Shown in pieces: positions 1 to 64,000 of a DNA stretch of 64,000 bases. Location of the stretch: assembly GCA_964364265.1 (NCBI GenBank), contig CAYILA010000001.1, forward strand, positions 6,808 to 70,807, in the 5' to 3' direction. This stretch comes from an uncultured Candidatus Saccharibacteria bacterium (GTDB lineage Bacteria > Patescibacteriota > UBA1384 > XYA2-FULL-43-10 > 1-14-0-10-43-13). Every line of letters begins with the position of its first letter. Position 1 is the stretch's first letter. Made by a program: the position numbers and the translations under genes. The notes under the pieces are model-generated. The model was given only the letters and a program-made list of their open reading frames with translations, did not search any database and was not told where the DNA came from.

Positions 1-450
1 ACTCCTGAAAATATTCTAGGTCTGATCAATAAGGAGAGGGTAGCAAACGGGCTGAATGAATTGCAGGTAAATTACGAATTAAATCGCGCCGCCTCCATGA
101 AGTCAAGGGATATGGTTAAGAGAAATTATTTCGAACATTACGCCTTTGGAATTACGCCTTGGGATTTTATCCGCAATTCCGGGTATGATTATCAATTCGC
201 CGGTGAAAATCTGGCAATGAGCTTTAACACTTCCGAAGGAATGGTTAGGGCATGGATGAACTCGCCAACCCACCGCGACAATATCTTGGATACAAACTTT
301 TCTGACACCGGTATAGGTATTGTCAAAGGTGTTTATACGGAAGATGGAGTTACCCGCCAAACAACTGTGGTTACCAATATGTTTGGTAAGAAAAAGACCC
401 CGATAATCAATATTATTGAAAAAATCAAAGAGGTTTTTGTTTTATATTGA
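1..450 (+). CDS. CAP/SCP (YkwD-like) domain protein, 5'-partial (reading frame open to the window start)
   Basis: Frame 1 is open from nt 1. The motif string ...NKERVANGL..L..N..L...A...S.DM..RNYFEH... plus ...NSPTHRDNIL... is typical of CAP/SCP/PR1-like proteins. Confidence 0.6.
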   Translation, partial: TPENILGLINKERVANGLNELQVNYELNRAASMKSRDMVKRNYFEHYAFGITPWDFIRNSGYDYQFAGENLAMSFNTSEGMVRAWMNSPTHRDNILDTNFSDTGIGIVKGVYTEDGVTRQTTVVTNMFGKKKTPIINIIEKIKEVFVLY

Positions 451-853
451 AATAAATAATATATTTTGAAATTCATCAATCAATGGAAAAAGATAAAATG
501 GGATAACTGTGGATAACTAATAAAAGATAGGACTGACCTATCTAATTTTTTGTTATTGACATTAATTTTTATTAGATGATAATCTTGAACACGTAAATAG
601 AAAACTTCTTATGGTTGAATAAAAAGTATGAAAAAGTATGATAATCAACTATGGGAAGAGCTTTATCGCGCTTAGGGTCAAACGGCCCGGGTGAACTACC
701 GGATGGGTATTCTAGAATTTCTAGAAAGTTTTGTGTTATCTATTCTTGCCAAAGGGGCAGAAATCATTTTCTGCGAATTTTTAAATAAAAAGTGTCTGGC
801 CCTTTGGGAGGGAGCGGGGCAAGAGAAATAATTTACTAATTTAAGGAGAACAA

Positions 854-2836
854 ATGAATAAGTTTTTTCAAAAAATTTTAATTTATCTCATTATCGCTAT
901 GTTGCTAGTGCCGACCTGGGTTGCAACCGGCATGACAAAAATTGAGCGCGCCAAAGCAAACGGCGTGACAACTCTTATCGATGAAGGGTTTGTCGATGGC
1001 ACAGTGGCGCCATCGGGCTGGATATTTAATAGCATTGATGAAATCTATCCTTCATCAGGTAGTTCCGGCGAAGCCGTACCCGCGCTGAAATTTGATGCGT
1101 CGGATGATTCTGTTACGACCCCGTCTTTTAGCAATCCCAATCAATTAAGCTTTTGGATAAAAGGACAAGGCATCAGCGGAGATTCCGCCTTATTAGTTGA
1201 GCAATATGATGGATCGAATTGGACTGGACTTGATAATATAGTGCCCGTATCGAACTCGGCGACGACGAAAGATTACAGCTTATCGAGTAATATAACTCAA
1301 ATTAAATTTACCTATACTAAAGTAACCGGTAATCTGGCCTTTGACGATGTCGTCATAACCGGAGCGGTAATTCCCGACACGACCAAACCGGTAATTACGA
1401 TTAACCCGCTTGACTCGAATCCGACAAATCAGGACCCGGTCGAACTAACCGGCAGGGTGACCGATGCCGGTTCGGGCGTGAAAACGGCTGATTACGAGAT
1501 TAAATTGGTTAGCAGCGGCGAAATTATCTACTCCGGTTCGTTAGTATTAGATGAGTTGGGGAACTTCTCGATTTCAAAATATCTTAGTGATGGAACTTAT
1601 CGGCTAACGGTAAACGCTACGGATAATAGTGACATTAGTGATTCGGAAACCTATGTTTTTACGGTTGACCTGAATCAACTGAACTTGTCTGGTTTGCTTG
1701 AAACAGGCGATAAGGTTACAGTCCCGGCTGGGTCTGATCTGGTGATTAACATTGAAACGGTTAACGGAAATATTCAGTTAACGATTCCGGCCGTGACGGT
1801 GATAACCGGGCCGACTGGCTGGGACCGCAAAATTAATCTGGCCCAAGCAGCATCTGTCAGTGAGATAGAATTGCCGGCCGGTGCGGGAATGGAAGCGACA
1901 GGAGCCGTGGCGTTTGAGTTTGGCGCCGGATTGAGCAGTTTGAGTTTTGACAAACCGGTTAAATTGGTTTTTTACGGCACCGGCGGAAAAAGAATCGGAT
2001 ATATTAAAAACGGCGCTTTTGTTGAGATAACCGTGGTGTGTGACGACGCTAATCCTCCGACAAATATTCCGCCCAACGGCGAATGCAAGAAGACAACCGG
2101 GAGTGATTTAGTAGTGTGGACAACCCATTTTACAACATTCGCTAATTATTCGGAGCAAATTGCGGTTCTAACAATTAGCGTTGCGAAAAATATCGCGGCG
2201 GACGGGATGAGGACATTGACAGTAAGTTGGAAGGGCATCGGAAATACGACAAAGTATGAGATTTATGTGAATGGGGTTAGAAGCGACAGCAATAGTGTAA
2301 ATGTGGCGGGCGATGATACGGGCACGGATTACCAAAAAACGATAAATATCGCTTCCGCCGGAAAGTATGATGTTTATGTCAGAGCGATAAGGGGCGACGG
2401 TTCGCTTAACAGCAATACCGCCACGGTTGAATTTGCGGCGCCTTCGCCGGCTGCCACAACAGTAAAGACTCAAACGACGACTCCGACTGTTCCTTCGGCT
2501 TTTGTTGCGCCGGCCAAAGCCGAAGCGCAGGCGCCGACTCCAAGCGCAGTGGCAGAAAGTCCGACCGGCGACCAGAACGGGCAGATTAAGGGCGAGGAGG
2601 AATCAACCAGTCCGATCGACGAAAAGATTAACTGGACGCCATGGATCATATTGTTCGTTTTGATTCTTCTGACCGGCGCCGCCACCGGCGGTTATTTCTA
2701 TTGGTTTTCGGGCGAGGACGAAGTTGAAACAACGGTGAAGCAAGCGAAAAGCGAGATAAAAGAAGTTGTAAAACCAAAAACAAAGCCAAAAGTAAAAGCG
2801 GTTATCAAACCGGATAAAAGATCGAAGCGATGGTAA
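854..2836 (+). CDS. cell-surface protein with signal peptide, Ig-like repeats, Pro/Thr/Ala-rich linker and C-terminal TM anchor plus basic tail
   Basis: N-terminal hydrophobic segment, repeated beta-rich segments, a TPTVPSAFVAPAKAEAQAPTPS linker and the TM WIILFVLILLTGAATGGYFYWF. An AGGAG RBS precedes the ATG. Confidence 0.7.
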   Translation: MNKFFQKILIYLIIAMLLVPTWVATGMTKIERAKANGVTTLIDEGFVDGTVAPSGWIFNSIDEIYPSSGSSGEAVPALKFDASDDSVTTPSFSNPNQLSFWIKGQGISGDSALLVEQYDGSNWTGLDNIVPVSNSATTKDYSLSSNITQIKFTYTKVTGNLAFDDVVITGAVIPDTTKPVITINPLDSNPTNQDPVELTGRVTDAGSGVKTADYEIKLVSSGEIIYSGSLVLDELGNFSISKYLSDGTYRLTVNATDNSDISDSETYVFTVDLNQLNLSGLLETGDKVTVPAGSDLVINIETVNGNIQLTIPAVTVITGPTGWDRKINLAQAASVSEIELPAGAGMEATGAVAFEFGAGLSSLSFDKPVKLVFYGTGGKRIGYIKNGAFVEITVVCDDANPPTNIPPNGECKKTTGSDLVVWTTHFTTFANYSEQIAVLTISVAKNIAADGMRTLTVSWKGIGNTTKYEIYVNGVRSDSNSVNVAGDDTGTDYQKTINIASAGKYDVYVRAIRGDGSLNSNTATVEFAAPSPAATTVKTQTTTPTVPSAFVAPAKAEAQAPTPSAVAESPTGDQNGQIKGEEESTSPIDEKINWTPWIILFVLILLTGAATGGYFYWFSGEDEVETTVKQAKSEIKEVVKPKTKPKVKAVIKPDKRSKRW

Positions 2837-2854
2837 AATAAATATTCCGTTAAT

Positions 2855-2924
2855 AAAAAATCCCTCGGTCTCCGCCAACCACGAAGTGAACCCTTTGGGT
2901 CTGGCGGACGACAGGGGATTTTTG
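2855..2924. terminator. long imperfect hairpin (aaaaatccc...gggattttt) flanked by an A-run and a T-run; bidirectional intrinsic terminator candidate
   Basis: The outer arms aaaaatccct / aggggattttt are complementary. The inner arms tccgcca / tggcgga are also complementary. Confidence 0.5.
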
Positions 2925-2977
2925 ATTTAGCGAAGATTGATTTTGGTGTATAATCGGAGAAGTAAATAGAGAAAAAT

Positions 2978-3385
2978 ATGAAGATTAGGGATTTATTTTC
3001 AACCGCCAAAGAGAAAATTGAAAAAGTGATGCCGATGACATTCGGAAATTTTGTGGTTTTTTTCCTGATTCTCTATTTCATAACTCTGGTCACACGCATG
3101 ACATGGAACAATTATCAATCGAACAAATCGATTGACGCGGAGGGGCAGAAGATTGATGATCTGACCCAAGAATTGACTTTGCTTCGATATCAGATTTCTT
3201 ATTACAAAACTAATTCGTTCAAGGAAAAAGAGGCGAGGGAAAAACTGGCTTACAAAGCTCCCGGGGAACAGGTTCTGATGATGCCGCTCGATACCCCGGC
3301 CGAGTCGGTTGCGGATGAAGGTAACAGCGATCCTCGGATTAAAATTCCCAATCAACATCTCTGGCGGTCGTATTTTTTTAAATAG
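2978..3385 (+). CDS. septum formation initiator family protein (FtsB/DivIC-like)
   Basis: A single N-terminal TM, a coiled-coil segment and the motif KEKEAREKLAYKAPGEQVL, which resembles the FtsB/DivIC EEEAR..LG..KPGE signature. Confidence 0.6.
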   Translation: MKIRDLFSTAKEKIEKVMPMTFGNFVVFFLILYFITLVTRMTWNNYQSNKSIDAEGQKIDDLTQELTLLRYQISYYKTNSFKEKEAREKLAYKAPGEQVLMMPLDTPAESVADEGNSDPRIKIPNQHLWRSYFFK

Positions 3386-3426
3386 TGTTGATAATAAACA
3401 TCAAATCTGTTACTATTTTAATGTTT

Positions 3427-3503
<77 letters not shown>

Positions 3504-3520
3504 AATTTACAGCTTTTTTT

Positions 3521-3597
3521 GGCAGGGTAGCTCAGGTGGTTAGAGCATAGGATTCATAAACCTAAGGTCGTGGGTTCGAGCCCCACCCCTGCTACCA
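3521..3597 (+). tRNA. tRNA with anticodon CAT: elongator Met or tRNA-Ile2 (lysidine-modified)
   Basis: Acceptor ggcaggg/ccctgct, D-arm gctc..gagc, anticodon loop ttCATaa and T-arm gtggg/ttcgagc/cccac. It sits 50 nt upstream of tilS. Confidence 0.8.
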
Positions 3598-3653
3598 AAC
3601 TTTTACAAAAAATTAAGATAACGAACTCGGGGGTAGGGTCGGCAGGAACATAG

Positions 3654-4640
3654 ATGAAAAAAAGATTTCCGCAAAAATCGCTTGAAGCGAGGGTTTTGGG
3701 GAGTATTTTGTCGTACCAATTAATTCAATCTACGGATCATATCATTGTCGCCGTCAGCGGGGGAGCGGACTCGGTTTGTCTTCTGCATTTATTAAATAAT
3801 TTAAAAGACGAATTAAAGATCACTCTTTCGGCTTGTCATTTCAACCATAAACTGCGCGGAAAAGAAAGCGACAAGGATCAAAAATTCGTCGAGGATTTGT
3901 GTAAAGAGAAGGGGATTGCGTTAATTCTGGGAGAGGGCGAAAAAGGCGAAGATTTAAAAAGCGAAGAAAAAGCCAGAGATGCCCGTTACCGATTTTTTAA
4001 AAAATTGATAGGGGAGAAAAGGGGAGTAAAAATCGCACTGGGACATAATTCTAATGATTTATCGGAAACTCTCATCTTCCGCCTGGCTCGGGGAAGCGGA
4101 ATGCTCGGACTTTCGGGGATCCCTATCTCGCGGGAAAATTTTATCCGTCCCCTACTCTATATTCCACGCATGGAAATTGAAAAATTCCTTAAAAATCACG
4201 ATTTAGGATTTAAAACCGATAGAACCAATTTTGAGACCAAATATTCCAGAAATTTAATTCGGCTGAAAGTTTTGCCTGTGCTTGCAGAAATTAATCTTTC
4301 AGTTGTCTCCACTATCGCCCAAGAATCAAAGAATATCAGCCAGGATATTACTTACTTGAGGAAGATGGCGGAGGAGAGTTTTGAAAAAATCGCGATATTA
4401 GAAAATCAAAACAAGATTGTCCTGGATCAAAAAAAGTGGTTAAAACTTGATCCCTCGCTTCAGCGCAATACCATCATTCTGGCGATTGAAAAAATCAGCT
4501 CCAAAACCGATATTACCTCGGTTCAAATCGAGGAAGTCCTTTCCTTAATTTCGAGAAATATCGGAAAAAAATATAAATCTCTCCCCCACTCGTTGCGCGT
4601 CACGCTTCAAAATGGTAAAATTAGTTGTGCTAGAAATTAA
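3654..4640 (+). CDS. tilS: tRNA(Ile)-lysidine synthetase
   Basis: The PP-loop motif AVSGGADSVCLLHLL (SGGxDS) lies in an N-type ATP pyrophosphatase domain. The conserved tilS-ftsH linkage is present. Confidence 0.85.
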   Translation: MKKRFPQKSLEARVLGSILSYQLIQSTDHIIVAVSGGADSVCLLHLLNNLKDELKITLSACHFNHKLRGKESDKDQKFVEDLCKEKGIALILGEGEKGEDLKSEEKARDARYRFFKKLIGEKRGVKIALGHNSNDLSETLIFRLARGSGMLGLSGIPISRENFIRPLLYIPRMEIEKFLKNHDLGFKTDRTNFETKYSRNLIRLKVLPVLAEINLSVVSTIAQESKNISQDITYLRKMAEESFEKIAILENQNKIVLDQKKWLKLDPSLQRNTIILAIEKISSKTDITSVQIEEVLSLISRNIGKKYKSLPHSLRVTLQNGKISCARN

Positions 4641-4658
4641 ACAGGCAAGGATTTTCGT

Positions 4659-6467
4659 ATGAAGATAAATGTCACCAAATCGATTGTTTATACTATTATA
4701 TTAATTTTGGTCTTTTCTTACGCCTCCAGCTATTTTACGGCTAAGAAATCGCCTATCAAAGAGGTCCCGATCTCGGAGGTGGCTGCGGGCGTCGCCGACG
4801 GTTCGATTCAGGATGTTACCGTCAAAGACAATTCTGTAACTGCGGTCAAAAAAGACGGGATAAAACTGCTTGCCTTCAAAGAGCCGGGCATTAGTTTGGT
4901 TGAATATGGAATTACTCCCGATAAAACAAAAATTGAAGTCAAGGACACCTCCGGTGTTTCGACCTGGTATTCCGTCCTATCATTGCTCTTACCGATATTA
5001 TTAATCGGCGGGTTTATTTACTTTATGATGCGTTCGGCGCAGGGTTCAAACAACAAGGCCTTTGGATTCGGTAAATCTACTGCCAGATTGTCGATTGGCA
5101 ATACCAAGGTTGCATTCAAGGATATCGCCGGCCTCGAGGAACCGAAACAGGAGCTTGTCGAGGTGGTTGATTTTCTCAAAAGTCCGAAAAAGTTCCGCGA
5201 TCTTGGCGCCGAAATTCCAAAGGGAGTTTTACTTGTCGGACCTCCGGGAACCGGAAAAACTTTGTTGGCCAAAGCGGTAGCCGGCGAGGCGAATGTGCCT
5301 TTCTTTTCAATCTCCGCTTCTGAATTTGTGGAGATGTTTGTCGGTGTCGGCGCCTCGCGGGTCCGCGACTTGTTCTTGCGGGCGAAACGAAACGCTCCGG
5401 CGATTATCTTCATCGACGAGTTGGATGCCATTGGTCGTCAGCGCGGAGCCGGTCTCGGCGGTTCTCACGACGAAAGGGAGCAGACCCTAAACCAGATACT
5501 GGTTGAAATGGATGGTTTTGATACGAACGACAATGTGATTGTGGTGGCGGCCACCAACCGCCCCGATGTTTTGGATCCCGCCTTGCTGCGCCCCGGCCGT
5601 TTTGACCGGCAGGTGGTAATTGATCTGCCGGACCGACGCGAACGCGAAGAAATTCTTAAAATTCATACTAAAAATAAACCGCTTGATTCGAATATTGAAT
5701 TGCAAAAAATTGCGGCTCAAACACCCGGTTTTTCCGGCGCCGATCTTCGGAATTTGACCAATGAAGCGGCAATTTTGGCGGCCAGGTTAAATCGAAAAAC
5801 CATCACCCAGAAAGACATGGGCGATTCGGTTGAAAAAGTTATGATGGGCCCGGAGCGGAAATCCCGAATGCTTTCAGCTGAAGAGAAGAAAATAACCGCA
5901 ATTCACGAAGCGGGACACGCCGTTGTCAGCCATATCCTGCCCTTTGGGGATCCGGTTCAAAAGATTTCAATAATCTCTCGCGGCATGGCTTTGGGTTATA
6001 CTTGGAATATGCCGACGGAAGACCGGCGTTTGGAGAGCAAGGAGCGGTTTTTGGATGAAATCGCGTCTCTAATGGGTGGCCGGATGGCTGAAGAGGTCTT
6101 TTTCGGACCGAAGAAGATTACAACCGGAGCCCAGAACGACCTCAAACGAGCGACCGAACTGGCCAGAAAAATGGTCACCGAATACGGTATGAGCGACAGA
6201 TTGGGACCGCAGACATACGGGCGTAAAGAGGAGATGCCGTTTCTGGGCAAAGAATACGCCGAACATAGGAATTACAGCGAAAAAATCGCCAATCTGATTG
6301 ACGATGAGGTGTCCTCAATAATCAACGACGGCAGGGTCCGGGCGGATGAAGTTATCAGAAAAAATAAAAAAACTATTGATGAAATTGCCGAAACCTTGCT
6401 TCAAAAAGAGGTGATCGAATCGGATCAATTTGAAGAATTTTTTACTAAAAAAAATAAAAAGGATTAG
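4659..6467 (+). CDS. ftsH: ATP-dependent zinc metalloprotease FtsH
   Basis: An N-terminal TM pair, the Walker A motif GPPGTGKT, an AAA second region of homology and the zinc motif HEAGHA. Confidence 0.95.
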
Positions 6468-6499
6468 GATAAGGGCATAATATCTTTTGATAATATAAA

Positions 6500-8113
6500 A
6501 TGAAAAGAATTACAAAATATTTCAGTCAGGAGAATTCAGTCCGCGGCGCTTCTTTACTGTTGATTGTAACATTGGCAATCAGCAATATGTTGGGATTGCT
6601 TCGGGACAGATTTTTAGCAAAAAACCTCTCGTTCTCCGATCTTGATATTTATTTTGCCTCTTTTAGGGTCTCCGACACCCTGTTCAATTTTTTGATTTTA
6701 GGAGCTCTTGTTTCGGCCTTTCTGCCGATTTTTACCGATTTTACGACCTCAAGAAGAACTGAAGAGGGTTTTAAACTTGCCAGTATTATGATCAATAGCT
6801 CGGCAATTATCATGTCGCTGACGGCCGTCATCTTTTATTTTATTATGCCTTCGGTGGTCGGCATTATCGTCCCGAATTTCGAATCAGCAAGATTCAACGA
6901 AACGGTTGCTTATTCGCGTCTCCTAATGATTACTCCGATTTTCTTTTCTGTCGCCTATGTCATCGGCGGCATTTTAAATTCCTATAAAAGATTTTTCGCC
7001 TATTCACTCTCCCCTCTTCTTTACAATCTTTCAATCATTGTCGGAGCGGTCTTTTTAGCTCCGAGATACGGAATTACCGGAGTCGTTTACTCGGTGATTG
7101 CCGGTTCGTTTCTTTATTTTCTAATCCTAATTCCGGCTCTTATAAAAATTGATTTTAAGTACTATTTCATCTTAAGGCCGAAAGACGAAACCATTAAAAG
7201 AATTACCAGATTAATGATTCCAAGAAGCGTCAGTCTAGGCGCTAGCCAGATTCTTTTTACCGTTTTCACTTCGATCGGTTCAACCATTTCGGTCGGCGCA
7301 ATTGCCGCCCTCAACTTTGCCAATAATATCCAGACCGTGCCGGTTGTCATACTTGGAAATTCATTTGCTACAGCTGTATTCCCAGTGCTGGCAAAAAAGA
7401 TTTCCGAGGGCGACAATGAAGGATTCTCGTTCTATCTAAATAGAGCAATCCGTGCGATTGGTTTCCTGATGATTCCTTCTTCGATGGTGATGATATTGCT
7501 TCGGGCCCAAATTGTCCGTCTGATTATCGGAACCGGCAAAGTCGATTGGGACGATACCAAGATGACGGCGCTCGCTTTGGGATTCTTTGCCGTTTCCTTG
7601 ATCTCCCAAGGGTTAATTCCCCTGCTGGCGCGGGCTTTCTTTGCTCTGAAAAATACCAGATTGCCGATGTATTCGACCATTATTTCGGTTATTGTCAGTA
7701 TAATTTTTGCCTACCCCTTGGCGTCCAATTATTCAATCGTTGGTTTGGCGTTGGCATTTTCAATCGGAAGCTTTGTCCAGATGTTTATCCTGTTTTATTC
7801 CCTGCTTACCAAATACCCGAGTGTTTTCAATCCAAAATTAGTAGGCGCTTACTTAAAAATTCTGGTCATTTCCCTTCTAATGGCCTTAGCTACCTGGGGA
7901 ACGATGCACGGCATGGCTGGGATTGTAGATATGTCCCGATATTGGGGAGTCCTCACGCAGGTTTTGGTTTCTTGTGTTGCAGCGATAATAGTTTACCTTG
8001 GTATAAACTTTCTAATAGGCAGCGAAGAGATTAAGTGGGCTTTTAAAAGAAGGATAAACGGCGGTGATGAAGGTTCCGATAGAACAAAATCTGGAGCAGA
8101 AAAAAGAAAATAA
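6500..8113 (+). CDS. murJ: lipid II flippase MurJ (MviN family)
   Basis: A polytopic membrane protein of about 14 TMs whose N-terminus reads LLGLLRDRFLA, typical of MurJ/MviN. Confidence 0.8.
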   Translation: MKRITKYFSQENSVRGASLLLIVTLAISNMLGLLRDRFLAKNLSFSDLDIYFASFRVSDTLFNFLILGALVSAFLPIFTDFTTSRRTEEGFKLASIMINSSAIIMSLTAVIFYFIMPSVVGIIVPNFESARFNETVAYSRLLMITPIFFSVAYVIGGILNSYKRFFAYSLSPLLYNLSIIVGAVFLAPRYGITGVVYSVIAGSFLYFLILIPALIKIDFKYYFILRPKDETIKRITRLMIPRSVSLGASQILFTVFTSIGSTISVGAIAALNFANNIQTVPVVILGNSFATAVFPVLAKKISEGDNEGFSFYLNRAIRAIGFLMIPSSMVMILLRAQIVRLIIGTGKVDWDDTKMTALALGFFAVSLISQGLIPLLARAFFALKNTRLPMYSTIISVIVSIIFAYPLASNYSIVGLALAFSIGSFVQMFILFYSLLTKYPSVFNPKLVGAYLKILVISLLMALATWGTMHGMAGIVDMSRYWGVLTQVLVSCVAAIIVYLGINFLIGSEEIKWAFKRRINGGDEGSDRTKSGAEKRK

Positions 8114-8684
8114 AAGCGAGGCCTTTTATAAGGAGATGGATAGAGCCCGAATCGGGAGCTCCATCTCTCTTTCGGTGATTTTATTTCTCTTCTTTATCAT
8201 CTTGGCCGTTGGAATTTTATATGTCGTATACGCCCGCGGCGTTTTTGTGATTGATGGATCACCTTTGAATTTAAGTTCCATTTGGACCAAGACCAGCAAG
8301 AATACTCCGCCGGCAAGCGAGGGAAATGTTGTTCGGATTAACGAAGAGGATCTTGGGCGCGATCTGAAAATCAACGACCCTTCTTTTCCGGTCAAAAAAG
8401 CCAACCTGACGATATCGAATTCCGGGATTTTGTTGATTGGTAAGACGGGCGAAAGTTTCCTGTCTTTAAAAATTGAGATCAAGATATTACCTAAAGTTGA
8501 AAATGAAAAACTGATTCTATCAATCGCCGAGATTAAAAGTGCCGGAGTGGTTGCTCCGAAAAGCATCATCGATATTTTCACGCCGCAAATAAATACAATC
8601 TTGGAAAATACGAAGATTACCGACGGCAAGGTCAAAGATGTCCGGCTCTTCCCCAAATATATGGAAATAGAATTGGCGGAGTGA
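8064..8684 (+). CDS. hypothetical membrane-anchored protein (one N-terminal TM)
   Basis: An ORF carrying the TM ISLSVILFLFFIILAVGILYVVYA. It overlaps the end of murJ and its start codon is uncertain. Confidence 0.45.
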   Translation: MMKVPIEQNLEQKKENKSEAFYKEMDRARIGSSISLSVILFLFFIILAVGILYVVYARGVFVIDGSPLNLSSIWTKTSKNTPPASEGNVVRINEEDLGRDLKINDPSFPVKKANLTISNSGILLIGKTGESFLSLKIEIKILPKVENEKLILSIAEIKSAGVVAPKSIIDIFTPQINTILENTKITDGKVKDVRLFPKYMEIELAE

Positions 8685-9427
8685 TGAAAGCATTAATTTT
8701 CTCCGATGTTCATGCCAGTAATTCTACTCTAGCGTTTTTAAAAAAAGAAATTTCTAAATACGATCTTTTGATATTTTCCGGCGACCTTACCAATATGGGG
8801 GAGCCGGTCTCTTTTGCTGATGATTTTATTTTAATTATTAAAAATGCCGGAATACCGCTCTTTTGGGTGCCGGGCAACAACGATTTTGGCGCTACCTACG
8901 ATATTTTGAATCAGGAAATACCTTCGCTGGAGGGTAGAGTGGAGGAATTTAAGGTCTCTCGTCCCGATAAATCGGGATCTCGAGACGCCGCACCAACGGT
9001 GCGGCGGTTTACCGGTGTCGGGGGATCCCCCGCTTCTTGGGCTGGGGCGTACGGCGGGAATAAATCGGTGGCACAGGAAAAAATCGCCGGCACTATTTTT
9101 ATCTCTCATTATCCGCCGCCAAGAATTTTCAATTACCTGATGCCGGGAAAATCCGAAGGACTCTCCCCCATCTTTGAAAATTCGAATATCGAATATCGAA
9201 TATCAAAACAAATTCAAAATTCGAAATTAGAAATTCGAAATTCGTCATTGTCAATTACGAAGAAATTGACTTATTCGCCTATTGTCCATATTTGCGGGCA
9301 TATCCACTATCAACAAGGCATCGCCTATCTCGGCGAGACTAAAATAATTAAACTTGCCTCCGCAGAAACCGGGCATTATGGTATACTTGATCTAGATAAT
9401 TTAGAAATAGATTTCCGGAGATTCTAG
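8681..9427 (+). CDS. metallophosphoesterase (calcineurin-like) with two in-frame low-complexity/palindromic inserts
   Basis: The MPE motifs are ordered SDVHAS (DxH), SGDLTNMG (GDxx), VPGNNDFG (GNHD-like), ISHYPP (H) and ICGHIHYQQ (GHxH). The spacers between motifs III-IV and IV-V are about 30 aa longer than usual. Confidence 0.65.
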   Translation: MMKALIFSDVHASNSTLAFLKKEISKYDLLIFSGDLTNMGEPVSFADDFILIIKNAGIPLFWVPGNNDFGATYDILNQEIPSLEGRVEEFKVSRPDKSGSRDAAPTVRRFTGVGGSPASWAGAYGGNKSVAQEKIAGTIFISHYPPPRIFNYLMPGKSEGLSPIFENSNIEYRISKQIQNSKLEIRNSSLSITKKLTYSPIVHICGHIHYQQGIAYLGETKIIKLASAETGHYGILDLDNLEIDFRRF

Positions 9428-9771
9428 TTGTCATTCCGACCGAAGTGGAGGAATCTTTGAAATTGTATTATGTTTATATAATGACCAGTCCAAGTAGAGT
9501 TTTATACATTGGAATGACTGACAATTTGGAGCGTCGAGTTTCTGAACACAAACAAGGATTACTCAAAGGTTTTACCAGTAAGTATAAATGCAAGATTTTA
9601 GTGTATTTCGAAAGTTCAAACGATGTCAGTGCGGTTTTGGAAAGAGAAAAACAATTGAAACGATGGAACAGGCAAAAAAAGATTGATTTAATCGAGAAAA
9701 TGAATCCCGAATGGAAGGATCTTGGGGAAGAATTATCATAAGATCCCTCCGCGTTGGTCGGGATGACAGTG
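9427..9771 (+). mobile_element. GIY-YIG gene bounded by ~27-bp imperfect inverted repeats (TGTCATyCCGACC...GGAGGrATC)
   Basis: The left arm is ttgtcattccgaccgaagtggaggaatc (9428-9455). The right arm gatccctccgcgttggtcgggatgacag (9744-9771) is its imperfect reverse complement. A related cargo-less copy sits at 18688-18760. Confidence 0.6.
9445..9741 (+). CDS. GIY-YIG nuclease family protein (YhbQ/UPF0213-like)
   Basis: LYYVYIMTS...RVLYIGMTDNLERRVSEH and a KQLKRW segment match the GIY-YIG catalytic-domain pattern (GIY ... YIG ... R ... E ... N). Confidence 0.8.
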   Translation: MEESLKLYYVYIMTSPSRVLYIGMTDNLERRVSEHKQGLLKGFTSKYKCKILVYFESSNDVSAVLEREKQLKRWNRQKKIDLIEKMNPEWKDLGEELS

Positions 9772-9828
9772 GTAAATGTCGGGATAACAAAAAGAAAAGC
9801 CTGGGACGACAATTAGGAAAGGTTAATT

Positions 9829-10016
9829 ATGAGAACAATAATATTGGCTTCAACATCGCCGCGGAGAATTGCCGGGGACACTTCTTCAAAAAGCATCTTG
9901 ATTTCGCGATAAAGTATGCATTAAAATATTCCGGTATCGATCCGGTTTTGCAAGAGTTAGCCGAGGGATGTATTAAAGAGATAAAAGCAGATTATAAAGA
10001 ATTCATAAAGGAGTAA
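9829..10016 (+). pseudogene. maf: remnant of maf (nucleoside triphosphate pyrophosphatase/septum formation protein), frameshifted N-terminal fragment
   Basis: After an AGGAAAGG RBS, ATG encodes MRTIILASTSPRR, the canonical Maf N-terminus (xxILASxSPRR), then stops after 27 codons. The overlapping frame continues with a Maf-like ...DPVLQELAEG.IKEIKA... segment. The reported 101-aa ORF 9711..10016 lies in that second frame. Confidence 0.4.
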
Positions 10017-10017
10017 G

Positions 10018-10422
10018 ATGCGAGAAGGTGAACTGCCACCAGAAAATAGTGATTGGGAAAAGAATATTTTTCAAGAACTTGGTCGGGATATCGAGCAGGG
10101 TAATATTTATCTCAAAGAAACCAATATAAGATTAAGTGAAGCCTTGAAAGATTTGCAAGCAGCAGAAAACCAACTTGCTGTGTATCTTGATGGGAACTCT
10201 TTCGCTGCGGATAATCAATTGAAACCGATGGCGACCAAGGAGGAGATTGAAGAATTGGACCAGAATATTTCCGGAATGAGGAATGAAGTCAAAATATATA
10301 GCAAATTACAAGATGACTTGATTTCAACGATAGATCGAATCCAGGAAGCGGACAGAAAGCTTCTTGATTCTTTGTTGCATGCACCAGCTCCGGAAGACAA
10401 TCCGGATGATAATATCAAATAG
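10018..10422 (+). CDS. hypothetical coiled-coil protein
   Basis: An ORF whose start abuts the upstream stop. It is charged and Q/E/L-rich with heptad-like segments. Confidence 0.4.
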   Translation: MREGELPPENSDWEKNIFQELGRDIEQGNIYLKETNIRLSEALKDLQAAENQLAVYLDGNSFAADNQLKPMATKEEIEELDQNISGMRNEVKIYSKLQDDLISTIDRIQEADRKLLDSLLHAPAPEDNPDDNIK

Positions 10423-10440
10423 CAAGCTAATAATTAAACC

Positions 10441-10465
10441 AATGTACACTTCCAAGGTGTACATT
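10441..10465. promoter_or_regulatory. perfect 9-bp inverted repeat AATGTACAC-N7-GTGTACATT directly upstream of nfo (operator or terminator hairpin)
   Basis: Seen directly in sequence. No T-run follows it, and it lies 22 bp upstream of the nfo RBS. Confidence 0.4.
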
Positions 10466-10486
10466 GGGCAAATGAGAGAGGTTGGA

Positions 10487-11317
10487 ATGAAATTTGGGGC
10501 ACATATATCGAGTGCGGCGCCATTCAGTGAAACTATTAATAGGGCAGTCAAAGAAAAATGCGAATGCATGCAGATTTTTGTGAATCTGCCCCAACGTTGG
10601 AACCCGCTTGAGATTCCGGAAAAAGAGATTGAAAAATTTATTGAGAACAATAAGAAAGCAAAGATTGAACCGATTATTATCCACAGTATTTATCTGATCA
10701 ATTTGGCTTCCTCTAATCCATTTTTCTATCAGGCGTCCCAGAAATCATTGATCGATGATATGAAAAAGGCTAAAGCGATCGGAGCATTGGGTGTGAATAC
10801 CCATCTTGGTTCGACAAAAGAGCGGGACCTGAAGGATTGCATCGATCAAATTGTCCAAGCGATTGAAAATATCTTAACTGTGGTGCCGGAAGGTCCGGAT
10901 TTCATTATCGAAAACTCGGCCGGCGCCGGCAATATTATCGGTGACACGCTGGAAGAGATCGGCCAGATTGTCAAAGCGACCAATTCGGAGCGGGTAAAAG
11001 TCCTGATTGACACCGCCCATGCCTTCGCCTCCGGTTACGATATTCGGTCAAGGGTGGGGGTTGACGATTTTGTTAAAAAATTCGACAAAGAAATCGGACT
11101 GGAAAAATTGGTTGGACTTCACTTGAATGATTCGGCTTCGATTAAGAATTCCCATCGCGACCGCCACGCCGACATCGGCGAAGGCGGGTTGGGGATTGGA
11201 GCGTTCAAATTGATGATAAATCATCCGAAATTAAAAGATTTATTTGGAATTATCGAGACGCCGAGCATGAAGGGGAAAGGCGGAGTTGATAATTTGACGA
11301 TACTGCGTTCATTATAA
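10487..11317 (+). CDS. nfo: endonuclease IV (AP endonuclease family 2)
   Basis: A TIM-barrel AP-endonuclease pattern: MKFGAHIS..., IHSIYLINL, HLGS, ENSAG, IDTAHAFASGYD, HLNDS and RDRHADIGEGGLGIGAF. A GAGAGG RBS precedes the ATG at 10487. The longer ORF from 10364 is probably a 5' over-extension. Confidence 0.8.
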   Translation: MKFGAHISSAAPFSETINRAVKEKCECMQIFVNLPQRWNPLEIPEKEIEKFIENNKKAKIEPIIIHSIYLINLASSNPFFYQASQKSLIDDMKKAKAIGALGVNTHLGSTKERDLKDCIDQIVQAIENILTVVPEGPDFIIENSAGAGNIIGDTLEEIGQIVKATNSERVKVLIDTAHAFASGYDIRSRVGVDDFVKKFDKEIGLEKLVGLHLNDSASIKNSHRDRHADIGEGGLGIGAFKLMINHPKLKDLFGIIETPSMKGKGGVDNLTILRSL

Positions 11318-11437
11318 ACCACTTTTAGTTGACCGAAGTTAAAATTCTTGGGATAATTTAGTTGATACGACTCAATGGAGAGAAACCATTGGGGAAGATA
11401 AAATGGTGGATGATCTCTCCAGCCGTTTTTTCGCTGT

Positions 11438-12691
11438 TTGGGCATCGGATTTATAAAGAAGAGGGAAATTATGAAGAAGATTAAAATTTTGGTCTTTGCG
11501 GGGTTGATTTTTACAGCTTGTCTCGCATTTAATATCAGAGCTTACGCTCAATCCGCAAGTCGGCAGGTCACTATCTCGGTTGAAGTTGTGCCTCTTGAAG
11601 AAACCGTTCCGGCGCCGGGGGGGACCAGCGAAGAGAATGAGCCGACAATAGAAAAAATCATAAACGGTATTACCGATATTATTAATACAATTACCAATAA
11701 TCCCGAAGAAACCCCCAGCCTGCTCCGGACTGCTTTGACTTATATCGGTATTAAGAAAGAACAATCGAGTCCGACTTCATTAGCGATAACGACATTGGCG
11801 ACCGCGGCGATTTTGCCGGCCGCCTCCCTGATCAATGCTTCTACCCTGTTTTCTTTTTCGGAGTATCTGAAGATGATTTGGCTGCAACTGTTGTCGCTCT
11901 TCGGGGTGAAAAAGAAAAAAGGCAAGAGCTGGGGGAAGATTACCGAGTCGAACAGCGATATGCCGATTCCGCAAGCCAAAATCGATCTTTTCACTTTGGC
12001 TCCCGAGGGCGGTAAAAAGTTGTATGCCACTACCTATACCGACCGGACCGGATCGTATGGTTTTATCGCCGAACCGGGCAAGTATGTTATCGAAGTGACA
12101 AAGGGAGATTATAAACTCATGACTCCGGAATCAAACAGAACAATTGAGATTAAGACGGAAAAAGAGGGTTTTGTCAGTCCGCAAATTGTAATGGCGATGG
12201 GCGAAGACAAGCTAAAGAAGAAATTGAGGATAATAAATACCATCAACTATTTAGAGAAAGTCCTTCGAATGGTTTCAATCCTGTTTATCATTATCGGTAC
12301 GATTTTGGCGTTGGATGATTTATTTCAAGGAAAAGATTTCAAAGGATTTATTGTCGCCGGTACATACATTTTGATGTGGCTTCTCGTTTGGAATATTTCA
12401 ACAAGGAAATCGCCTTGGGGGAGCGTTTCGGAGCAGACCTCGGCTAAACCGATATCGCTCGCTTTGGTCAGAATTATGGATAAAAAAGACAGCAAAAAAC
12501 TTGTTCAAACGAGTATCTCAAACCAATCCGGAAAGTTTTCGGCGGTCGTGAAAAAAGGCGATTATAAAGTTGTGGTGGCTAAACCGGAGTATGAATTAAT
12601 CAGGCCGCATTTCTTCTCGACCAGAAAGAATGTCGGAGCTCTAAATCTTGATATTGTCTTAAAACACCATGCTTGGAGTAAAAGCTATTAA
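11438..12691 (+). CDS. hypothetical secreted/membrane protein with two carboxypeptidase-regulatory-like beta-sandwich segments
   Basis: A signal peptide, central TM segments and two KGDYK..V segments (GKYVIEVTKGDYKL and VVKKGDYKVVVAKPEY). Confidence 0.4.
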   Translation: MGIGFIKKREIMKKIKILVFAGLIFTACLAFNIRAYAQSASRQVTISVEVVPLEETVPAPGGTSEENEPTIEKIINGITDIINTITNNPEETPSLLRTALTYIGIKKEQSSPTSLAITTLATAAILPAASLINASTLFSFSEYLKMIWLQLLSLFGVKKKKGKSWGKITESNSDMPIPQAKIDLFTLAPEGGKKLYATTYTDRTGSYGFIAEPGKYVIEVTKGDYKLMTPESNRTIEIKTEKEGFVSPQIVMAMGEDKLKKKLRIINTINYLEKVLRMVSILFIIIGTILALDDLFQGKDFKGFIVAGTYILMWLLVWNISTRKSPWGSVSEQTSAKPISLALVRIMDKKDSKKLVQTSISNQSGKFSAVVKKGDYKVVVAKPEYELIRPHFFSTRKNVGALNLDIVLKHHAWSKSY

Positions 12692-12751
12692 AGTCATTAC
12701 TTGTTCTGGAATAAATGGATAAAAGGTGCTAGAATCGGCCGATAGAATCTA

Positions 12752-14542
12752 ATGAATTGTTTTATGAATAAAAACATAAGAAATTTTTGCATTATTGCGC
12801 ATATTAACCACGGAAAATCGACCCTAGCCGATAGAATGTTGGAGTTGACCAGTACGATTGAAAAACGGGATATGAAAGAGCAGCTTTTAGACCAGATGGA
12901 TATTGAGCGGGAGCGGGGCATCACCATCAAATTGGCGCCGGTTCGAATGAAGTGGAAAGAATATTTTCTGAACCTGATTGACACTCCGGGCCATGTTGAT
13001 TTCGCCTATGAGGTTTCAAGGTCTTTAGCCGCGGTTGAGGGGGCGATTTTATTAGTTGATGCGACACAGGGAATCGAAGCCCAGACATTATCGACACTGT
13101 ATGCCGCCATGGAGCATGATCTAAAAATAATTCCGGTTGTGAATAAAATCGATCTCCCGGCGGCCAGAACCGAGGATGTGGCGGCCGAAATCGTTTCGGT
13201 TTTAGGGTGTTCTCCGGAAGAAATTCTTTACGCCTCCGGCAAGACCGGAGAGGGTGTCGAAAAAATATTAAATCGGATTGTTGAGATTGTCACTCCCCCA
13301 GTAGGAGAAGAGGAAGATAAGTTAAAAGCACTAATTTTTGATTCGGTTTACGATCCATACAGGGGAGTGGTTTCCTTTGTCCGGATTTTTTCCGGCGCAA
13401 TTTCGAATCATGATAAATTTTCGCTGATGCAGACGGGGAGCGAGGGAGAAGTTTTGGAATCAGGATATTTTTCACCGAAATTTGTGCCCCACTCTCCCCT
13501 CTTGGCCGGAGAGATCGGCTATATCGTAACCGGATTTAAAAATGTGGCCGAGGCGCATGTCGGCGACACAATCACTTTAACCGAAAAAGCGGCTGATTCT
13601 CCCCTACCCGGTTACAAAAAAGTTTTGCCTTTGGTTTTTGCTTCAATTTTTTGTGCCGACGGAGCTGACTACCCCGAACTAAAAGAAGCGATTGAAAAAT
13701 TAAAATTAAATGACGCTTCCCTGTCCTACGATCCGGAGCACTCCGACGCTTTGGGTTTTGGATTCCGCTGCGGATTCCTTGGCCTTTTGCATATGGATAT
13801 TGTCAGGGAGCGGTTGGAGCGCGAGTATAATTTGTCGCTTGTCGTTTCGAGCCCGACTGTAAAGTATTTAATTATCAAAAATGATGGTACGAGGCAGGAA
13901 ATCAGTCGCCCCTCCGATTTTCCGGTTTCCGGAAGTTTCAAAGAGATTGAGGAACCCTTTGTTTCGTTGGAAATATTCTCGCCCAAGGATTATGTCGGAG
14001 ATCTAATGACTTTGGTCCAAGCCAAACGCTCAACATTTATCAATATGGAATATCTAGACGAGGAGAGAGTAATTTTGAAATATGAGATTCCTTTGGCGGA
14101 AGTAATTATTGATCTATATGATTCAATCAAGAGCGTTTCGAAGGGCTATGCCTCGATGAATTATGAGGTCCTAAATTACCGTCTGGCGGATTTAGAAAAA
14201 GTTGATATCTACATTTCGGAGGAGAAAGTTGATGCCCTCTCGTTCATCACTCACAAATCAAAAGCATATTCGGAGGGAAAAAGAATCGCCGAGAGACTAA
14301 AAGAGCTAATACCTAGACAAAATTTTGAGGTTAAAATTCAAGCTATGATTGGAGCTCAGATTATTGCATCCGAGCGAATCTCACCATTTCGAAAAGACGT
14401 CACAGCCAAACTCTACGGTGGTGATGTGACCAGGAAAAATAAGCTCTTGGAGAAGCAGAAGAAGGGTAAAAAGAAGATGAAATCAATCGGAAAAGTGGAA
14501 ATGCCCTCCGATGTCTTTGTAAAAGTGCTTAGAAATGAATAA
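12752..14542 (+). CDS. lepA: translation elongation factor 4 (LepA)
   Basis: The G1 motif AHINHGKST, DTPGHVDF, NKID and the LepA-specific C-terminal domain. The C-terminal K-rich tail is unusual. Confidence 0.95.
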   Translation: MNCFMNKNIRNFCIIAHINHGKSTLADRMLELTSTIEKRDMKEQLLDQMDIERERGITIKLAPVRMKWKEYFLNLIDTPGHVDFAYEVSRSLAAVEGAILLVDATQGIEAQTLSTLYAAMEHDLKIIPVVNKIDLPAARTEDVAAEIVSVLGCSPEEILYASGKTGEGVEKILNRIVEIVTPPVGEEEDKLKALIFDSVYDPYRGVVSFVRIFSGAISNHDKFSLMQTGSEGEVLESGYFSPKFVPHSPLLAGEIGYIVTGFKNVAEAHVGDTITLTEKAADSPLPGYKKVLPLVFASIFCADGADYPELKEAIEKLKLNDASLSYDPEHSDALGFGFRCGFLGLLHMDIVRERLEREYNLSLVVSSPTVKYLIIKNDGTRQEISRPSDFPVSGSFKEIEEPFVSLEIFSPKDYVGDLMTLVQAKRSTFINMEYLDEERVILKYEIPLAEVIIDLYDSIKSVSKGYASMNYEVLNYRLADLEKVDIYISEEKVDALSFITHKSKAYSEGKRIAERLKELIPRQNFEVKIQAMIGAQIIASERISPFRKDVTAKLYGGDVTRKNKLLEKQKKGKKKMKSIGKVEMPSDVFVKVLRNE

Positions 14543-14666
14543 AACAATAACCTTAAATCCAGCCTACGAGGTTGGATTTTGGGATGTTAGTTTTACTAAA
14601 CGCCGAAAATGGTTTAAATTAAATAGAGAATTTTGAAAATAGATCATAAAAATCAAAGGTAATTTT

Positions 14667-15584
14667 ATGTATAAATACCACAAACCAACCCCGATTGTTG
14701 TTAAGCTGAACGATGATTTTGGCTTTTCAGTCAGAGAGAGGGCTGCGATCCATTTAAAAAACAATATAAACAAAAAAGGAGCAGAGCGGGGAAAGGTCAA
14801 TCAACAGGGATTTGGGTTATTGGCAGAGATGGTCATTAGAAGTTTAATAAATATGCCAGAAATTAATAATGAGAACCATCCGTTAGCATATGATATCTTA
14901 CTGCCAACCGGTGTTAAACTTGACATAAAATGTCGAGGCGGGTCGTTGCCATTTAGGGAGGAGTATGAAAGCGATGACGGTATTAACCGAGAAGCCAAAC
15001 ACAACTTTTTTGCTCGACAAATTTATGATGATAGCCTGGACACAGATATTTATCTTATGTCTCATCTTGAAACCCCTAAAAAGGATGAATTGCCCGGCAC
15101 AAAACGACAAAAAAAGTGGATTTTATATATTTGTGGATGGGTGTCAAAAAAAAGGGTAATTCGCGAAGGGGTGTACTTGCCGAGGAAGTCCATTACGGAG
15201 AGAGGTAACGAGTGGTTTTGTTATCGTGGACAGGAAATAGAATACTATCATCGGAATCTTAATGGTTTACAGAATCTGAAAGACATATTGAAAATAGATA
15301 AAAATGATGTGCTTGATGATGGAAACAAGGTTGGAGACCTTAATATGACTTCTGTCGATGCAATTAGGGCTTGTTATGATTTGATGGGGCGTGGTGTTCT
15401 TGAGAAAGAGGCTCTTGATTATGTAAAATCTCGGGTGAAGATTGAGAAAAATGTTAAACCGATCTTGAGCATTAACCAGTATTATCATCTTCTTGGATGG
15501 CTTAAAGAAAATGGGAAAGCAACAGAAGTAGAAGTTAAGAAACTGCAAAAACTGTTCCCTGAGATCGATTATACGGGAATTTAA
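14667..15584 (+). CDS. hypothetical protein with a PD-(D/E)xK-like motif; candidate type II restriction endonuclease partnered with the adjacent MTase
   Basis: AYDILLPTGVKLDIKCRGG gives D...(D/E)xK spacing. It converges on the DNA methyltransferase with a 5-bp gap, and the local GC content is much lower than in flanking housekeeping genes. Confidence 0.4.
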   Translation: MYKYHKPTPIVVKLNDDFGFSVRERAAIHLKNNINKKGAERGKVNQQGFGLLAEMVIRSLINMPEINNENHPLAYDILLPTGVKLDIKCRGGSLPFREEYESDDGINREAKHNFFARQIYDDSLDTDIYLMSHLETPKKDELPGTKRQKKWILYICGWVSKKRVIREGVYLPRKSITERGNEWFCYRGQEIEYYHRNLNGLQNLKDILKIDKNDVLDDGNKVGDLNMTSVDAIRACYDLMGRGVLEKEALDYVKSRVKIEKNVKPILSINQYYHLLGWLKENGKATEVEVKKLQKLFPEIDYTGI

Positions 15585-15589
15585 AATAT

Positions 15590-16627
15590 CTAAAAAAGAA
15601 CCTGTTCTTCACTGCTCATTTTATTTAACACTTGTTCTATTCTTTGATTACAAACATCCAAATAGTCGACTTTTGTGTTTTTGTGTAAGTAAGTTTCCTT
15701 ATTCTTTTCAATACCTATAAACTTTCTATTTTCTAGAATCGCAGAGACCAAAAAACTACCACTTCCACATGCGTTATCTAAAACTATGTCGCCGGGTCGT
15801 GTATGTGTTTTTATTAAATACCTACCAAGCTCAACGGGTTTTTGTGTTGGGTGGTATATCTTTCCTTCACTTTCAGCTGTCTTAAAGTAAATAACATCGT
15901 TAGGATATCGGTCGCCATTGCTTTTAACTTCAACTGGGTTAAATGTACCGTAGCTTCCGGTTAATTGGTTTTTCCTAAAACCTTTATTGAAAGGTAACCC
16001 GGGGGACATTTGAGGATTGTATAAAGGCTGTTTCTTATAAAATATACAGATGTCTTCGTGCTTCCTCAATGGTTGCTTTTTGGCATTTAAAAAATTTGTA
16101 GATTTTGATTTAACCCAAACAAGTTTGTACTTAAATAAGTCTGGTTCAGATAAAATTAGAGCTGCTGTAAAAACGCCATGAGCGGTTAGAGCTATTACTC
16201 CTCTATCCTTAATTATCCTTTCGTATTGATTCCAGAGCTTGTTTAGGGGGATTACGCTGTCCCAACTGTTTTGGGTGGTTCCGTATGGCAAATCGCATAA
16301 TATCATATCAATCGATTTGTCAGGTAGACGTGGCATTACATCCAAACAGTCACCCTCAAGGACTTTATTAGTAAATTGAGTAATATCGGTATGGGTTCGT
16401 GTGACAACAGGAACTGTGCTCATTACTTCTGATTGGGAATTATTTAGTAAGTTAAGGATTGATTCTCCTTTAAATCTGCGCAAACCGTTTATTTTGATAG
16501 ATGCTATCTTATTCTCGGACACATATCTTTTTATGGTGATTTGCGAGACTTTTAGAAAATCTGCAATTTCTTCTGTCGTATAGATCTGATTATGAATGAT
16601 GTTCATTTCCTCTCCTAATTGTATCAA
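15590..16627 (-). CDS. DNA methyltransferase (beta-class N4-C/N6-A amino-MTase) with N-terminal HTH domain
   Basis: Motif IV DLPYG (DPPY-type) precedes motif I LDNACGSGS. The N-terminus TTEEIADFLKVSQITIKRYV resembles an excisionase/MerR-type HTH. Confidence 0.8.
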   Translation of the reverse strand: MIQLGEEMNIIHNQIYTTEEIADFLKVSQITIKRYVSENKIASIKINGLRRFKGESILNLLNNSQSEVMSTVPVVTRTHTDITQFTNKVLEGDCLDVMPRLPDKSIDMILCDLPYGTTQNSWDSVIPLNKLWNQYERIIKDRGVIALTAHGVFTAALILSEPDLFKYKLVWVKSKSTNFLNAKKQPLRKHEDICIFYKKQPLYNPQMSPGLPFNKGFRKNQLTGSYGTFNPVEVKSNGDRYPNDVIYFKTAESEGKIYHPTQKPVELGRYLIKTHTRPGDIVLDNACGSGSFLVSAILENRKFIGIEKNKETYLHKNTKVDYLDVCNQRIEQVLNKMSSEEQVLF

Positions 16628-16863
16628 TTGGTATCATAATATATCATTCAGTTTTATGTGTCATGTTGATAACTTCGTACAAAAAACGAACACCTAGTTA
16701 TTAACTCCCATAACTGAAAAGCACTAAATTATATAAGAAAATTAAATTTTAGTAAAAACAGTACGAGTTGCGAATTGTTTTTTAACAGTATAAGGAAGTA
16801 AAATAAATATGAATAACATGAATATAATAAGACATAATGAACTATTGACATAACTAAATTGGT

Positions 16864-17292
16864 GTGATAATTGTGGTATATAAGTTTAAAAAACGGAGAA
16901 AAATGTCGAACTACAATTTTGTAAAATTCGAGTCTAGAAATGTTAAGACGGAGGATCGTATTACTGTCACAAAGTCGCAGTCAATCGGTCTACCGACAAA
17001 ATTTTATACTGACAACAATATTGTAGGATATAAATATGCAGTGTTGTATTATGACAAAGAAACAAACGCAATAGGCATTAATTTCACAAACGATGAAAAT
17101 GAGAAGAATGGTTTTTCGATTGTCAAATCTGAAAAATATGGTGGCAATATTGTATCAAGAAGCTTTTTTAAGGCTCACAATATTGATACAGAGAAATACC
17201 ACAACAGATATAATTGGAGAATATACGAGCAGGAAAATGCGGGAAAGCTTTATGTGATTGAACTTGACAATCCAAAATTAATAAACAATTAA
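16864..17292 (+). CDS. hypothetical protein, possible AbrB/SpoVT-like swapped-hairpin DNA-binding domain
   Basis: RITVTKSQSIGLPTKFYTDNNIVG resembles the AbrB/MazE pattern vtvtkkgqitiPkei. The gene lies in an AT-rich island. The start may be at 16903 (MSNYNF). Confidence 0.35.
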   Translation: MIIVVYKFKKRRKMSNYNFVKFESRNVKTEDRITVTKSQSIGLPTKFYTDNNIVGYKYAVLYYDKETNAIGINFTNDENEKNGFSIVKSEKYGGNIVSRSFFKAHNIDTEKYHNRYNWRIYEQENAGKLYVIELDNPKLINN

Positions 17293-17325
17293 TTACAATC
17301 AGGAGGTGGATATGTATCCAACATA

Positions 17326-17382
17326 AAAAGCAGAGCGTAAACTCCGAGGCTTCCAACCCGGGTGGTTTCTTCTCTGCTTTTG
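17326..17382 (+). terminator. hairpin aaagcagag...ctctgcttt (9-bp stem, long loop) followed by a T-rich stretch
   Basis: Complementary arms seen directly. It lies downstream of the 16864 gene. Confidence 0.4.
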
Positions 17383-17475
17383 TAATTACATCTTATGATA
17401 GCGAAGATGTAGTGTCAATTGCAGAGTGCTTCAATTTCAACGATTTACTTGTGCTATCTTTAATAAAGGAAAAAT

Positions 17476-17784
17476 ATGTTCAGATCAACAACAAAAACCA
17501 AGCATGACCAAGCAGTATTAATCGAGGCAAATAAATATTATTCAGCGGGTTATACAGTTACGGCCGATCATAATGTTTTCTATCCTCAACCTTCCAAAAT
17601 CGGTGACTTTATTCCCGATGTTTACGCAAAACGTGTTGTCTTGGGCACTTTAGTTGAAATCGTACTTGAAGTGGAGACGTTTGATTCAGTTTTATCTGAT
17701 GAGGCCAACAAACAGGCGATTGCATTCAGATTTTGGGTAAATCAATATCCCGAGAGAAGGAACTTTAAACAAGTTGTTGTTTAG
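17476..17784 (+). CDS. hypothetical protein
   Basis: An ORF preceded by an AAAGGAAAAA RBS-like stretch. No motif recognised. Confidence 0.4.
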   Translation: MFRSTTKTKHDQAVLIEANKYYSAGYTVTADHNVFYPQPSKIGDFIPDVYAKRVVLGTLVEIVLEVETFDSVLSDEANKQAIAFRFWVNQYPERRNFKQVVV

Positions 17785-17834
17785 TGTGATCCTAGAACAA
17801 AAAAGTCCGGCTGGAAATAAGCTGGACTTTTTTC

Positions 17835-17909
17835 TGGTGGATCGCCTGGGACTCGAACCCAGAACCAATGGCTTAAAAGGCCACTGCTCTACCATTGAGC
17901 TAGCGATCC
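17835..17909 (-). tRNA. tRNA-Lys (anticodon TTT)
   Basis: The reverse complement ggatcgc ta gctc aatggta gagc a gtggc cTTTTaa gccat tggtt ctggg ttcgagt cccag gcgatcc a cca folds as a cloverleaf. Confidence 0.85.
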
Positions 17910-17983
17910 ATTATTTAATTATTAGTCTCGCTAGCGGTATTAAGTAACCATTGTCAGCCCGAGGCTGATCGGCCTAGGGCCGA

Positions 17984-18045
17984 AGCTAGCGATCCATATT
18001 TATATTTTAATGTTGTTAGCCCCCTAGGGGCTAGCGATCCAAAAA
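17984..18045 (-). repeat. two extra copies of the first 11-12 nt of tRNA-Lys (TGGATCGCTAGC), each fused to a GC-rich palindrome, upstream of the tRNA
   Basis: gctagcgatcca occurs at 17899-17910 (the real tRNA 5' end), 17986-17997 and 18031-18042. The adjacent palindromes are agccccctaggggct, ggccctaggcc and cagcctcgggctg. Confidence 0.6.
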
Positions 18046-18091
18046 GACAAAGCCAATTGTACTATTTTTTACCTCCAAAGTCAATCATCGA

Positions 18092-18667
18092 TTAGCGGCT
18101 TTTTTTGAGGTTAAGTACAACGAGAGAGATCGGAGGGATAATAATTAGAAGTGTTTTGTATTGGAATATAATCCGAACTACCTTTGAAACTTCCAGAATG
18201 TGCGTCCTCGTGGCTTCGGGCAGAAAGCCGACGATGGAAGCGATAATCAGAGCCATTGCCAATCCTGAATATATTATGACCTCGAAGGGAGAGATGTCAC
18301 CCTCGCGTCTGTTCGATGAGTTAATGGCGGCGGTAATGGCCAGAATTGAACCAACGAACAGTACGATTGTAATGGTTGAAACCGAGACATTCGAGCGAAT
18401 CCAGAGCTGGTTGGCGATAGTGGCATTGCCGTTGAAAAAATCGAAAACAGTTTTCGATAAACTTTCCGAGATAACGAGACCCATATATACCGAACAAAGA
18501 GTGGTGATTGTCTTATCCCGCCTAAGAATAAAACCATAGGCAATACCAACAAAAAAGGCAAGCCCAATAAAAACATCCCAAGTGGGAAGCGGCATCGTAA
18601 CCCTCCAACTAGAAAAGACATCTCCATTATCGTAGATTTGGGGTAGTTTGTAAAGTTTATAACACAA
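18092..18667 (-). CDS. polytopic membrane protein (hypothetical)
   Basis: It has 4-5 hydrophobic helices. It is preferred over the overlapping + strand ORF 18105..18539, which has no such features. The start may be at the internal MPLPTWDVF. Confidence 0.5.
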   Translation of the reverse strand: MCYKLYKLPQIYDNGDVFSSWRVTMPLPTWDVFIGLAFFVGIAYGFILRRDKTITTLCSVYMGLVISESLSKTVFDFFNGNATIANQLWIRSNVSVSTITIVLFVGSILAITAAINSSNRREGDISPFEVIIYSGLAMALIIASIVGFLPEATRTHILEVSKVVRIIFQYKTLLIIIPPISLVVLNLKKSR

Positions 18668-18687
18668 CGAGTTCGCAAATTTCTGAA

Positions 18688-18760
18688 TGTCATCCCGAGT
18701 GGTGAAGTTCTGGAATCGAGGGATCCCTCCACTTTCATAATCGCATCGGTCGGGATGACA
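18688..18760. mobile_element. cargo-less copy of the inverted-repeat pair that bounds the GIY-YIG gene at 9427-9771 (empty site or MITE-like element)
   Basis: tgtcatcccga...tcgggatgaca forms 11-bp perfect terminal inverted repeats. The interior carries ggaatcgagggatccctcc, matching the inner ends (ggaggaatc / gatccctcc) of the occupied element. Confidence 0.55.
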
Positions 18761-18806
18761 GATGTGTGGTTATTCAGAAATCTCTTGGCTTACTATATTA
18801 ACCTTG

Positions 18807-19427
18807 TTAGAACCAGCCCCGTTTTTTCTTGTTCTCGCTCTCTTTAATTTTCTGCCAGAGTTCTTTTTGCTCTTTGGAGATGTGATTTGGCATCTCGACT
18901 TTAATAGTAATAATCAGATCGCCCCGTTTTTGACCCTTGTAACTTTTGCCTTTGCCGGAGAACCGAAAGGAGGTTCCGGATTGGACGCCGGTCGGGATAT
19001 CAAATTGAATTTCCTGGCCGTCGAGAGATAACTTAATTTTATCTCCAAGAACGGCTTGGGCGGGGGAGATCCGGACTTCGGCTTGGACTTGGGAAAATGC
19101 CTGTCCGAAAAAATCTTCGAATATATCACCGAATCCGCCGAAACCGAAATTGCCAAAATCGAAGCCCTCGAACCCGCCGTATCCACCTGCGTTACCGGCG
19201 CCATTAGAAAAAGAAGCGCTTCCAAAACGGTCGTATTGAGCTCTTTTTTGCGGATCAGAGAGAATTTCGTAGGCGCGATTAATCTCTTTGAATTTTCTCT
19301 CTTCTTCTTTCCCTCCGCCGCGATCCGGGTGATATTCTAAGGCAAGCTTGCGATATGCTTTTTTAATTTCGTTTTGATCCGCATTTTTAGAGACGCCAAG
19401 AATTTCATATAAATCGTTGTCAGTCAT
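18807..19427 (-). CDS. dnaJ: J-domain protein (DnaJ-like, lacks the CxxCxGxG zinc-finger region)
   Basis: The N-terminal J domain reads DLYEILGV...YHPDR. It is followed by a G/F-rich region and a short C-terminal beta domain. No Cys repeats are present. Confidence 0.75.
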
Positions 19428-19428
19428 T

Positions 19429-20118
19429 TTAATTACTTTTAGTAACGCTGGTTTCCTCGATTATTTGTCCGGAATTTGCATCGATATCTTTTGAAAAGGC
19501 GGCTGTGTCGTTTTTATATTCTACTGTCCAGGTGAGCCAATTTTTTGGCGCTTTGTGTCTTAGCAATAAAGTTACGGAAGAGGGGGAGTTTGCTTCCCGC
19601 CAATCCTTGCCGCCGTTTTTTTCGGCGATCTGGAGGGCGGTCACATAGTTGAATTTCCAAAGGGTGATATTGATCGGGATTAAGGTGCCAAGATAGTCGT
19701 CTTTTGGAATCAATGCTCTGATGTAGTTGGACGAGATTTCCGAAATAGTGATGGTCCAGTTATTGGCCTTATCGGAATCTGTGGCATAGACGAAACGGTC
19801 ATTTCCGGAGTTTGGCAGGAGTGAGCCGGGCAGAGTGACCTCCATGGCCACCAATTGATATTTTGAATTGACCAAGCCGGCTTTGCCGGCGGCCAAAGTC
19901 AACTCGTCTTTTATCTTCGAATCATAGTCGGTGGCGTCAATATTGGTTAGATTGACAATCTGCGTTGCCTCGGTTTGTTGGGCGGCATCTTGAGCTTGTT
20001 TGGCCTTGTCCTGCTGTCGTTTATCGACATAAGACCAAATAATCGAAGCCAAAATGGCAACTAAGAAAATCCCAATTACAATTGGACGTTTAAGAAATTC
20101 GTTCATTATTCCCTCCAA
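19429..20118 (-). CDS. hypothetical membrane-anchored protein inserted between dnaK and the dnaJ-like gene
   Basis: An N-terminal [20 protein letters not shown], then a Q/A-rich linker and a beta-rich domain. The stop abuts the start of the dnaJ-like gene. Confidence 0.5.
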
Positions 20119-20178
20119 GAATCTTTAAGATTCTTACCGATATTTTATCTTAAACTGTCCATATTGTCCAACTGCCCG

Positions 20179-22038
20179 CTATTCAGATTTTTCAGCATCC
20201 TCTGTCTTTGGTTCCTCGGTTGGTTGATCTTTGGCAGATTGCTCGTACATTTTTGAGCCGAGCGCCTGCAGGGACTGGCTCAAGGCCTCGGTTTGGGTCT
20301 TAACCTCTTCGGTCTTGTCGCTACCGGTAATTTCCTTTAAGCTTTTAATCTTTTCCTCGACATCGCTTTTGAGGTTCGAATCGGCTTTATCGCCAAGGTC
20401 TCTTAGGGTTTTTTCGGCGGTATAAATTAATGTTTCGGCTTGGTTGTTTGCCTCAACCGATTCTTTTTTCTTCTTGTCCTCATCGGCATGTTCTTCGGCT
20501 TCCTTCTGCATTCTTTTTATTTCGTCGTCAGACAAACCGGAGGAACTGGTAATGGTGATTTTTTGCTCTTTGCCGGTGGCTTTGTCGGTCGCTTTTACAT
20601 GGACAATGCCGTTGGCATCGATATCAAATGAAACCTCGATTTGAGGAATACCGCGTGGTGCCGGAGGAATGCCGTCTAAGATAAACCGGCCCAGTGTTTT
20701 GTTGTCGGAAGCCATCTCCCGTTCGCCCTGCAAGACATGGATATCGACCTGGGTCTGATTGTCGGCGGCGGTGGAGAAAATCTGGGATTTATTAGTCGGA
20801 ATGGTGGTATTTTTCTCAATCAATTTTGTCGAAATACCGCCAAGGGTTTCGATACCCAAGGAAAGGGGGGTGACATCGAGTAAAAGAAGGTCTTTGACCT
20901 CGCCGCCCAGGATTCCGCCCTGAATGGCAGCGCCGATGGCGACCGCTTCATCCGGATTGATGGAATGGTTCGGTTCCTTATTAAAGAATTTCTTGACCGC
21001 TTCACGGACTGCCGGCATTCTGGTCTGCCCGCCGACCATGATCACTTCATTGATCTCGGAGGTTTTCAGTCCGGCATCTTTCAAAACGGTTTCACAGGGT
21101 TTCTTGGTTTTTTCAATCAGATCGGCGACAATCGATTCCAATTTTGCTCTAGTCAAAGTCATAGTCAAGTGCTTTGGTCCCGATGAGTCAGCCGTAATGA
21201 AAGGTAGATTAACCTCCGATTCATTGGCGGAAGAAAGTTCAATCTTTGCTTTCTCGGCCGCCTCCTTAACCCGCTGGAGGGCGGAATTGTCGTTGTGCAG
21301 GTCTACACCCTCATTTTTCTTAAACTCATCAATAATAAAGTCCATAATTTTTTGATCGAAGTCATCACCGCCAAGGTGGGTGTCGCCGTTGGTCGCCTTT
21401 ACCTCAAAGACGCCGTCGCCCAATTCTAAAATTGTGATATCAAAGGTCCCGCCGCCAAGGTCGTAGACGGCGATCTTTTCGTCTTTTTTCTTGTCCAAAC
21501 CGTAGGCCAAGGAAGCGGCGGTCGGTTCGTTGATGATTCTTTTGACATCCAGTCCGGCAATCTTGCCGGCGTCTTTGGTTGCCTGCCTCTGCGAGTCATT
21601 AAAATAGGCCGGGACGGTGATAACCGCTTCGGTAACTTTCTCTCCCAGATAAGTTTCGGCGTCAGTTTTTAATTTTTGAAGCACAAAAGCGGAAACTTCC
21701 TGCGGAGAATATTCCTTACCAGTCATCTCAACTCTTATCGAACCGTCAGAAGCCTTTCCGGTTTTGTAAGGAACCTTTTTGAAATCTTCTTTTACCTCTT
21801 TGTCCTCAAATTTTCGGCCGATAAATCTTTTAACCGAAGAAATAGTGTTTTCGGGATTAGTTACGGCTTGGCGCTTAGCCAAAAGACCGGTCAATCGCTC
21901 ACCTTTTTTTGTCTCGGTTACAATGGAGGGGGTAGTTCTGTTGCCCTCGGCGTTTGGAATAATTTTTGCTTCGCCGCCCTCCATAACGGCTACGGCTGAA
22001 AAGGTGGTCCCAAGATCGATACCAATTATTTTTCCCAT
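20179..22038 (-). CDS. dnaK: molecular chaperone DnaK (Hsp70)
   Basis: [18 protein letters not shown] and the other Hsp70 signatures, at full length. Confidence 0.97.
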
Positions 22039-22071
22039 ATAATCCTTTCTTAATTCTTGTGATACAAATTA

Positions 22072-22101
22072 AAATGTAAAGTTTTCTTTACATTTTGTCA
22101 A
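22072..22101 (-). promoter_or_regulatory. sigma70-like promoter (TTGACA) of dnaK overlapping a 10-bp perfect palindrome AAATGTAAAG-N5-CTTTACATTT (candidate heat-shock operator; not CIRCE)
   Basis: Read on the minus strand: ttgaca aaatgtaaagaaaacttTACATTttaat ... ATG dnaK. The palindrome spans the spacer and the -10 element. Confidence 0.45.
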
Positions 22102-22153
22102 TGGTTAGGACACTTAAATCTAAAATTACGGCTACTATATTAAAAATCTTGTT

Positions 22154-22639
22154 TTAATCGTTTTTCTTGTTTTTGGAGATTTTGACTTTAGCAGCTCGCA
22201 AGACGGAACCACCGAAAAGATATCCTGGGGCCACTTCTTCCAAAATCAATCCGTCAGGTTTTTTCGACTTAATTTCTTCAACTGATTCATGCAACGCCGG
22301 ATTAAAATGCTCCCCTTCGGTTTTAATAACCTCCAATCCCTCTTTTTTTAAAATCGATTCCAGCTGTTTCTCGATATGTTTGATACCGACCGCCCAATTG
22401 TTTCGGGAAAGGTCCCCCGGCATATGTTGGGTCGCCAGATGGAAATTATCTAAAACCGAAAGGATTTGGGAAATTAGATCGGTGTTGGCGAATTTAATCA
22501 GCTCGATCCGGTCGGATGCAGTTTTATTTTTGAAATTGATAAAATCGGCCTGTGTTCTCTGCCAGCCGGAAGTCAGCTCGGAAATTTTCTTTTCCAGCTC
22601 TTCAATATTTTGTTCAAGGTTTTGCTTTTCTTTTTTCAT
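22154..22639 (-). CDS. grpE: nucleotide exchange factor GrpE
   Basis: An N-terminal coiled coil and the GrpE C-terminal domain, upstream of dnaK on the same strand. Confidence 0.85.
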   Translation of the reverse strand: MKKEKQNLEQNIEELEKKISELTSGWQRTQADFINFKNKTASDRIELIKFANTDLISQILSVLDNFHLATQHMPGDLSRNNWAVGIKHIEKQLESILKKEGLEVIKTEGEHFNPALHESVEEIKSKKPDGLILEEVAPGYLFGGSVLRAAKVKISKNKKND

Positions 22640-22704
22640 AATTTGGTTTTAAATTATCAGCAGAACATATGATATGATATTTTTAATATTTTGACAAGGG
22701 TTTA

Positions 22705-24243
22705 ATGGATAAAAAAATTAAAAGTATAATTCTGCCGGACCAATTTAAATATTTGGCCATCTCTTTTTTGTTAGGGATCGCTTTTTCAACCGCCGTCTCC
22801 TCGATCAACCAAAACATCTTGCACGACCTTTTCTTGATAACCTGCCTATTTCTGTTTGTCCTCTTTATTAATCATGTTCAAAAAAACAGCAAGATCGCAT
22901 TTGTCGCAGCGGTGTTATTCTCCCTATTTTTAGGATACGGAACGAGCGAGTTGCACAAAAATAAAAATCAATATGAATGGCCGTATGATCGTTCGGGCCT
23001 AATTTCCGGACAGATCATAAATCGCCCGATTATTAAAGAGACAAGACAGGAAATGATATTGGAAACCGATAGCGTCAAGATCGATGATCAATCGATCCGG
23101 CAAACCGGCAACAAACCAAAGATTTTGGTTTATCTGCCGAAATATCCAATCTACAACTATGGCGATCAGGTCGAGGTCTCCGGCAAAATTATCAAACCTG
23201 AAAAATTTGAAGATTTTAATTTTGAAAATTATTTAAAGAAATATCCGGCTCGGGCTTATATCAAAGAAACAAGTTCGGTTGAAAAAACGGGAAGCAACAC
23301 AAGCATCGCCACTCTTTTGATTGGTTCGCTTTATTCCTTTTCCGGTCGGATTGAGAAATCATTATCCTCGATTTTGCCGGAACCGGAGGCCTCTTTTGCG
23401 GCCGGATTGGTGCTTGGCCAGAAAACCAATTTACCAAAATATCTTTTAGCAAACTTGCAAATTACCGGCACAACCCACCTGATTGCCCTCTCCGGTTACA
23501 ATGTAACAATTATTATCAACGCTTTGGTTTTATTGCTTTCACCGTTTTTAAATAAAAGATGGCTCTTGGTCATGGGTGGTTTTTTGGTTTTATTCTTTAT
23601 TATTATGACCGGATTATCGCCTTCGGTGGTGCGGGCGGCGATATTCTCTTTGCTATTGATATTCGGAAAGACAATCGGCCGGAAAGCGAATCAGGTCAAT
23701 CTTATGCTGTTGGCGGCGGTTGCGATGGTCATTTTTAATCCGAATTTGCTATTATACGACATCGGCTTTCAATTATCCTTCGCCGCTTTCTCTGGAATAA
23801 TTATCATTTCACCGCTAATAGATCGATTTGTTTTGAAAACCAAACTGGTTGATTGGCCGGCTTATATTACCAAAACTTTTTCCGAAACTCTTTCGGCTCA
23901 ACTGGCGGTGATGCCGATCATTGTTTTTTCATTTAAAATTGTTTCCCTGATTTCTCCAATTGCTAATTTAGCGGTTCTTTGGATAATCCCCTGGGCGATG
24001 TTTTTGGTATTTATCGGAATCGCTTTGTCATTAATCTGGCTTCCGCTTGGCAAGATTTCGATTATCGTAATCTGGCCGGTTTTGAAATCAATAATCTTTA
24101 TTATCAATTTGTTCTCGAGAATTCCTTTGGCTTCATTTTCTGTTCAAAACGAATCGGTTTATAAGGGATTGTCATATTTGATTCTGGCTTTCGTAATCAT
24201 CATAATTATCAGAGCAAAAAAGAAATATGAAAAAATTATATAG
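22705..24243 (+). CDS. comEC: ComEC/Rec2-like DNA internalization channel (membrane domain only)
   Basis: An N-terminal DUF4131-like region and the competence domain HLIALSGYNVTII, with many TMs. It lacks the MBL domain, which is encoded by the next ORF. Confidence 0.7.
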   Translation: MDKKIKSIILPDQFKYLAISFLLGIAFSTAVSSINQNILHDLFLITCLFLFVLFINHVQKNSKIAFVAAVLFSLFLGYGTSELHKNKNQYEWPYDRSGLISGQIINRPIIKETRQEMILETDSVKIDDQSIRQTGNKPKILVYLPKYPIYNYGDQVEVSGKIIKPEKFEDFNFENYLKKYPARAYIKETSSVEKTGSNTSIATLLIGSLYSFSGRIEKSLSSILPEPEASFAAGLVLGQKTNLPKYLLANLQITGTTHLIALSGYNVTIIINALVLLLSPFLNKRWLLVMGGFLVLFFIIMTGLSPSVVRAAIFSLLLIFGKTIGRKANQVNLMLLAAVAMVIFNPNLLLYDIGFQLSFAAFSGIIIISPLIDRFVLKTKLVDWPAYITKTFSETLSAQLAVMPIIVFSFKIVSLISPIANLAVLWIIPWAMFLVFIGIALSLIWLPLGKISIIVIWPVLKSIIFIINLFSRIPLASFSVQNESVYKGLSYLILAFVIIIIIRAKKKYEKII

Positions 24244-25096
24244 GATAATATTTCCCTTAATTATCATCATAACGATATTTGTTTGGACCGAGATAGCCAA
24301 AAGTCCGGAGGGGGATGCCCTAAGTGTCTATTTTCTTAATGTCGGACAGGGCGATGCGGTTTTAATCCAGAAAAACGATCAGGAGATTCTAATTGACGGG
24401 GGACCTAGCGGCGAAATCGCAAATATTTTAGGAGGTATCTTAAAATCAACCGATAGAAAGATTGAGACCGTAATTTTGACCCATCCCCACTCCGACCATT
24501 TGGCCGGCATCAATAAAATAATCGATCATTACGAGATCGGTCAGATTTACTTTACGGGCGCGATACATACCTCTAATCAATATCTTGAATTTTTGGAAAA
24601 AGTGAAAAATAAAAATATTAAATTGACTGTTCCGGCAATCAATGAACAAAAAAATTTCCTGCCAAATTCAAGCATCACATTCTTATGGCCGGGGGATCAA
24701 TTCAGCCAAAAAACGGTGGAGAATTTGAACGATACCTCTTTAATTTCTCAATTTTGTTATTTCAAACAATGCCTGTTTGCCCCGGGCGATGCCGAAGTCA
24801 GGGGGCAGAATGAAATGTTTTCCTATTATGAGAAAAATTTTCCCGATTTTAATTTTCACTCGATACTATTAAAAGTCTCTCATCACGGTTCAAGCAATGC
24901 CGCCAACCCAAAATTGTATGAAAAAGTATTACCAAAGTACTCGATTATTTCGGTCGGAGAGGGGAACACCTACGGACATCCCCATCCCTCCAGTTTAGAG
25001 CTTGCTAAGAATTTTAATAGCCAGATTCTTAGAACCGATACGGAGGGAACCGTAAGATTTATTTTGACACAAGAGGGAGTAGTGCAAAACCCCTGA
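24227..25096 (+). CDS. metallo-beta-lactamase fold protein (ComEC C-terminal-domain-like, encoded separately)
   Basis: LTHPHSDHLAG, the HxHxDH motif, plus a signal/TM N-terminus. It lies immediately downstream of the ComEC membrane-domain gene. Confidence 0.7.
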   Translation: MKKLYRIIFPLIIIITIFVWTEIAKSPEGDALSVYFLNVGQGDAVLIQKNDQEILIDGGPSGEIANILGGILKSTDRKIETVILTHPHSDHLAGINKIIDHYEIGQIYFTGAIHTSNQYLEFLEKVKNKNIKLTVPAINEQKNFLPNSSITFLWPGDQFSQKTVENLNDTSLISQFCYFKQCLFAPGDAEVRGQNEMFSYYEKNFPDFNFHSILLKVSHHGSSNAANPKLYEKVLPKYSIISVGEGNTYGHPHPSSLELAKNFNSQILRTDTEGTVRFILTQEGVVQNP

Positions 25097-25158
25097 TCGT
25101 ATTGAAAATGAAGCCGTTTTCGCCTAGACTAAGTTTTGGGTATTAACTGGAATTAATT

Positions 25159-25884
25159 ATGTCCGGACACAGCAAGTGGGCGACTACTAAACGGAAAAAG
25201 GCAGCTATTGATGCCAAAAGAGCGAAAATTTTTACAAAAATTGCTCATCTTATTACTATTGCGGCAAAAAACGGAAAAAGCGGAGATGTAAACTTTAATC
25301 CCTCCCTTCGAATGGCGGTTGATAATGCCAGGGCAATCAGCATGCCAAAAGAGAATATTGAAAAAGCGATCAAGCGGGGCTTGGGCGACGGCACAAGCAA
25401 CAATTTGGAGGAGATTAGTTACGAGGCCTACGGGCCTTATGGAATCGGAATGATTATCGAAGGTTTAACCGATAATAGAAACAGGACCGTCTCGGAGATT
25501 AAAAATGTCCTAAATAAATACGGGGGAACTCTGGCCGGAAGCGGCAATGTCGCTTATCAGTTTTCCAAAATCGGCGAAATCTCGATTGATACCAGTAAGA
25601 ATTCAGTTGATGAGGATACCATTGAATCGGCAATTTTAAATTCCGGGGCGGACGATTATGACGAGGAGGAAGGGTTTTTTGTGATAAGGACGAAATTTTC
25701 CGATCTGCATCAAGTTAAGGAGAAATTGGAATCGACCGGCCTGGTCATCGATTCTTCGGAGGCCGTCTTGATTCCGAATAATCCGGTTTCGCTTGAAAAA
25801 TCAGAGCATGAAAAAATCGAAGAACTGATTGAGAAAATTGAGGAACAGGAAGACATTACAAATGTTTATATTACTCTGGCATAA
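25159..25884 (+). CDS. yebC: YebC/PmpR family DNA-binding transcriptional regulator
   Basis: MSGHSKWATTKRKKAAIDAKRAKIFTKI is the canonical YebC N-terminus. Confidence 0.9.
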   Translation: MSGHSKWATTKRKKAAIDAKRAKIFTKIAHLITIAAKNGKSGDVNFNPSLRMAVDNARAISMPKENIEKAIKRGLGDGTSNNLEEISYEAYGPYGIGMIIEGLTDNRNRTVSEIKNVLNKYGGTLAGSGNVAYQFSKIGEISIDTSKNSVDEDTIESAILNSGADDYDEEEGFFVIRTKFSDLHQVKEKLESTGLVIDSSEAVLIPNNPVSLEKSEHEKIEELIEKIEEQEDITNVYITLA

Positions 25885-25892
25885 AGAATTAA

Positions 25893-26390
25893 ATGACAGA
25901 AATTGAGTCAAAAATAATTTTAGGTATTGACCCCGGGACCAATATTATCGGTTGGGGAGTAGTTAAAAAAGAGGGAAGTAAATTTATCGCTCTTAAATTT
26001 GGTTGCGTAAATGTAAAAAGCAAGACCGATCCGGGGGACGGTCTTTTGCTTATATACGAGGCGATTTCTGATATAATTAAGAAGGAAAAGCCTTCTGAAA
26101 TGGCTATTGAGCGGTTGTTTTTTTTTCGGAACCAAAAAACGGTAATGAGCGTGGCTGAAGCAAGGGGGGTGGTAATCCTATCCGCTAAAAAGAATAAAAT
26201 TCCGGTTTTTGAATACACACCGCTTCAGATTAAACAAGCGGTATCCGGTTATGGTCGGGCCGATAAGAAACAAATCCAGGAGATGATTAAATTAACCTTT
26301 GGCCTGAAAGAATCTCCCAAGCCGGATGATGTCGCCGATGCCTTGGCGGTGGCGGTCTGTCACGCCAGCACAAATCAGAAAATAAGATAA
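25893..26390 (+). CDS. ruvC: crossover junction endodeoxyribonuclease RuvC
   Basis: ILGIDPGTNIIGWGVV, the catalytic D7 region, an RNase H-like fold and the C-terminal DDVADALAVA. Confidence 0.9.
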   Translation: MTEIESKIILGIDPGTNIIGWGVVKKEGSKFIALKFGCVNVKSKTDPGDGLLLIYEAISDIIKKEKPSEMAIERLFFFRNQKTVMSVAEARGVVILSAKKNKIPVFEYTPLQIKQAVSGYGRADKKQIQEMIKLTFGLKESPKPDDVADALAVAVCHASTNQKIR

Positions 26391-26484
26391 GAGATAAGAG
26401 ATAAGAGATAAAAGTTGAAAAGATAAACGATGAGCGGATTTTCATCTTAAATCTCATATCTTCTATCTTCTATCTTCTATCTCT
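26381..26484. repeat. two blocks of tandem heptamer repeats, (GATAAGA)x3.5 and (ATCTTCT)x3.5, flanking the ruvC/galT-like intergenic region
   Basis: Seen directly. The blocks are near-inverse of each other but do not form a clean hairpin. Confidence 0.6.
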
Positions 26485-26500
26485 AAAAACGGAGGCAAGA

Positions 26501-27493
26501 GTGCCGCAACTTAGACAAAATATTATAACCGGGGACTGGGTGGTGATCGCGCCAGAACGATCCAAAAGACCGCAAGATTTTATTATCCCCAAGGGCGTAA
26601 AAGTTACCGAAAAAGATAAATGTCCCTTTTGTCTTGGATTGGCAGGAGCCAAAGAGAACCAAAAAGTCCATATGCACTCCACCCCGAATATTTATGTAAT
26701 TGAGAACCGGTATCCGGCCTTTATTCAAAAAGAATCGGAGGCCGGCGCCAGAAGTTTTTATCCGGAAGAGGGTTTTTACCGCGCTCGCGCCTCGATAGGC
26801 GATCATGAGGTAGTCATAATTAAAGATCACGACACCTCTTTACCGGAATTTTCCAAAGATCTGATGAGCGAGATGTTTGAGGTAATCAGGGAACGGTATC
26901 TTTGGATGCAAAAAAATGAAAAAGTGGTCTCGATTATGCCGATATATAACCACGGCGCCGAAGCGGGCGCCTCGATCGAGCACCCTCACGCCCAGATATT
27001 TGCTTCCGGAATCGTGGCTAACACGGTCGGCGAGGAGATGGATGGAGCTGACAAATATTACGGAATCAATGGGGCTTGTGTCTACTGTGATATTGTAAAA
27101 CACGAAATAAAACAAAAGGCCAGATTAGTCGATGAAAATGAAAACTTTATAGCCATCAATTTTTATGCTTCAAGATTTCCATTTGAAACTTGGATAATGC
27201 CTAAAAAACATGAGAGCCAATTCGAGTTGACCGGCAAAACCAGTATGGATGAGCTGGCTTCGATTTTGACGAATGTGCTCAAAAAAATCAACAAAACGAT
27301 TGACAATCCGCCCCTAAACTTCTATATTCATACATTACCCACCATATTGGAAGATTCCGCCTCTTACCACTGGCACTTGGAAATTGTGCCTCGGGTTTCT
27401 AATTACGGCGGGTTCGAACTTGGCAGCGAGGTAGTCATCAATGTGATGTCGCCGGAGGAGGCGACCAGGTATTTGGCCGGGTCTAACAATTAA
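26501..27493 (+). CDS. galactose-1-phosphate uridylyltransferase-like nucleotidyltransferase (GalT branch of the HIT superfamily)
   Basis: A CPFC zinc motif in the N-terminal half and the histidine-triad-like HPHAQIF, with a duplicated half-domain architecture. Confidence 0.65.
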   Translation: MPQLRQNIITGDWVVIAPERSKRPQDFIIPKGVKVTEKDKCPFCLGLAGAKENQKVHMHSTPNIYVIENRYPAFIQKESEAGARSFYPEEGFYRARASIGDHEVVIIKDHDTSLPEFSKDLMSEMFEVIRERYLWMQKNEKVVSIMPIYNHGAEAGASIEHPHAQIFASGIVANTVGEEMDGADKYYGINGACVYCDIVKHEIKQKARLVDENENFIAINFYASRFPFETWIMPKKHESQFELTGKTSMDELASILTNVLKKINKTIDNPPLNFYIHTLPTILEDSASYHWHLEIVPRVSNYGGFELGSEVVINVMSPEEATRYLAGSNN

Positions 27494-27505
27494 TTTAGAG
27501 TAATA

Positions 27506-28525
27506 ATGGCTTATCTCGACGGACTTGAAAAATATATTGGCGGCCTTTTGGAGAAAAACAATCTTAATTGCGAGGTATCGGTTGATAAGCTGGTAAGAGA
27601 AGCGCTCCGGAAAACGAAGAATTATTTTACCGAGCTTTGCAGGGATTCAAAGGGAAAAGAGTGTTTTTTGAAAGTGACAATGCGCGCCGAGGATGAGTTT
27701 AAAAAAACTCTTTTTGGTGAAATTGCTTCGATAAGGTTACTCTCTGAACGTAATTTTAGCTCGTTCTACGCGCCGAAAATCTTGAACGAGGGCGGAGAGG
27801 GAAACGGCTGGTATATCAGAGAAGTGTGTCAGGGGGAGATAATCGCCGATCCTTTTGTTATCGATAAACATTATTTTAAAGGCATCAACCGCTACGCGAA
27901 CGACACATTGCTTTTTTTAATTGAGCTTTCGGGAATTAATTTAAAAAACCAATATTTTAGTAAAATTAATTCTTTTTCAAGCAAACAGGGTTATTTAGAG
28001 GCGATCAGCGTGAATGCCGAGGTGATTAATCGGATTTTGCCTAATTTTGATAGCCGAGCTGCACAAATATTTTCCAATTATGATTTTCCGGAGCGCGAGA
28101 ATATGGTTTTATCCCATGGCGACTGTCATTTTGGAAATCTTATTTTTGGCCGAAAATTGGGCGTGGTTGATTGGGGAATCCACTGGGGCAATATTGCTGA
28201 AGATTTTGCCAAAGTCTGGACCTCTTTATGGCAATTTCCAGAAATACAAGCTCGATTATATGACCACTTTAGAGGCAGTTTGTCTGAAATCCACAAAAAA
28301 AGTTTCAAATCTTGCTTTTTGCCGATGGTAATATATCAGGGAGCCAATAAATTAAAGAGATTAATTTTAGCTTCAGAAAATGCCAAGCTTGACAGATATC
28401 CAGCCGGAGTCGCCAAAGACGGAGCGGATAATTTTATAAAGCTTTTTAGCGAAGTAATATCGGGACAAAGCAAGGATTGGGATAAGTATAGTACAGGAAG
28501 GATTAGAAAATACGACCGATATTGA
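27506..28525 (+). CDS. protein kinase-like fold phosphotransferase (APH/CotS/choline-kinase-like)
   Basis: SHGDCHFGNLIF matches the HGDxHxxN catalytic loop, and VDWG is the DxG-like metal-binding motif. Confidence 0.5.
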   Translation: MAYLDGLEKYIGGLLEKNNLNCEVSVDKLVREALRKTKNYFTELCRDSKGKECFLKVTMRAEDEFKKTLFGEIASIRLLSERNFSSFYAPKILNEGGEGNGWYIREVCQGEIIADPFVIDKHYFKGINRYANDTLLFLIELSGINLKNQYFSKINSFSSKQGYLEAISVNAEVINRILPNFDSRAAQIFSNYDFPERENMVLSHGDCHFGNLIFGRKLGVVDWGIHWGNIAEDFAKVWTSLWQFPEIQARLYDHFRGSLSEIHKKSFKSCFLPMVIYQGANKLKRLILASENAKLDRYPAGVAKDGADNFIKLFSEVISGQSKDWDKYSTGRIRKYDRY

Positions 28526-28599
28526 AAAAAAGAGCGGTTTCGGCTACAATAATGCCGCCATAAAGTATTAGTTTATTAAAAGGCGGGAAGAGATCTAGA

Positions 28600-29556
28600 A
28601 TGCATAAAAAGATAGGACTTATCGGTGCTGGAGAGTTTGGTAATTTTGCATCCGATGTAATAAATTTATTGCCGAATTTTAAGCTTGCAGCAATAGCCGA
28701 CACAAACGAGCAGGCCGCTTATAAATTGGCAAAAAATTACGGCTCTACGGTTTATAAAGATTATCACGAATTGCTGGAAGATCCGGAGATTAATCTTGTT
28801 ATGATTAACACACCGAACCATACCCATGCGCAGATTGTTATCGAGGCGCTCGATAAGGGGAAACGAGTGCTTTGTGAAAAACCACTTGGTATTAATCGGC
28901 AGGAAATTCAAGCGGTCGAAAAGAAGTTGAGAGAAGCCAAGGGAGTTTTGCTGGTAAATTACCTTCTTCCGCACAGCACTCTTTACAAAAAGCTTCAACA
29001 TATTATGCGGAAAGAAAAATACGGCAACCTGAAATATGTCCGGATTGAAAATTTGGCCACCGAATCAAAAATCAAAAATGGCTGGTATTGGGAAGATTCC
29101 TTAAGCGGGGGTTGGTTTTTAACGGCAGATATCCATTTTTACGACTTATTGATGTTTTTGAAAGACGAGAAGTGGAATGTGGTCAACTCGTATGAGTTCA
29201 AAAAAGATAATAAAACCGGCGCGCTATTTACCGGTTTGAAGTCGGAGAGCGGCGCGCTGGCGAATATTTTCCATGATTTTGGCGTAGATTACTCAAGAGC
29301 AGCTTTCAAGGCCCATTTTTGTTTTGAAAAAGCCAATGTTGAGGTTTTGGGCTGGGTGCCGATTTCAATGAAGATAAAAACAAAAAAAAGTGAAAAAGAG
29401 ATAAACGAGACGGGAGAGAGGGAACATATTTATCAAAAGATGGTGGCAAAAAACTTGAAGGATCTAGCGAAAATGGATCATGACAAATCGATTGACAAGT
29501 TGAGAAAAGTTATCGCCGGTTCCGAGATAGCGTTTATCGCTCAAGAATCCATATAA
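28600..29556 (+). CDS. Gfo/Idh/MocA family NAD(P)-dependent oxidoreductase
   Basis: The N-terminal Rossmann motif KIGLIGAGEFG and the EKPL segment typical of this family. Confidence 0.7.
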   Translation: MHKKIGLIGAGEFGNFASDVINLLPNFKLAAIADTNEQAAYKLAKNYGSTVYKDYHELLEDPEINLVMINTPNHTHAQIVIEALDKGKRVLCEKPLGINRQEIQAVEKKLREAKGVLLVNYLLPHSTLYKKLQHIMRKEKYGNLKYVRIENLATESKIKNGWYWEDSLSGGWFLTADIHFYDLLMFLKDEKWNVVNSYEFKKDNKTGALFTGLKSESGALANIFHDFGVDYSRAAFKAHFCFEKANVEVLGWVPISMKIKTKKSEKEINETGEREHIYQKMVAKNLKDLAKMDHDKSIDKLRKVIAGSEIAFIAQESI

Positions 29557-29578
29557 TTTAGGGTTTACGGGTAAGATT

Positions 29579-31771
29579 ATGAATAATAAGTCAAAAATCA
29601 AAATTGGTTTTTTATCGACCTACACTCCTCGACAATGCGGGATTGCTACATATACGAAATCTTTAGTTGAGATTATAAGCCAGCTTTATCTTAAAGATCC
29701 GGTTTCCGTTTTGGCGGTAAGCAATGAAAAAGGAATTTATAAGTATCCCAAAGAGGTGCTGTTTGAGATAGATCAATTTAATCCAGTCTCTTATATTAAG
29801 GCGGCGGAATATGTAAATGAAAGTCCAATCGAAGTCGTAAATATTCAGCACGAATACGGTATTTTCGGCGGTGAAGACGGAAACTATATAATAAAATTTT
29901 TGCAATGCGTCAATAAGCCGGTTATCACAACATTGCACTCGGTTTTGAAAATTCATAGTCCCCATCGCCAAGAACTGACACAAAAAATTTTAGATCTTTC
30001 GGACAAGGTTGTGGTAATGACCGAGAGCGCCAAAAAGGTATTAATTGACACTTTCAAAATCGTTCCAAATAAGATAGTAGTGATTCGCCACGGGGTTCCC
30101 AATGTCCGATATGACGACAAGGGAAAAGCCAAGAAAAAACTAAAGCTTGTCGGCAAAAAGGTTTTCTGCACTTTCGGACTAATTAATCGAGGCAAAGGCA
30201 TTGAATATGCCATCGAGGCGATGAGAGAAATAGCGAAAAAACACCCCGATTCGATTTATCTGATCATTGGCGCCACTCATCCGAATGTAAAAAGGATGGA
30301 GGGGGAAAATTATCGCCGGATGCTGGAAAACTTGGTTCGAAAATACGGGCTGGACAAGAATGTTTATTTTATTAACAAATTTTTAGACTATAGTCAACTG
30401 GTTGATTATCTGGTGGCGACCGATATTTATCTTTCGCCCCAGCAGGATTTTAATCAATCTTTCTCCGGCGCCATTTCTTATGCGATGGGTTGCGGTTGCG
30501 CAATTATATCGTCTCCGACAGCATATGCTCTTGAGGTACTCGCCAACAATCGCGGTATAATAATAAAACCCGAGCCCAAAATCATTAGCAAGGAAGTCAA
30601 AAAATTATTTGAAAACGGCGCTCTAGGGAAAATACAACTGCGTTGCTACAATTACGCTCGAGCCATGATTTGGCCCGAGGTCGGATTAAAAAAATTAGGG
30701 TTGATGGAGAGGCAGATTTATTTGCAGAATGAGAAATGGCGTCAGAGACTTCCAAAATTCACCGAAGCGCCCGAAAATGATCATTTAATCGATATGACAA
30801 CAAAAATAGGTATCGTCCAGCATGCTGTCAAATCAAAACCGGACTTTAGGTTTGGGTACAGTTTAGATGATCAGGCCAGAGCATTAATCGCCTGTCTCAA
30901 ACAAATAAAATTATTTGGAAAAAATGCCCGAATAGAAGAATTGACAAATTACTATCTGGACTATCTGAAAATCGCTATTGATGAAACGGGGATCATTCAT
31001 AATTTCATTAATAGCAAAGGAAAAATAATCGACCAATACGCTTCGGCTGATTCGGTTAGCCGCGCTTTCTGGTCGCTGGCATATTTGGTCAGTTCAAAAA
31101 GCGTTTCAAGGGCGAATCGGAATAAGGCAAAAAAACTGATCGCGGTCTATGAAGCGAGGATTTTCAATACCTACCTGCGCCCAATCGCCTTTAATTTAAT
31201 CGGGTATTCATTTCTTGGCGATAAAAATAGCGCTAAACGTTTGGCGGATAATTTGGTCGAACGTTTCTTGGATAATACCGAAAACAATTGGAGGTGGTTT
31301 GAAGAGGAGATGACTTGGGGCAACGGCATTATTCCTTACGCTCTGGTTAGGGCATACCGTTTAACAAAAGAAAAAAGATATTTGGATATTGCGATCGAAT
31401 CGACGAACTTCCTGGAGAAAGTAACCCGAAAGAAAAACGTTCCGGTTCCGGTCGGTCAGGAAGAATGGTATCGGAAAGATCATACCAAAGCCCTCTACGA
31501 TCAGCAGCCAATCGAGGCGGCCGATATGGTTTTGTTGTTTAATGAACTTTATTATGCCACAGATGAAGAGAAATATAGGCAAAAAGCGCTGGAGTGGATG
31601 GGTTGGTTTTTCGGAAATAATATCAACGAAACAATAATGTATGATAACATCACACACGGTATTTTGGATGGGCTGGGGCGGACAGGGCCGAACTTAAATC
31701 AGGGAGCCGAATCAATCGCAATATATTTGCTCGCTTACCTTTCTTTCTCCGGCGATGACCGGGTGTTATAA
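29579..31771 (+). CDS. GT4-type glycosyltransferase fused to a ~350-aa C-terminal domain of unknown function (possibly an alpha/alpha-barrel glycosidase-like domain)
   Basis: An N-terminal GT-B pattern (FLSTYTPRQCGIATYT ... EYAIEAM ... SPTAYALE). The C-terminal half is helix-rich and W/Y-rich. Confidence 0.55.
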   Translation: MNNKSKIKIGFLSTYTPRQCGIATYTKSLVEIISQLYLKDPVSVLAVSNEKGIYKYPKEVLFEIDQFNPVSYIKAAEYVNESPIEVVNIQHEYGIFGGEDGNYIIKFLQCVNKPVITTLHSVLKIHSPHRQELTQKILDLSDKVVVMTESAKKVLIDTFKIVPNKIVVIRHGVPNVRYDDKGKAKKKLKLVGKKVFCTFGLINRGKGIEYAIEAMREIAKKHPDSIYLIIGATHPNVKRMEGENYRRMLENLVRKYGLDKNVYFINKFLDYSQLVDYLVATDIYLSPQQDFNQSFSGAISYAMGCGCAIISSPTAYALEVLANNRGIIIKPEPKIISKEVKKLFENGALGKIQLRCYNYARAMIWPEVGLKKLGLMERQIYLQNEKWRQRLPKFTEAPENDHLIDMTTKIGIVQHAVKSKPDFRFGYSLDDQARALIACLKQIKLFGKNARIEELTNYYLDYLKIAIDETGIIHNFINSKGKIIDQYASADSVSRAFWSLAYLVSSKSVSRANRNKAKKLIAVYEARIFNTYLRPIAFNLIGYSFLGDKNSAKRLADNLVERFLDNTENNWRWFEEEMTWGNGIIPYALVRAYRLTKEKRYLDIAIESTNFLEKVTRKKNVPVPVGQEEWYRKDHTKALYDQQPIEAADMVLLFNELYYATDEEKYRQKALEWMGWFFGNNINETIMYDNITHGILDGLGRTGPNLNQGAESIAIYLLAYLSFSGDDRVL

Positions 31772-31782
31772 TTGGTCTAATC

Positions 31783-32349
31783 ATGATCTCATATATTGAG
31801 GGAAAAGTAATATACCGAAAAAACAGCAAGGTAATAATTAATACCGGATTTCTTGGCTATGGTGTTATTGTCTCTCCAAAATTAGAATTTAGAAAGAATG
31901 AAAATTGTAAATTATTCACATATCACAATGTGAGGGAAAATCTAGAAGAGTTGTATGGATTTTCTAGCACCGAAGAGCTTGAATTATTTGAGTTATTGCT
32001 TTTGGTAAACGGAGTCGGCCCCAAAGCGGCGATGCAAATAATATCTTCTTCTGAAATAGACAAAATAAAAAACTCGATATTTTCCGGCGACGCCGTTTTT
32101 TTCACGATGATTCCAGGTATCGGCAAAAAGGTTGCCGGTAAGATTATTCTGGAATTAAAATCAAAAATCGGGATACTCGAAAATAAGGATATGACCATGA
32201 CATTTTCGGAGGACGATGAGGTTTTTGACACATTATCCACCCTTGGTTACAAGAAACATGAGATAGAAAAAATCACGCATAAGATACCAAAAGATATAAA
32301 AACAACCGAAGCGAGAGTTAAATGGTATTTAAAAAACTTATCTAAATAA
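31783..32349 (+). CDS. ruvA: Holliday junction branch-migration complex subunit RuvA
   Basis: MISYIEGKV, the HhH motifs GVGPKAA and IPGIGKK, and the C-terminal domain III. Confidence 0.9.
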   Translation: MISYIEGKVIYRKNSKVIINTGFLGYGVIVSPKLEFRKNENCKLFTYHNVRENLEELYGFSSTEELELFELLLLVNGVGPKAAMQIISSSEIDKIKNSIFSGDAVFFTMIPGIGKKVAGKIILELKSKIGILENKDMTMTFSEDDEVFDTLSTLGYKKHEIEKITHKIPKDIKTTEARVKWYLKNLSK

Positions 32350-32358
32350 TGAGTAACA

Positions 32359-33390
32359 ATGGATATTGAAGACAAGAACATAACCGATCCTTTAGCCGAA
32401 GACGAAGTTTTTGAAAATAATTTAAGACCTAGGGTTATTGATGAATACATCGGCCAGAGCCATATTAAAGAAAATCTCTTAATATTGCTTCGGGCTGCTC
32501 AAAAACGGAAAGAACCGATCGAACACCTGATGCTTTATGGGCCTCCCGGACTTGGAAAAACAACATTGGCTCATGTCATTGCTAATGAGATGAATGCCCC
32601 GATCAGAGTTACCTCCGGACCGGCAATCGAGAGAGCCGGAGATTTGGCTTCGATATTAACCAATATGAATGAGGGAGAGATTCTTTTTATCGATGAAATC
32701 CATCGAATCAACCGCCATGTTGAAGAAGTATTGTATCCGGCGATGGAGGATTATGCGATTGATCTAATTATCGGCAAAGGACCGGCGGCGCGGACAATGA
32801 GAATCGATCTACCTAAATTCACAATCATCGGAGCCACCACTCGAGTCGGCTTGTTATCTTCGCCGCTTCGGGATCGGTTTGGAGCGGTTTATCGATTGGA
32901 TTTTTACAACAATGACGAATTGGCGAGAATTTTAGGGAGGTCTTCAAAAATATTGAATTTAAAAATCGATGACGCCGGAATTTTTGAAATTGCTCAACGG
33001 TCCCGCCGGACGCCCAGAATTGCCAACCGATTACTGCGCCGAGTCAGGGATTTTTCCGAAGTGATGCACAAAGGATCGATTGACAGAGAGATAGCCCATC
33101 AGGCATTATCAAAATTGGATATAGACGGTGTCGGTTTGGATAAAGTGGATAAGCTTTATCTTTCAATGTTGATTGAAAAATTCGGCGGCGGGCCGGTCGG
33201 GCTGGAAACAATTTCAGCGGCGATCGGAGAGGACAAGGATACGATCGAGGATGTTGTTGAGCCGTTCCTTCTTCAATTAGGTTTTATCAACCGAACCAAA
33301 AAGGGCAGGGTTGTCACTCCAATTTGTTATGAACATTTGAAAATAAATCTGCCGGCTGGCGGAAAAAAAGAGGACCAAAAATTATTTTAA
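32359..33390 (+). CDS. ruvB: Holliday junction branch-migration ATPase RuvB
   Basis: The Walker A motif [11 protein letters not shown], Walker B motif FIDEIHR and the winged-helix C-terminal domain. Confidence 0.95.
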
Positions 33391-33413
33391 GGCAAAATAA
33401 AAGGTAGAATAAA

Positions 33414-33977
33414 ATGACATCCGGCAAAAAGGATAATGTCTTACTTCATGTCTGTTGCGCCGCCTGCGCCAGTTTTGTCTCTTTAGAAATGGAAAAAAAC
33501 AATTATCATTCAGTATTATTTTATTTTAATCCTCACTTCAACCATTTAGAATACCACTATCGGTTCCAGGGATTGGAAAAAATGTCGGCAACAAAAGATC
33601 TGGAGCTAATCGTTCCAAATTACAATCAGGATGAATATTTTTCAATCATAAATCCATTTCAGGATAAAAAATCAATCAAATTCATCAGTGACGAGGAGCG
33701 ATTAAACCGAACAAAGAGGGAATTAGCAATGGATCTTGTTCTGACAAAGTTGGCGGAGAAAGCGAAAGAGTTTAAAATCAAAGTAGTCACGACTTCAATG
33801 CTTTGTTCGCCGTATCGTGATCACAACACAATTTGGGATATGGGATCAAAGATTTCAAAAGATCACAAATTAGAGTTTTATTATCAGGATTTTCGCAAAG
33901 GTTACTGGATGGGAAGAAACATTGCCAGAAATTCCAACTTGGCGATTCCTTCCTACTGTTCGGATTATTTGGAGTAA
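33414..33977 (+). CDS. queH: epoxyqueuosine reductase QueH (DUF208)
   Basis: LLHVCCAAC is the conserved Cys cluster of QueH, and the protein is about 190 aa. Confidence 0.6.
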   Translation: MTSGKKDNVLLHVCCAACASFVSLEMEKNNYHSVLFYFNPHFNHLEYHYRFQGLEKMSATKDLELIVPNYNQDEYFSIINPFQDKKSIKFISDEERLNRTKRELAMDLVLTKLAEKAKEFKIKVVTTSMLCSPYRDHNTIWDMGSKISKDHKLEFYYQDFRKGYWMGRNIARNSNLAIPSYCSDYLE

Positions 33978-33978
33978 T

Positions 33979-34170
33979 ATGACATACCTAATTCTTTTAT
34001 TCTTCGCGATCCTTCTGTTTTTCGCTCTTTATAGTTTTGTCGGAATTTACCATTTGTGGCGTTTTGGATATGTCGGCGATATGACAAAACCGTTCGTGGT
34101 AATTTATTTAATTGTGGCTGCTACCGTATCGATATTTTCATTTATTCTATTAATAATTCAGGTTTATTAA
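33979..34170 (+). CDS. small membrane protein (2 TM)
   Basis: MTYLILLFFAILLFFALYSFVGIY... An ATG lies immediately after the queH stop. Confidence 0.4.
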   Translation: MTYLILLFFAILLFFALYSFVGIYHLWRFGYVGDMTKPFVVIYLIVAATVSIFSFILLIIQVY

Positions 34171-34911
34171 ATGAGAAGAGAAAAGAGATTATTTCCAACC
34201 CAAGAACCAAGCGAAGAGGTCAGGCTACTTCTTCGCAAGCATTGGTTTCGCTATGTCCCGATAATGTTAATTGCGGCATTGATGCTTGCGCCGTTGATTA
34301 TTCTTGTCAACTACTATTATGTTGTTTATCAGCAGATTGATTCTTTATATGGAGCAATCATGATAATCGGAGGGACATCATACGCCCTGTTTATTCTGGC
34401 TCTGATGTTGTTTATTTTTGTCGATTATTATCTTGATATTAATATTGTTACTGACAGAAGAATCGTCGATATCAGACAGGACGGTTTTTTCCATCGGACA
34501 ATATCGGAATTGAGTTTGGATGAAGTTCAGGATGTTTCAGCGGCGGTCAACGGTCCCTTTGCAACCACGATGCACTACGGCGATGTTCTAATTCAAACAG
34601 CCGGAACTTTGCCGAACTTTACTTTCTTTTCCGTTCCTCATCCGTATCAGGTTTCAAAAGAGATTATGGATTTGCATGATCAAAGGGAAAGACGGTTGAG
34701 AAAAGCCGGCACCGGCAAATTGATTAATCCCTCCGGAGAGGATGTCGAAATTATTATCGCTCCGGATCAGGAAAAAGCCCGGGAAATATTAAGCGGCATT
34801 GAAAGAGATAAAAGCAGAGAAGGCAGAAGTAGAACCGTCAGCTATTTTGATTATTCAAAGATTGATAAGGGTACGGAAGTTAGGGAGGGTGAAAGCGTTG
34901 ATATTAAATGA
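34171..34911 (+). CDS. membrane protein with bacterial PH-like (YdbS/YdbT-type) domain
   Basis: LLLRKHWFRYVPIMLIAALML matches the N-terminal motif of DUF304/bPH_2 proteins. Two TMs and a C-terminal charged tail follow. Confidence 0.45.
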   Translation: MRREKRLFPTQEPSEEVRLLLRKHWFRYVPIMLIAALMLAPLIILVNYYYVVYQQIDSLYGAIMIIGGTSYALFILALMLFIFVDYYLDINIVTDRRIVDIRQDGFFHRTISELSLDEVQDVSAAVNGPFATTMHYGDVLIQTAGTLPNFTFFSVPHPYQVSKEIMDLHDQRERRLRKAGTGKLINPSGEDVEIIIAPDQEKAREILSGIERDKSREGRSRTVSYFDYSKIDKGTEVREGESVDIK

Positions 34912-34985
34912 AAAAAATTCGGTTCGATGAAATTGTCCACTGTTTTTATGCGGTCGCAAACAATGCGTTAAGGTTTCTCGAATAA

Positions 34986-35714
34986 TTATCGGTATTTCCC
35001 AGCGATGATGTTTTTGCGTACTTGCCAGGAGTCTTTGATCATTTGAAAACCGTCTTTGATCGGGTTGACGGTTGAATGGGGATTGTCGTACCAAATTATT
35101 CCGACCTCTTTGATTTTATAACCCAATTTTTTAGCGATCGCTAATACTTCGATGTCAAAGGAGAAACGATCGAATTTAGTTCTTTTGAATATTTCTATGG
35201 CGGCATCATGTTGAAAGAGTTTAAATCCGCACTGGGTGTCGTAAATACCCGGAACAGCTAAAATCCTGATTATCAAATTCAAAAAACGGCTTCCCCATAT
35301 TCGATAAAAAGGTTGAGGTCGAGCTAATTTCCCATCCCACGAGTATCTCGAACCGACAACCACTTCATGGCTCTCGGCCACGTCTAGAAGTTTTTTTACC
35401 TGTTCAATCGGGGTTGAGTTATCGGCGTCGGCAAATAATATATAATCGCCTTTTGCTTGCAAAATACCCTCCCTGACGGTATATCCCTTGCCCCGATTTT
35501 CTTCCCGACTGATTATTTTTAAATCGGAAATTCGGTCTGAAAATCGCTGAGCCGATTTGTCGGTTCGATCCGGAGAGCCGTCAATTAGAACTATCGTCTC
35601 GATAGAAAACTCGACATGTCTTTCGAAGCGTTCAACCGCCTCTAAAACAACATGGATTCTTTCCTCTTCTTTGTATGCTGGAATGACGATTGAAAGATGC
35701 GGTTTATTCTCCAT
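34986..35714 (-). CDS. GT2 glycosyltransferase, dolichol-phosphate-mannose synthase-like (polyprenol-phosphate sugar transferase)
   Basis: LSIVIPAYKEEERI, the DxD motif FADADNS and a DPM1-like layout. Confidence 0.7.
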   Translation of the reverse strand: MENKPHLSIVIPAYKEEERIHVVLEAVERFERHVEFSIETIVLIDGSPDRTDKSAQRFSDRISDLKIISREENRGKGYTVREGILQAKGDYILFADADNSTPIEQVKKLLDVAESHEVVVGSRYSWDGKLARPQPFYRIWGSRFLNLIIRILAVPGIYDTQCGFKLFQHDAAIEIFKRTKFDRFSFDIEVLAIAKKLGYKIKEVGIIWYDNPHSTVNPIKDGFQMIKDSWQVRKNIIAGKYR

Positions 35715-35723
35715 TATTCCCCT

Positions 35724-37541
35724 TTATTTTTGCTGATTAAAAAGAGGGTTTGCGGTATTCGATATCGCGGTGTCGATTTTGGTGATCGGATAAGGGCTGG
35801 TCGGCGGATTGTCACGCAGTTGTTCGTCGCTGATATTAAATACCAGAATCGATCCCCCTATTTCGGTTGTCGGTTTATATTGATCCAACCAGCCGTACGA
35901 CCACTTTCCCTCCTTTTCGCCATAAAGTTTTGAGGATTGGTAAAAGGTTGACGAAACCGCCAACCAACCGGCCGCCGGACCGTAAGAACTGTGCCACTCC
36001 CGAGCTTCCGGAATATAGTAACTTGGCACCGAACCTCCAAAATAGTCCACTTTAATATCGGAAATACCGTTATCGTCTATATATTTTTTTAACCTAAGCA
36101 TATCCTGACCCCAATCAAGAGAAGAATCGACCATATATTTGTAGCGTTGGTCTTTCGGTACGAAATTATTAAAATAAGCAATATATTGGGGATAGTATGA
36201 AATAGTGTGATACATTTGGAAAGCGACCAAAACTAAGACGATGCCAAATAAATATTTCTTATCTTTTATTTTACTTACCAACCAACCGATTAACAAAAGT
36301 ACGAATGGAACAGTTGGCATTAGGTGGCGGATTCCGATATTTAGCGATCCCTTCAGAGTAAACGCCCAGTAAATTATTATCGGTATCGAGACCAACCAAA
36401 TTTTCCAAGATTCTTCTTTGGTTTTTTTAATAAAGAATAGGGAGACAACCGAAGCGAGGGTCAGAACAATAATCGGAATCGGGGTTTTTATCAACCAGGC
36501 GACCGGGAAAAACCAAGGGATTGATTTCTCGGCGACCTGTCCCATCAAGAAAGTGGCGTTGCCGCCCCCGACACGACCAATTACCAAGAAAATACCAAGA
36601 AGGTAATGGCCGACAGCCCGGGTTATCGGATTACCCTCAAAAAGGTGCAGAAAATTACGCAAGATCAGGGTTCTGGAATCGTCGGTTAAGTTACTCTCAA
36701 TCACTTCGTGCTCAATCGAAACCGGAGTGTTCCAGACAAAAGGAATATAGACCAACCAGACTAGAATCAGGGAAATAAAACAAACCCAGAAATATATTTT
36801 TAAATATGACAATATATTATTCCGGTATTCCTTCCGACTATTAATCCAAGCCCGAACAAATATCAGAAGCAAAAGGACCCCGTATAACAGAAAGGCGGAA
36901 AATTTTAAGAGCTGGGCGACACCAAAGGATAAACCGGCAATAATGATATTTCTTAGACTCGGTTTTTCAATGGCGTTATTAAAACTCAAGATTGTTATCA
37001 GATAACCAAACGCCGCCGCAATGTCGGTCGTTACCAACCGGCCGTGAGCGATGACATCGGGATAAAAAGCATAAAAGGCGAGGACTATCAAACCGACTTT
37101 CTTACCATACCAGCGGCTGGCAACGAGATAGAGTATTAATCCTAAAATCAACATCAAAATCATAATTGGAATCCGACTCATCAGTAATACCTGTTTTGGA
37201 TTATTACCGGCTTCGTAAAGCATATACCAACCGGCTTCCCATTGGTTGATTCCGTTCCAACTCCAATCGTCCTTTATCCCTTTTATTTCGTTATTGAGAG
37301 TCAGAGGAATGCCGGCGAGCGCTTTGGCCAAAGGCGGATGTTCCGGATTGAGGCGAAAATCTTGATATTTATCATACGAGTAGCCGGAGGGAATATGGGC
37401 AATTTCGTCAACCGTTCCGGAGTCGCCCGGGTCGCCGAATGCCCCGCTGGAGGAAAAAAAAGCGATTAAAAACATCGACAATAAGATTATTCCGGCGATT
37501 ATCCAAGCAAGAATGGTATTTGAGATATTTTTATTGTTCAT
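35724..37541 (-). CDS. GT-C fold membrane glycosyltransferase (PMT/ArnT-like, GT39/GT83 family)
   Basis: About 12 TMs. The first extracytoplasmic loop carries the DE motif (DEIAHIPSGYSY), and there is a large C-terminal periplasmic domain. Confidence 0.55.
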   Translation of the reverse strand: MNNKNISNTILAWIIAGIILLSMFLIAFFSSSGAFGDPGDSGTVDEIAHIPSGYSYDKYQDFRLNPEHPPLAKALAGIPLTLNNEIKGIKDDWSWNGINQWEAGWYMLYEAGNNPKQVLLMSRIPIMILMLILGLILYLVASRWYGKKVGLIVLAFYAFYPDVIAHGRLVTTDIAAAFGYLITILSFNNAIEKPSLRNIIIAGLSFGVAQLLKFSAFLLYGVLLLLIFVRAWINSRKEYRNNILSYLKIYFWVCFISLILVWLVYIPFVWNTPVSIEHEVIESNLTDDSRTLILRNFLHLFEGNPITRAVGHYLLGIFLVIGRVGGGNATFLMGQVAEKSIPWFFPVAWLIKTPIPIIVLTLASVVSLFFIKKTKEESWKIWLVSIPIIIYWAFTLKGSLNIGIRHLMPTVPFVLLLIGWLVSKIKDKKYLFGIVLVLVAFQMYHTISYYPQYIAYFNNFVPKDQRYKYMVDSSLDWGQDMLRLKKYIDDNGISDIKVDYFGGSVPSYYIPEAREWHSSYGPAAGWLAVSSTFYQSSKLYGEKEGKWSYGWLDQYKPTTEIGGSILVFNISDEQLRDNPPTSPYPITKIDTAISNTANPLFNQQK

Positions 37542-37553
37542 TATCTTTCTTCA

Positions 37554-39068
37554 TTATTTCGTATTGCTCTCGGCAAAAGACCGTTTTGTTGATTTGACGG
37601 TTACTTTCCATTCCAGATATTTTCCAAGCATCAGTCGGGTCTGGGATTCGATGGCTGGGATTGAGGAAAAGACAATGTTGGTGATTGGGAGGACGATCGG
37701 CGTCAGAATCCAATCCAAGATAATACGGAGGATTGGTTTTTTGCCTTTATGCGGCGGCACCAGTAAGGTTGAAATAATCAAAGTCGTTACCATACCGATC
37801 CAAGCTACTCCCAGAAGACGGGAGTAGACAAGCGGAAAATTGTAGGCCAAGACGGTGTCGCGGAAATCGGGATTTAGAAGCAGCGGAAACCAGGCCGATG
37901 TTGCTAAAATTACCGAAGTGGTTGCCCAAGTAATGTGGGCCTCCCAAAGAATCAGGGCGTTTGCCCAGCGGTCGATGAAAGGAATTTTTTTGTTGCCAAA
38001 AGTGTGTTGCATAACATAGGGGATGTCGGAGACGCCCCAAGCCCAGCGTTTTTTCTGGATATACTGTTCGCGTAAGGTAGTTCGAAAATCTCCGGCCAAA
38101 ATCGCGTCTTGATAGATCGGAACATAGAGAGGCACGACATCATATTGGCCGTTAAATTTATAATATGACCGCCAGTACTGATGTCCGTCTTCGACTATAG
38201 TGTTTTTGGCCCAAAAATTTACCTGAACCAGGGCCTCCAGACTTTGGGCGTGGGCGGAGAAATTTTTTAACCGAGAAGGCCGCGTCGCCACAATCAACTG
38301 CCAGAAAGAAGAACCCATTGCAGTCAAGCGCATCGGCATCGGCACATCCCAAATATTGTTAAAATACATCGGCAGGGGTTGGAAACTCTTATGGACGGGG
38401 TCGTCGTCCATAAGATATTTAAAAGTCAAACAGGCGAGATATTTTTTGTCGACCAAATTGTCGGCGTCCATATTGGTGACAATTACATTTTCAAATGGGA
38501 TATTTTTATCTTTGAAATAGGGGACCATATGCTCGCCGGTGAAAGTGATATTGGGGCCTTTACCAATGATTTCGTTAGGAAGATCTTTCGGGTGCATGAA
38601 AGTTAGAACATCGCCAAGTTTATTTTTATATTTTTTGATTAAAAAATTGGCGTGTGCCCGGCCCTGTTCCCTGTCCCTTTCCTCGGTGGCCAAGACATAT
38701 ATTATTTTATCCTTAGGATAATCGGAATTAATCACCGATTGGATGGATGATTCCAGAATCGGCAACTCCTCTTTGTAGGTCGGAACAATCACCAAATGAT
38801 AAATATCATGCCAGGATTTTTTAGGCGCCAACTCATCCAACTGGGCAAACCAATCAATTTTCATATCTCTTTTGTAATTGCGGTAGCCGACAATCAACCG
38901 GAAGGACATAAAAAAGGCCTTAACGACCCAGTAGCTTAAAAAAAATATCATGTAGACGGCAAAGAATTTTGCGGCGACAATAGACAAAATAATCGGCATA
39001 ACTATAACCAGCCAAGATAGCGCTCCCGGGAGTACTTCAAATAATCTTTTATATCGCCACTGTTTCAT
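37554..39068 (-). CDS. membrane-embedded processive GT2 glycosyltransferase (cellulose/chitin-synthase-like)
   Basis: The DxD motif VTNMDADN and QKKRWAWG, the QxxRW processivity motif. TMs are present at both ends. Confidence 0.6.
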   Translation of the reverse strand: MKQWRYKRLFEVLPGALSWLVIVMPIILSIVAAKFFAVYMIFFLSYWVVKAFFMSFRLIVGYRNYKRDMKIDWFAQLDELAPKKSWHDIYHLVIVPTYKEELPILESSIQSVINSDYPKDKIIYVLATEERDREQGRAHANFLIKKYKNKLGDVLTFMHPKDLPNEIIGKGPNITFTGEHMVPYFKDKNIPFENVIVTNMDADNLVDKKYLACLTFKYLMDDDPVHKSFQPLPMYFNNIWDVPMPMRLTAMGSSFWQLIVATRPSRLKNFSAHAQSLEALVQVNFWAKNTIVEDGHQYWRSYYKFNGQYDVVPLYVPIYQDAILAGDFRTTLREQYIQKKRWAWGVSDIPYVMQHTFGNKKIPFIDRWANALILWEAHITWATTSVILATSAWFPLLLNPDFRDTVLAYNFPLVYSRLLGVAWIGMVTTLIISTLLVPPHKGKKPILRIILDWILTPIVLPITNIVFSSIPAIESQTRLMLGKYLEWKVTVKSTKRSFAESNTK

Positions 39069-39080
39069 AGTATGCCTCTA

Positions 39081-39404
39081 TTATAGCCGGGATATATACA
39101 TAATTTCCAGAATGAGGATCAGAAACGCCAAGAAAATGTTGGCCGAGAAAAAGAGGTAGCTGATTTTCTTCTCTTTGTCGAAAGAGGAAACACCGAGGAT
39201 AAAATTGACGACATAGACGATTAATAGGAATTTAATCGGTGAAACCGGAATAATCCAATTACTTTGGGTTTCCATCCATCTTATTTTCATAATCCAAATC
39301 AGATAATCAAGACCAAAAACCGCGATTGAGGCGACCAGCAAATAGAGATCGATATGATCGAAAACCAAGGCGTTTTTCAATAAATTTAATAATGATTTCA
39401 TATT
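39081..39404 (-). CDS. small membrane protein (3 TM)
   Basis: The ORF is trimmed to start at MKSLLNLL so that it does not overlap tRNA-Gln. Confidence 0.35.
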   Translation of the reverse strand, partial: NMKSLLNLLKNALVFDHIDLYLLVASIAVFGLDYLIWIMKIRWMETQSNWIIPVSPIKFLLIVYVVNFILGVSSFDKEKKISYLFFSANIFLAFLILILEIMYISRL

Positions 39405-39407
39405 TTG

Positions 39408-39482
39408 TGGTTCCGAGGCATGGACTCGAACCATGATTCACGGCTTCAAAGGCCGCTGTCCTGCCATTAGACGACCTCGGAA
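39408..39482 (-). tRNA. tRNA-Gln (anticodon TTG)
   Basis: The reverse complement tccgagg tc gtc taatggcagga cag c ggcct TTTGaag ccgtg aatca tggttcgagtccatg cctcgga a cca folds as a cloverleaf. The anticodon is TTG. Confidence 0.8.
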
Positions 39483-39581
39483 TACTTATATTACTCTACT
39501 ATATTTAAGCTCGTTTATCAATCGGAAGAGGGGAAAAATTGAATTATCGAGCTCAAAATGATATAGTATTTAAGGTCATAC

Positions 39582-39777
39582 GCAGGTGTGGTTTAGCGGT
39601 AAAATGCGTCCTTCTTTCACCCTCCGTAGCGGTTCCAAGGGCGAGTGTAGTTTAGTGGCAGAATGCGACCTTCCCAAGGTTGAGGCGGGAGTTCGATTCT
39701 CCTCACTCGCTCCAGAATTGCTACTGCGGAGGACGGGCAAGGATGAGTCGCGGGTTCGATTCCCGTTACCTGCTCCA
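39582..39777 (+). tRNA. split/interrupted Gly-family tRNA-like gene whose halves (39582-39611 and 39741-39777) bracket tRNA-Gly(CCC)
   Basis: The 5' half reads gcaggtg tg gttt agcggtaa aaat g cgtcc. The 3' half reads ggatg agtc gcggg ttcgatt cccgt tacctgc t cca, with ggacg as an alternative stem start. The acceptor stem pairs at 7/7, and cgtcc pairs with ggatg or ggacg. The T-loop is canonical, and CCA is encoded. Confidence 0.4.
39641..39714 (+). tRNA. tRNA-Gly (anticodon CCC)
   Basis: gcgagtg ta gttt agtggca gaat g cgacc ttCCCaa ggttg aggc gggag ttcgatt ctcct cactcgc t cca, with a 4-nt variable loop. Confidence 0.85.
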
Positions 39778-39778
39778 T

Positions 39779-39854
39779 GCCAATGTAGCTCAGTTGGTAG
39801 AGCGGCACTTTCGTAAAGTGAAGGTCGTGGGTTCGAATCCCGCCATTGGCTCCA
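39779..39854 (+). tRNA. tRNA-Thr (anticodon CGT)
   Basis: gccaatg ta gctc agttggta gagc g gcact ttCGTaa agtga aggtc gtggg ttcgaat cccgc cattggc t cca. Confidence 0.85.
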
Positions 39855-39873
39855 TATTTAAATAAATGACCGG

Positions 39874-40230
39874 TCAGCCGGTCTTTCTTGTTTTAATCCA
39901 GTTAATTAAATCGAAGGATATTATTAAAACAATCAAAGGGAAAACAACAATAATTAATTTATTATAATTGTAGGCGTCAACCATATTTCCGTGCATTACT
40001 GCCGAAACGGCGTGGGTGATGCCGCAGCCGGGACAGTTGTAGCGCTGGCCGAAAAGAAGGGGGAAAATAAAATTTTTAAAGATACAAATACCGCCAACCG
40101 GCCCCAATTTTTCAGTCGGCAATATCGTAAGAATAATTAGAAAGAAAGAAAAAACAACCACCCTGGCCCGGGATGAGCCCAGGGTGATCGCATCTCTCGT
40201 AAAAGAAAATAATTCTTTTCTTATTCCCAT
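39874..40230 (-). CDS. DUF2752-like membrane protein (CPGCG motif)
   Basis: CPGCGITHA matches the CPxCGxTR motif of DUF2752, flanked by TMs. Confidence 0.55.
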   Translation of the reverse strand: MGIRKELFSFTRDAITLGSSRARVVVFSFFLIILTILPTEKLGPVGGICIFKNFIFPLLFGQRYNCPGCGITHAVSAVMHGNMVDAYNYNKLIIVVFPLIVLIISFDLINWIKTRKTG

Positions 40231-40481
40231 TCAATGCCGGGGAACGGCTTTTTCATGGCGATTAAAATAACATCAACCAGCCACCAGATACCGCAGCCGC
40301 CGCCCGTTACTAACTTTAGTATTCCAAGTCCGACCTGACCCATCATAAATCTATCCACTCCCAATTGACCAAAGAAGATGGACAAGATCAAAGTCAATGT
40401 CCAGTTCAGTTTTCTGGTTCCCGAAGCCGGGGCCGCCGCTACTGCCGGAGCTTTTTCCGGCGTTGGTGTCTCTTCTGCCAT
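40221..40481 (-). CDS. TM2 domain-containing protein
   Basis: GQLGVDRFMMGQVGLGILKLVTGGGCGIWWLVDVI matches the TM2-domain pattern Gx3GxHRFYLGx..GxxQL.T.GG.GIWxLxD. Confidence 0.7.
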   Translation of the reverse strand: MAEETPTPEKAPAVAAAPASGTRKLNWTLTLILSIFFGQLGVDRFMMGQVGLGILKLVTGGGCGIWWLVDVILIAMKKPFPGIEWE

Positions 40482-40668
40482 AATTCCTCCCTATAAATTA
40501 TTAACTTCATTTTACACCCGAATAATACGAATGTAAAAGTCATTATTTGAAAAATATTAAACTTGTAAACATTGCGTATTTTTCTTTTGTTGATAGAATG
40601 GGGCTGATCAGTATCGCGATGCGATGGTTTTGGTTTGCGGTCTATTAAACGGTCGGGAAAGAGGTAGC

Positions 40669-41136
40669 ATGGCAAAAAAATGCAATTGCAAGGAATTGAA
40701 AAAATCCGATTGGGACGAGAAAGAATTTATTTGGAAGAACAAGGTCTTTTATAAGACCAAATATAAAGAGTTTATGCATATACCACTGAACTTCGGCAAA
40801 GTTATAACGAAAGCATTTAAAGAAATCGAAAAGAATAAAATCGAAACCGACGGTTTTACTCTTTCGGGCGAGGAAAATGTCTTTTCGTCATCTTTGATGA
40901 TTCCGTTAAAAACCAAAAGTGATAAACTGCCGACCGAGACTATGTCTGGAAGTTTTATGACCAAACTTTTCGAGGGTCAGTACAAAGATGCCGGGGATTG
41001 GGCTAAAGAGATGACCAACTATGTCCATGGCAAACAAAAAGAAGTGGCTAAGTTGTGGTTTTGGTACGCGATTTGCCCAAAATGCGCCAAAAAAATGGGC
41101 AAAGTCCAAACCGTCATATTTGCGGAAACAAAATGA
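40669..41136 (+). CDS. hypothetical protein with CxC ... CPKC zinc-ribbon-like cysteines
   Basis: MAKKCNCKEL...AICPKCAKKMG. No family recognised. The longer ORF from 40624 is probably a 5' over-extension. Confidence 0.4.
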   Translation: MAKKCNCKELKKSDWDEKEFIWKNKVFYKTKYKEFMHIPLNFGKVITKAFKEIEKNKIETDGFTLSGEENVFSSSLMIPLKTKSDKLPTETMSGSFMTKLFEGQYKDAGDWAKEMTNYVHGKQKEVAKLWFWYAICPKCAKKMGKVQTVIFAETK

Positions 41137-41300
41137 TGAAATATACAATTTAACGCAATCTTTTTTCAGCCAAAAATGTTGGCTTTTTTCGTTTTGTCAA
41201 AGTTATTCCGATGTCTTGATCAGAAATGATTTATCTCTAAATCACTTCGACTATGACATGTAGCGAACGATGGTGAGTGCTTGGTGAAAGGAGAGGTAAA

Positions 41301-41711
41301 ATGCGAATCAAGGCAGTAGTTGATTCGTATCAGACCGTAGTCGAGCTACGGCATGTGATTGCAAACTGCGCTTCTCCCGAAGTTTCCGGAGATATGAAAC
41401 TGGTGGCAGCCGAGCTGCTCAACGATGTCAAAGATTACAATCAAGGAACAAGCCGCGGAGTTGTAATCGAGGCGCAATTATATGAGCTGGTAATCGCGGG
41501 AGTGTGTTATCGGCGATACTACCAATGTATCAAGGATCACATCAAAAACGCGACACCTTTAGGCACCGTTGAGATCGCGGCTCGATCGGAGTTCGAATTC
41601 CTGCACCAGGGTATGCGAATTGTCGGGAAGCTGGGAGATGTTAAACTGTGCCCGGTCGGAATAATCCGGGTCACATTTCCAAAGACTGTTCCTTCGGGAG
41701 CAGTTGTATGA
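41301..41711 (+). CDS. hypothetical protein (GC-rich gene with strong AAAGGAGAGG SD)
   Basis: RBS AAAGGAGAGGTAAA then ATG. Its GC content is clearly above that of neighbours, and a GC-rich terminator follows. Confidence 0.5.
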   Translation: MRIKAVVDSYQTVVELRHVIANCASPEVSGDMKLVAAELLNDVKDYNQGTSRGVVIEAQLYELVIAGVCYRRYYQCIKDHIKNATPLGTVEIAARSEFEFLHQGMRIVGKLGDVKLCPVGIIRVTFPKTVPSGAVV

Positions 41712-41720
41712 AAGGGGGTG

Positions 41721-41764
41721 TACACCCGCGCGGCCGGACTATAAGTCGCGCGGGTACTCTTTTG
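41721..41764 (+). terminator. intrinsic terminator: stem acccgcgcg / cgcgcgggt with a 14-nt loop, then a T-rich stretch
   Basis: A perfect 9-bp inverted repeat followed by actcttttg. Confidence 0.55.
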
Positions 41765-41807
41765 CAGAGCATTATGATAAAATGAAACAAAAGATAAAAA
41801 AGGAGGA

Positions 41808-41960
41808 AAATGTTGATTGGAGTACTATTATTACTGATTGGAGCGCTTCTTCTGCTTCAGAATCTCGGCTACATTACCGGAGATATTTGGAGTTACTTCT
41901 GGCCGGTTCTATTGATTTTGATTGGCCTAAGCATGATGGTTAAAACATCTAGGAGAAAAT
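41808..41960 (+). CDS. small membrane protein (LiaF-N-terminal/DUF5668-like)
   Basis: MLIGVLLLLIGALLLLQNLGYITGDIWSYFWPVLLILIGLSMMVK. It is preferred over the overlapping 79-aa ORF 41704..41943. Confidence 0.45.
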
Positions 41961-42858
41961 GAGACAGTTCTTCGCGATAATCTTCATAATCGGTTTCCTG
42001 CTCGCCGCAGTGCCGCTGTTGATGTTGACCAATATGAGAATGACAATATTGTCGGCCGATAAAGTTAAAACATTGCTTTTTGACAGCAATGTTTATGAAT
42101 TTATGGGCGCCGGGCTTCGGGAAACGATTGTTTCGGAAGCGAACACCGGCGTGGAAAACGGCCAGTTCATGGAGATATTAAATGAATCGCTCGATACGGA
42201 AACACTGCGAAAAGTAACCGAAGATTCAGTCGATCAGATTTTTGCCTTGGCTAAAAATCCCAACGCAGAACCGAAAATTACCATAACAACGAGTCAGCTT
42301 GAGGAGAGAATCAGAGAGGTGATTAAAGAGAAGGACTACGGCTCCGATATTAAACTTCTCAATGAAAGCGGCGAGGTTACTTCGACCTTGGGAAGCACTC
42401 CTTTTGGCGGCGATCAGGTTTATTCAATCAATCAATTTCCGGTTGCCGGCGCGCTGGTCCGATTTACTCAAGGCCTCCTGATTTCCGGCATATCGACAAT
42501 CGTTCTGCTTTTAATCATCTTTCTTGTCTCGTCCGGTTCAATGGGAGCAAGATTTAAGTGGCTCGGCGGTACATTCCTCGTTTTAGGTATTGCAATGCTG
42601 GGTCTGGCATACGCGAATATTTACCTTCTGCCCGGCCAATTTGGGAATATTGTCAACCGGTTTGAGCTTCGCGATCCTCGTTTCATTGCCGGAGCGACCA
42701 AGTTTGTGACCAATTTAACCGCCACCCAAAAAATTCCGTTGATTGTTGAGACGATTGCCAGTCTGGTTTTAGGAATCTTACTTATCATAATCGGCTCAAC
42801 TTTTAAACAGGAAAAAATCGAAATTGCGCCGCCGAAAAAAGTTCAACAGACCGCTTAA
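41959..42858 (+). CDS. hypothetical membrane protein (N-terminal TM, 3-4 C-terminal TMs)
   Basis: Hydrophobic segments at both ends. The start overlaps the previous stop (ATGA). Confidence 0.5.
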   Translation: MRQFFAIIFIIGFLLAAVPLLMLTNMRMTILSADKVKTLLFDSNVYEFMGAGLRETIVSEANTGVENGQFMEILNESLDTETLRKVTEDSVDQIFALAKNPNAEPKITITTSQLEERIREVIKEKDYGSDIKLLNESGEVTSTLGSTPFGGDQVYSINQFPVAGALVRFTQGLLISGISTIVLLLIIFLVSSGSMGARFKWLGGTFLVLGIAMLGLAYANIYLLPGQFGNIVNRFELRDPRFIAGATKFVTNLTATQKIPLIVETIASLVLGILLIIIGSTFKQEKIEIAPPKKVQQTA

Positions 42859-42885
42859 TTGGAGAACGAAACCGACTGAATCAAA

Positions 42886-42918
42886 CCGTTCTTATAAATC
42901 CAGAAGAGCGGTTTTTTT
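42886..42918 (+). terminator. intrinsic terminator: stem ccgttctt / aagagcgg plus a T7 run
   Basis: Seen directly downstream of the 41959..42858 gene. Confidence 0.6.
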
Positions 42919-42992
42919 GGTGCAGTGCTGTACATTTATCAATTTTAGTTGTATGGTGCAGCCACGTATTTCATTGGAAGGGGGACATAGAG

Positions 42993-43400
42993 ATGGATGT
43001 TTATTGCATCCAGAACATACCGGGCGAATACTGGTATGTTCGGCTCAGGTTTATTACCTCGTCCGACACGCCGGGGTTTTGGCGGTGCGTCCGACCGCGT
43101 AATAATCCGAAGATTGTCGCTCCGAACTGGAGCGAGTTCTATCTTCGGGAGTTGAAACATGGAAGTAGGCCGGTTCGGATGGTGGAGCACCGTTCAAAAA
43201 GCGGCCTGGTCGTCTATCAAGTTGACAAGCCGCAGTGGAGCTTCCCGTTTATTTTCGTCAGCGACTTTAGTGCCGCTGAATGGATCACTTCCTCTTTGCG
43301 ACTTGGGTTTCAAGCCGGCCGCAGGCTGATGTACCACTCCATTAGTAACATCGTTTGCGAGGTCGTCGATAACGCCATCAAGGGTCTGAAGCCGGAATAG
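42993..43400 (+). CDS. hypothetical protein (GC-rich, strong GGAAGGGGG SD)
   Basis: RBS ggaagggggacatagag then ATG. A perfect hairpin terminator follows. Confidence 0.45.
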   Translation: MDVYCIQNIPGEYWYVRLRFITSSDTPGFWRCVRPRNNPKIVAPNWSEFYLRELKHGSRPVRMVEHRSKSGLVVYQVDKPQWSFPFIFVSDFSAAEWITSSLRLGFQAGRRLMYHSISNIVCEVVDNAIKGLKPE

Positions 43401-43425
43401 AGGGGATGATTGAAGCGCACAATTC

Positions 43426-43451
43426 GGGCGCCCCGATGTTTCGGGGCGCCC
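43426..43451 (+). terminator. perfect GC-rich hairpin gggcgccccga-tgtt-tcggggcgccc
   Basis: An 11-bp perfect stem. The T-run is weak. Confidence 0.45.
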
Positions 43452-43535
43452 CTTGCGACTTACATTGAAAGGTTTATGAGGTATTAATAATTTGTTATAA
43501 TGGCTATGACATTATAAAAATAGTAAGGGAAAGAG

Positions 43536-46500
43536 ATGAAAAAAATTGCTGCGGTTTTTTTGTTGCTATTTTCGTTGTTAATGTCTTCGATTTCGGTTTT
43601 AGCCAACGACTGGCCGGTTGAGCAAAGTAACACGACTCGCAACGCCTACCTCGGCGATTTTCCGGTTTCCTCTGACCTCTCGGTCCAATGGACAAAAAAC
43701 GCTGAACTAAATAATTTTCAACTGCCGGTCTATTCAAACGGCATTATTTATTTTTCTGAAGAAGGCCACTATATTTCCGGCCCGAAACTTTCTTATGTTT
43801 ATGCCGTGGAAAAATCCTCCGGCCGCGAAATTTGGCGAAAAACTTTTCCTGAATATCTAAAATCCGATATTTACGCTGGAGACGGAAAGGTTATCGTGCC
43901 CGGGGAAACTTTGAAATGTCTCGATGGCGCAACCGGCACCACAATCTGGGAGAAATCGGCATCAACCGCTGGCTATTATTTTGTCGAACCAATGATCGTC
44001 GGCGACAAATTAATAGCGATATATCGCGGGAAATATGGCGGCGGGTCAATCATTGGTTATAATCTGTCTAATGGTGTTGAACTCTGGAGAACAGTCCCAT
44101 TGATATTTTCAAATGGTAGAATTCTTTCAGTTTATAACGGAAACATCTTGGCCACTGTTTCGACTTCTTACAACGAAACAGAAGTTAGTAGCTTTAGTTC
44201 AGAAACTGGTGCGAAAAATTGGACGTATGTAAGGGGTTTCAATCCAAACGGGCCGGTGATTGTCGACGAAGTAAATGGGATCGGATTTTTATCTTCTATC
44301 GTAAATATCACCACGGCGATTGATCTAAATACCGGTCTGAAAAGGTATGAGTACCCGGCGATGGGGACGTATAACACGACCTCGGTTATTAAAAATAGAA
44401 CGGCCCATTGGCTGTCGATAATTTCAAGCCAAACATATTTTAATAGTTGCGGTTTGATTGATAAGGTTTGTAGTCAGAAACAAATCGATACCCGCCAAAA
44501 TTATTTGACCGGTATTGAACCGTTGATGATCGGGAACGATTATTATTATTTGACTAATACCGGCAAACTAAAGCGGTATAATGTGGCCGGCGGGATGGGG
44601 GATTCGTATTCGGTTGATCCGACCCGGACCAATTTGCAGTACCTCTTGTATTTTGAGGGAATGTTTGTGGCGATGGATTATTACAAAACCAAGATGTATG
44701 TCTTGGGGAGTGGCGCTGAGCCGATTGATGCCAGTTCGGTGGTGGAACTCGATTCTCCTTATAAAACAGATGGAGTGTATGGAAGTTATCTTGGTCAGCT
44801 GCATTCCCACTACATTCCCGATGTTGCGCTTTGGTCAAAAATATTCAACGGCGATCCGACCCCGGCCTTTACGGAACAGAAATACAAAGATGCCGGGTAC
44901 GATTTTGTCGCTCTGACGGAACACAATATGATTATACCGGATCCGGGGGTCGGCGGGATTTTGCATATTGTGAATAGTGAAGAAGATACCCAAGATCCTG
45001 GCGGAAACCATATTTTGGCGATTGGGGTTAATTCACCGATCGATGAGGCCATGAGCGAACAGGATAGAATTAATGCGGTGGCGAATCAAGGCGGTGTGCC
45101 GATTCTAGCCCATCCGAACTCAGCGATATATCCGTGGTCACAAAAAACATTATTTTCCTTAAATAATTACAATATACTAGAAATAAAAAACGGGGTCACT
45201 CAAAGATTAGATTATTTGCATTATCTGGGATCTAGCCTATCAACTGATAAATGGGATAATTTACTTGGTAGTTCAAGAAAAATTTTGGGGACAGCCGGAG
45301 ACGATTATACTCCTGGCGATGCAGGTTTTGACAATGCGTCTGTTGTTGTCTTTTCAAAAACCAATTCCCAGAGTGATATTTTGCAAAATTTAAAAGACGG
45401 TAATTTTTATGCCCTTCAGGGTTCAAGCGCCCCTAAAATTAATATTCAAACATCCGGTAACAAAATTACTATAAGTTCTGACCGACAAAGCAACATTCGC
45501 TTTATTAGCCGGGGAAAAACAATTCAAGAAAACAGGAACACCGCCTCGGCAACATATACGGCGAACGGGAGTGAAATTTATATTCGCGCCGAGGTGGAAA
45601 GCGGCGGCAAAAGATCTTGGAGTCAGCCGATCTTTGTCAACTTAAAACAGGTAGCCAAAACGCCGTTCCCCGGCGGTTACAAAATTTCATTCGCCGGAGG
45701 AACTTTGACCAGTAAAAATACCAGTCCCGTTGAAATTTCGACTTTATCCCAAAACCAATATCCGAGCAATTCTCCTCAACTTGGGTACTTGAGCCAAATT
45801 TATTCGCTCCTTTCGCAAAGCCAGCCAAGTGATGGGACCAAATTGACATTGAGCTACGACGGTAGAACGATACTGACGAATGAGAACAACTTATCTATCT
45901 ATAATTACAATTCCGGAAATTCGGCATGGGAAAAAGTCCCAAGTATCATTGATAAGACGAAAAAAACGGTCTCGGCATTTCTCTCCCATTTCTCACTCTA
46001 CACTTTGAGCGCCGAAGAACCGGAGGATTTGGAAAAACCGACAATCAATTTGACATCACCAATAGATATGAATGATTTATCCGGAAGCATTACTCTTGAA
46101 GCAAGCGCGGCCGACAACAACGCCGTCATAAAAACCGGTTTTTACGCCGATGACAGATTGATCGGCGAAGACACGGATCCGACTGACGGTTGGAGTGGAG
46201 CGTTGGATGTCAACAGCTTAAAAAACGGCGAGCACAAGATCATTGTTACAGCCGAGGATTTAAGCGGCAATGTCGGCGAGGCGGAGTATCTGTTCACCGT
46301 CACTTCTTCCACTTTTTTGCAACCTACTATTCTACTGTTCGAGCCACTCGAGAACTCCGAGCTTTGGGAACTATCCGATGTGTCTGGCGGTTTTAACTCG
46401 AATTTACCGGTTTCCGATATTTCGATTTTACTTGACGGATATGTTGTTGCCGAGGCGGAGATTTCCGGCGGTAATTTCTCCAAGGAGATAAATTGGCAGG

Positions 46501-47075
46501 ATTACAGGGAAGGGGAACATGAATTAAAAGTGGTTTTGGTTGATGAAGAAGGAAATATAGCCGAAACTGCGAGGACTGTAAATATTAGCGATGTTCCAAG
46601 AGTCGAAATAATCTCGCCGGATAAAGAGCAATATTTAGAATCTGATCAAATTGAGTTTTCGTACAACTCGAACAATGAAAATGTTGTGGCTGAATTGGAC
46701 GGGAATATTATTGAGAATGGTATTCATAAATTTGGTTATGAAATAGGACTTGGCAAACACACCTACATTTTGGAGTATAAAGCTAGAATATTGGCGCAAA
46801 AAGAATTTGAAGTTTATACTAATTTTTTCGATGTTCGAAATCTGATCACGATGTTTTACCAGGAAGGTGATTTTTCAAACAATGGGATTTACATTGCTAC
46901 CCTTTCTCAACTAAAAACCGCAGAGTCTGCGGACGCATCGGGCAAAGAAAGCTTGAGCGATTCACTGCTACAGCTATTGATTAAATTCATCGCAATTCAA
47001 AACAGTGTTGGCCATCTGAGTGATTTTGCAGAAGAGATATTAATTAATTCTTTAAATTATTTAACTAACATTTAA
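43536..47075 (+). CDS. 1179-aa secreted multidomain protein: PQQ-like beta-propeller repeats, PHP-like phosphoesterase segment and Ig-like/cadherin-like domains
   Basis: A signal peptide. Repeated WEKS/WRKT/ELWRT...G motifs are typical of PQQ propellers. LHSHYIPD ... ALTEHNMI ... ILAHPN resemble PHP-domain metal-binding motifs. C-terminal beta-sandwich repeats follow. A TGTTATAAT promoter-like element lies upstream. Confidence 0.55.
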   Translation: MKKIAAVFLLLFSLLMSSISVLANDWPVEQSNTTRNAYLGDFPVSSDLSVQWTKNAELNNFQLPVYSNGIIYFSEEGHYISGPKLSYVYAVEKSSGREIWRKTFPEYLKSDIYAGDGKVIVPGETLKCLDGATGTTIWEKSASTAGYYFVEPMIVGDKLIAIYRGKYGGGSIIGYNLSNGVELWRTVPLIFSNGRILSVYNGNILATVSTSYNETEVSSFSSETGAKNWTYVRGFNPNGPVIVDEVNGIGFLSSIVNITTAIDLNTGLKRYEYPAMGTYNTTSVIKNRTAHWLSIISSQTYFNSCGLIDKVCSQKQIDTRQNYLTGIEPLMIGNDYYYLTNTGKLKRYNVAGGMGDSYSVDPTRTNLQYLLYFEGMFVAMDYYKTKMYVLGSGAEPIDASSVVELDSPYKTDGVYGSYLGQLHSHYIPDVALWSKIFNGDPTPAFTEQKYKDAGYDFVALTEHNMIIPDPGVGGILHIVNSEEDTQDPGGNHILAIGVNSPIDEAMSEQDRINAVANQGGVPILAHPNSAIYPWSQKTLFSLNNYNILEIKNGVTQRLDYLHYLGSSLSTDKWDNLLGSSRKILGTAGDDYTPGDAGFDNASVVVFSKTNSQSDILQNLKDGNFYALQGSSAPKINIQTSGNKITISSDRQSNIRFISRGKTIQENRNTASATYTANGSEIYIRAEVESGGKRSWSQPIFVNLKQVAKTPFPGGYKISFAGGTLTSKNTSPVEISTLSQNQYPSNSPQLGYLSQIYSLLSQSQPSDGTKLTLSYDGRTILTNENNLSIYNYNSGNSAWEKVPSIIDKTKKTVSAFLSHFSLYTLSAEEPEDLEKPTINLTSPIDMNDLSGSITLEASAADNNAVIKTGFYADDRLIGEDTDPTDGWSGALDVNSLKNGEHKIIVTAEDLSGNVGEAEYLFTVTSSTFLQPTILLFEPLENSELWELSDVSGGFNSNLPVSDISILLDGYVVAEAEISGGNFSKEINWQDYREGEHELKVVLVDEEGNIAETARTVNISDVPRVEIISPDKEQYLESDQIEFSYNSNNENVVAELDGNIIENGIHKFGYEIGLGKHTYILEYKARILAQKEFEVYTNFFDVRNLITMFYQEGDFSNNGIYIATLSQLKTAESADASGKESLSDSLLQLLIKFIAIQNSVGHLSDFAEEILINSLNYLTNI

Positions 47076-47359
47076 AACAAAACAAGACCGAATATTAAAT
47101 CAGTAGCTAATTTCAGAAAAATTAGCAAAGATAATAGTAGCAAAATAATGTTGGCAGGTGTTTTTCTCTCTTTAATAGCCGCCAGCGAACAGATCAGCGT
47201 AACAAATGGTAAGATAGTTAAAATTATACCAATTAAGTTTACGCTAGAACTATTGGTTACTATGAAGTAAAATACTGCCCACAAAATCAAAAACACCCAA
47301 GCTACGATGCCGTAGATGTTGCCCTTGGAACCATCAGAACTCTTTTGAATATTTGCCAT
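47072..47359 (-). CDS. small membrane protein (3 TM)
   Basis: The ORF is hydrophobic throughout. Confidence 0.4.
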   Translation of the reverse strand: MANIQKSSDGSKGNIYGIVAWVFLILWAVFYFIVTNSSSVNLIGIILTILPFVTLICSLAAIKERKTPANIILLLLSLLIFLKLATDLIFGLVLF

Positions 47360-47442
47360 TTCCCTCCTTTAATTCCACTTTGATTGTTTAAATTTTACCA
47401 CATCTTTTTGAATTAACCCACTCAATTTAAAATTAAAAAATA

Positions 47443-47484
47443 CCTTGCACAAATATGAGACGGCCGTTTCATATTTGTGCAAGG
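47443..47484. promoter_or_regulatory. 16-bp perfect inverted repeat CCTTGCACAAATATGA-N10-TCATATTTGTGCAAGG in a divergent promoter region
   Basis: Seen directly. The loop gacggccgtt is itself palindromic. Confidence 0.45.
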
Positions 47485-47605
47485 TAGGAATGGATGAGTT
47501 CTTTATTATTTGGTATAACTAAATGGTGGGGGATAATGGATATAAGACAAGAGATAAAAGTTATTGGCTAAGAAACGAAAAGATTATTATCTATAAATAA
47601 CATGA

Positions 47606-48346
47606 TTGGAAAATATGAGAAGGAATTATCTGTACGATCCGGCGTCGCAGGGAGCGCACAAGATTAGCCGGAGTAAAATTGATCTGTTTGTAAAATGCCC
47701 CCGCTGTTTTTACTTGGATCAGCGACTGGGTGTGAAAATCCCGCCCGGATATCCCTTCAACATCAACTCTGCGGTCGATTTTCTTTTGAAAAAGGAATTC
47801 GATATCCATCGCGCCAAGGGCACGGCCCATCCCTTGATGCAGGAATACAAGGTTAACGCGATTCCCTTCGCCCATGAAAACATTGATAAATGGCGGGAGA
47901 ATTTTGTCGGTGTCCAATACTTGCACGAGCCCTCTAATTTACTGATAACCGGCGCGGTTGATGATCTTTGGGCGCGTCCGAACGGCGAGGTGATCGTTGT
48001 CGATTACAAAGCGACGGCCAAAGATTCGGAAGTGAATATTGATGCCGAATGGCAAGACGGTTATAAAAGACAGATGGAAATTTACCAATGGCTGATGCGA
48101 AGAAACGGATTTAATGTTTCTGAAACAGGATATTTCGTCTATTGTAACGGCAGACGGGACAAAGCAGCTTTTGACGGCAGAATCGAATTTGACATCAAAC
48201 TAATCCCCTACGAAGGCGATGATTCTTGGGTCGAGCCGAAAATATTAGAAATTAAAAAAACTCTTGATGAAGAGAGTATTCCGGAGCAAAGTCCGGATTG
48301 CGAGTACTGCAATTACACCAAGGCGCGCGAAAATATTGAGTGCTAA
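47606..48346 (+). CDS. PD-(D/E)xK nuclease superfamily protein with four cysteines (Cas4/AddB-nuclease-like Fe-S arrangement)
   Basis: N-terminal CPRCFY and C-terminal CEYCNY bracket VDDLW ... VVDYKATAKD, a D ... (D/E)xK core. Confidence 0.5.
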   Translation: MENMRRNYLYDPASQGAHKISRSKIDLFVKCPRCFYLDQRLGVKIPPGYPFNINSAVDFLLKKEFDIHRAKGTAHPLMQEYKVNAIPFAHENIDKWRENFVGVQYLHEPSNLLITGAVDDLWARPNGEVIVVDYKATAKDSEVNIDAEWQDGYKRQMEIYQWLMRRNGFNVSETGYFVYCNGRRDKAAFDGRIEFDIKLIPYEGDDSWVEPKILEIKKTLDEESIPEQSPDCEYCNYTKARENIEC

Positions 48347-48413
48347 GCTGAACTAAAAAGAAAAGGCCATCCGTGAAGTACGGGTGACCTTTGGGGAGCC
48401 GGCGGTGAGCCGG

Positions 48414-48977
48414 CTAAGGGGAAGAGACGACAACTATGTGGAAACGACGCTGGCGGCCAAAATCGCGAGCGATTTTGTGATTGGGAACCCGTATATCAAC
48501 CCGGTTTCCCTTAATCGCGCCACCACGGTCATCGACTCTCAAAGTGCGGATATGACCCAAGTACTCTAGAGTGACGAGTGTGCCGGGAGTCAGGACCCGA
48601 GGGTCAGCTGCAATTCCCGGCAGGTGAGCGTTAACACCTTGCGATGTCCGGCCGCCTGTGTCACAGACTGAACAATTGGGATCGTATGCGGTAGCATCGA
48701 CGGTCATTCGCCGGAGAACCCGGTGATAACCGCCTCTTGAGGCAAGGAGATCTCCCCGCCGGAGGCGGGAAAATTCCTTGAGGGTTTTGACGGACAGCTT
48801 TTGCGGTTTGGGTCGAAAAGCCGCCTGCCTTCTTGTCGTCGGACTCGTCTGCTTAATCCTTACGGACTTGGCCGGCCTTTGAATCGATTGACTCTTTCGA
48901 GTGCTTTCGGCTCTTTGGCCTGCGGTATGCCAGCAGACAAGGAGTAGCCCAACGGCTGCAAGGGTGAAAATTCGCAA
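48414..48977 (-). CDS. 3D-domain protein (MltA/YuiC/Rpf-associated cell-wall-binding domain), secreted
   Basis: A signal peptide, then a C-terminal DATAYDP ... GRTSQGVNAHLPGIAADPRVLTPGTLV ... DDRGGAIKGNRVDI, which is the 3D-domain pattern. The start is TTG. The gene is GC-rich. Confidence 0.65.
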   Translation of the reverse strand: MRIFTLAAVGLLLVCWHTAGQRAESTRKSQSIQRPAKSVRIKQTSPTTRRQAAFRPKPQKLSVKTLKEFSRLRRGDLLASRGGYHRVLRRMTVDATAYDPNCSVCDTGGRTSQGVNAHLPGIAADPRVLTPGTLVTLEYLGHIRTLRVDDRGGAIKGNRVDIRVPNHKIARDFGRQRRFHIVVVSSP

Positions 48978-49012
48978 GACTTTCTCCGTTCCGCCCTTCT
49001 TAAGGCCTTGAA

Positions 49013-49041
49013 ATTCTATAATAAAAAGCTCAATTTGTCAA
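49013..49041 (-). promoter_or_regulatory. sigma70-like promoter for the 3D-domain gene (TTGACA-N17-TAGAAT)
   Basis: Read on the minus strand: ttgacaaattgagctttttattaTAGAAT, about 30 nt upstream of the start codon. Confidence 0.5.
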
Positions 49042-49058
49042 TCCCAGAAAAGTGGGTA

Positions 49059-49087
49059 TTGATATTGGATAATTTATCTGCTAAAAT
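49059..49087 (+). promoter_or_regulatory. sigma70-like promoter (TTGATA-N17-TAAAAT) driving the structured leader/sRNA
   Basis: ttgata ttggataatttatctgc taaaat. It is divergent from the 3D-gene promoter. Confidence 0.5.
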
Positions 49088-49093
49088 GCTTTC

Positions 49094-49266
49094 ATTCTGT
49101 CTCTAGCGGCAGTAGTGCGAAAACCGTGAGTGTGAAAGGGCGAGTGTCCCATCTTGGCAGGTCCTAGCCGATTGGCTGGTCGTCCTTTACCTCATGGGTA
49201 CAAATCAAGCTAGCCGCCGTGAGGCAGAAAAACTGGAGCGCCCCCGCGGGCGCTCCTTATCTTTTT
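49094..49266 (+). ncRNA. unidentified structured RNA (~175 nt) ending in a strong intrinsic terminator, immediately upstream of the beta-lactamase-like gene; candidate riboswitch, attenuator or sRNA
   Basis: The region is GC-rich with nested complementary segments: ccgtgag/ctcatgg, gggc..gtccc and agcc-gatt-ggct. The terminator ggagcgccc-ccgc-gggcgctcc plus ttatcttttt sits at 49235-49266. No ORF is present. The downstream gene has its own AAGGGGG RBS at 49288. Confidence 0.4.
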
Positions 49267-49302
49267 AGTAGTATAATGGTACCAAGGGGGAATCTCTATA
49301 AG

Positions 49303-50193
49303 ATGATAAATGGAATTATCTTCACCATTGTGGTTAAACGATATCTAAAATTAATAATTATCATCGCGGTTGTTCTGATTCTGATTCTTTCCGCTTCTTT
49401 TATATATTTTAAAAAAAATAATGCCAATAATTCTTCGAGCAACACCAAACAATCGGATCAAAGTGATAAAGATGCCGAGGCAAAAAGAAAATCAGAAGCC
49501 AGAGAAGAAAATATTAATTTGGCAATCAAAAAGGTAATCGTAAAATACGACAACATCGACATCGCAGTCAGTTTTGAAGATATCGACAACGGCGATAGCA
49601 CCAATATTCTTGGCGATAAATTATTCATTGCCGCCAGCACGGTGAAAATTATTGTGGCAACTGATTTTCTGGAACAGATGCAGGATGGGAAATATGGTAT
49701 GAATATGAAAATGGGTAACCATGACGCCAATTATCATCTGGAGCAGATGGTGTCGCAGAGCAACAACGATTCGTGGGCGCTGTTTAATAATTTGCTTTCT
49801 TTCGCCGGCGAGGAGCAATACGCCAAAAAGATTGGTATCACATATGTCAGTTCCAATAATTCGATCAAACCGAATGACATTAACGCATTTTTGGGAAAAC
49901 TTTATCGCGGGGAGTTATTAAATAAAGAAAATACCGATCTTCTATTATCGCTGATGCGTGTTACCCACGACGACCGCTACCTCCCCGGTTCGGCAGTAAA
50001 GGCGAATTACTACCACAAGACCGGAAAATATGAGGCCTATGTCCATGATGTCGGAATCATTGACGATGGGACACACAAATACGCTATTTCAATATTTACA
50101 GATGCGCAGTACAAGGATTACACGATTGACGGCCGGATCCCGATTTTCCACGAGATAGTTGAAGCGGCCTACGCCGCCGCCAATATTAATTAA
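49303..50193 (+). CDS. class A beta-lactamase-like serine hydrolase (PBP/beta-lactamase fold), N-terminally anchored
   Basis: AASTVK (SxxK), SQSNND (SxN-like) and HKTGKY (KTG), preceded by an N-terminal TM and a Ser/Asn-rich linker. The start is set at MINGII (49303), not 49219, because the ORF track start overlaps the terminator. Confidence 0.6.
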   Translation: MINGIIFTIVVKRYLKLIIIIAVVLILILSASFIYFKKNNANNSSSNTKQSDQSDKDAEAKRKSEAREENINLAIKKVIVKYDNIDIAVSFEDIDNGDSTNILGDKLFIAASTVKIIVATDFLEQMQDGKYGMNMKMGNHDANYHLEQMVSQSNNDSWALFNNLLSFAGEEQYAKKIGITYVSSNNSIKPNDINAFLGKLYRGELLNKENTDLLLSLMRVTHDDRYLPGSAVKANYYHKTGKYEAYVHDVGIIDDGTHKYAISIFTDAQYKDYTIDGRIPIFHEIVEAAYAAANIN

Positions 50194-50239
50194 TATATAT
50201 AAAACCAAAAAGGACTGTACTGAAAGGTAAAGTCCTTTT

Positions 50240-50314
50240 TGGTAGCCTCAAAGGGAGTCGAACCCTTCTTACCACATTGAAAGCGTGGTGTCCTAACCGA
50301 TAGACGATGAGGCC
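50240..50314 (-). tRNA. tRNA-Glu (anticodon TTC)
   Basis: The reverse complement ggcctca tc gtc tatcggttagga cac c acgct TTTCaat gtggt ... ttcgact ... tgaggc t acca folds as a cloverleaf. The anticodon loop is cTTTCaa. Confidence 0.75.
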
Positions 50315-50406
50315 ATAACTAAACTAATTGAAGGGATTGGCCCTTCGACTTGCTCAGGGTCATTCGACTCGCTTCACAAACCATGGTTTACCATGAGCGA
50401 GCGAAG

Positions 50407-50481
50407 CGAGTCGAATGGTGGACTGCCTGGGACTCGAACCCAGAACCAATGGCTTAAGAGGCCACTGCTCTACCATTGAGC
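50407..50481 (-). tRNA. tRNA-Lys (anticodon CTT)
   Basis: A near-identical paralogue of the tRNA-Lys(TTT) at 17835, with the anticodon loop cCTCTTaa (34-36 = CTT). Confidence 0.85.
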
Positions 50482-50570
50482 TAGCAATCCCTACCTCGAT
50501 AAAATAGCATAAACTGCCCGTTTAGACAAGGTTACAGGCACAATAATATCGATTAACCTATAAATCAAAA

Positions 50571-50650
50571 CGCATCACTTAGGTGGTGCTTTTTTCATTC
50601 CTAAATGCAAAAATAGCAAAACACGAGCCTAAAATAGAACCGTCCCCTCA
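50571..50650. repeat. 80-bp direct repeat copy 1 (contains the bidirectional terminator hairpin gcatcac-ttag-gtggtgc flanked by A-run and T-run)
   Basis: About 88 % identical to 51519-51598. Confidence 0.7.
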
Positions 50651-50665
50651 TTACGAACTAGTAAT

Positions 50666-50992
50666 TTATCGTCTGTTGGCAAAATGGGTAAATGTATTAA
50701 AATAGCGCATCCAGTGATTATCGGAACGAGTGTCGCGATCCAAATACCATTTAGCTAATAATTCCCGGCTGCGCAGTAATTCTTTGAGGCGTTTGCGATT
50801 TTTAGGATCAGTTACGGTAAGATCAAGTAATTCAAGTGCCCTCTCAAAAGAAACTTCCATATAGTCGAATCGGCCTTTATTGCGCCAGTTAATAGTACGA
50901 GAAATTTCACTGCCAATATTTGCCATTTGATAAGACACAGTTTGAGCAAACCAATGGTCTAATCTCAAATTTTTGTGGTAATACAAGTTCAT
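50666..50992 (-). CDS. hypothetical protein, possible HEPN-like C-terminal R-x6-H motif
   Basis: RDTRSDNH lies near the C-terminus. No other motif recognised. Confidence 0.4.
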   Translation of the reverse strand: MNLYYHKNLRLDHWFAQTVSYQMANIGSEISRTINWRNKGRFDYMEVSFERALELLDLTVTDPKNRKRLKELLRSRELLAKWYLDRDTRSDNHWMRYFNTFTHFANRR

Positions 50993-51339
50993 ATTGTTAT
51001 CAGTTTCGCGACGATTGAACGGATTTTTTCTTGCAGTTTCTCGTCATCAACACTTCGAGAGCGATTATTTTGCGAAGGTCGAAGATTAATCATTGAATCA
51101 AACTCGATAAAGTCATCGGTACCAAAAAGCTCGGGATAAAGATTAATACCCCAAAGATTTTGTTGAGCTGATTCGGATTCGATCATGGCTGCTTCCTCGT
51201 CCGCATGCATTTCAGCATCAACAACCAATATTTCTTTTTCGACATCGACTACCGCCTTGACCAGATTACCAAACATCTTTTCTGCCATTTCGGCCAGTTC
51301 ATGATTGGAGATTGGATTGTTTGCCGTAATCGTTTTCAT
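50989..51339 (-). CDS. hypothetical acidic protein (ELAE..FG.LVKAVVDVE ... HADEE ... LWGINLYPE; DUF-type conserved small protein)
   Basis: The ORF overlaps the downstream gene by 4 nt (ATGA), implying an operon. Confidence 0.4.
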   Translation of the reverse strand: MKTITANNPISNHELAEMAEKMFGNLVKAVVDVEKEILVVDAEMHADEEAAMIESESAQQNLWGINLYPELFGTDDFIEFDSMINLRPSQNNRSRSVDDEKLQEKIRSIVAKLITI

Positions 51340-51518
51340 GCTTTGACAATACCATAAGCGCTAGCAGTTTTCCAGCAGCCATTCAATACCCCGTGCCTCT
51401 TTGCCAGATTCATTAAAGGTAAGCATCGATTGTTACGACCAAGCTAAAAGATGTTCAAAACGAAGTTCATTGATGCTACCAACCTTCATCAAGATTGCGG
51501 CCGGCAGGCCATGAAAAA

Positions 51519-51598
51519 CGCATCACTTCGGTGGTGCTTTTTTCATTCCCAAATAAAGAAATAGCAAAATACGAGCCTAAAAGAGAACCGTCCCCTAA
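51519..51598. repeat. 80-bp direct repeat copy 2 (terminator hairpin gcatcac-ttcg-gtggtgc)
   Basis: It lies immediately 3' of the HD-domain gene on the minus strand. Confidence 0.7.
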
Positions 51599-51630
51599 TC
51601 CCGCCATGGAGAATAAATTTAATCATATTA

Positions 51631-52182
51631 TTATAGTCCCAACCGGTCGGAGATGCCCTGCATCGCTTTTAAAACGGTGGCAATATGCTCATCGAGATCG
51701 ATGCCCAGTTCTTCGGCTCCTTTGATTATATCCTCACGGCTAATAGCGGCCGAAAAACCTTTTTGTTTCATTCTTTTTCTGACGGATTTCACCTCAACTT
51801 CAGATATTTTCTTAGTTGGTCTAATCAGGGCGGTGGCAGTAATCAAACCGGTTAATTCATCGACGGCAAATAGAGTTTTGGCCATTTTGGTTTCTCTTTT
51901 TACTCCGGTGTAATCACCATGCCCCATTATTGCATCAACCCATTCGCTTGGGACATTCTTTTCTTTTAATATCTCGCAACCCTTGTAGGGATGACCATCT
52001 TCTTGGGGATATTTTTCATAATCAAAATCATGTAATAGCCCAACAATACCCCAGCTCTCCTCATCTTCACCGAATATTTTTGCGTATGCCCGCATTGCCG
52101 CTTCAACTGCCAAGCTATGCTTAATCAAACCTTCTTTGCTCGTATATTCCGTCAATAGTTTGTAAGCTTCATCTCTATTCAT
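51631..52182 (-). CDS. HD-domain phosphohydrolase (YfbR/HDIG-like)
   Basis: H ... HD ... D spacing: IKHSLAVEAAM, LLHDFDYEKY and GHGDY. Confidence 0.65.
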   Translation of the reverse strand: MNRDEAYKLLTEYTSKEGLIKHSLAVEAAMRAYAKIFGEDEESWGIVGLLHDFDYEKYPQEDGHPYKGCEILKEKNVPSEWVDAIMGHGDYTGVKRETKMAKTLFAVDELTGLITATALIRPTKKISEVEVKSVRKRMKQKGFSAAISREDIIKGAEELGIDLDEHIATVLKAMQGISDRLGL

Positions 52183-52451
52183 ATCATTTCAGCTATCATT
52201 ATTAATGAGATCGCATCAGAAATAATTTAGCACAGCTGGAGCAAGAATAAAACAGCTGACTATGTTGAAAAATATCTAAATAAAGAGTATAGTTCCAATT
52301 AGTTCGTATTAAAATAATTAACAAATTTCCCCAGTTAAAGCTAATGAAATACAAAAATTTTAAGTTCGATACTAATAAATCTTATAGTATGATTGCAGAG
52401 ACCGGAATTTCCGTCTAGTTTTTCATTGGTTTTGGGAATTGAAAGGATTCC

Positions 52452-53975
52452 ATGCTAAATATTGTTCTTACAGCCATCGCCGGCGTGCTTGTCGGCGGAA
52501 TTTTGGGATTTGTCCTATTTAAAATTTTATCTTCCAAGAAAGTTTCAAAGGCAAAGTTGGAGGCGGATAAAATTATCGAGAGAGCGAAGACAGAGGAGAA
52601 AGAAATTCTTCTCGTAGCTAAGGATGAGGCCTTGAAAGAGAAGGAAGAAGCCAAAAAGACTTATCAGGAGAAAGAAAAATATCTCGAAAAAACAGAGATG
52701 GATCTTCGAAAGAGAGAGCTCTCGATTGACACCCGTTTTGATGAACTTGATAAATCACAAAAAGAGTTGACCGGAAAAGAAAAGCAGATTGAAGATATCA
52801 AACAGGCGCTTCGCGATTTGCGAAAAAAACAGGAAGAGAGTTTGGAGCGGATCGCCAAAATGAATAAAGATGATGCCAAGAAAGTTCTTTTGGAATTGGC
52901 AGAACGCGAGGGTAAGGAGGATTTGGTTAAGAAGTTAAAAGAAGTCGATACTTATGTCAAAGACAATGTTGACGATAAGGTAAAAAGAATTATGGTCACA
53001 GCCATGCAAAGGTTGGCATCAGAGACAGCTTCGGAGACAACAATTGCCACAATTCAACTTCCAAACGAAGAAATGAAGGGACGAATTATCGGCAAGGAAG
53101 GCCGCAATATTCAGGCCTTTGAAAAGACGACAGGAGTCGATGTAATCATTGACGACACGCCGGAGGCGGTTGTTCTCTCGACCTTTGACCCGATCCGCCG
53201 ACAGGTGGCGCGGGTAACATTAGCTGAATTAATCTCCGACGGCAGAATCCATCCGACATCGATTGAAGCCGCTTTTGAAAAGGCCAAAAAAATCGTTTCT
53301 GCCGATATTAAAAAGTCAGGCGAAGAGGCCTGTTACGAAGTCGGTGTCACCGGTTTGCCGCAGGAAATTATGCAAATATTAGGCCGTCTAAAATTTCGGA
53401 CTTCCTTCGGCCAAAATCAACTTGACCACTCCATTGAAGTTGCCAGAATCGGCGGACTTTTGGCCGATGAATTGGGCGCCGATGTTTTTCTGACCAAAAA
53501 AGCTTGTCTGCTTCACGATTTGGGCAAGGCGATTGACCATGAGGTTCCGGGATCACATGCCATAATCTCGGCTGATATCGCCAGAAAGTTCAAACTTTCG
53601 GCTGATCTCATCCACGCCATTGAAGCCCATCACACCGATGTTGAGCCGGAAACAGTTGAAGCGATTTTAGTTCAAGTGGCCGACGCCATTTCGGCTTCGC
53701 GCCCCGGTTCTCGCCGAGAATCATTTGAACTATATATCAAAAGATTAGAAGAGTTGGAACGGGTTGCCAATTCATTCTCGGGCGTAGAAAAATCTTACGC
53801 CGTTCAAGCCGGTCGAGAAGTTCGTGTCATTGTTATCCCGACGGAGATTGACGATTTGGTAGCGGCCAAGATGGCCAAAGATATCGCTAAGAAAATTGAA
53901 GAGGAAGTGCAATACCCGGGTCAGGTCAAGGTAACAGTTATCCGAGAAACCCGGGCAGTCGAAGTGGCACGGTAA
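52452..53975 (+). CDS. rny: ribonuclease Y
   Basis: An N-terminal TM, a long coiled coil, a KH domain (GRIIGKEGRNIQ) and an HD domain (LLHDLGKA ... H). Confidence 0.95.
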   Translation: MLNIVLTAIAGVLVGGILGFVLFKILSSKKVSKAKLEADKIIERAKTEEKEILLVAKDEALKEKEEAKKTYQEKEKYLEKTEMDLRKRELSIDTRFDELDKSQKELTGKEKQIEDIKQALRDLRKKQEESLERIAKMNKDDAKKVLLELAEREGKEDLVKKLKEVDTYVKDNVDDKVKRIMVTAMQRLASETASETTIATIQLPNEEMKGRIIGKEGRNIQAFEKTTGVDVIIDDTPEAVVLSTFDPIRRQVARVTLAELISDGRIHPTSIEAAFEKAKKIVSADIKKSGEEACYEVGVTGLPQEIMQILGRLKFRTSFGQNQLDHSIEVARIGGLLADELGADVFLTKKACLLHDLGKAIDHEVPGSHAIISADIARKFKLSADLIHAIEAHHTDVEPETVEAILVQVADAISASRPGSRRESFELYIKRLEELERVANSFSGVEKSYAVQAGREVRVIVIPTEIDDLVAAKMAKDIAKKIEEEVQYPGQVKVTVIRETRAVEVAR

Positions 53976-53984
53976 TCGCCCAAT

Positions 53985-54125
53985 AATTTCTAAATCCTAA
54001 TATCTAAATCCGAAACAATATAAAAATTCAAATAGGAAATCTAAAAATATTTTGTATTTGGATATTTTGAAAATTAAAATTTGTTTAGGATTTAGGATTT
54101 AGATATTCGTATTTACTCACTTTAT
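53985..54125. repeat. AT-rich ~140-bp imperfect palindrome (ctaaatcctaa...tatctaaatcc / ggatttaggatttagata) between rny and ymdB
   Basis: The arms aatttctaaatcctaatatctaaatccgaaacaa and ttgtttaggatttaggatttagatatt are reverse-complementary with a few mismatches. Confidence 0.5.
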
Positions 54126-54153
54126 AACAAATAAAATTTAATAAGATTATTTA

Positions 54154-54951
54154 ATGACTAAGAACATAATCAAGATATTATTCCTGGGGGATATTGTCGG
54201 GAAGCCGGGACGGGGGGCGGTCAAGCATTTCCTGCCTATTTTAAAAGATCAAGAAAAGATTGATCTTTGTTTTGCCAATGGCGAAAACTTAACACACGGC
54301 TCCGGAATGTCGTACGAAAAGTATGACGAGGTCATACAAGCCGGTGTCGATTATTTTACCTCCGGTAACCATATTTGGGCGAGAGAGGAATTTGCCCTCC
54401 GGCTTGATGACAAGAATATAAAAGTTTTACGACCAGCCAACTATCCTCCTTCTTCGAACGGCCGAGGCAGTGTCGAGATTGAATATCAAGATCAAAAAAT
54501 ACTGCTTATAAATCTTGCCGGTCAGGTCTTTATGGCCGATGAGGTCAAAAACCCCTTTTTAGCAGCCGATGAGATTATCAAAAAAAACAAAAACAGCATT
54601 ATTATAATTGATTTTCATGCCGAAGCCACAAGCGAAAAAGTGGCATTGGGACTATATTTAGACGGTAGAGTCGGGGCAGTTATCGGTACCCACACACATA
54701 TTCAGACAGCCGATGATAAAATTTTATCGGCTGGTACTGCGTATATAACTGATACGGGGATGTGCGGACCGACAGATTCGGTGCTCGGTGTTGAGAAGGA
54801 GATAATAATTGAAAAATTCTTGACAGGCCTGCCTAAAGCGCATAAAGTGGCAAGTGGAGATAGTATTTTCCAAGGCGTCATTATTGAGATTGATGCCGAG
54901 ACAAAAAAAGCGACCTGCATAAAACGAATTTCAGAAATTTATAAACAATAA
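54154..54951 (+). CDS. ymdB: YmdB-like metallophosphoesterase (TIGR00282 family, 2',3'-cNMP phosphodiesterase)
   Basis: ILFLGDIVGKPGR, GENLTHG and a GNH motif. The rny-ymdB linkage is conserved, as in Bacillus. Confidence 0.8.
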   Translation: MTKNIIKILFLGDIVGKPGRGAVKHFLPILKDQEKIDLCFANGENLTHGSGMSYEKYDEVIQAGVDYFTSGNHIWAREEFALRLDDKNIKVLRPANYPPSSNGRGSVEIEYQDQKILLINLAGQVFMADEVKNPFLAADEIIKKNKNSIIIIDFHAEATSEKVALGLYLDGRVGAVIGTHTHIQTADDKILSAGTAYITDTGMCGPTDSVLGVEKEIIIEKFLTGLPKAHKVASGDSIFQGVIIEIDAETKKATCIKRISEIYKQ

Positions 54952-54974
54952 TCCACCCGAAGGAGGTGAATACT

Positions 54975-55247
54975 ATGAACAAGAGCGAATTAATCAACGA
55001 AGTGGCCAGAAAGACAGGACTTTCTAGAAGAGAATCGGAAGTCGGAGTCCAAACAGCCCTCGATGTGATTTCAAATGAGCTGGCAAAAGACAAGAAAGTC
55101 ACGCTAACCGGATTTGGGACATTTGATGTCGGACGGAGAAAAGCCAGGACCGGCGTCAATCCAAGGACAGGTTCTCCGATCAAGATCTCGGCGACAAAGA
55201 TGCCTAGGTTCAAACCAAGCCGTGGCTTGCGTTCGGATGTTAAATAA
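54975..55247 (+). CDS. hup: DNA-binding protein HU
   Basis: MNKSELINEVA ... GFGTF ... R.ARTGRNP.TG ... PRFKPS. A GGAGG RBS lies 8 nt upstream of this ATG. Confidence 0.9.
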   Translation: MNKSELINEVARKTGLSRRESEVGVQTALDVISNELAKDKKVTLTGFGTFDVGRRKARTGVNPRTGSPIKISATKMPRFKPSRGLRSDVK

Positions 55248-55258
55248 TGGTTATACGA

Positions 55259-55307
55259 AAAAGCCCCTACGCCAGTTGGCGGACGAGGGCTTTTTCTTGA
55301 GGGTTGT
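55259..55307 (+). terminator. intrinsic terminator aaagccc...gggcttttt downstream of hup
   Basis: An outer stem aaagccc/gggcttt with an inner hairpin cgccagttggcg, followed by a T-run. Confidence 0.65.
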
Positions 55308-55440
55308 TTTAATTTTCTAATTTTGTTCTAAATACGATTGGTCGTCGTTTTTTTGTTTCTCCTGCATTGACTTTAAGCCCATTTTCTATTACAATATTAA
55401 ACTGTACACGATTTGCTGATATGATTGTTTTGTGGGTACA

Positions 55441-55517
55441 TCGGGGTGTGGCTCAGTTGGCTAGAGCGCCGCGTTTGGGACGCGGAGGTCCCCAGTTCGA
55501 GTCTGGGCACCCCGACC
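55441..55517 (+). tRNA. tRNA-Pro (anticodon TGG)
   Basis: cggggtg tg gctc agttggcta gagc g ccgcg ttTGGga cgcgg aggtc cccag ttcgagt ctggg caccccg a cca. Confidence 0.85.
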
Positions 55518-55576
55518 ATCTCGCTTTGCTCGATGTAAACTTAATAGAAATGAGTTTACACTGAACGAAGTGAAGT

Positions 55577-55651
55577 GCGGGTATAACACAACGGTTCGTG
55601 TGCCTGCCTTCCAAGCAGGATATGCGGGTTCGACTCCCGCTACCCGCTCCA
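55577..55651 (+). tRNA. tRNA-Gly (anticodon TCC)
   Basis: gcgggta ta acac aacggttc gtgt g cctgc ctTCCaa gcagg atat gcggg ttcgact cccgc tacccgc t cca. Confidence 0.85.
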
Positions 55652-55659
55652 AAATTTAT

Positions 55660-55735
55660 GGCGGCCATGGTGAAGTGGTTATCACGGCAGTCTGTGGCAC
55701 TGCAATGATGGGTTCAATTCCCATTGGCCGCCCCA
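55660..55735 (+). tRNA. tRNA-His (anticodon GTG) with the encoded G-1
   Basis: g gcggcca tg gtga agtggtta tcac g gcagt ctGTGgc actgc aatg atggg ttcaatt cccat tggccgc c cca. The extra 5' G opposite C73 is the tRNA-His hallmark. Confidence 0.85.
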
Positions 55736-55749
55736 TTGGAATTATATGT

Positions 55750-55826
55750 GCGCCCTTAGCTCAGTTGGATAGAGCGCCACGCTTCGGACGTGGAGGTCGG
55801 GGGTTCGAATCCCTCAGGGCGTACCA
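55750..55826 (+). tRNA. tRNA-Arg (anticodon TCG)
   Basis: gcgccct ta gctc agttggata gagc g ccacg ctTCGga cgtgg aggtc ggggg ttcgaat ccctc agggcgt a cca. Confidence 0.8.
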
Positions 55827-55861
55827 TAATTCCTGTGTAATATTGATGCTATTTAAAATAT

Positions 55862-55937
<76 letters not shown>

Positions 55938-56010
55938 TTGAGCCGGATGGCTCTTTTTTGTTTGCCATAAAAGGTATTTTGATTTATGATGAAATAAAAC
56001 AAGGAGGGGA

Positions 56011-57732
56011 TTGAAGAATATATTTAAGCTCATTACATTAGCGTTTCTTGGATTTCTAATCTCGCTCATATTACGACCTCATACTGCATTCGCTAAGAGC
56101 GAAAGTATTGTCATTAACGAGATTTATTACAATGTGGCAACCGAGATGGGTGACGACCCGGCGGCCGAGTGGGTTGAGCTTTATAATAGTGGCGATGATG
56201 AGATTAATATCAGAAATTGGACTTTAGCTGACAACTCTGGAAACGATAAAATATTATCAACAACGGATTTAACTATCGCGGCCAAGTCATTCGTCCTAAT
56301 TTCGAGAAGCAATACTATCTGGGCAAAGTGGGGAATTAATCCTCTAACATCGTCGGAAATTACCTTTATTGAACTAACCGGAACTAATATTTACAATCTG
56401 GCCAAAGGCGGGGATCGCCTGCTTTTGAAAAACGACAGCGGGGAAGCGGTCGACGAGGTAAGCTTCGGAACGGATGAAACTTATTATGATATTGCGGCGG
56501 CGGAAGAGGGCAGTTCGCTCGACCGAAAAAATTTGGGAATAGATAATGATTTAGGAAGCGATTTTACAAATCGCCCCTCCCCCACTCCCGGAGAGGAATT
56601 TATTCCGTTAATTTATTCGGATGAAATTGTTTTGAATGAAATTGCGCCCGAGCCGAGCGAGGGAGTCGGTTTTGAATTTATCGAACTATATAATTCAAGC
56701 GATTTAGTCCTCGATATTTCCGGTTGGCAATTAGCCGATATGAAGGGGGCGACGAAAACTTTTACTATACCGGCATCAACAATAATCCCAGCGAAAAGTT
56801 ATCTTGTTTTCTATCGAACCGAGACAGGGATTTCTTTGAATGATGACGGCGACGGTGTGTTTTTGATCGATCCGAACGGCGATTACAGGGATGAAATTTC
56901 TTATGACAGCGCAATCAGAGGGGAGAGCTTTTCAAAATTTGGGAGTAGCTGGCAATGGAGTGAAAAGCAGACACCCGGTTCGGAAAACCGACTGGTTCAG
57001 TCGGTTGTTTCGAGGGAAGAGGAGACGGGCGGCGGGATTTTGGGGAGCATAAACGAGGCAAAACAATATCAGAATGGCGACGAGGTCGCATTAGTCGGTA
57101 TTGTAACTACACTACCGGGCGAAATTTCAAGCCAGTATTTCTTTATCCAAGACGAGACCGGCGGAATTGAGGTTTATTCATATTACAAAACTTTTCCGAA
57201 CCTGAATCGCGGCGATAAGATAAAAGTAACCGGCCAGTTGTCCGACTACTATGGAACAAGAAGGATTAAAATAAATTCCATTTCCGATATCGAAATAATA
57301 AGTCCTAACGCCATGCCGCCGCCAATCGTAGCGAAAATTCCTGAAATAGGCGAACAGTATGAGAGCCAATATATAAAAACCAAAGGCAAAATCAGTTATA
57401 CTTCCGGTTCGGTCTTTAGGATGACAGAGGGAAGTAGGGAGATTCAGGTTGAAATTAAATCCGGAACAGGTATAAAAAAACCGAAAATGCGTAAAGGCGA
57501 TCTTTTTGAGGTTGCCGGCATATTAATCCAGTATAAAAACGGTTATAAACTCTTGCCGTTTTTGCAAGATGATGTTAAAATTATCCAGTCAAATTCCGGT
57601 TCACTTCCGAAATCCGGATTGGACCAGATGATTTATTTAATTATTACAGCGCTTATTTATTCCTTATGGAATTTATTTCAAACAGTTCGCTCGAAACTGA
57701 AGAATTTGCCTCAAAACTTGTCGCCAGATTAG
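56011..57732 (+). CDS. secreted protein with two lamin-tail-domain (LTD) repeats, an OB-fold-like segment and a C-terminal TM anchor
   Basis: A signal peptide. IVINEIYYN ... AEWVELYN ... INIRNWTLAD and IVLNEIAPEPS ... FEFIELYN ... DISGWQLAD match the LTD signature. The C-terminal TM is MIYLIITALIYSLWNLF. Confidence 0.6.
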   Translation: MKNIFKLITLAFLGFLISLILRPHTAFAKSESIVINEIYYNVATEMGDDPAAEWVELYNSGDDEINIRNWTLADNSGNDKILSTTDLTIAAKSFVLISRSNTIWAKWGINPLTSSEITFIELTGTNIYNLAKGGDRLLLKNDSGEAVDEVSFGTDETYYDIAAAEEGSSLDRKNLGIDNDLGSDFTNRPSPTPGEEFIPLIYSDEIVLNEIAPEPSEGVGFEFIELYNSSDLVLDISGWQLADMKGATKTFTIPASTIIPAKSYLVFYRTETGISLNDDGDGVFLIDPNGDYRDEISYDSAIRGESFSKFGSSWQWSEKQTPGSENRLVQSVVSREEETGGGILGSINEAKQYQNGDEVALVGIVTTLPGEISSQYFFIQDETGGIEVYSYYKTFPNLNRGDKIKVTGQLSDYYGTRRIKINSISDIEIISPNAMPPPIVAKIPEIGEQYESQYIKTKGKISYTSGSVFRMTEGSREIQVEIKSGTGIKKPKMRKGDLFEVAGILIQYKNGYKLLPFLQDDVKIIQSNSGSLPKSGLDQMIYLIITALIYSLWNLFQTVRSKLKNLPQNLSPD

Positions 57733-58091
57733 AAGGCGGGATTTTGGCGTTGTCCGGGGATTTGGGGGCAGGCAAGACAACATTTGTAAAAGGATTGGCC
57801 AAAGGGCTTGGGATTACGAAAAACATTACCAGCCCGACTTTTGTGATTTTAAAAAGTTACAAAACTAACGGTAGAGGCGGCATCAGGCATTTGGTACATC
57901 TGGATTGTTACCGCATGGAAGACAAAAGCGATGCCGAGGGTATCGGTTTACCTGAATATTTCAAGCAAAAAGGGACATTGGTTCTGATTGAATGGCCTGA
58001 AAAAATCGAAAGTATTCTCCCTCGGACGACAAAATATATTAATTTTGAGTATTTGGAGGAAAATTCCAGAAAAATAAGGGCGGATTTCTAA
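57666..58091 (+). CDS. tsaE: tRNA threonylcarbamoyladenosine biosynthesis protein TsaE (YjeE ATPase)
   Basis: LSGDLGAGKTTFVKGL (the P-loop) plus the TsaE C-terminal region. The 5' end overlaps the previous gene, so the start is uncertain. Confidence 0.8.
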   Translation: MEFISNSSLETEEFASKLVARLEGGILALSGDLGAGKTTFVKGLAKGLGITKNITSPTFVILKSYKTNGRGGIRHLVHLDCYRMEDKSDAEGIGLPEYFKQKGTLVLIEWPEKIESILPRTTKYINFEYLEENSRKIRADF

Positions 58092-58495
58092 TGATTTTAT
58101 TTATCGATACAACCTCACTCGAGACAAAAATCGGTCTGTTGAATGAAACCGGAAATTTTATTGATCAGATTGAGTGGACCAGTCGATTTAATCAATCGGA
58201 AGAACTTATCTCTAAAATTGAGGACTTATTACAAAAGAACAGAATCAAAAAAGATGATCTTGGAAAAATTGTCGTTATAACCGGTCCCGGTTCCTATACC
58301 GGTGTCAGGATAGGAGTGACGACTGCGAATTTTATCGGATTGGGTCTGAATATTCCGGTATTGGGTTTGAAAAAGAGCTCTATTGTGGATATCGGAAAGA
58401 TAATTTCCGGGGACAATTCTGATTGTTTTTTAGATCCGGTAATGCCCTATTACGAAAGATTGCCAAATATTACCAAACCCAAAAAAAAGTTATGA
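58091..58495 (+). CDS. tsaB: TsaB (YeaZ)-like protein, short (N-terminal ASKHA half only)
   Basis: MILFIDTTSLETKIGLL ... ITGPGSYTGVRIGVTTA. At about 134 aa it is shorter than the usual ~220 aa. Confidence 0.7.
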   Translation: MILFIDTTSLETKIGLLNETGNFIDQIEWTSRFNQSEELISKIEDLLQKNRIKKDDLGKIVVITGPGSYTGVRIGVTTANFIGLGLNIPVLGLKKSSIVDIGKIISGDNSDCFLDPVMPYYERLPNITKPKKKL

Positions 58496-58546
58496 TTATG
58501 GACGGATCAAACATTTATTTGATATAATAAAAATGCAAAAACAAAA

Positions 58547-59851
58547 ATGAATCTAATCTACAATCCTACAAAACGAGATAAGTTTTCCTTTTTTAAGAAA
58601 AGGCCTGTCAAAATCGCCTTTTCACTTTTATTTTTTATTCTGATAGTGGTAATTTCCTTCATCGCCTATATCTACGCTCAAGGGGTAAGGGTATTTGACG
58701 GTAATTTTCTTTTTAATTCGACCGCCACTCTTAAAGGTCAGGAGAATGATCGGATAAATATAGCCCTGATGGGAATCGGCGGAACCAACCATCCCGGCGG
58801 TCAATTGACCGATTCGATGATGGTTTTAAGCATCCGACCGAGCGACGGGTCATTGGCAATGATTTCGATTCCTCGGGATTTATATGTTTTTGTACCAGAT
58901 CACAAAACGAAAACCAAGATCAACGAGGTTTATTCGATCGGGGAAAAAGATAAAAAGGGCGGGGGACCCGAATTGGTAAAAAAGACGCTCAAAGAAGTAC
59001 TTGGTTTAGATATTAATTATTATGTAACCCTTGATTTTGCCGGATTCGAAAAATTTATCGATCAGATCGGGGGAGTCGATGTGGTTGTTGAAAAAGCAAT
59101 CAATGATTCTTCATATCCGGATGTGAATATGCAGGGGTACGATCCATTTTCTATCAAGGCCGGAAACCAACGCTTAGACGGGAAGACGGCTTTGAAATAT
59201 GCAAGGTCAAGACATGGGTCGGCTGGCGGAGATTTTGACCGCGCAGCCAGGCAACAACAGATAGTTGTGGCTGTCAGAGACAAATTATTAAAAAATGGAT
59301 TATGGGCAAACCCGATTAAAATTGCGGAACTAGCAACAACGATAGGTGATCATTTGCGTACCGATGTTTCGCCAGTCGAGATAAAAGTATTTGCCGGTTT
59401 ATTTAAAAACATTGACAGAGCCAAGATTCATTCAAAGGTTTTATCTGATGAAGCCGGCGGAGTTTTGTATTCTGATTCAAGCTCCGGAACCTACCATTTA
59501 GTGCCAAAAGGCGGGAATTACAATGCAATTCAATCGATCGCAAAAAATATTTTTGAAGCAAATAGTGAAATAGAAAATGTAAAAATTGAGATTCAAAATG
59601 CCAGTGGCAAATCATCTAAATTGACAGAAGTATCTTCTTCGTTGAAATCTTTGGGATATAATGTTGTTGCCGCGTCCAATCTAAAAACAGTCCAGAAAGC
59701 AAGTGCGATTTATGACTATTCAAGCAATAAATATCCCCAAACTCTTGAATATTTGAAAAAGGAATTTAGCTCTAGTGTCGCTGATAAAAAGTCCACAGAA
59801 TTTCAAAATTCTGATATTGTAGTAGTGATCGGCCAGAATTACTCAAATTAA
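58547..59851 (+). CDS. LytR-CpsA-Psr (LCP) family cell-envelope phosphotransferase
   Basis: An N-terminal TM, INIALMGIGGTN ... QLTDSMMVLSI ... ISIPRDLYV and a C-terminal LytR_C-like domain. Confidence 0.85.
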   Translation: MNLIYNPTKRDKFSFFKKRPVKIAFSLLFFILIVVISFIAYIYAQGVRVFDGNFLFNSTATLKGQENDRINIALMGIGGTNHPGGQLTDSMMVLSIRPSDGSLAMISIPRDLYVFVPDHKTKTKINEVYSIGEKDKKGGGPELVKKTLKEVLGLDINYYVTLDFAGFEKFIDQIGGVDVVVEKAINDSSYPDVNMQGYDPFSIKAGNQRLDGKTALKYARSRHGSAGGDFDRAARQQQIVVAVRDKLLKNGLWANPIKIAELATTIGDHLRTDVSPVEIKVFAGLFKNIDRAKIHSKVLSDEAGGVLYSDSSSGTYHLVPKGGNYNAIQSIAKNIFEANSEIENVKIEIQNASGKSSKLTEVSSSLKSLGYNVVAASNLKTVQKASAIYDYSSNKYPQTLEYLKKEFSSSVADKKSTEFQNSDIVVVIGQNYSN

Positions 59852-59865
59852 TATTTTGAAATTAT

Positions 59866-60429
59866 ATGGCATTTTTATACCATAAGTTTACCCGCAAAGC
59901 GCTGCTCTCTCTTATCCTTGCTTTAGGCGTTGTTTCATTTTGGCTTTTAACTCCATATTTAATTTCTTGTCTTATGGTTACTATTGCAGGCGTTCTTGGT
60001 ATTTTTTTTATCTGGTATGAAATCGCCCCAATTTATCTTTTGATTTTTTTGTCCTTCACTTCAGCTTACGCATTTTATGGCTTATTTTTCCAGTACAATT
60101 TACCGACGATTCTGATAATGATTTCAATTCTGGTAATTTTCGGTTATATTTTTACCTATATGGAGCAGAGAACCGGGATTTTAGGAAATCGGCGCCTTAT
60201 TTATCTTCTGCTATTTTCAATAATTGTTCTGGAAGTTTTCTTGGCCTTGAGCTATTTTCTAATCAATCCCCTTAACCAGAGTTTAGTCATAGCCGCAGTC
60301 TGCTATATATTTTCCGGTTTTTGTTTCTCCGTTTTGGCAAAACAAGATGATTCGGATATTCGGACATATCTCGGTATCGGTTTTTCGACGATCTTTGTAA
60401 TCTTGCTTTCTTCCAGTTGGAGTGTATAG
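59866..60429 (+). CDS. hypothetical polytopic membrane protein
   Basis: 5-6 TMs. No motif recognised. Confidence 0.45.
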   Translation: MAFLYHKFTRKALLSLILALGVVSFWLLTPYLISCLMVTIAGVLGIFFIWYEIAPIYLLIFLSFTSAYAFYGLFFQYNLPTILIMISILVIFGYIFTYMEQRTGILGNRRLIYLLLFSIIVLEVFLALSYFLINPLNQSLVIAAVCYIFSGFCFSVLAKQDDSDIRTYLGIGFSTIFVILLSSSWSV

Positions 60430-60470
60430 TAATATATAATTGGCAATCAATAACTTATTAAGGAATTAAA

Positions 60471-61490
60471 ATGAAGGAAAAGGTCAGGGCGAGCATAAAA
60501 ACAGTCGGCGATTTCTTGAGCAGAATATTTTTTCATATCAGGGTAAGGATTTTGAAAAAAAGAGGCGGGGAGATCGATATTATAATCGATCCGAATAAAG
60601 TACCGATATCGAAAAGAATCTTTACCGGTCTTTTTTATCTCATATTGCTGGTCGGTTTGATTGAGACCGTCATCGCAGTAATGATCTATGGATTCCAGCG
60701 AGAAGACAAGGCGACAAAGGCGGTTGCAGATGTGGTTCCTTATCCGACCGCCGTCACTTCCTTCGGTTTTGTCTCTTACGGCGATTATTTATCGGAAAAG
60801 GCCTACATCCATCATTTCTACGATTCAACCCAGCAGAAAGATGTTGCATACGAAGAAATCGATAAGCAAATCCTGGATCAATTGATCGAAAACCGCCTTA
60901 TCTCTTACGAAGCGTTCCGATATGGAGTAAAGGTTAAAAAAGACGAGGTCAATCAAACCTTTTCTGCGATTTCGGATCAAAATGGCGGCGACGAAAAGGT
61001 CGGGAAAGTACTTGAAGACCTATACGGTCTCAATATCAAATCATTCAAAAAGTTAGTCAAGGAGCAACTCCTTCGGGATAAGATTAACAACGAATTGATT
61101 GCCAGAGTTACGGCAAAACACATCTTGGCAAGAGTCGACAAAAGCGCTCCTCAAGATCAAGTCGATGCGGCTAAAACAAAAATTGATGCCATTTTGGCCG
61201 AGGTTAGGGGAGGCGCCGATTTTACCGAGACGGCAAAATCAAAATCCGAAGATATCGGCAGTGCCGAACAGGGCGGGGAACTGGAACCGTTTGCCAAGGG
61301 CGAGATGGTTGAACCTTTCTCTGAAGTCGCTTTTTCGACATCGGCCGGACAAATTTCCGACCCTGTTAGAACTGATTTCGGTTGGCATATCATTAAAGTC
61401 GAATCAAGAACCGGTAAGATTGAGATGACATTTACGGACTGGCTGGATAGTTTAAAGAAAAACGGATTGATTTGGAAATTAATAAAATGA
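60471..61490 (+). CDS. peptidyl-prolyl cis-trans isomerase, parvulin type (PrsA/SurA-like), membrane-anchored
   Basis: An N-terminal TM, a chaperone-like helical region and the parvulin core HILARV ... FGWHIIKVE. Confidence 0.8.
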   Translation: MKEKVRASIKTVGDFLSRIFFHIRVRILKKRGGEIDIIIDPNKVPISKRIFTGLFYLILLVGLIETVIAVMIYGFQREDKATKAVADVVPYPTAVTSFGFVSYGDYLSEKAYIHHFYDSTQQKDVAYEEIDKQILDQLIENRLISYEAFRYGVKVKKDEVNQTFSAISDQNGGDEKVGKVLEDLYGLNIKSFKKLVKEQLLRDKINNELIARVTAKHILARVDKSAPQDQVDAAKTKIDAILAEVRGGADFTETAKSKSEDIGSAEQGGELEPFAKGEMVEPFSEVAFSTSAGQISDPVRTDFGWHIIKVESRTGKIEMTFTDWLDSLKKNGLIWKLIK

Positions 61491-61619
61491 TCCAAAACAA
61501 AAAGTTAATTATTACCTTAGCGGCATTAGTTTCGATCGGTTTTGCCATTTACGGTATCTGGCTGGCTCAAAAATCAAATAATTCAATTCCTAATCGCCAG
61601 ACAGAAGAAATCAGGTAGA

Positions 61620-62555
61620 ATGAACTATCAAAATATATTAAAGAAATCTTTCAGTATCATTTGGAAAAACCGCTTTATGTGGCTGCTGGGTTTTTTGGCC
61701 GGAGGATCATTTTATCAGGGCGGCAATTATTCATTTAATGACTCTGATTTTGAAAAATTAAAAGATTGGAAAAATTTGCCCGATTCCAACAATGTGGCGG
61801 AGGCGTCGGTCAAAAGCGCCGAGAAAGTGTTGGGCGATTCGGTTTCGTCGGCGATGAGCAGTACCGCCTTTTGGGTGATTTTGTTTTTCCTTATTATCAT
61901 AATAATAATTTTCATTTATCTTCACTTTACGGCTAGGGGCGCGATTATCAAATCAGCCGAACAGTTAGATGCTGGAAAAAGCCTGGGTCTGAAAAATGCT
62001 TGGGCTTTCGGGCGACAGTATTTCTGGCGGGTATTTATTTTTTCGTTGGTTATGGCCGGAATCATACTCTTGGGATTATTAATTGCGGCCACCCCAATTG
62101 TTCTTCTGGCCATATTCGAACAAACTCTCGCGGCGATTATTTTTGGAATTATATTTTTCTTGGTCTTCCTGGTCTATCTTATTTACCTTTCGCTTGTTTC
62201 GACCTATGCCGAGAGGATATTGATTTTGGAAAATAAGAGAGCGATTGAATCGATAAAATTGGGAATCAAATTTTTCAACAAGAGTTGGAAGACTATTGCG
62301 GTCGTCTATTTGATTGTGATGGCAATATCATTAATCGCGGCCATGGTTGTAATCATCGCCATTATCGTTCCAATTCTGTTTCTAACCGGAATCGGCGCCT
62401 TATTCTACCTAATCAGCTCTGGTCTGACTTTCATATACGCCACAATCGCCATTTTGGCGCTTGTGGTATTATTTTGCACTCTGATGGGCATGCTCAATGC
62501 TTATATTTCAACGGTTTACACGCTTACTTACAATGAACTAAAAAGCTCGGACTGA
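61620..62555 (+). CDS. hypothetical polytopic membrane protein
   Basis: The start is set at MNYQNILKK (61620). The upstream part of the ORF 61542.. has no RBS support. Multiple TMs. Confidence 0.45.
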   Translation: MNYQNILKKSFSIIWKNRFMWLLGFLAGGSFYQGGNYSFNDSDFEKLKDWKNLPDSNNVAEASVKSAEKVLGDSVSSAMSSTAFWVILFFLIIIIIIFIYLHFTARGAIIKSAEQLDAGKSLGLKNAWAFGRQYFWRVFIFSLVMAGIILLGLLIAATPIVLLAIFEQTLAAIIFGIIFFLVFLVYLIYLSLVSTYAERILILENKRAIESIKLGIKFFNKSWKTIAVVYLIVMAISLIAAMVVIIAIIVPILFLTGIGALFYLISSGLTFIYATIAILALVVLFCTLMGMLNAYISTVYTLTYNELKSSD

Positions 62556-62671
62556 TTAAGAAAAAAATAAAGACAATAATACCGGAATTACAATATTGCC
62601 GTAAAATATCCAATTCAAAAAACCGTCTGTCCATATTTAACGGACAAACGGTTTTTTATAGCGGAAGCGAT

Positions 62672-62696
62672 TCGCCGTGGCGACCGTTCTAACCAA
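62672..62696 (-). repeat. fragment of the tRNA-Asp D-arm (positions ~16-25) fused to the palindrome TCGCCACGGCGA
   Basis: ggcgaccgttctaaccaa is shared with 63078-63095, and tcgccgtggcga is a perfect 12-nt palindrome. Confidence 0.5.
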
Positions 62697-62733
62697 ACAT
62701 AAAAACAGGCAAGGACAAACAATCCGACTGACT

Positions 62734-62809
62734 GGCGGGAGCGACCGGACTCGAACCGGCGACCTCCACAGTGACAGTGTGGCGTTCTAACCAACTGAAC
62801 TACGCCCCC
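62734..62809 (-). tRNA. tRNA-Asp (anticodon GTC)
   Basis: The reverse complement gggggcg ta gttc agttggtta gaac g ccaca ctGTCac tgtgg aggtc gccgg ttcgagt ccggt cgctccc g cca folds as a cloverleaf. It is flanked by an 11-bp inverted repeat, aatccgactga (62721-62731) and tcagtcggatt (62818-62828). Confidence 0.85.
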
Positions 62810-63065
62810 GTTCTGAATCAGTCGGATTGCCGAGGATTCGTTTCAATTCCTCTCTTCCCTTACCTGTTTTGAAATACATTTCTCGCCGTACGGCCTCCGG
62901 TCGAGTTTCAAATCTCTCTGAATATACTAACTTGAATGGTTTTGTAAGTCGTGTGTATTTACTTTGACCGAAATTATGTTCACAGATACGCTTGTCAAGA
63001 TTACCGGTTGAGCCAGTGTAAAACCTTTGATTGACCTCGCTTTGTAAGACATATACATAATGCAT
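62787..63065 (-). CDS. GIY-YIG nuclease family protein (YhbQ-like) whose 3' end reads into tRNA-Asp
   Basis: MHYVYVLQSEVNQRFYTGSTGNLDKRICEHN matches the GIY-YIG core. The last 8 codons (...ERGRSSVG) are encoded by tRNA-Asp positions 1-23. Confidence 0.75.
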   Translation of the reverse strand: MHYVYVLQSEVNQRFYTGSTGNLDKRICEHNFGQSKYTRLTKPFKLVYSERFETRPEAVRREMYFKTGKGREELKRILGNPTDSERGRSSVG

Positions 63066-63067
63066 GG

Positions 63068-63114
63068 CGACCTGTCGCCGCGGCGACCGTTCTAACCAAC
63101 TGAACTACGCCCCC
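63068..63114 (-). pseudogene. truncated copy of tRNA-Asp positions 1-25 fused to the 14-nt perfect palindrome GTCGCCGCGGCGAC, immediately upstream of the GIY-YIG start codon
   Basis: 63089-63114 is identical to the first 26 nt of the intact tRNA-Asp (62784-62809). The palindrome lies at 63074-63087. Confidence 0.6.
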
Positions 63115-63149
63115 GCGCTTTGTTATAGTAACATTTTTTGAATCTTAAA

Positions 63150-64000
63150 TCAAGCTATGTACGATTGCAGGGTTAATGTTACCTTTTTTGTCTGGGTGTT
63201 GCCAAGCTGTTGAAACATGATCTTAATGATTTTCTCTCTCGGTGTTAATTTGTTCATGCCGTATCCGGTATGCCTTCTCTTGTTGTTGTAGTATTGAAGC
63301 CAAAGCTGTAGTTTGTACTCTAATGTCTCCATATCATCTTGGAAGGAGCACTGGCCGTAGAAGAACCTGGTCTTGAGTGTCCGGTGATACCGCTCGATCT
63401 TGCCGTTCTGGGTCGGAGCATACGGATCATTCTCAATTAGTTCTAACCCACGGTTCTCACAATACCACTTGAGTAACTTTCCGTATCTGTTGTCTACTCT
63501 GATCCGTCTGATTGGGAAGGGCGATCGTTCCAAGATGTAGTTAATTAGTTTGATGGCATTCTTGGCATTGTCTTTGTCGCACATCATACCGAATACATAT
63601 CTGGAACAGTCATCGATAGCGGAGAAACAGACAATGTCTCTGCTTCGGCCAAAGGGGTAAGAAGCATCAAGCTGAAGCTCCTGGCCGGGGTAGTCAAGAC
63701 AGTAGAGTGTCGGTTCTTTCTTTGGGATCGGGGTGTAATCCAGGTTGTATCTGATATGTTTCCGTTTCAGGATGCGCCAGATGGTAGTCGGATCAAGGGC
63801 GATGGAATGATCATCGAAGAGTTTGTCGGCCAGCTCGATTGGTCCCATGAAGGGATTAAACATGGCCGTATCGCAGACGATCTCCTCGATCCACTCCGGT
63901 GTTCGGTTCCTTGGCGGTGAACCTACTTTGGAACCTGGCTTAACCGGAATCAGGGCTTGGATGCCGGACTCTTTGTACCGGCTACGCAACCGGCTGAAGG
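63150..64000 (-). CDS. DDE-type transposase (rve integrase core, IS481-family-like), N-terminus beyond the window
   Basis: LQLDASYPFGRSRDIVCFSAIDD ... RRIRVDNRYGKL ... PYAPTQNGKIERYHRTLK gives D...D...E with the PQ.NG.IER signature. The frame is still open at the window edge. Confidence 0.75.
   Translation of the reverse strand, partial: FSRLRSRYKESGIQALIPVKPGSKVGSPPRNRTPEWIEEIVCDTAMFNPFMGPIELADKLFDDHSIALDPTTIWRILKRKHIRYNLDYTPIPKKEPTLYCLDYPGQELQLDASYPFGRSRDIVCFSAIDDCSRYVFGMMCDKDNAKNAIKLINYILERSPFPIRRIRVDNRYGKLLKWYCENRGLELIENDPYAPTQNGKIERYHRTLKTRFFYGQCSFQDDMETLEYKLQLWLQYYNNKRRHTGYGMNKLTPREKIIKIMFQQLGNTQTKKVTLTLQSYIA

Follow-up and report, generated by a model that had tools for sequence, protein, structure and literature searches.

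Setting of the Intergenic Region

Does the short region in front of a beta-lactamase-like gene hold a switch that controls that gene, or an RNA gene in its own right? The question arises in a stretch of 64,000 nucleotides, all of which was analysed and which is called the window here. An earlier note had described a promoter, a structured RNA and a terminator at this place, divergent from a gene for a 3D-domain protein, and had left the choice between a riboswitch or attenuator and an independent small RNA. The described sequence features are all present, at positions agreeing within 1-2 nt. They are given below together with their surroundings.

47615-48346, + strand: PD-(D/E)XK/Cas4-like nuclease gene
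48367..49325: lineage-specific segment as delimited by alignment, with the 3D gene, a divergent pair of promoters, the RNA with its terminator, and the beta-lactamase-like ORF's new 5' end
48414-48977, - strand: gene for a secreted 3D-domain protein of 187 aa, TTG start, SD sequence GGAG about 10 nt upstream
49041..49013, - strand: predicted promoter of the 3D gene, TTGACA-17-TAGAAT, 11/12 match
49059-49087, + strand: predicted promoter of the RNA, TTGATA-17-TAAAAT with a TG extended -10, 10/12 match
49095-49229, + strand: rod, one unbranched imperfect hairpin of 135 nt with 48 bp including 8 G-U (MFE fold)
49117-49123 and 49198-49208, + strand: main A-rich internal loop of the rod, 5' strand GCGAAAA and partner GUACAAAUCAA (MFE and centroid folds)
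49159-49166, + strand: apical loop AGGUCCUA (MFE fold; closing pairs with probability 0.95)
49235-49266, + strand: intrinsic terminator, 9-bp stem (8 G-C), CCGC loop, tail UUAUCUUUUU
49272-49277, + strand: perfect TATAAT directly after the terminator, with no recognisable -35 (read from the sequence; unlisted by the promoter scan)
49284-49290, + strand: ribosome-binding site AAGGGGG of the hydrolase gene, 12 nt upstream of its ATG
49303-50193, + strand: gene for a membrane-anchored serine hydrolase of the class A beta-lactamase fold, ATG at 49303

Profile searches agree with the identities proposed earlier for both neighbours. The downstream gene, described as having a PBP/beta-lactamase fold and a strong ribosome-binding site, matches Pfam Beta-lactamase2 at 2.5e-24 and carries AAGGGGG at 49284-49290. 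Its score against NCBIfam bla_class_A is 47 bits, far under the 200-bit cut-off, and NCBI labels the product 'MAG: serine hydrolase [Patescibacteria group bacterium]'. Further downstream, Rfam places two tRNA genes on the - strand. The 116-kb contig that contains the window is also present in assemblies from the Hainich groundwater wells, from which ERZ1292623, ERR3858113 and ERR3858114 derive. The divergent gene at 48414-48977 is indeed that of a 3D-domain protein, with matches to Pfam 3D at 6e-10 (6.2e-10) and to PHROG 3D/peptidase families at about 1e-14.

The 3D-domain protein appears to be nearly an orphan. An exhaustive protein search places its nearest relatives at 35-45% identity, and the best non-self match among 1.8 billion cluster representatives reaches 40%. 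Relatives in GenBank phages are limited to 34% identity or less, and the viral collection yielded none. A word-indexed protein search missed even the protein's own entry, though the entry is present in the collection.

A Promoter, a Rod and a Terminator in Register

The near-consensus promoter claimed for the RNA, TTGATA-N17-TAAAAT, lies at 49059-49087 and matches the consensus at ten of twelve positions, with the TG extension adding to the -10. Sites of this quality (10/12) occur 19 times on the + strand and 22 times on the - strand of the 64 kb, and only four sites reach 11/12 or better, the promoter of the 3D gene among them. Judged from promoter spacing only, the RNA would start at A49094, which is 7 nt past the end of the -10 and immediately precedes the rod, whose pairing begins at 49095. 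On the other strand, the 3D mRNA is predicted to start at about 49006, with a leader of only about 29 nt.

Folding of the region bears out the claim of a structured RNA. The rod at 49095-49229 has an MFE of -59.1 kcal/mol on the + strand (z = -4.64), a stability that none of 200 dinucleotide shuffles attains, whereas the reverse complement on the - strand reaches -45.1 kcal/mol (z = -2.74) and is thus 14 kcal/mol worse. It is built from an 18-bp closing stem, an asymmetric 7 x 11 nt internal loop and a 28-bp apical stem, the closing stem pairing the very 5' end of the RNA with 49221-49229. Most base pairs have probabilities of 0.7-1.0, and two weak pairs within the internal loop have probabilities of about 0.45. 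The G+C content of the RNA (0.55) equals that of the tRNAs of the window (0.53-0.64), against a background of 0.42, and the predicted transcript holds no small ORF with a ribosome-binding site and no credible ORF.

The terminator begins 5 nt after the rod closes. Its stem-loop occupies 49235-49256 and is followed by TTATCTTTTT, with an energy of -20.3 kcal/mol; a G+C-rich stem-loop with a U-tract directly after it is the form of an intrinsic terminator. The GC hairpin and T-run that had been noticed before the hydrolase gene are therefore present as a stem of 9 bp with 8 G-C pairs, and the ATG follows 36 nt past the U-tract. Given an A-rich tract upstream, the terminator looks as if it could be bidirectional. 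The predicted transcript would be about 172 nt long. Rod and terminator are modular: folded together they give an MFE of -79.4 kcal/mol (z = -5.27), which is the plain sum of the two parts (-59.1 + -20.3 = -79.4). The promoter, the better fold of this strand and the terminator tail agree in assigning the RNA to the + strand.

A minor alternative pairing was seen within the rod. The heptamer CCGUGAG occurs twice in the RNA, and the 3' strand CUCAUGG is able to pair with either copy (49124-49130, 49191-49197, 49217-49223). Formation of the resulting 7-bp hairpin would break up the inner helix along with a portion of the closing stem and leave the terminator untouched.

These features can be set against the view that the element is fortuitous, or very young and without a selected function. 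Under this explanation, G+C-rich lineage-specific DNA folds by chance between an A+T-rich spacer, in which the true promoter is that of the 3D gene, and a terminator that does no more than isolate the beta-lactamase-like gene, and any RNA made there is transcriptional noise. The rank of the rod is in keeping with such a view: in a sliding 140-nt scan of the window it comes only about 11th among 3652 positions by stability after G+C correction, outranked by tRNA clusters and perfect palindromes. Alignment of one arm of the rod against the other gives G-U and A-C appositions in a ratio of 7:2, a bias that fits selection on a + strand RNA rather than a decaying DNA palindrome; with nine events it is statistically weak and only suggestive. 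Against chance stands the coincidence of three independent signals in register on one strand, namely the promoter, a hairpin beginning at its predicted +2 and a terminator 5 nt further on. With about 19 promoter sites per 64 kb, the chance of finding one within 10 nt of the right place is about 0.3%, and the 14 kcal/mol in favour of the + strand fold also speaks against it. We consider a fortuitous element possible, though rather doubtful.

Relation to the Downstream and Divergent Genes

The order of the elements (promoter, structured RNA, terminator, 36 nt, ribosome-binding site, ATG) is what a cis-acting leader of the beta-lactamase-like gene would show, with transcription stopping at 49266 unless a ligand, a protein or a tRNA allows read-through. 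Read-through may matter to this gene, which has no convincing promoter of its own: the TATAAT at 49272-49277 is a -10 that lacks a -35, and it is a possible candidate for a weak promoter of the gene. In relatives, moreover, transcription reaches the gene from an upstream operon, which the window lacks.

The structure of the RNA argues against this leader model. Neither an antiterminator nor any other structure competing with the terminator was detected: with the 3' arm of the terminator blocked, the rod keeps its fold, and the 5' arm pairs only with itself and with nothing upstream. The 5 nt between rod and terminator leave no room for an expression platform or antiterminator. Known terminator-type riboswitches (ydaO/c-di-AMP, RF00379; T-box, RF00230) resemble the locus in the order promoter, structured RNA, terminator, ribosome-binding site and gene, and in their cell-wall neighbours. 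In contrast to them, the RNA of the window has no mutually exclusive antiterminator and forms an unbranched 48-bp rod rather than a multi-helix aptamer, and orthologues of the downstream gene lack the element. No Rfam riboswitch, T-box or leader family matches.

The absence from orthologous loci is consistent. For these comparisons, we used a covariance model, R1, made from the single sequence and fold of the rod. The RNA is absent upstream of the beta-lactamase-like gene, with no match to R1, at all seven other loci inspected, where the encoded proteins share 36-80% aa identity with the hydrolase (L001/L002, 80%; L003/L004, 59%; L097, 43%; L005, 39%; L094, 36%). Upstream gaps at these seven loci measure 5-158 nt, with 13, 48, 17 and 158 nt in front of the homologues at 59%, 43%, 39% and 36%, respectively. 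A cis-acting leader is hence improbable in our judgement, and a riboswitch or attenuator of the beta-lactamase-like gene is left unsupported, with no Rfam match, no antiterminator and no counterpart at seven other loci. Of the two readings offered by the earlier note, the riboswitch is thus unsupported by structure, family search and conservation, as far as the sequence can show, and the independent small RNA stands as the best surviving one. The note had named three outcomes beforehand as speaking against a riboswitch, and it is these that were obtained: an empty cmscan search, no orthologous locus with the segment and no covariation.

Control of the divergent gene by c-di-AMP had also been suggested, as 3D-domain genes often belong to such a family. 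This idea found no support. No match to the ydaO model (RF00379) occurs on either strand, and the hairpin is separated from the 3D start codon by the promoter of that gene, which leaves the hairpin outside the 3D mRNA. A T-box leader is likewise rejected, with no match to RF00230, a gap of only 5 nt before the terminator, and a serine hydrolase as the downstream gene.

A Lineage-Specific Segment

Alignment to the related locus L001 provides more detail about the origin of the region. Homology is lost after about 48366 and regained at about 49326, which delimits a segment of about 0.95 kb. Three independent assemblies, one from ENA (L006) and two from Logan (L007, L012), carry it with 100% identity, and it can therefore not be an assembly artefact or a chimera. 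In the closest relatives, L001 and L002, which occur in SRR22388308 and SRR22388209, the hydrolase is 80% identical, and the nuclease of L001 is 88% identical. The interval between nuclease and hydrolase there holds an ORF for a 120-aa membrane protein and an ORF of 52-60 aa, and these ORFs abut the hydrolase gene. The hydrolase is the last gene of a three-gene unit that encodes the 120-aa membrane protein, the 52-60-aa Lys-rich protein and the hydrolase (L001 1026-1590; L002 1-622). Its start in these relatives is a GTG aligned with position 49330 of the window, where the ORF has nine additional N-terminal codons and a new ribosome-binding site. On this alignment, the segment is a lineage-specific replacement of two small ORFs. 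The closest relatives do without the RNA at this locus, where it can thus not be essential.

The earlier description of a G+C-rich, probably acquired islet holds in part. Presence and absence agree with it, in that two small ORFs occupy the position of the segment in the relatives. The composition does so less than it seems to. No other 564-nt stretch of the window is as G+C-rich as the 3D gene (0.567; mean 0.419, sd 0.042), but the GC3 of this gene, 0.54, is close to the 0.52 of the neighbouring native PDDEXK gene, and the RNA has the G+C content of tRNAs. The signal of a foreign origin in the composition is weaker than its appearance and would support acquisition only weakly. No flanking repeats of a mobile element were found around the segment, the only match being an inverted one of 15 nt between two A/T-rich terminator tails. 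Compared in full by blastn, the segment had no counterpart among GenBank phages or PLSDB plasmids.

Two kinds of mobile or element-associated sequence were considered and rejected. A repeated palindromic element or MITE does not agree with a single copy in the 64 kb, no copy in 1.14 Mb from other Patescibacteria and a G-U-rich fold that is strand-specific. For an omega RNA (TnpB/IscB), an IS110 bridge RNA or a retron msr-msd, the partner genes are absent among the flanking genes, which encode the 3D-domain protein, the serine hydrolase and the PD-(D/E)XK nuclease; the last of these is kept without the RNA in relatives.

Searches for Related RNAs

The earlier statement that the RNA belongs to no known class agrees with the Rfam searches. 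Of the 4227 covariance models of Rfam 15, only those of tRNAs pass the gathering thresholds anywhere in the window. When the cut-off was relaxed to E<=10, the 401 nt of 48950-49350 gave only a match of the terminator to MicX, at 13 bits against a threshold of 75 bits, and the hairpin alone (145 nt) gave nothing. That the RNA is not obviously ydaO, T-box, SRP or 6S is borne out as well, with no model match for any of these.

Searches for relatives of the rod itself gave a similar picture. R1 detects the RNA only once in the 64 kb and not at all in the loci of relatives, and it has no match in 1.14 Mb comprising 80 loci of GTDB Patescibacteria centred on the conserved PDDEXK nuclease. A scan for stable rods downstream of this nuclease in these 80 loci returned only multi-hairpin stretches and one match in a coding region (L075). 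The loci of the nearest 3D homologues (L008-L011; 35-45% identity) contain no similar RNA and no match to R1.

Pattern searches covered larger collections. Exact patterns of apex and bubble had no match in viral contigs, and the apex pattern had none in the JGI metagenomes; a three-loop pattern gave a single chance match there, within coding DNA. The bubble combined with transition-tolerant stems gave no match in GTDB genomes; as self was missed too, the species of the window must be absent from this collection. Homologues of the nuclease number in the thousands at about 61-70% identity, and above 70% only L001 is found. The lineage of the window is hence poorly sampled, which limits the reach of scans with exact patterns.

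All recovered copies of the RNA (L006, L007 and L012) are 100% identical, and for this reason no test for covariation is possible. A fortuitous element, as discussed above, would sit well with the lack of a homologue and of covariation among copies that are all identical, and with closest relatives that have no such RNA. Base pairing with targets was approached through the duplex energies of the loops of the RNA with the translation-initiation regions of the 65 genes of the window, and no target was singled out.

One of the 3D homologues has an upstream region of its own kind. In L009, the gene for P0014 (35% identity) has a divergent upstream region of 395 nt (573-967) with G+C-rich inverted repeats and a run of N. 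It has neither sequence nor model similarity to the RNA of the window.

Comparison with 6S and SRP RNAs

The overall shape of the RNA invites comparison with housekeeping RNAs. With 6S RNA (ssrS, RF00013) it shares a stand-alone rod of comparable size that has a closing stem, an internal loop and an apical stem. A highly diverged rod RNA of this kind, most plausibly 6S-like, binding the RNA polymerase holoenzyme and relocated to this site in this species, would account for a stand-alone gene with its own sigma-70 promoter, for a rod of about 135-172 nt with a closing stem, an asymmetric A-rich 7 x 11-nt loop and a long apical stem, and for a G+C content matching that of the genome's tRNAs. 6S RNAs are, furthermore, known to be poorly conserved in sequence.

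Several observations count against a 6S-like RNA. The strands of known 6S central bubbles measure about 12-17 nt, and the A-rich internal loop of 7 x 11 nt is smaller than these. The terminator hairpin of the window stands separately outside the rod, again in contrast to 6S RNA. No 6S or related model scores on the 145 nt even at E<=10, and the single-sequence covariance model finds nothing in the 1.14 Mb from 80 other Patescibacteria, so conservation among those searched is lacking. A housekeeping RNA would also be unexpected within a segment that varies by presence and absence. Taken together, we regard a relocated 6S-like RNA as very unlikely.

SRP RNA (4.5S, RF00169) is similar in that it folds as one long hairpin, about 110-135 nt in size and interrupted by internal loops, and the 5' side of the apex, GGCAGGUCC, recalls the domain IV sequence GUCAGGUCC. 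The RNA of the window differs from it by the lack of a GNAR tetraloop, of the 3' strand GGAAGCAGCC and of a model match. An assignment to 4.5S RNA was rejected, as the domain IV motif (…GGUCCGGAAGGAAGCAGCC…) is absent on reading and no model matches. The domain IV motif was also sought by fuzzy matching across 1.24 Mb of loci, of which 290 kb were searched with Rfam as well; RNase P and rRNA came up, and no SRP or 6S RNA, a result that says nothing either way.

A Candidate Small-RNA Gene

The evidence is best explained by a self-contained, lineage-specific small-RNA gene rather than by a sensor for the gene downstream, a reading to which we give about an even chance. The promoter match, the fold with its strand asymmetry, the terminator, the modularity and the absence from related loci are seen in the sequences; that the RNA is transcribed, with the ends given, and has a function is an inference. 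In this model, transcription from the sigma-70-type promoter would begin at about A49094, some 136 nt at the 5' end would form the long imperfect hairpin, and the strong intrinsic terminator, 5 bases on, would release an RNA of about 172 nt. The unit would stand back to back with the promoter of the 3D muralytic gene, both lying within the ~0.95-kb segment restricted to this lineage. Most likely it would produce a trans-acting RNA, either a protein-binding rod or a base-pairing regulator. Any effect of the unit on the beta-lactamase-like gene would be passive, with the terminator insulating that gene from the RNA promoter apart from some leak-through.

A stand-alone gene is favoured because the start expected for the 10/12 promoter with its TG extension falls one base from the base of the hairpin. 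The same conclusion is suggested by the z-scores of the + strand against the - strand, the pattern of G-U pairs, the additivity of the energies, the tRNA-like G+C content, the lack of an ORF and the three identical assemblies. The reading is weakened by the lack of a homologue and of an Rfam match, by the rank of about 11th, and by the ease with which promoter hexamers arise in A+T-rich spacers.

The closest known counterparts are stand-alone bacterial small-RNA genes with an intrinsic terminator, lineage-specific orphans that often lie in variable parts of a genome. The candidate has in common with them a sigma-70-type promoter of its own, a non-coding transcript of 100-200 nt, a Rho-independent terminator, a position between protein genes in a region of presence and absence, and a lack of homologues beyond a narrow lineage. 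It differs from these orphans in that nearly all of it is taken up by one 48-bp rod, with no obvious long single-stranded seed and no target singled out.

A more specific proposal can be made, although we hold it to be quite unlikely. The RNA might be functional, trans-acting and restricted to the lineage, having arrived together with the 3D muralytic enzyme, and might tune cell-wall remodelling during episymbiotic growth, for instance as a minimal 6S-like or protein-sequestering RNA.

No description of a small RNA or of RNA-based regulation in Patescibacteria was found in the literature searched. If real and functional, the candidate small RNA would be among the first in this group, and its gene would have been gained together with a cell-wall enzyme in a segment of presence and absence. 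At present it stands as a sequence-based prediction from a single genome. The main value of the analysis is a negative one, in that a 'novel riboswitch upstream of a beta-lactamase-like gene' can be set aside.

The Nuclease Gene and an Upstream Palindrome

Upstream of the segment, the PDDEXK nuclease has a C-terminal Cys cluster and a match to TIGR00372 (cas4) below threshold. Its surroundings contain no Cas gene and no Rfam CRISPR match. Its homologues at about 61-70% identity exceed 8000 in number, and 589 stretches of GTDB species genomes were found to encode a relative, so the nuclease appears to be nearly universal in Patescibacteria.

A perfect palindrome of 21 bp, ACCTTGCACAAATATGAGACGG/CCGTTTCATATTTGTGCAAGGT, with two G-U pairs, is located at 47441-47486. 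It is the most stable 140-nt stretch of the 64 kb after G+C correction (z = -4.98), and it is present in L006, L007 and L012 and absent from the closest relative L001. The palindrome sits between a divergent gene for a 95-aa membrane protein (47072-47359, - strand) and the PDDEXK nuclease gene. This position between divergent starts disfavours a role as terminator, and the palindrome could represent an operator or another small RNA.

Follow-up and report, generated by a model that had tools for sequence, protein, structure and literature searches.

The window, that is, the whole stretch of 64,000 nucleotides that was analysed, contains near its end a tRNA-Asp region read on the minus strand. 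The order of its elements is a putative promoter, a copy of tRNA-Asp positions 1-27, the palindrome GTCGCCGCGGCGAC, the tRNA positions 45-52, a GIY-YIG ORF of 92 aa, the intact tRNA-Asp held in a perfect 12-bp stem, a second D-arm with palindrome and decayed 3' end, and finally a candidate terminator. The intact tRNA is designated T, the 5' pseudo-half P and the 3' pseudo-half P', and L numbers denote the related loci that were compared. The features are the following, in coordinates of the whole stretch.

63150..64000, minus strand: IS481-like DDE transposase ORF, outside the cassette described below, its N-terminus past the end of the window (Pfam rve_3, rve, HTH_32)
63125..63153, minus strand: promoter candidate, -35 TTGATT (63148-63153), 17-nt spacer, -10 TACTAT (63125-63130)
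63088..63114, minus strand: P, copy of tRNA-Asp positions 1-27 (exact 28-nt repeat)
63074..63087, no strand: palindrome GTCGCCGCGGCGAC in place of the 17-nt anticodon arm (direct reading, pattern search)
63066..63073, minus strand: AGGTCGCC, tRNA positions 45-52, immediately 5' of the ATG (read against the intact tRNA)
62787..63065, minus strand: GIY-YIG ORF of UPF0213 type, 92 aa (Pfam PF01541, E = 3e-15)
62858..62870, minus strand: outer stem, left arm AAAACAGGTAAGG, inside the ORF (inverted repeat, 92% complementary; fold z = -7.0)
62818..62829, minus strand: enclosing stem, left arm CAATCCGACTGA, inside the ORF tail (inverted repeat; minimum-energy fold)
62733..62809, minus strand: T, intact tRNA-Asp(GTC) (ARAGORN; Rfam 70.3 bits)
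62720..62731, minus strand: enclosing stem, right arm TCAGTCGGATTG (inverted repeat)
62702..62714, minus strand: outer stem, right arm CCTTGCCTGTTTT (inverted repeat; fold)
62659..62696, minus strand: P', whole (25-nt repeat, 96%; homologous P' copies in relatives)
62685-62696, minus strand: P', D-arm remnant TTGGTTAGAACG
62672-62684, minus strand: P', palindrome variant GTCGCCACGGCGA
62659-62671, minus strand: P', ATCGCTTCCGCTA, decayed copy of the tRNA acceptor 3' end
62617..62657, no strand: terminator candidate, 16-bp hairpin between A and T runs (inverted repeat and fold)

All the elements listed in an earlier note on this DNA were found in the sequence, with small corrections. The tRNA copy fused to the palindrome was exact, as described there, and covers positions 1-27 instead of 1-25, within an exact 28-nt direct repeat (62783-62810 = 63088-63115) that also takes in one base upstream. 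The inverted repeat around the tRNA was likewise perfect, with 12 bp (62720-62731/62818-62829) in place of 11. The remnant AGGTCGCC, the decayed 3' end ATCGCTTCCGCTA and the outer stem had been missed. A second repeat of 25 nt, 96% identical, joins D-arm and palindrome (62672-62696 versus 63075-63099), and in shuffled versions of the window neither pattern (the GTCGCCGCGGCGAC palindrome or the D-arm and palindrome repeat) was matched more than once. Since the upstream fragment resumes with AGGTCGCC, the palindrome replaces the anticodon arm precisely; the arm (28-44) has given way to the palindrome in the pseudo-copies on either side, the ORF begins past position 52, so the simple insertion at position 25/26 that had been proposed does not describe the locus. 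The AGG in AGGTCGCC could be the ribosome-binding site of the nuclease ORF. Homologous P' copies are better preserved in L058 and L160.

The nuclease ORF matched PF01541 with 56.7 bits (cut-off 22.6), and its structural matches were PDB 1YWL (E = 2e-10) and 1ZG2 (E = 5e-10), both named UPF0213. Residues Y5, Y16, G18, R26, H30, E62, and K66 were conserved in 98-100% of 111 relatives; we take Y5, Y16, R26, H30, and E62 to be catalytic, by what is established for I-TevI and UvrC. The protein family is about 80 aa long and conservation stops near residue 80, so that the window protein consists of the catalytic core alone, with no separate DNA-binding domain. As had been noticed before, the tRNA gene supplies the end of the ORF, namely the last 7 sense codons and the TAG stop (overlap 62787-62809); with conservation ending near residue 80, this tail reads as read-through and not as the gene fusion that had been suggested. 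By these matches the ORF belongs to the UPF0213 (YhbQ-like) branch of the GIY-YIG superfamily, with predicted nuclease activity. Judged by its distribution, it behaves like a homing endonuclease gene, yet it falls outside the SegB and I-TevI families. A phage origin is not supported, as IMG/VR contigs gave no matches to the window protein and phage records only 19 weak ones (<60% identity).

The promoter candidate lies about 10 nt upstream of the pseudo-tRNA and matches 8 of 12 consensus positions, read by eye and counted by hand; it was absent from the list of a consensus promoter scan. The pattern TTGATT-17-TA(C/T)(T/A)AT was seen directly 5' of the plain tRNA-Asp in L163 and L164 and also 5' of the pseudo-tRNA in L058 and L161, and by homology with L161, L163, and L164 the segment is likely the promoter. 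The TGA stop of the transposase falls within its -35 hexamer. This partial gene, recognised earlier as IS481-like, carries rve and HTH_32 domains and runs off the window from 63150; its best NCBIfam match was IS481 (NF033577; E = 2e-40, 139 bits against a cut-off of 224), over profile positions 31-282, the N-terminus lying outside the window. Neither this IS nor any integrase was present in any of the related cassette loci. The transposase gene is an independent, unrelated neighbour whose end abuts the promoter, and the idea of a mobile-element hotspot at tRNA-Asp is not established, because no related cassette locus carries it. Between the repeats there was no tyrosine or serine recombinase gene, the sole other nearby ORF being the DDE transposase outside them.

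When positions 60000-64000 were searched against Rfam with E up to 1, tRNA was the only family found, with no intron, ribozyme, or other known RNA. One sub-threshold antisense-RNA match in this segment was the tRNA read on the opposite strand. No RNA family was detected in the GC-rich regions 3' of tRNA-Asp in L058, L070, and L163. A group I intron or an intervening sequence excised by RNase III does not account for the locus, in which no ribozyme was recognised and the intact tRNA is a separate, complete gene. When the upstream pseudo-half was folded as RNA, no signal emerged (z = -0.6), and for this reason we do not claim it as a tRNA-like processing signal. The hairpin at 62617..62657 is probably a two-way terminator, common to the cassette and a convergent DUF7544 gene.

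Comparison with related tRNA-Asp loci, as the earlier note had advised, showed an uninterrupted promoter and plain tRNA-Asp in the more distant relatives L163 and L164. One locus, L162, shares 99.97% identity with the window along 7134 nt but is without precisely the 305-nt segment with the ORF that lies between the repeats; its assembly has a coverage of 5.9x, and the path through the 28-nt repeat could be an assembly error. L162 keeps the downstream fragment copy and an orphan right stem arm, without the GIY-YIG gene. Fragments without the gene and without an IS had been named as a sign of ancient tandem duplication, and L162 fits this in part; but because the orphan right arm of the stem is retained, it looks like a deletion derivative, that is, a secondary loss. 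Alleles with the ORF (the window) and without it (L162, and the plain L163 and L164) thus exist at one site in related genomes. The contigs of L162 and L163 both end at the boundary between IS and promoter.

The same arrangement recurs next to other tRNA genes. An intact tRNA on the same strand was located within 150 nt of the ORF at 40 of 113 non-redundant loci, and on the opposite strand at none, while about 1.6 same-strand neighbours were expected in the 113 loci from the tRNA density farther out. Some 19 tRNA species occur at these 40 loci (20 ARAGORN labels, one miscalled). The miscall is in L102, where ARAGORN reported a pseudo-tRNA as tRNA-Gln. Extra fragments of the same tRNA were held by 26 of the 40, and in 22 of these 26 a GC-rich hairpin abuts the end of the fragment; 14 of the 40 had no pseudo-copies, and L070 has only P-ORF-T. 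The clade of the window's ORF is found at tRNA genes for Asp, Ala, Val, and Gly, with relatives in several phyla, and hosts of the layout belong to Patescibacteria, Acidobacteriota, Planctomycetota (Phycisphaerales), Verrucomicrobiota, and Proteobacteria. Relatives of the ORF were also found inside 23S rRNA genes, at an RNase P RNA gene, and inside protein-coding genes. Copy number varies at the strain level (L059-L078), P-ORF units being repeated in tandem in L072 and P' units in L059. Taken as a pattern, the layout points to a widespread mobile element. The earlier proposal that an element with a small GIY-YIG nuclease as its only cargo gene disrupted tRNA-Asp is supported.

The palindrome GTCGCC-N2-3-GGCGAC had 26 matches in 405 kb of related loci (0.05 expected), of which 25 lay within 400 nt of a nuclease ORF. 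It replaces the anticodon arm in Asp, Ala, Pro, Val, and Gly pseudo-copies of Patescibacteria and Phycisphaerales; in an Arg pseudo-copy of Acidobacteriota only part of the arm is replaced. It was found neither in the rest of the 64-kb window, which has 13 other tRNA genes, nor in any intact tRNA. The ORFs that accompany it cluster in a crude tree, and other clades carry other hairpins. Its arms are invariant across phyla and its centre varies (GC, AC, GT, TT, AA, TC, CC, TTG); differing among copies, the centre is not the conserved part. The restriction enzyme Eco29kI recognises CCGCGG, and a restriction-like site of this type was rejected for the palindrome on account of the variable centre. 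The possibility that the palindromes are empty sites for the ORF was also rejected in this clade, because tRNA-type ORFs are not flanked by GTCGCC/GGCGAC arms and the palindrome is not dispersed. It would most likely be the site bound or cut by a dimer of the nuclease.

A key aspect is the origin of the intact tRNA. The stem that encloses it had been noticed before and is real and conserved, since perfect inverted repeats of differing sequence surround the tRNA in L058 (21 bp), L160 (21 bp), L001 (11 bp), and L161 (at least 7 bp). In the window an outer stem extends the enclosure beyond the 12 bp; it was not seen in L058 or L160. Neither the plain tRNA-Asp of L163 and L164 nor any of the 13 further tRNAs in the window has an enclosing stem, so that among the loci compared such stems occur with cassette-linked tRNAs only. 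All 7 positions of the P 5' acceptor strand of L159 (GGGGCGT) pair with the P' 3' strand (ACGCTCC, with G3:U70 counted as a pair), whereas against T, which has the stem GGGGCTG/CAGCTCC, there are 2 mismatches. The same occurs in L087, with GCCGCCG/CGGCGGC for P/P' and GCCGCGG/CCGCGGC for T. In these two loci the pseudo-halves have the appearance of a single resident gene that was split when a cassette came in with a tRNA of its own. At three further loci the intact tRNA is likewise unlike a pseudo-copy beside it, namely P' in L079 and L117 and P in L015. The window by itself cannot separate a resident from an imported T, because P and T are identical there over positions 1-27 and P' is decayed; the argument for a split gene is carried by L159, L087, L079, L117, and L015. 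Considering that the acceptor strands of P and P' in the relatives match each other and not T, and that the stem is found only at cassette-linked tRNAs, the intact tRNA-Asp of the window is probably cargo of the cassette and not, as had been supposed, a resident gene reconstituted by the insertion. T differs from the tRNA-Asp of L163 at 11 of 77 positions (hand count), which fits import and is no proof of it.

Our reading starts from what is observed, namely how the locus is built, that its layout recurs, that relatives bear the mark of a split gene, and that the ORF is present in some alleles and absent from others. We hold, with moderate confidence, that the locus represents a single copy of a selfish cassette of the homing type, which has an 80-aa UPF0213 (YhbQ/Slx1-like) GIY-YIG nuclease and lives in tRNA genes. 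A resident tRNA-Asp gene would have been broken in its anticodon arm, leaving its halves at the flanks of the cassette: P (1-27) behind the native promoter, and P' as D-arm remnant and 3' end. Between the halves would stand a palindrome, the short tRNA remnant, the nuclease ORF, the stem-held replacement tRNA-Asp, a second remnant, and a second palindrome. The tRNA promoter would transcribe the whole unit, with the cell still supplied with tRNA-Asp, and the nuclease would by this transcription ride on an essential, strongly expressed gene. Where cleavage occurs, how homing proceeds, and what the palindrome and the stem do are proposed here by comparison. To spread, the nuclease would break a cassette-free tRNA gene, and repair would copy the cassette from the occupied allele with the tRNA halves serving as homology arms; conserved D-arm and T-arm motifs may let the cassette move now and then to another tRNA species. 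The ORF could be lost again by recombination between the 28-nt repeats. Some points speak against this reading: the intact tRNA stays in the cassette, and if the target lies in the tRNA it is hard to see how the occupied allele would escape cutting; SegB and I-TevI have a DNA-binding domain, which the 80-aa protein lacks; and some loci have only P-ORF-T (L070) or lack pseudo-copies altogether (14/40). A bolder version, which we put forward tentatively and regard as rather doubtful, is a distinct class of element that acts by "split and replace". Its minimal, dimeric nuclease of 80 aa would recognise its own palindrome, and the cassette would destroy an essential tRNA gene and supply its own copy, on which the host would then depend (an addiction-like lock), with the universal D-arm and T-arm motifs permitting moves across tRNA species and phyla.

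It is also conceivable, though we judge it unlikely, that the arrangement arose in place: the nuclease would have landed beside the resident tRNA-Asp, SegB-like breaks would have duplicated T, and the copies would have decayed and gained palindromes, with nothing imported. The exactness of the 28-nt repeat in the window, the tandem units of L072 and L059, and the identity of P and T in most loci where both are readable agree with such a history, and SegB amplifies a tRNA with its own gene in just this manner (PMC13096335). Random decay, however, would not yield the compensatory acceptor strands of P and P' that are unlike T in L159 and L087. Nor would it explain why T is of another allele than the pseudo-copy in L079, L117, and L015, why native tRNA-Asp genes are missing the enclosing stem, or why one palindrome occupies the same tRNA position in different tRNAs and phyla. 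We consider it quite improbable that the palindromes are mobile hairpin elements, similar to REP, MITE, or mitochondrial GC clusters, that enter hairpin-forming DNA, the GIY-YIG protein being a trans-acting nuclease or a frequent neighbour. Hairpins do occur in the D-loop, the anticodon arm or loop, the variable arm, and the T-loop at different loci, sometimes two in one pseudo-copy; their type tracks the protein clade, and in other clades (L012, L035, L057, the 23S rRNA insertions) the inverted repeat encloses the ORF itself. Against this, the palindrome is not dispersed, since all but one of its copies in the 405 kb lie within 400 nt of an ORF; it is nowhere else in the window in spite of the 13 other tRNA genes there, it never lies in an intact tRNA, and the replacement tRNA would be unexplained.

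The strict same-strand adjacency (40 against 0), and the fact that UPF0213 proteins are also single-copy chromosomal genes of uncharacterised function (PMC7017083), would suit a housekeeping enzyme of tRNA or DNA repair or processing, co-transcribed with tRNAs for regulation and with the fragments as incidental. This is already disfavoured and appears very improbable to us, as the partner tRNA changes from locus to locus, the gene is variably present among near-identical genomes, its family also occurs in 23S rRNA genes, at an RNase P RNA gene, and in protein-coding genes, and pseudo-tRNA scars lie beside the ORF. We give hardly any credence to the idea that the adjacent IS481-like element, an integrase-type island, or misassembly of a repeated tRNA made the arrangement. 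The end of the IS touches the promoter, and two contigs stop at that boundary; but no related cassette locus has this IS or any integrase, independent assemblies from many samples and phyla gave the same architecture, and the duplicated part of the tRNA is the 5' part with palindromes, unlike att sites.

By comparison with known systems, the cassette resembles SegB of phages T4 and T6 in that both are GIY-YIG nuclease genes among tRNA genes. SegB is a free-standing homing endonuclease in a tRNA gene cluster; it cuts within tRNA genes, drives the recombination-dependent tandem amplification of tRNA and its own gene, is inherited with flanking tRNA genes, and is statistically linked to tRNAs of many isotypes (PMC2330249; PMC13096335). 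In our reading, its published motif RAWTSGAAC corresponds to the T-loop on the opposite strand. SegB is phage-borne, has about 220 aa with a DNA-binding part, and sits between intact tRNA genes, whereas the cassette protein has about 80 aa and the cassette splits a resident tRNA; the split tRNA, the palindrome that replaces an arm, and the stem-enclosed replacement tRNA are features of the cassette unreported for SegB. GIY-YIG ORFs have also been described in non-intron insertion sequences of rRNA genes of the Candidate Phyla Radiation (PMC11270868), with the same protein family, the same host group, and no intron ribozyme; tRNA genes are unmentioned there. Among our loci, relatives inside 23S rRNA genes were enclosed by a helix-extending stem (L039, L048, L050-L052). 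An rRNA insert extends a helix and needs no replacement gene, whereas the cassette carries a replacement tRNA, and rRNA stems co-vary while the arms of the tRNA-type palindrome are invariant. The closest relatives with solved structures are UPF0213 proteins (E. coli YhbQ, B. subtilis YazA, PDB 1YWL, 1ZG2) and the nuclease domain of eukaryotic Slx1, which have the same minimal GIY-YIG core as the window protein. Slx1 is a structure-selective nuclease (PMC7017083), which fits the link of the cassette nuclease to hairpin-forming DNA. Slx1 needs Slx4 and has a zinc-finger domain, whereas the cassette protein is the core alone; no mobility has been described for any of these proteins, and the function of the bacterial members is uncharacterised. 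Our search, for which subscription journals were mostly out of reach, found no published description of tRNA-splitting UPF0213 cassettes, the closest work being that on SegB and on the rRNA-gene insertions.

Integrase-driven islands classically land in tRNA genes, and homing endonucleases have mostly been described from introns, inteins, and phages. Islands and prophages of the integrase type integrate into tRNA genes with att repeats that correspond to the 3' part of the tRNA, and a working tRNA gene persists because part of the tRNA is duplicated. The cassette shares with them the tRNA target, the partial duplication of the tRNA, and the flanking direct repeats. It differs in having no integrase and only about 0.4 kb of cargo, and in carrying a whole tRNA, where islands carry a reconstituting 3' segment. 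Its repeats (positions 1-27, and D-arm with palindrome) cover the 5' and middle parts of the tRNA and not the 3' end, in agreement with the earlier view that its flanks are palindromes and not integrase att sites. If the proposed reading is correct, it would be a third way of exploiting tRNA genes, by a recombinase-free cassette of less than one kilobase that splits a tRNA gene, comes with a spare copy of it, and makes use of the tRNA promoter. It would account for pseudo-tRNA fragments and false tRNA calls that confuse annotation, such as the 'tRNA-Gln' of L102, and for contig breaks at tRNA genes in metagenome assemblies. It would also give the large UPF0213 family a testable function, and biochemistry a very small nuclease whose palindromic partner sequence is defined.

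Between 63153 and 62617, in the reading direction of the minus strand, the locus forms a unit in the order promoter, 5' pseudo-half of tRNA-Asp (P), nuclease gene (ORF), intact tRNA-Asp (T), 3' pseudo-half (P') and terminator. The features are the following.

63148-63153 (-35, TTGATT) and 63125-63130 (-10, TACTAT), minus: likely promoter, 17-nt spacer
63088-63114, minus: P, exact copy of tRNA-Asp positions 1-27, within a 28-nt perfect repeat shared with the real gene
63074-63087: palindrome GTCGCCGCGGCGAC, between P and the 45-52 remnant
63066-63073, minus: AGGTCGCC, equal to tRNA positions 45-52, followed by the ATG of the ORF
62787-63065, minus: GIY-YIG ORF, 92 aa
62818-62829, minus: left arm of a perfect 12-bp inverted repeat
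62733-62809, minus: T, intact tRNA-Asp(GTC)
62720-62731, minus: right arm of the 12-bp inverted repeat
62659-62696, minus: P', made of D-arm TTGGTTAGAACG, palindrome variant GTCGCCACGGCGA and ATCGCTTCCGCTA
62617-62657: terminator-like hairpin, 16 bp

The tRNA fragment joined to a palindrome, described in the earlier note, is present in the sequence, and both repeat patterns (the 28-nt repeat and the D-arm with palindrome) are far above chance within the window. The insertion of an element in a tRNA gene also stands, but the geometry of the break had to be redrawn; the resumption of the tRNA at positions 45-52 had been missed. Considering that tRNA 1-27 lies before the palindrome and 45-52 after it, the palindrome exactly substitutes the 17-nt anticodon arm. 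In P', ATCGCTTCCGCTA matches the 3' acceptor end of the tRNA in 11 of 13 bases.

The ORF encodes a bona fide GIY-YIG domain by profile match, its catalytic residues are intact, and its nearest relatives with solved structure are the UPF0213 proteins 1YWL and 1ZG2. The earlier proposal that a GIY-YIG nuclease is the cargo of an element in the tRNA gene is supported. The TAG stop falls inside the tRNA D-loop, which had been read as a fusion of both genes; since the relatives are about 80 aa long and conservation ends near residue 80, the last 12 residues and the TAG form a read-through tail, not a functional fusion. A stop codon within the following tRNA is frequent (also in loci L038, L079 and L159), so that RNase P cutting would leave a message without stop codon, which, speculatively, could hold nuclease levels low.

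For comparison, the ORF was used as query against metagenome contigs and against a genome set with a single representative of each species, and contigs of the closest proteins were added, giving 156 loci with a near-full ORF, 113 of them non-redundant. In 40 of the 113 an intact tRNA lay no more than 150 nt from the ORF and in the same orientation, and in none was there one in the opposite orientation; going by how dense tRNA genes are beyond 500 nt from the ORF, about 1.6 same-strand loci were expected. These 40 loci cover about 19 tRNA species (20 by ARAGORN labels, one being a pseudo-tRNA of L102 miscalled tRNA-Gln), with additional fragments of the same tRNA nearby in 26 and a GC-rich hairpin abutting the fragment end in 22. 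The locus belongs to a widespread class of selfish cassettes, and we have high confidence that it is itself a selfish tRNA-associated GIY-YIG cassette. Strain-level variation was seen in front of tRNA-Asp (L069-L078: a single P-ORF unit, a pair of them, or a single unit whose ORF is deleted) and after tRNA-Val (L059-L066: one or two P' units). Among near-identical strains (L072 2188-2788, L069 2487-2968) some had two tandem units of pseudo-tRNA and ORF with a 313-nt period, and others one full unit and a second in which only a few codons of the ORF are left. Contigs of this group often stop just past the ORF, an indication that assembly fails at the repeats.

In two relatives, L163 (flanks with 90.7% DNA identity to the window) and the more distant L164, the window's promoter motif stands directly before a plain tRNA-Asp, and P, palindrome, ORF and stem are all absent from that gene; this is the uninterrupted state that the earlier note had proposed to look for in related genomes. 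A third, L162 (ENA ERZ1292627, another assembly), matches the window at 99.97% identity along 7134 nt, but precisely 62811-63115 is missing from it (305 nt: palindrome, 45-52 remnant, ORF and left stem arm), with the junction inside the 28-nt repeat. Because it retains P' and the right stem arm, now partnerless, L162 is read as having lost the ORF when the repeats recombined, and not as the ancestral state; at 5.9x coverage, its junction may instead reflect a wrong route of the assembly across the repeat. Stretches rich in GC and in hairpins, 165-300 nt in length, were also observed after tRNA-Asp (L163, minus strand, ~165 nt after the gene; L058 3060-3190; L070 2900-3140). They finish in a tRNA-3'-end-like ...ATCCCGCCA or GATCCCGCTAA, match no Rfam family at E up to 0.01, and could represent the remains of older cassettes or an RNA not yet described.

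The intact tRNA had been regarded as the reconstituted resident gene, and here its origin is revised. The window alone cannot separate resident from imported, because P equals T over 1-27 and P' is decayed; the distinction comes from relatives. In L159, whose protein is 75% identical to that of the window, the acceptor 5' strand of P (GGGGCGT) pairs 7/7 with the acceptor 3' strand of P' (ACGCTCC), including G3:U70, the mark of tRNA-Ala, while the acceptor stem of T is GGGGCTG/CAGCTCC and P would mismatch it at two positions. The same pattern was found at tRNA-Leu in L087, with GCCGCCG/CGGCGGC in P/P' versus GCCGCGG/CCGCGGC in T. T is also an allele distinct from the flanking pseudo-copy in L079 and L117 (P') and in L015 (P). 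Halves that fit each other and differ from T are what a split resident gene with an imported replacement would leave; decay of a local duplicate is disfavoured, because it would not yield matched changes in P and P'. In the window the promoter precedes P, a position consistent with P being the resident 5' half, and T differs from the L163 tRNA-Asp at 11 of 77 positions (our own count), more than the flanking DNA diverges, which fits an imported T without proving it. In L067, the tRNA-Val adjoining the ORF (2524-2596) is a chimera, with its 5' part as in L059, a different T-arm and 3' end, and a mismatched acceptor stem (GGACGAC versus ATCGCCC); either T recombined with the 3' half of the resident gene or the assembly is chimeric.

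The palindrome GTCGCC-N2-3-GGCGAC occurred 26 times in 405 kb of related loci, against 0.05 expected, and 25 of the 26 copies lay within 400 nt of the ORF. This type takes the place of the anticodon arm in Asp, Ala, Pro, Val and Gly pseudo-copies, and in an Arg pseudo-copy it replaces the 5' strand of the anticodon stem only; the hosts are Patescibacteria, Acidobacteriota and Phycisphaerales. Its arms are invariant and its centres are GC, AC, GT, TT, AA, TC, CC and TTG. Other protein clades carry other hairpins at other tRNA positions: TCCCGATGGAATCGGGA at tRNA-Asn loci, double hairpins within the anticodon loop where the target is tRNA-Leu or tRNA-Glu, ATCGGCCCAGGCCGAT in the D-arm of tRNA-Val, and multi-hairpin blocks at tRNA-Cys loci. 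Hairpin type and target type track the protein clades in a crude neighbour-joining order. Taking into account the invariant arms, the variable centre and the dependence on clade, we infer that the palindrome is a binding site for a dimeric protein, a reading favoured because nothing would keep a hairpin with a merely structural role in RNA from co-varying. In L098 (~473-490, compared with L011 2566-2600) a hybrid palindrome GTCGCCGCGGCGGA looks like a recombinant of the palindrome types GTCGCCGCGGCGAC and TCCGCCGCGGCGGA, which have CGCCGCGGCG in common, the tRNA piece between the two types being deleted. The 'tRNA-Gln(CTG)' called by ARAGORN in L102 (878-953) and L103 (368-443) is really a full-length pseudo-tRNA-Val in which a 17-nt hairpin, GGCCGACCTGGTCGGCC, substitutes the anticodon arm; the L102 copy, which was searched, fails the gathering score of the Rfam tRNA model. 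Such pseudo-tRNAs can pollute tRNA annotation.

The stem noted around the tRNA is real, and perfect inverted repeats enclose cassette tRNAs at other loci too (12 bp in the window, 21 bp in L058 and L160, 11 bp in L001, and at least 7 bp in L161, where the contig ends). Their sequences differ among loci, for example TCCG/CGGA in the window versus ACTA/TAGT in L058. Around the uninterrupted tRNA-Asp of L163 and L164 and around the other 13 tRNAs of the window the repeats reach at most 7 bp, so the stem belongs to the cassette's tRNA. The predicted fold of 62610-62875 encloses the tRNA in the stem and an outer 13-bp extension into the ORF (-113 kcal/mol, z = -7.0). A double-strand-specific RNase might cut the stem and so release the tRNA from the message; the stem might instead shield the 3' end of the mRNA, or be a feature that acts at the DNA level.

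The transposase ORF (63150 up to the end of the window) contains rve and HTH_32 domains and is best matched by the IS481 family, with a score under the curated cut-off and the N-terminus lying beyond the window. The TGA stop of this ORF is part of the -35 hexamer TTGATT, which brings the end of the IS right up to the promoter. The insertion sequence, earlier counted as part of the arrangement, is absent from all related cassette loci examined and is treated as an independent neighbour. The independent contigs of L162 (end) and L163 (start) break where the IS begins in the window (63142-63153); this IS probably exists in several copies and, in those organisms, occupies the same position.

The family also occupies other targets. 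It was found inside 23S rRNA genes (L039/L040, L048, L050, L051, L052; ORF at ~3001-3260 of each locus), ~600 nt from the 5' end, enclosed by helix-extending, co-varying stems (CCCCGCACC/GGTGCGGGG, CCCCTCACCC/GGGTGAGGGG, CCAGCACC/GGTGCTGG). In L008 (1005-1250) a 17-bp inverted repeat surrounds the ORF, which sits at the 5' end of the gene for RNase P RNA. GIY-YIG ORFs in non-intron rRNA-gene insertions of Candidate Phyla Radiation bacteria have been published, with tRNA genes unmentioned and the ORFs judged outside homing (PMC11270868), and GIY-YIG proteins are among the genes passed from Patescibacteria to other bacteria in the Hainich aquifer (PMC12455944). One subfamily has fixed ends, TTGGCCCGTGAAATAGA-ATG...TTTCACGGGCTGA (L083, L088, L092, L101, L104, L138, L014, L053, L056; also L085, L094, L140, L142); it has repeatedly interrupted the ORF of four-helix-bundle genes (23S-IVS-protein-like) at a single conserved position, and the same ends appear in unrelated contexts. 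In L021 (2930-3330) a cassette lies after codon 10 of the gap (GAPDH) gene: the truncated upstream copy ends 4 nt before the nuclease ATG, and 36 nt with the gap start are duplicated downstream, so that an intact gene remains, apparently by the same logic of duplicating the 5' part as at tRNA genes. In L020, L037, L133, L137, L148 and L150, GC-rich inverted repeats enclose the cassette inside an apparent tyrosine-recombinase gene (HxLRHSFATHLL motif downstream).

In the mechanism that we propose, the nuclease would break its putative target, a cassette-free tRNA gene, and during repair an occupied allele would serve as template for the cassette, homology being provided by the two tRNA halves. 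The imported tRNA would keep the host viable, the host promoter would pay for cassette expression, and the conserved D-arm and AGGTC/T-arm motifs bordering the palindrome would permit rare jumps between tRNA species. We consider this full scheme of split and replacement by homing somewhat probable; weak points are that the window protein has no DNA-binding domain and that T, if the target lies in the tRNA, would itself have to escape cutting. Phage SegB offers the closest experimental parallel: this GIY-YIG homing endonuclease cleaves within tRNA genes and causes the tRNA and its own gene to be amplified by a recombination-dependent route (PMC2330249; PMC13096335). In the literature accessible to a full-text search no description of the tRNA-splitting form was found, and we place it, as a variant, with the free-standing homing-endonuclease cassettes, a kind already known.
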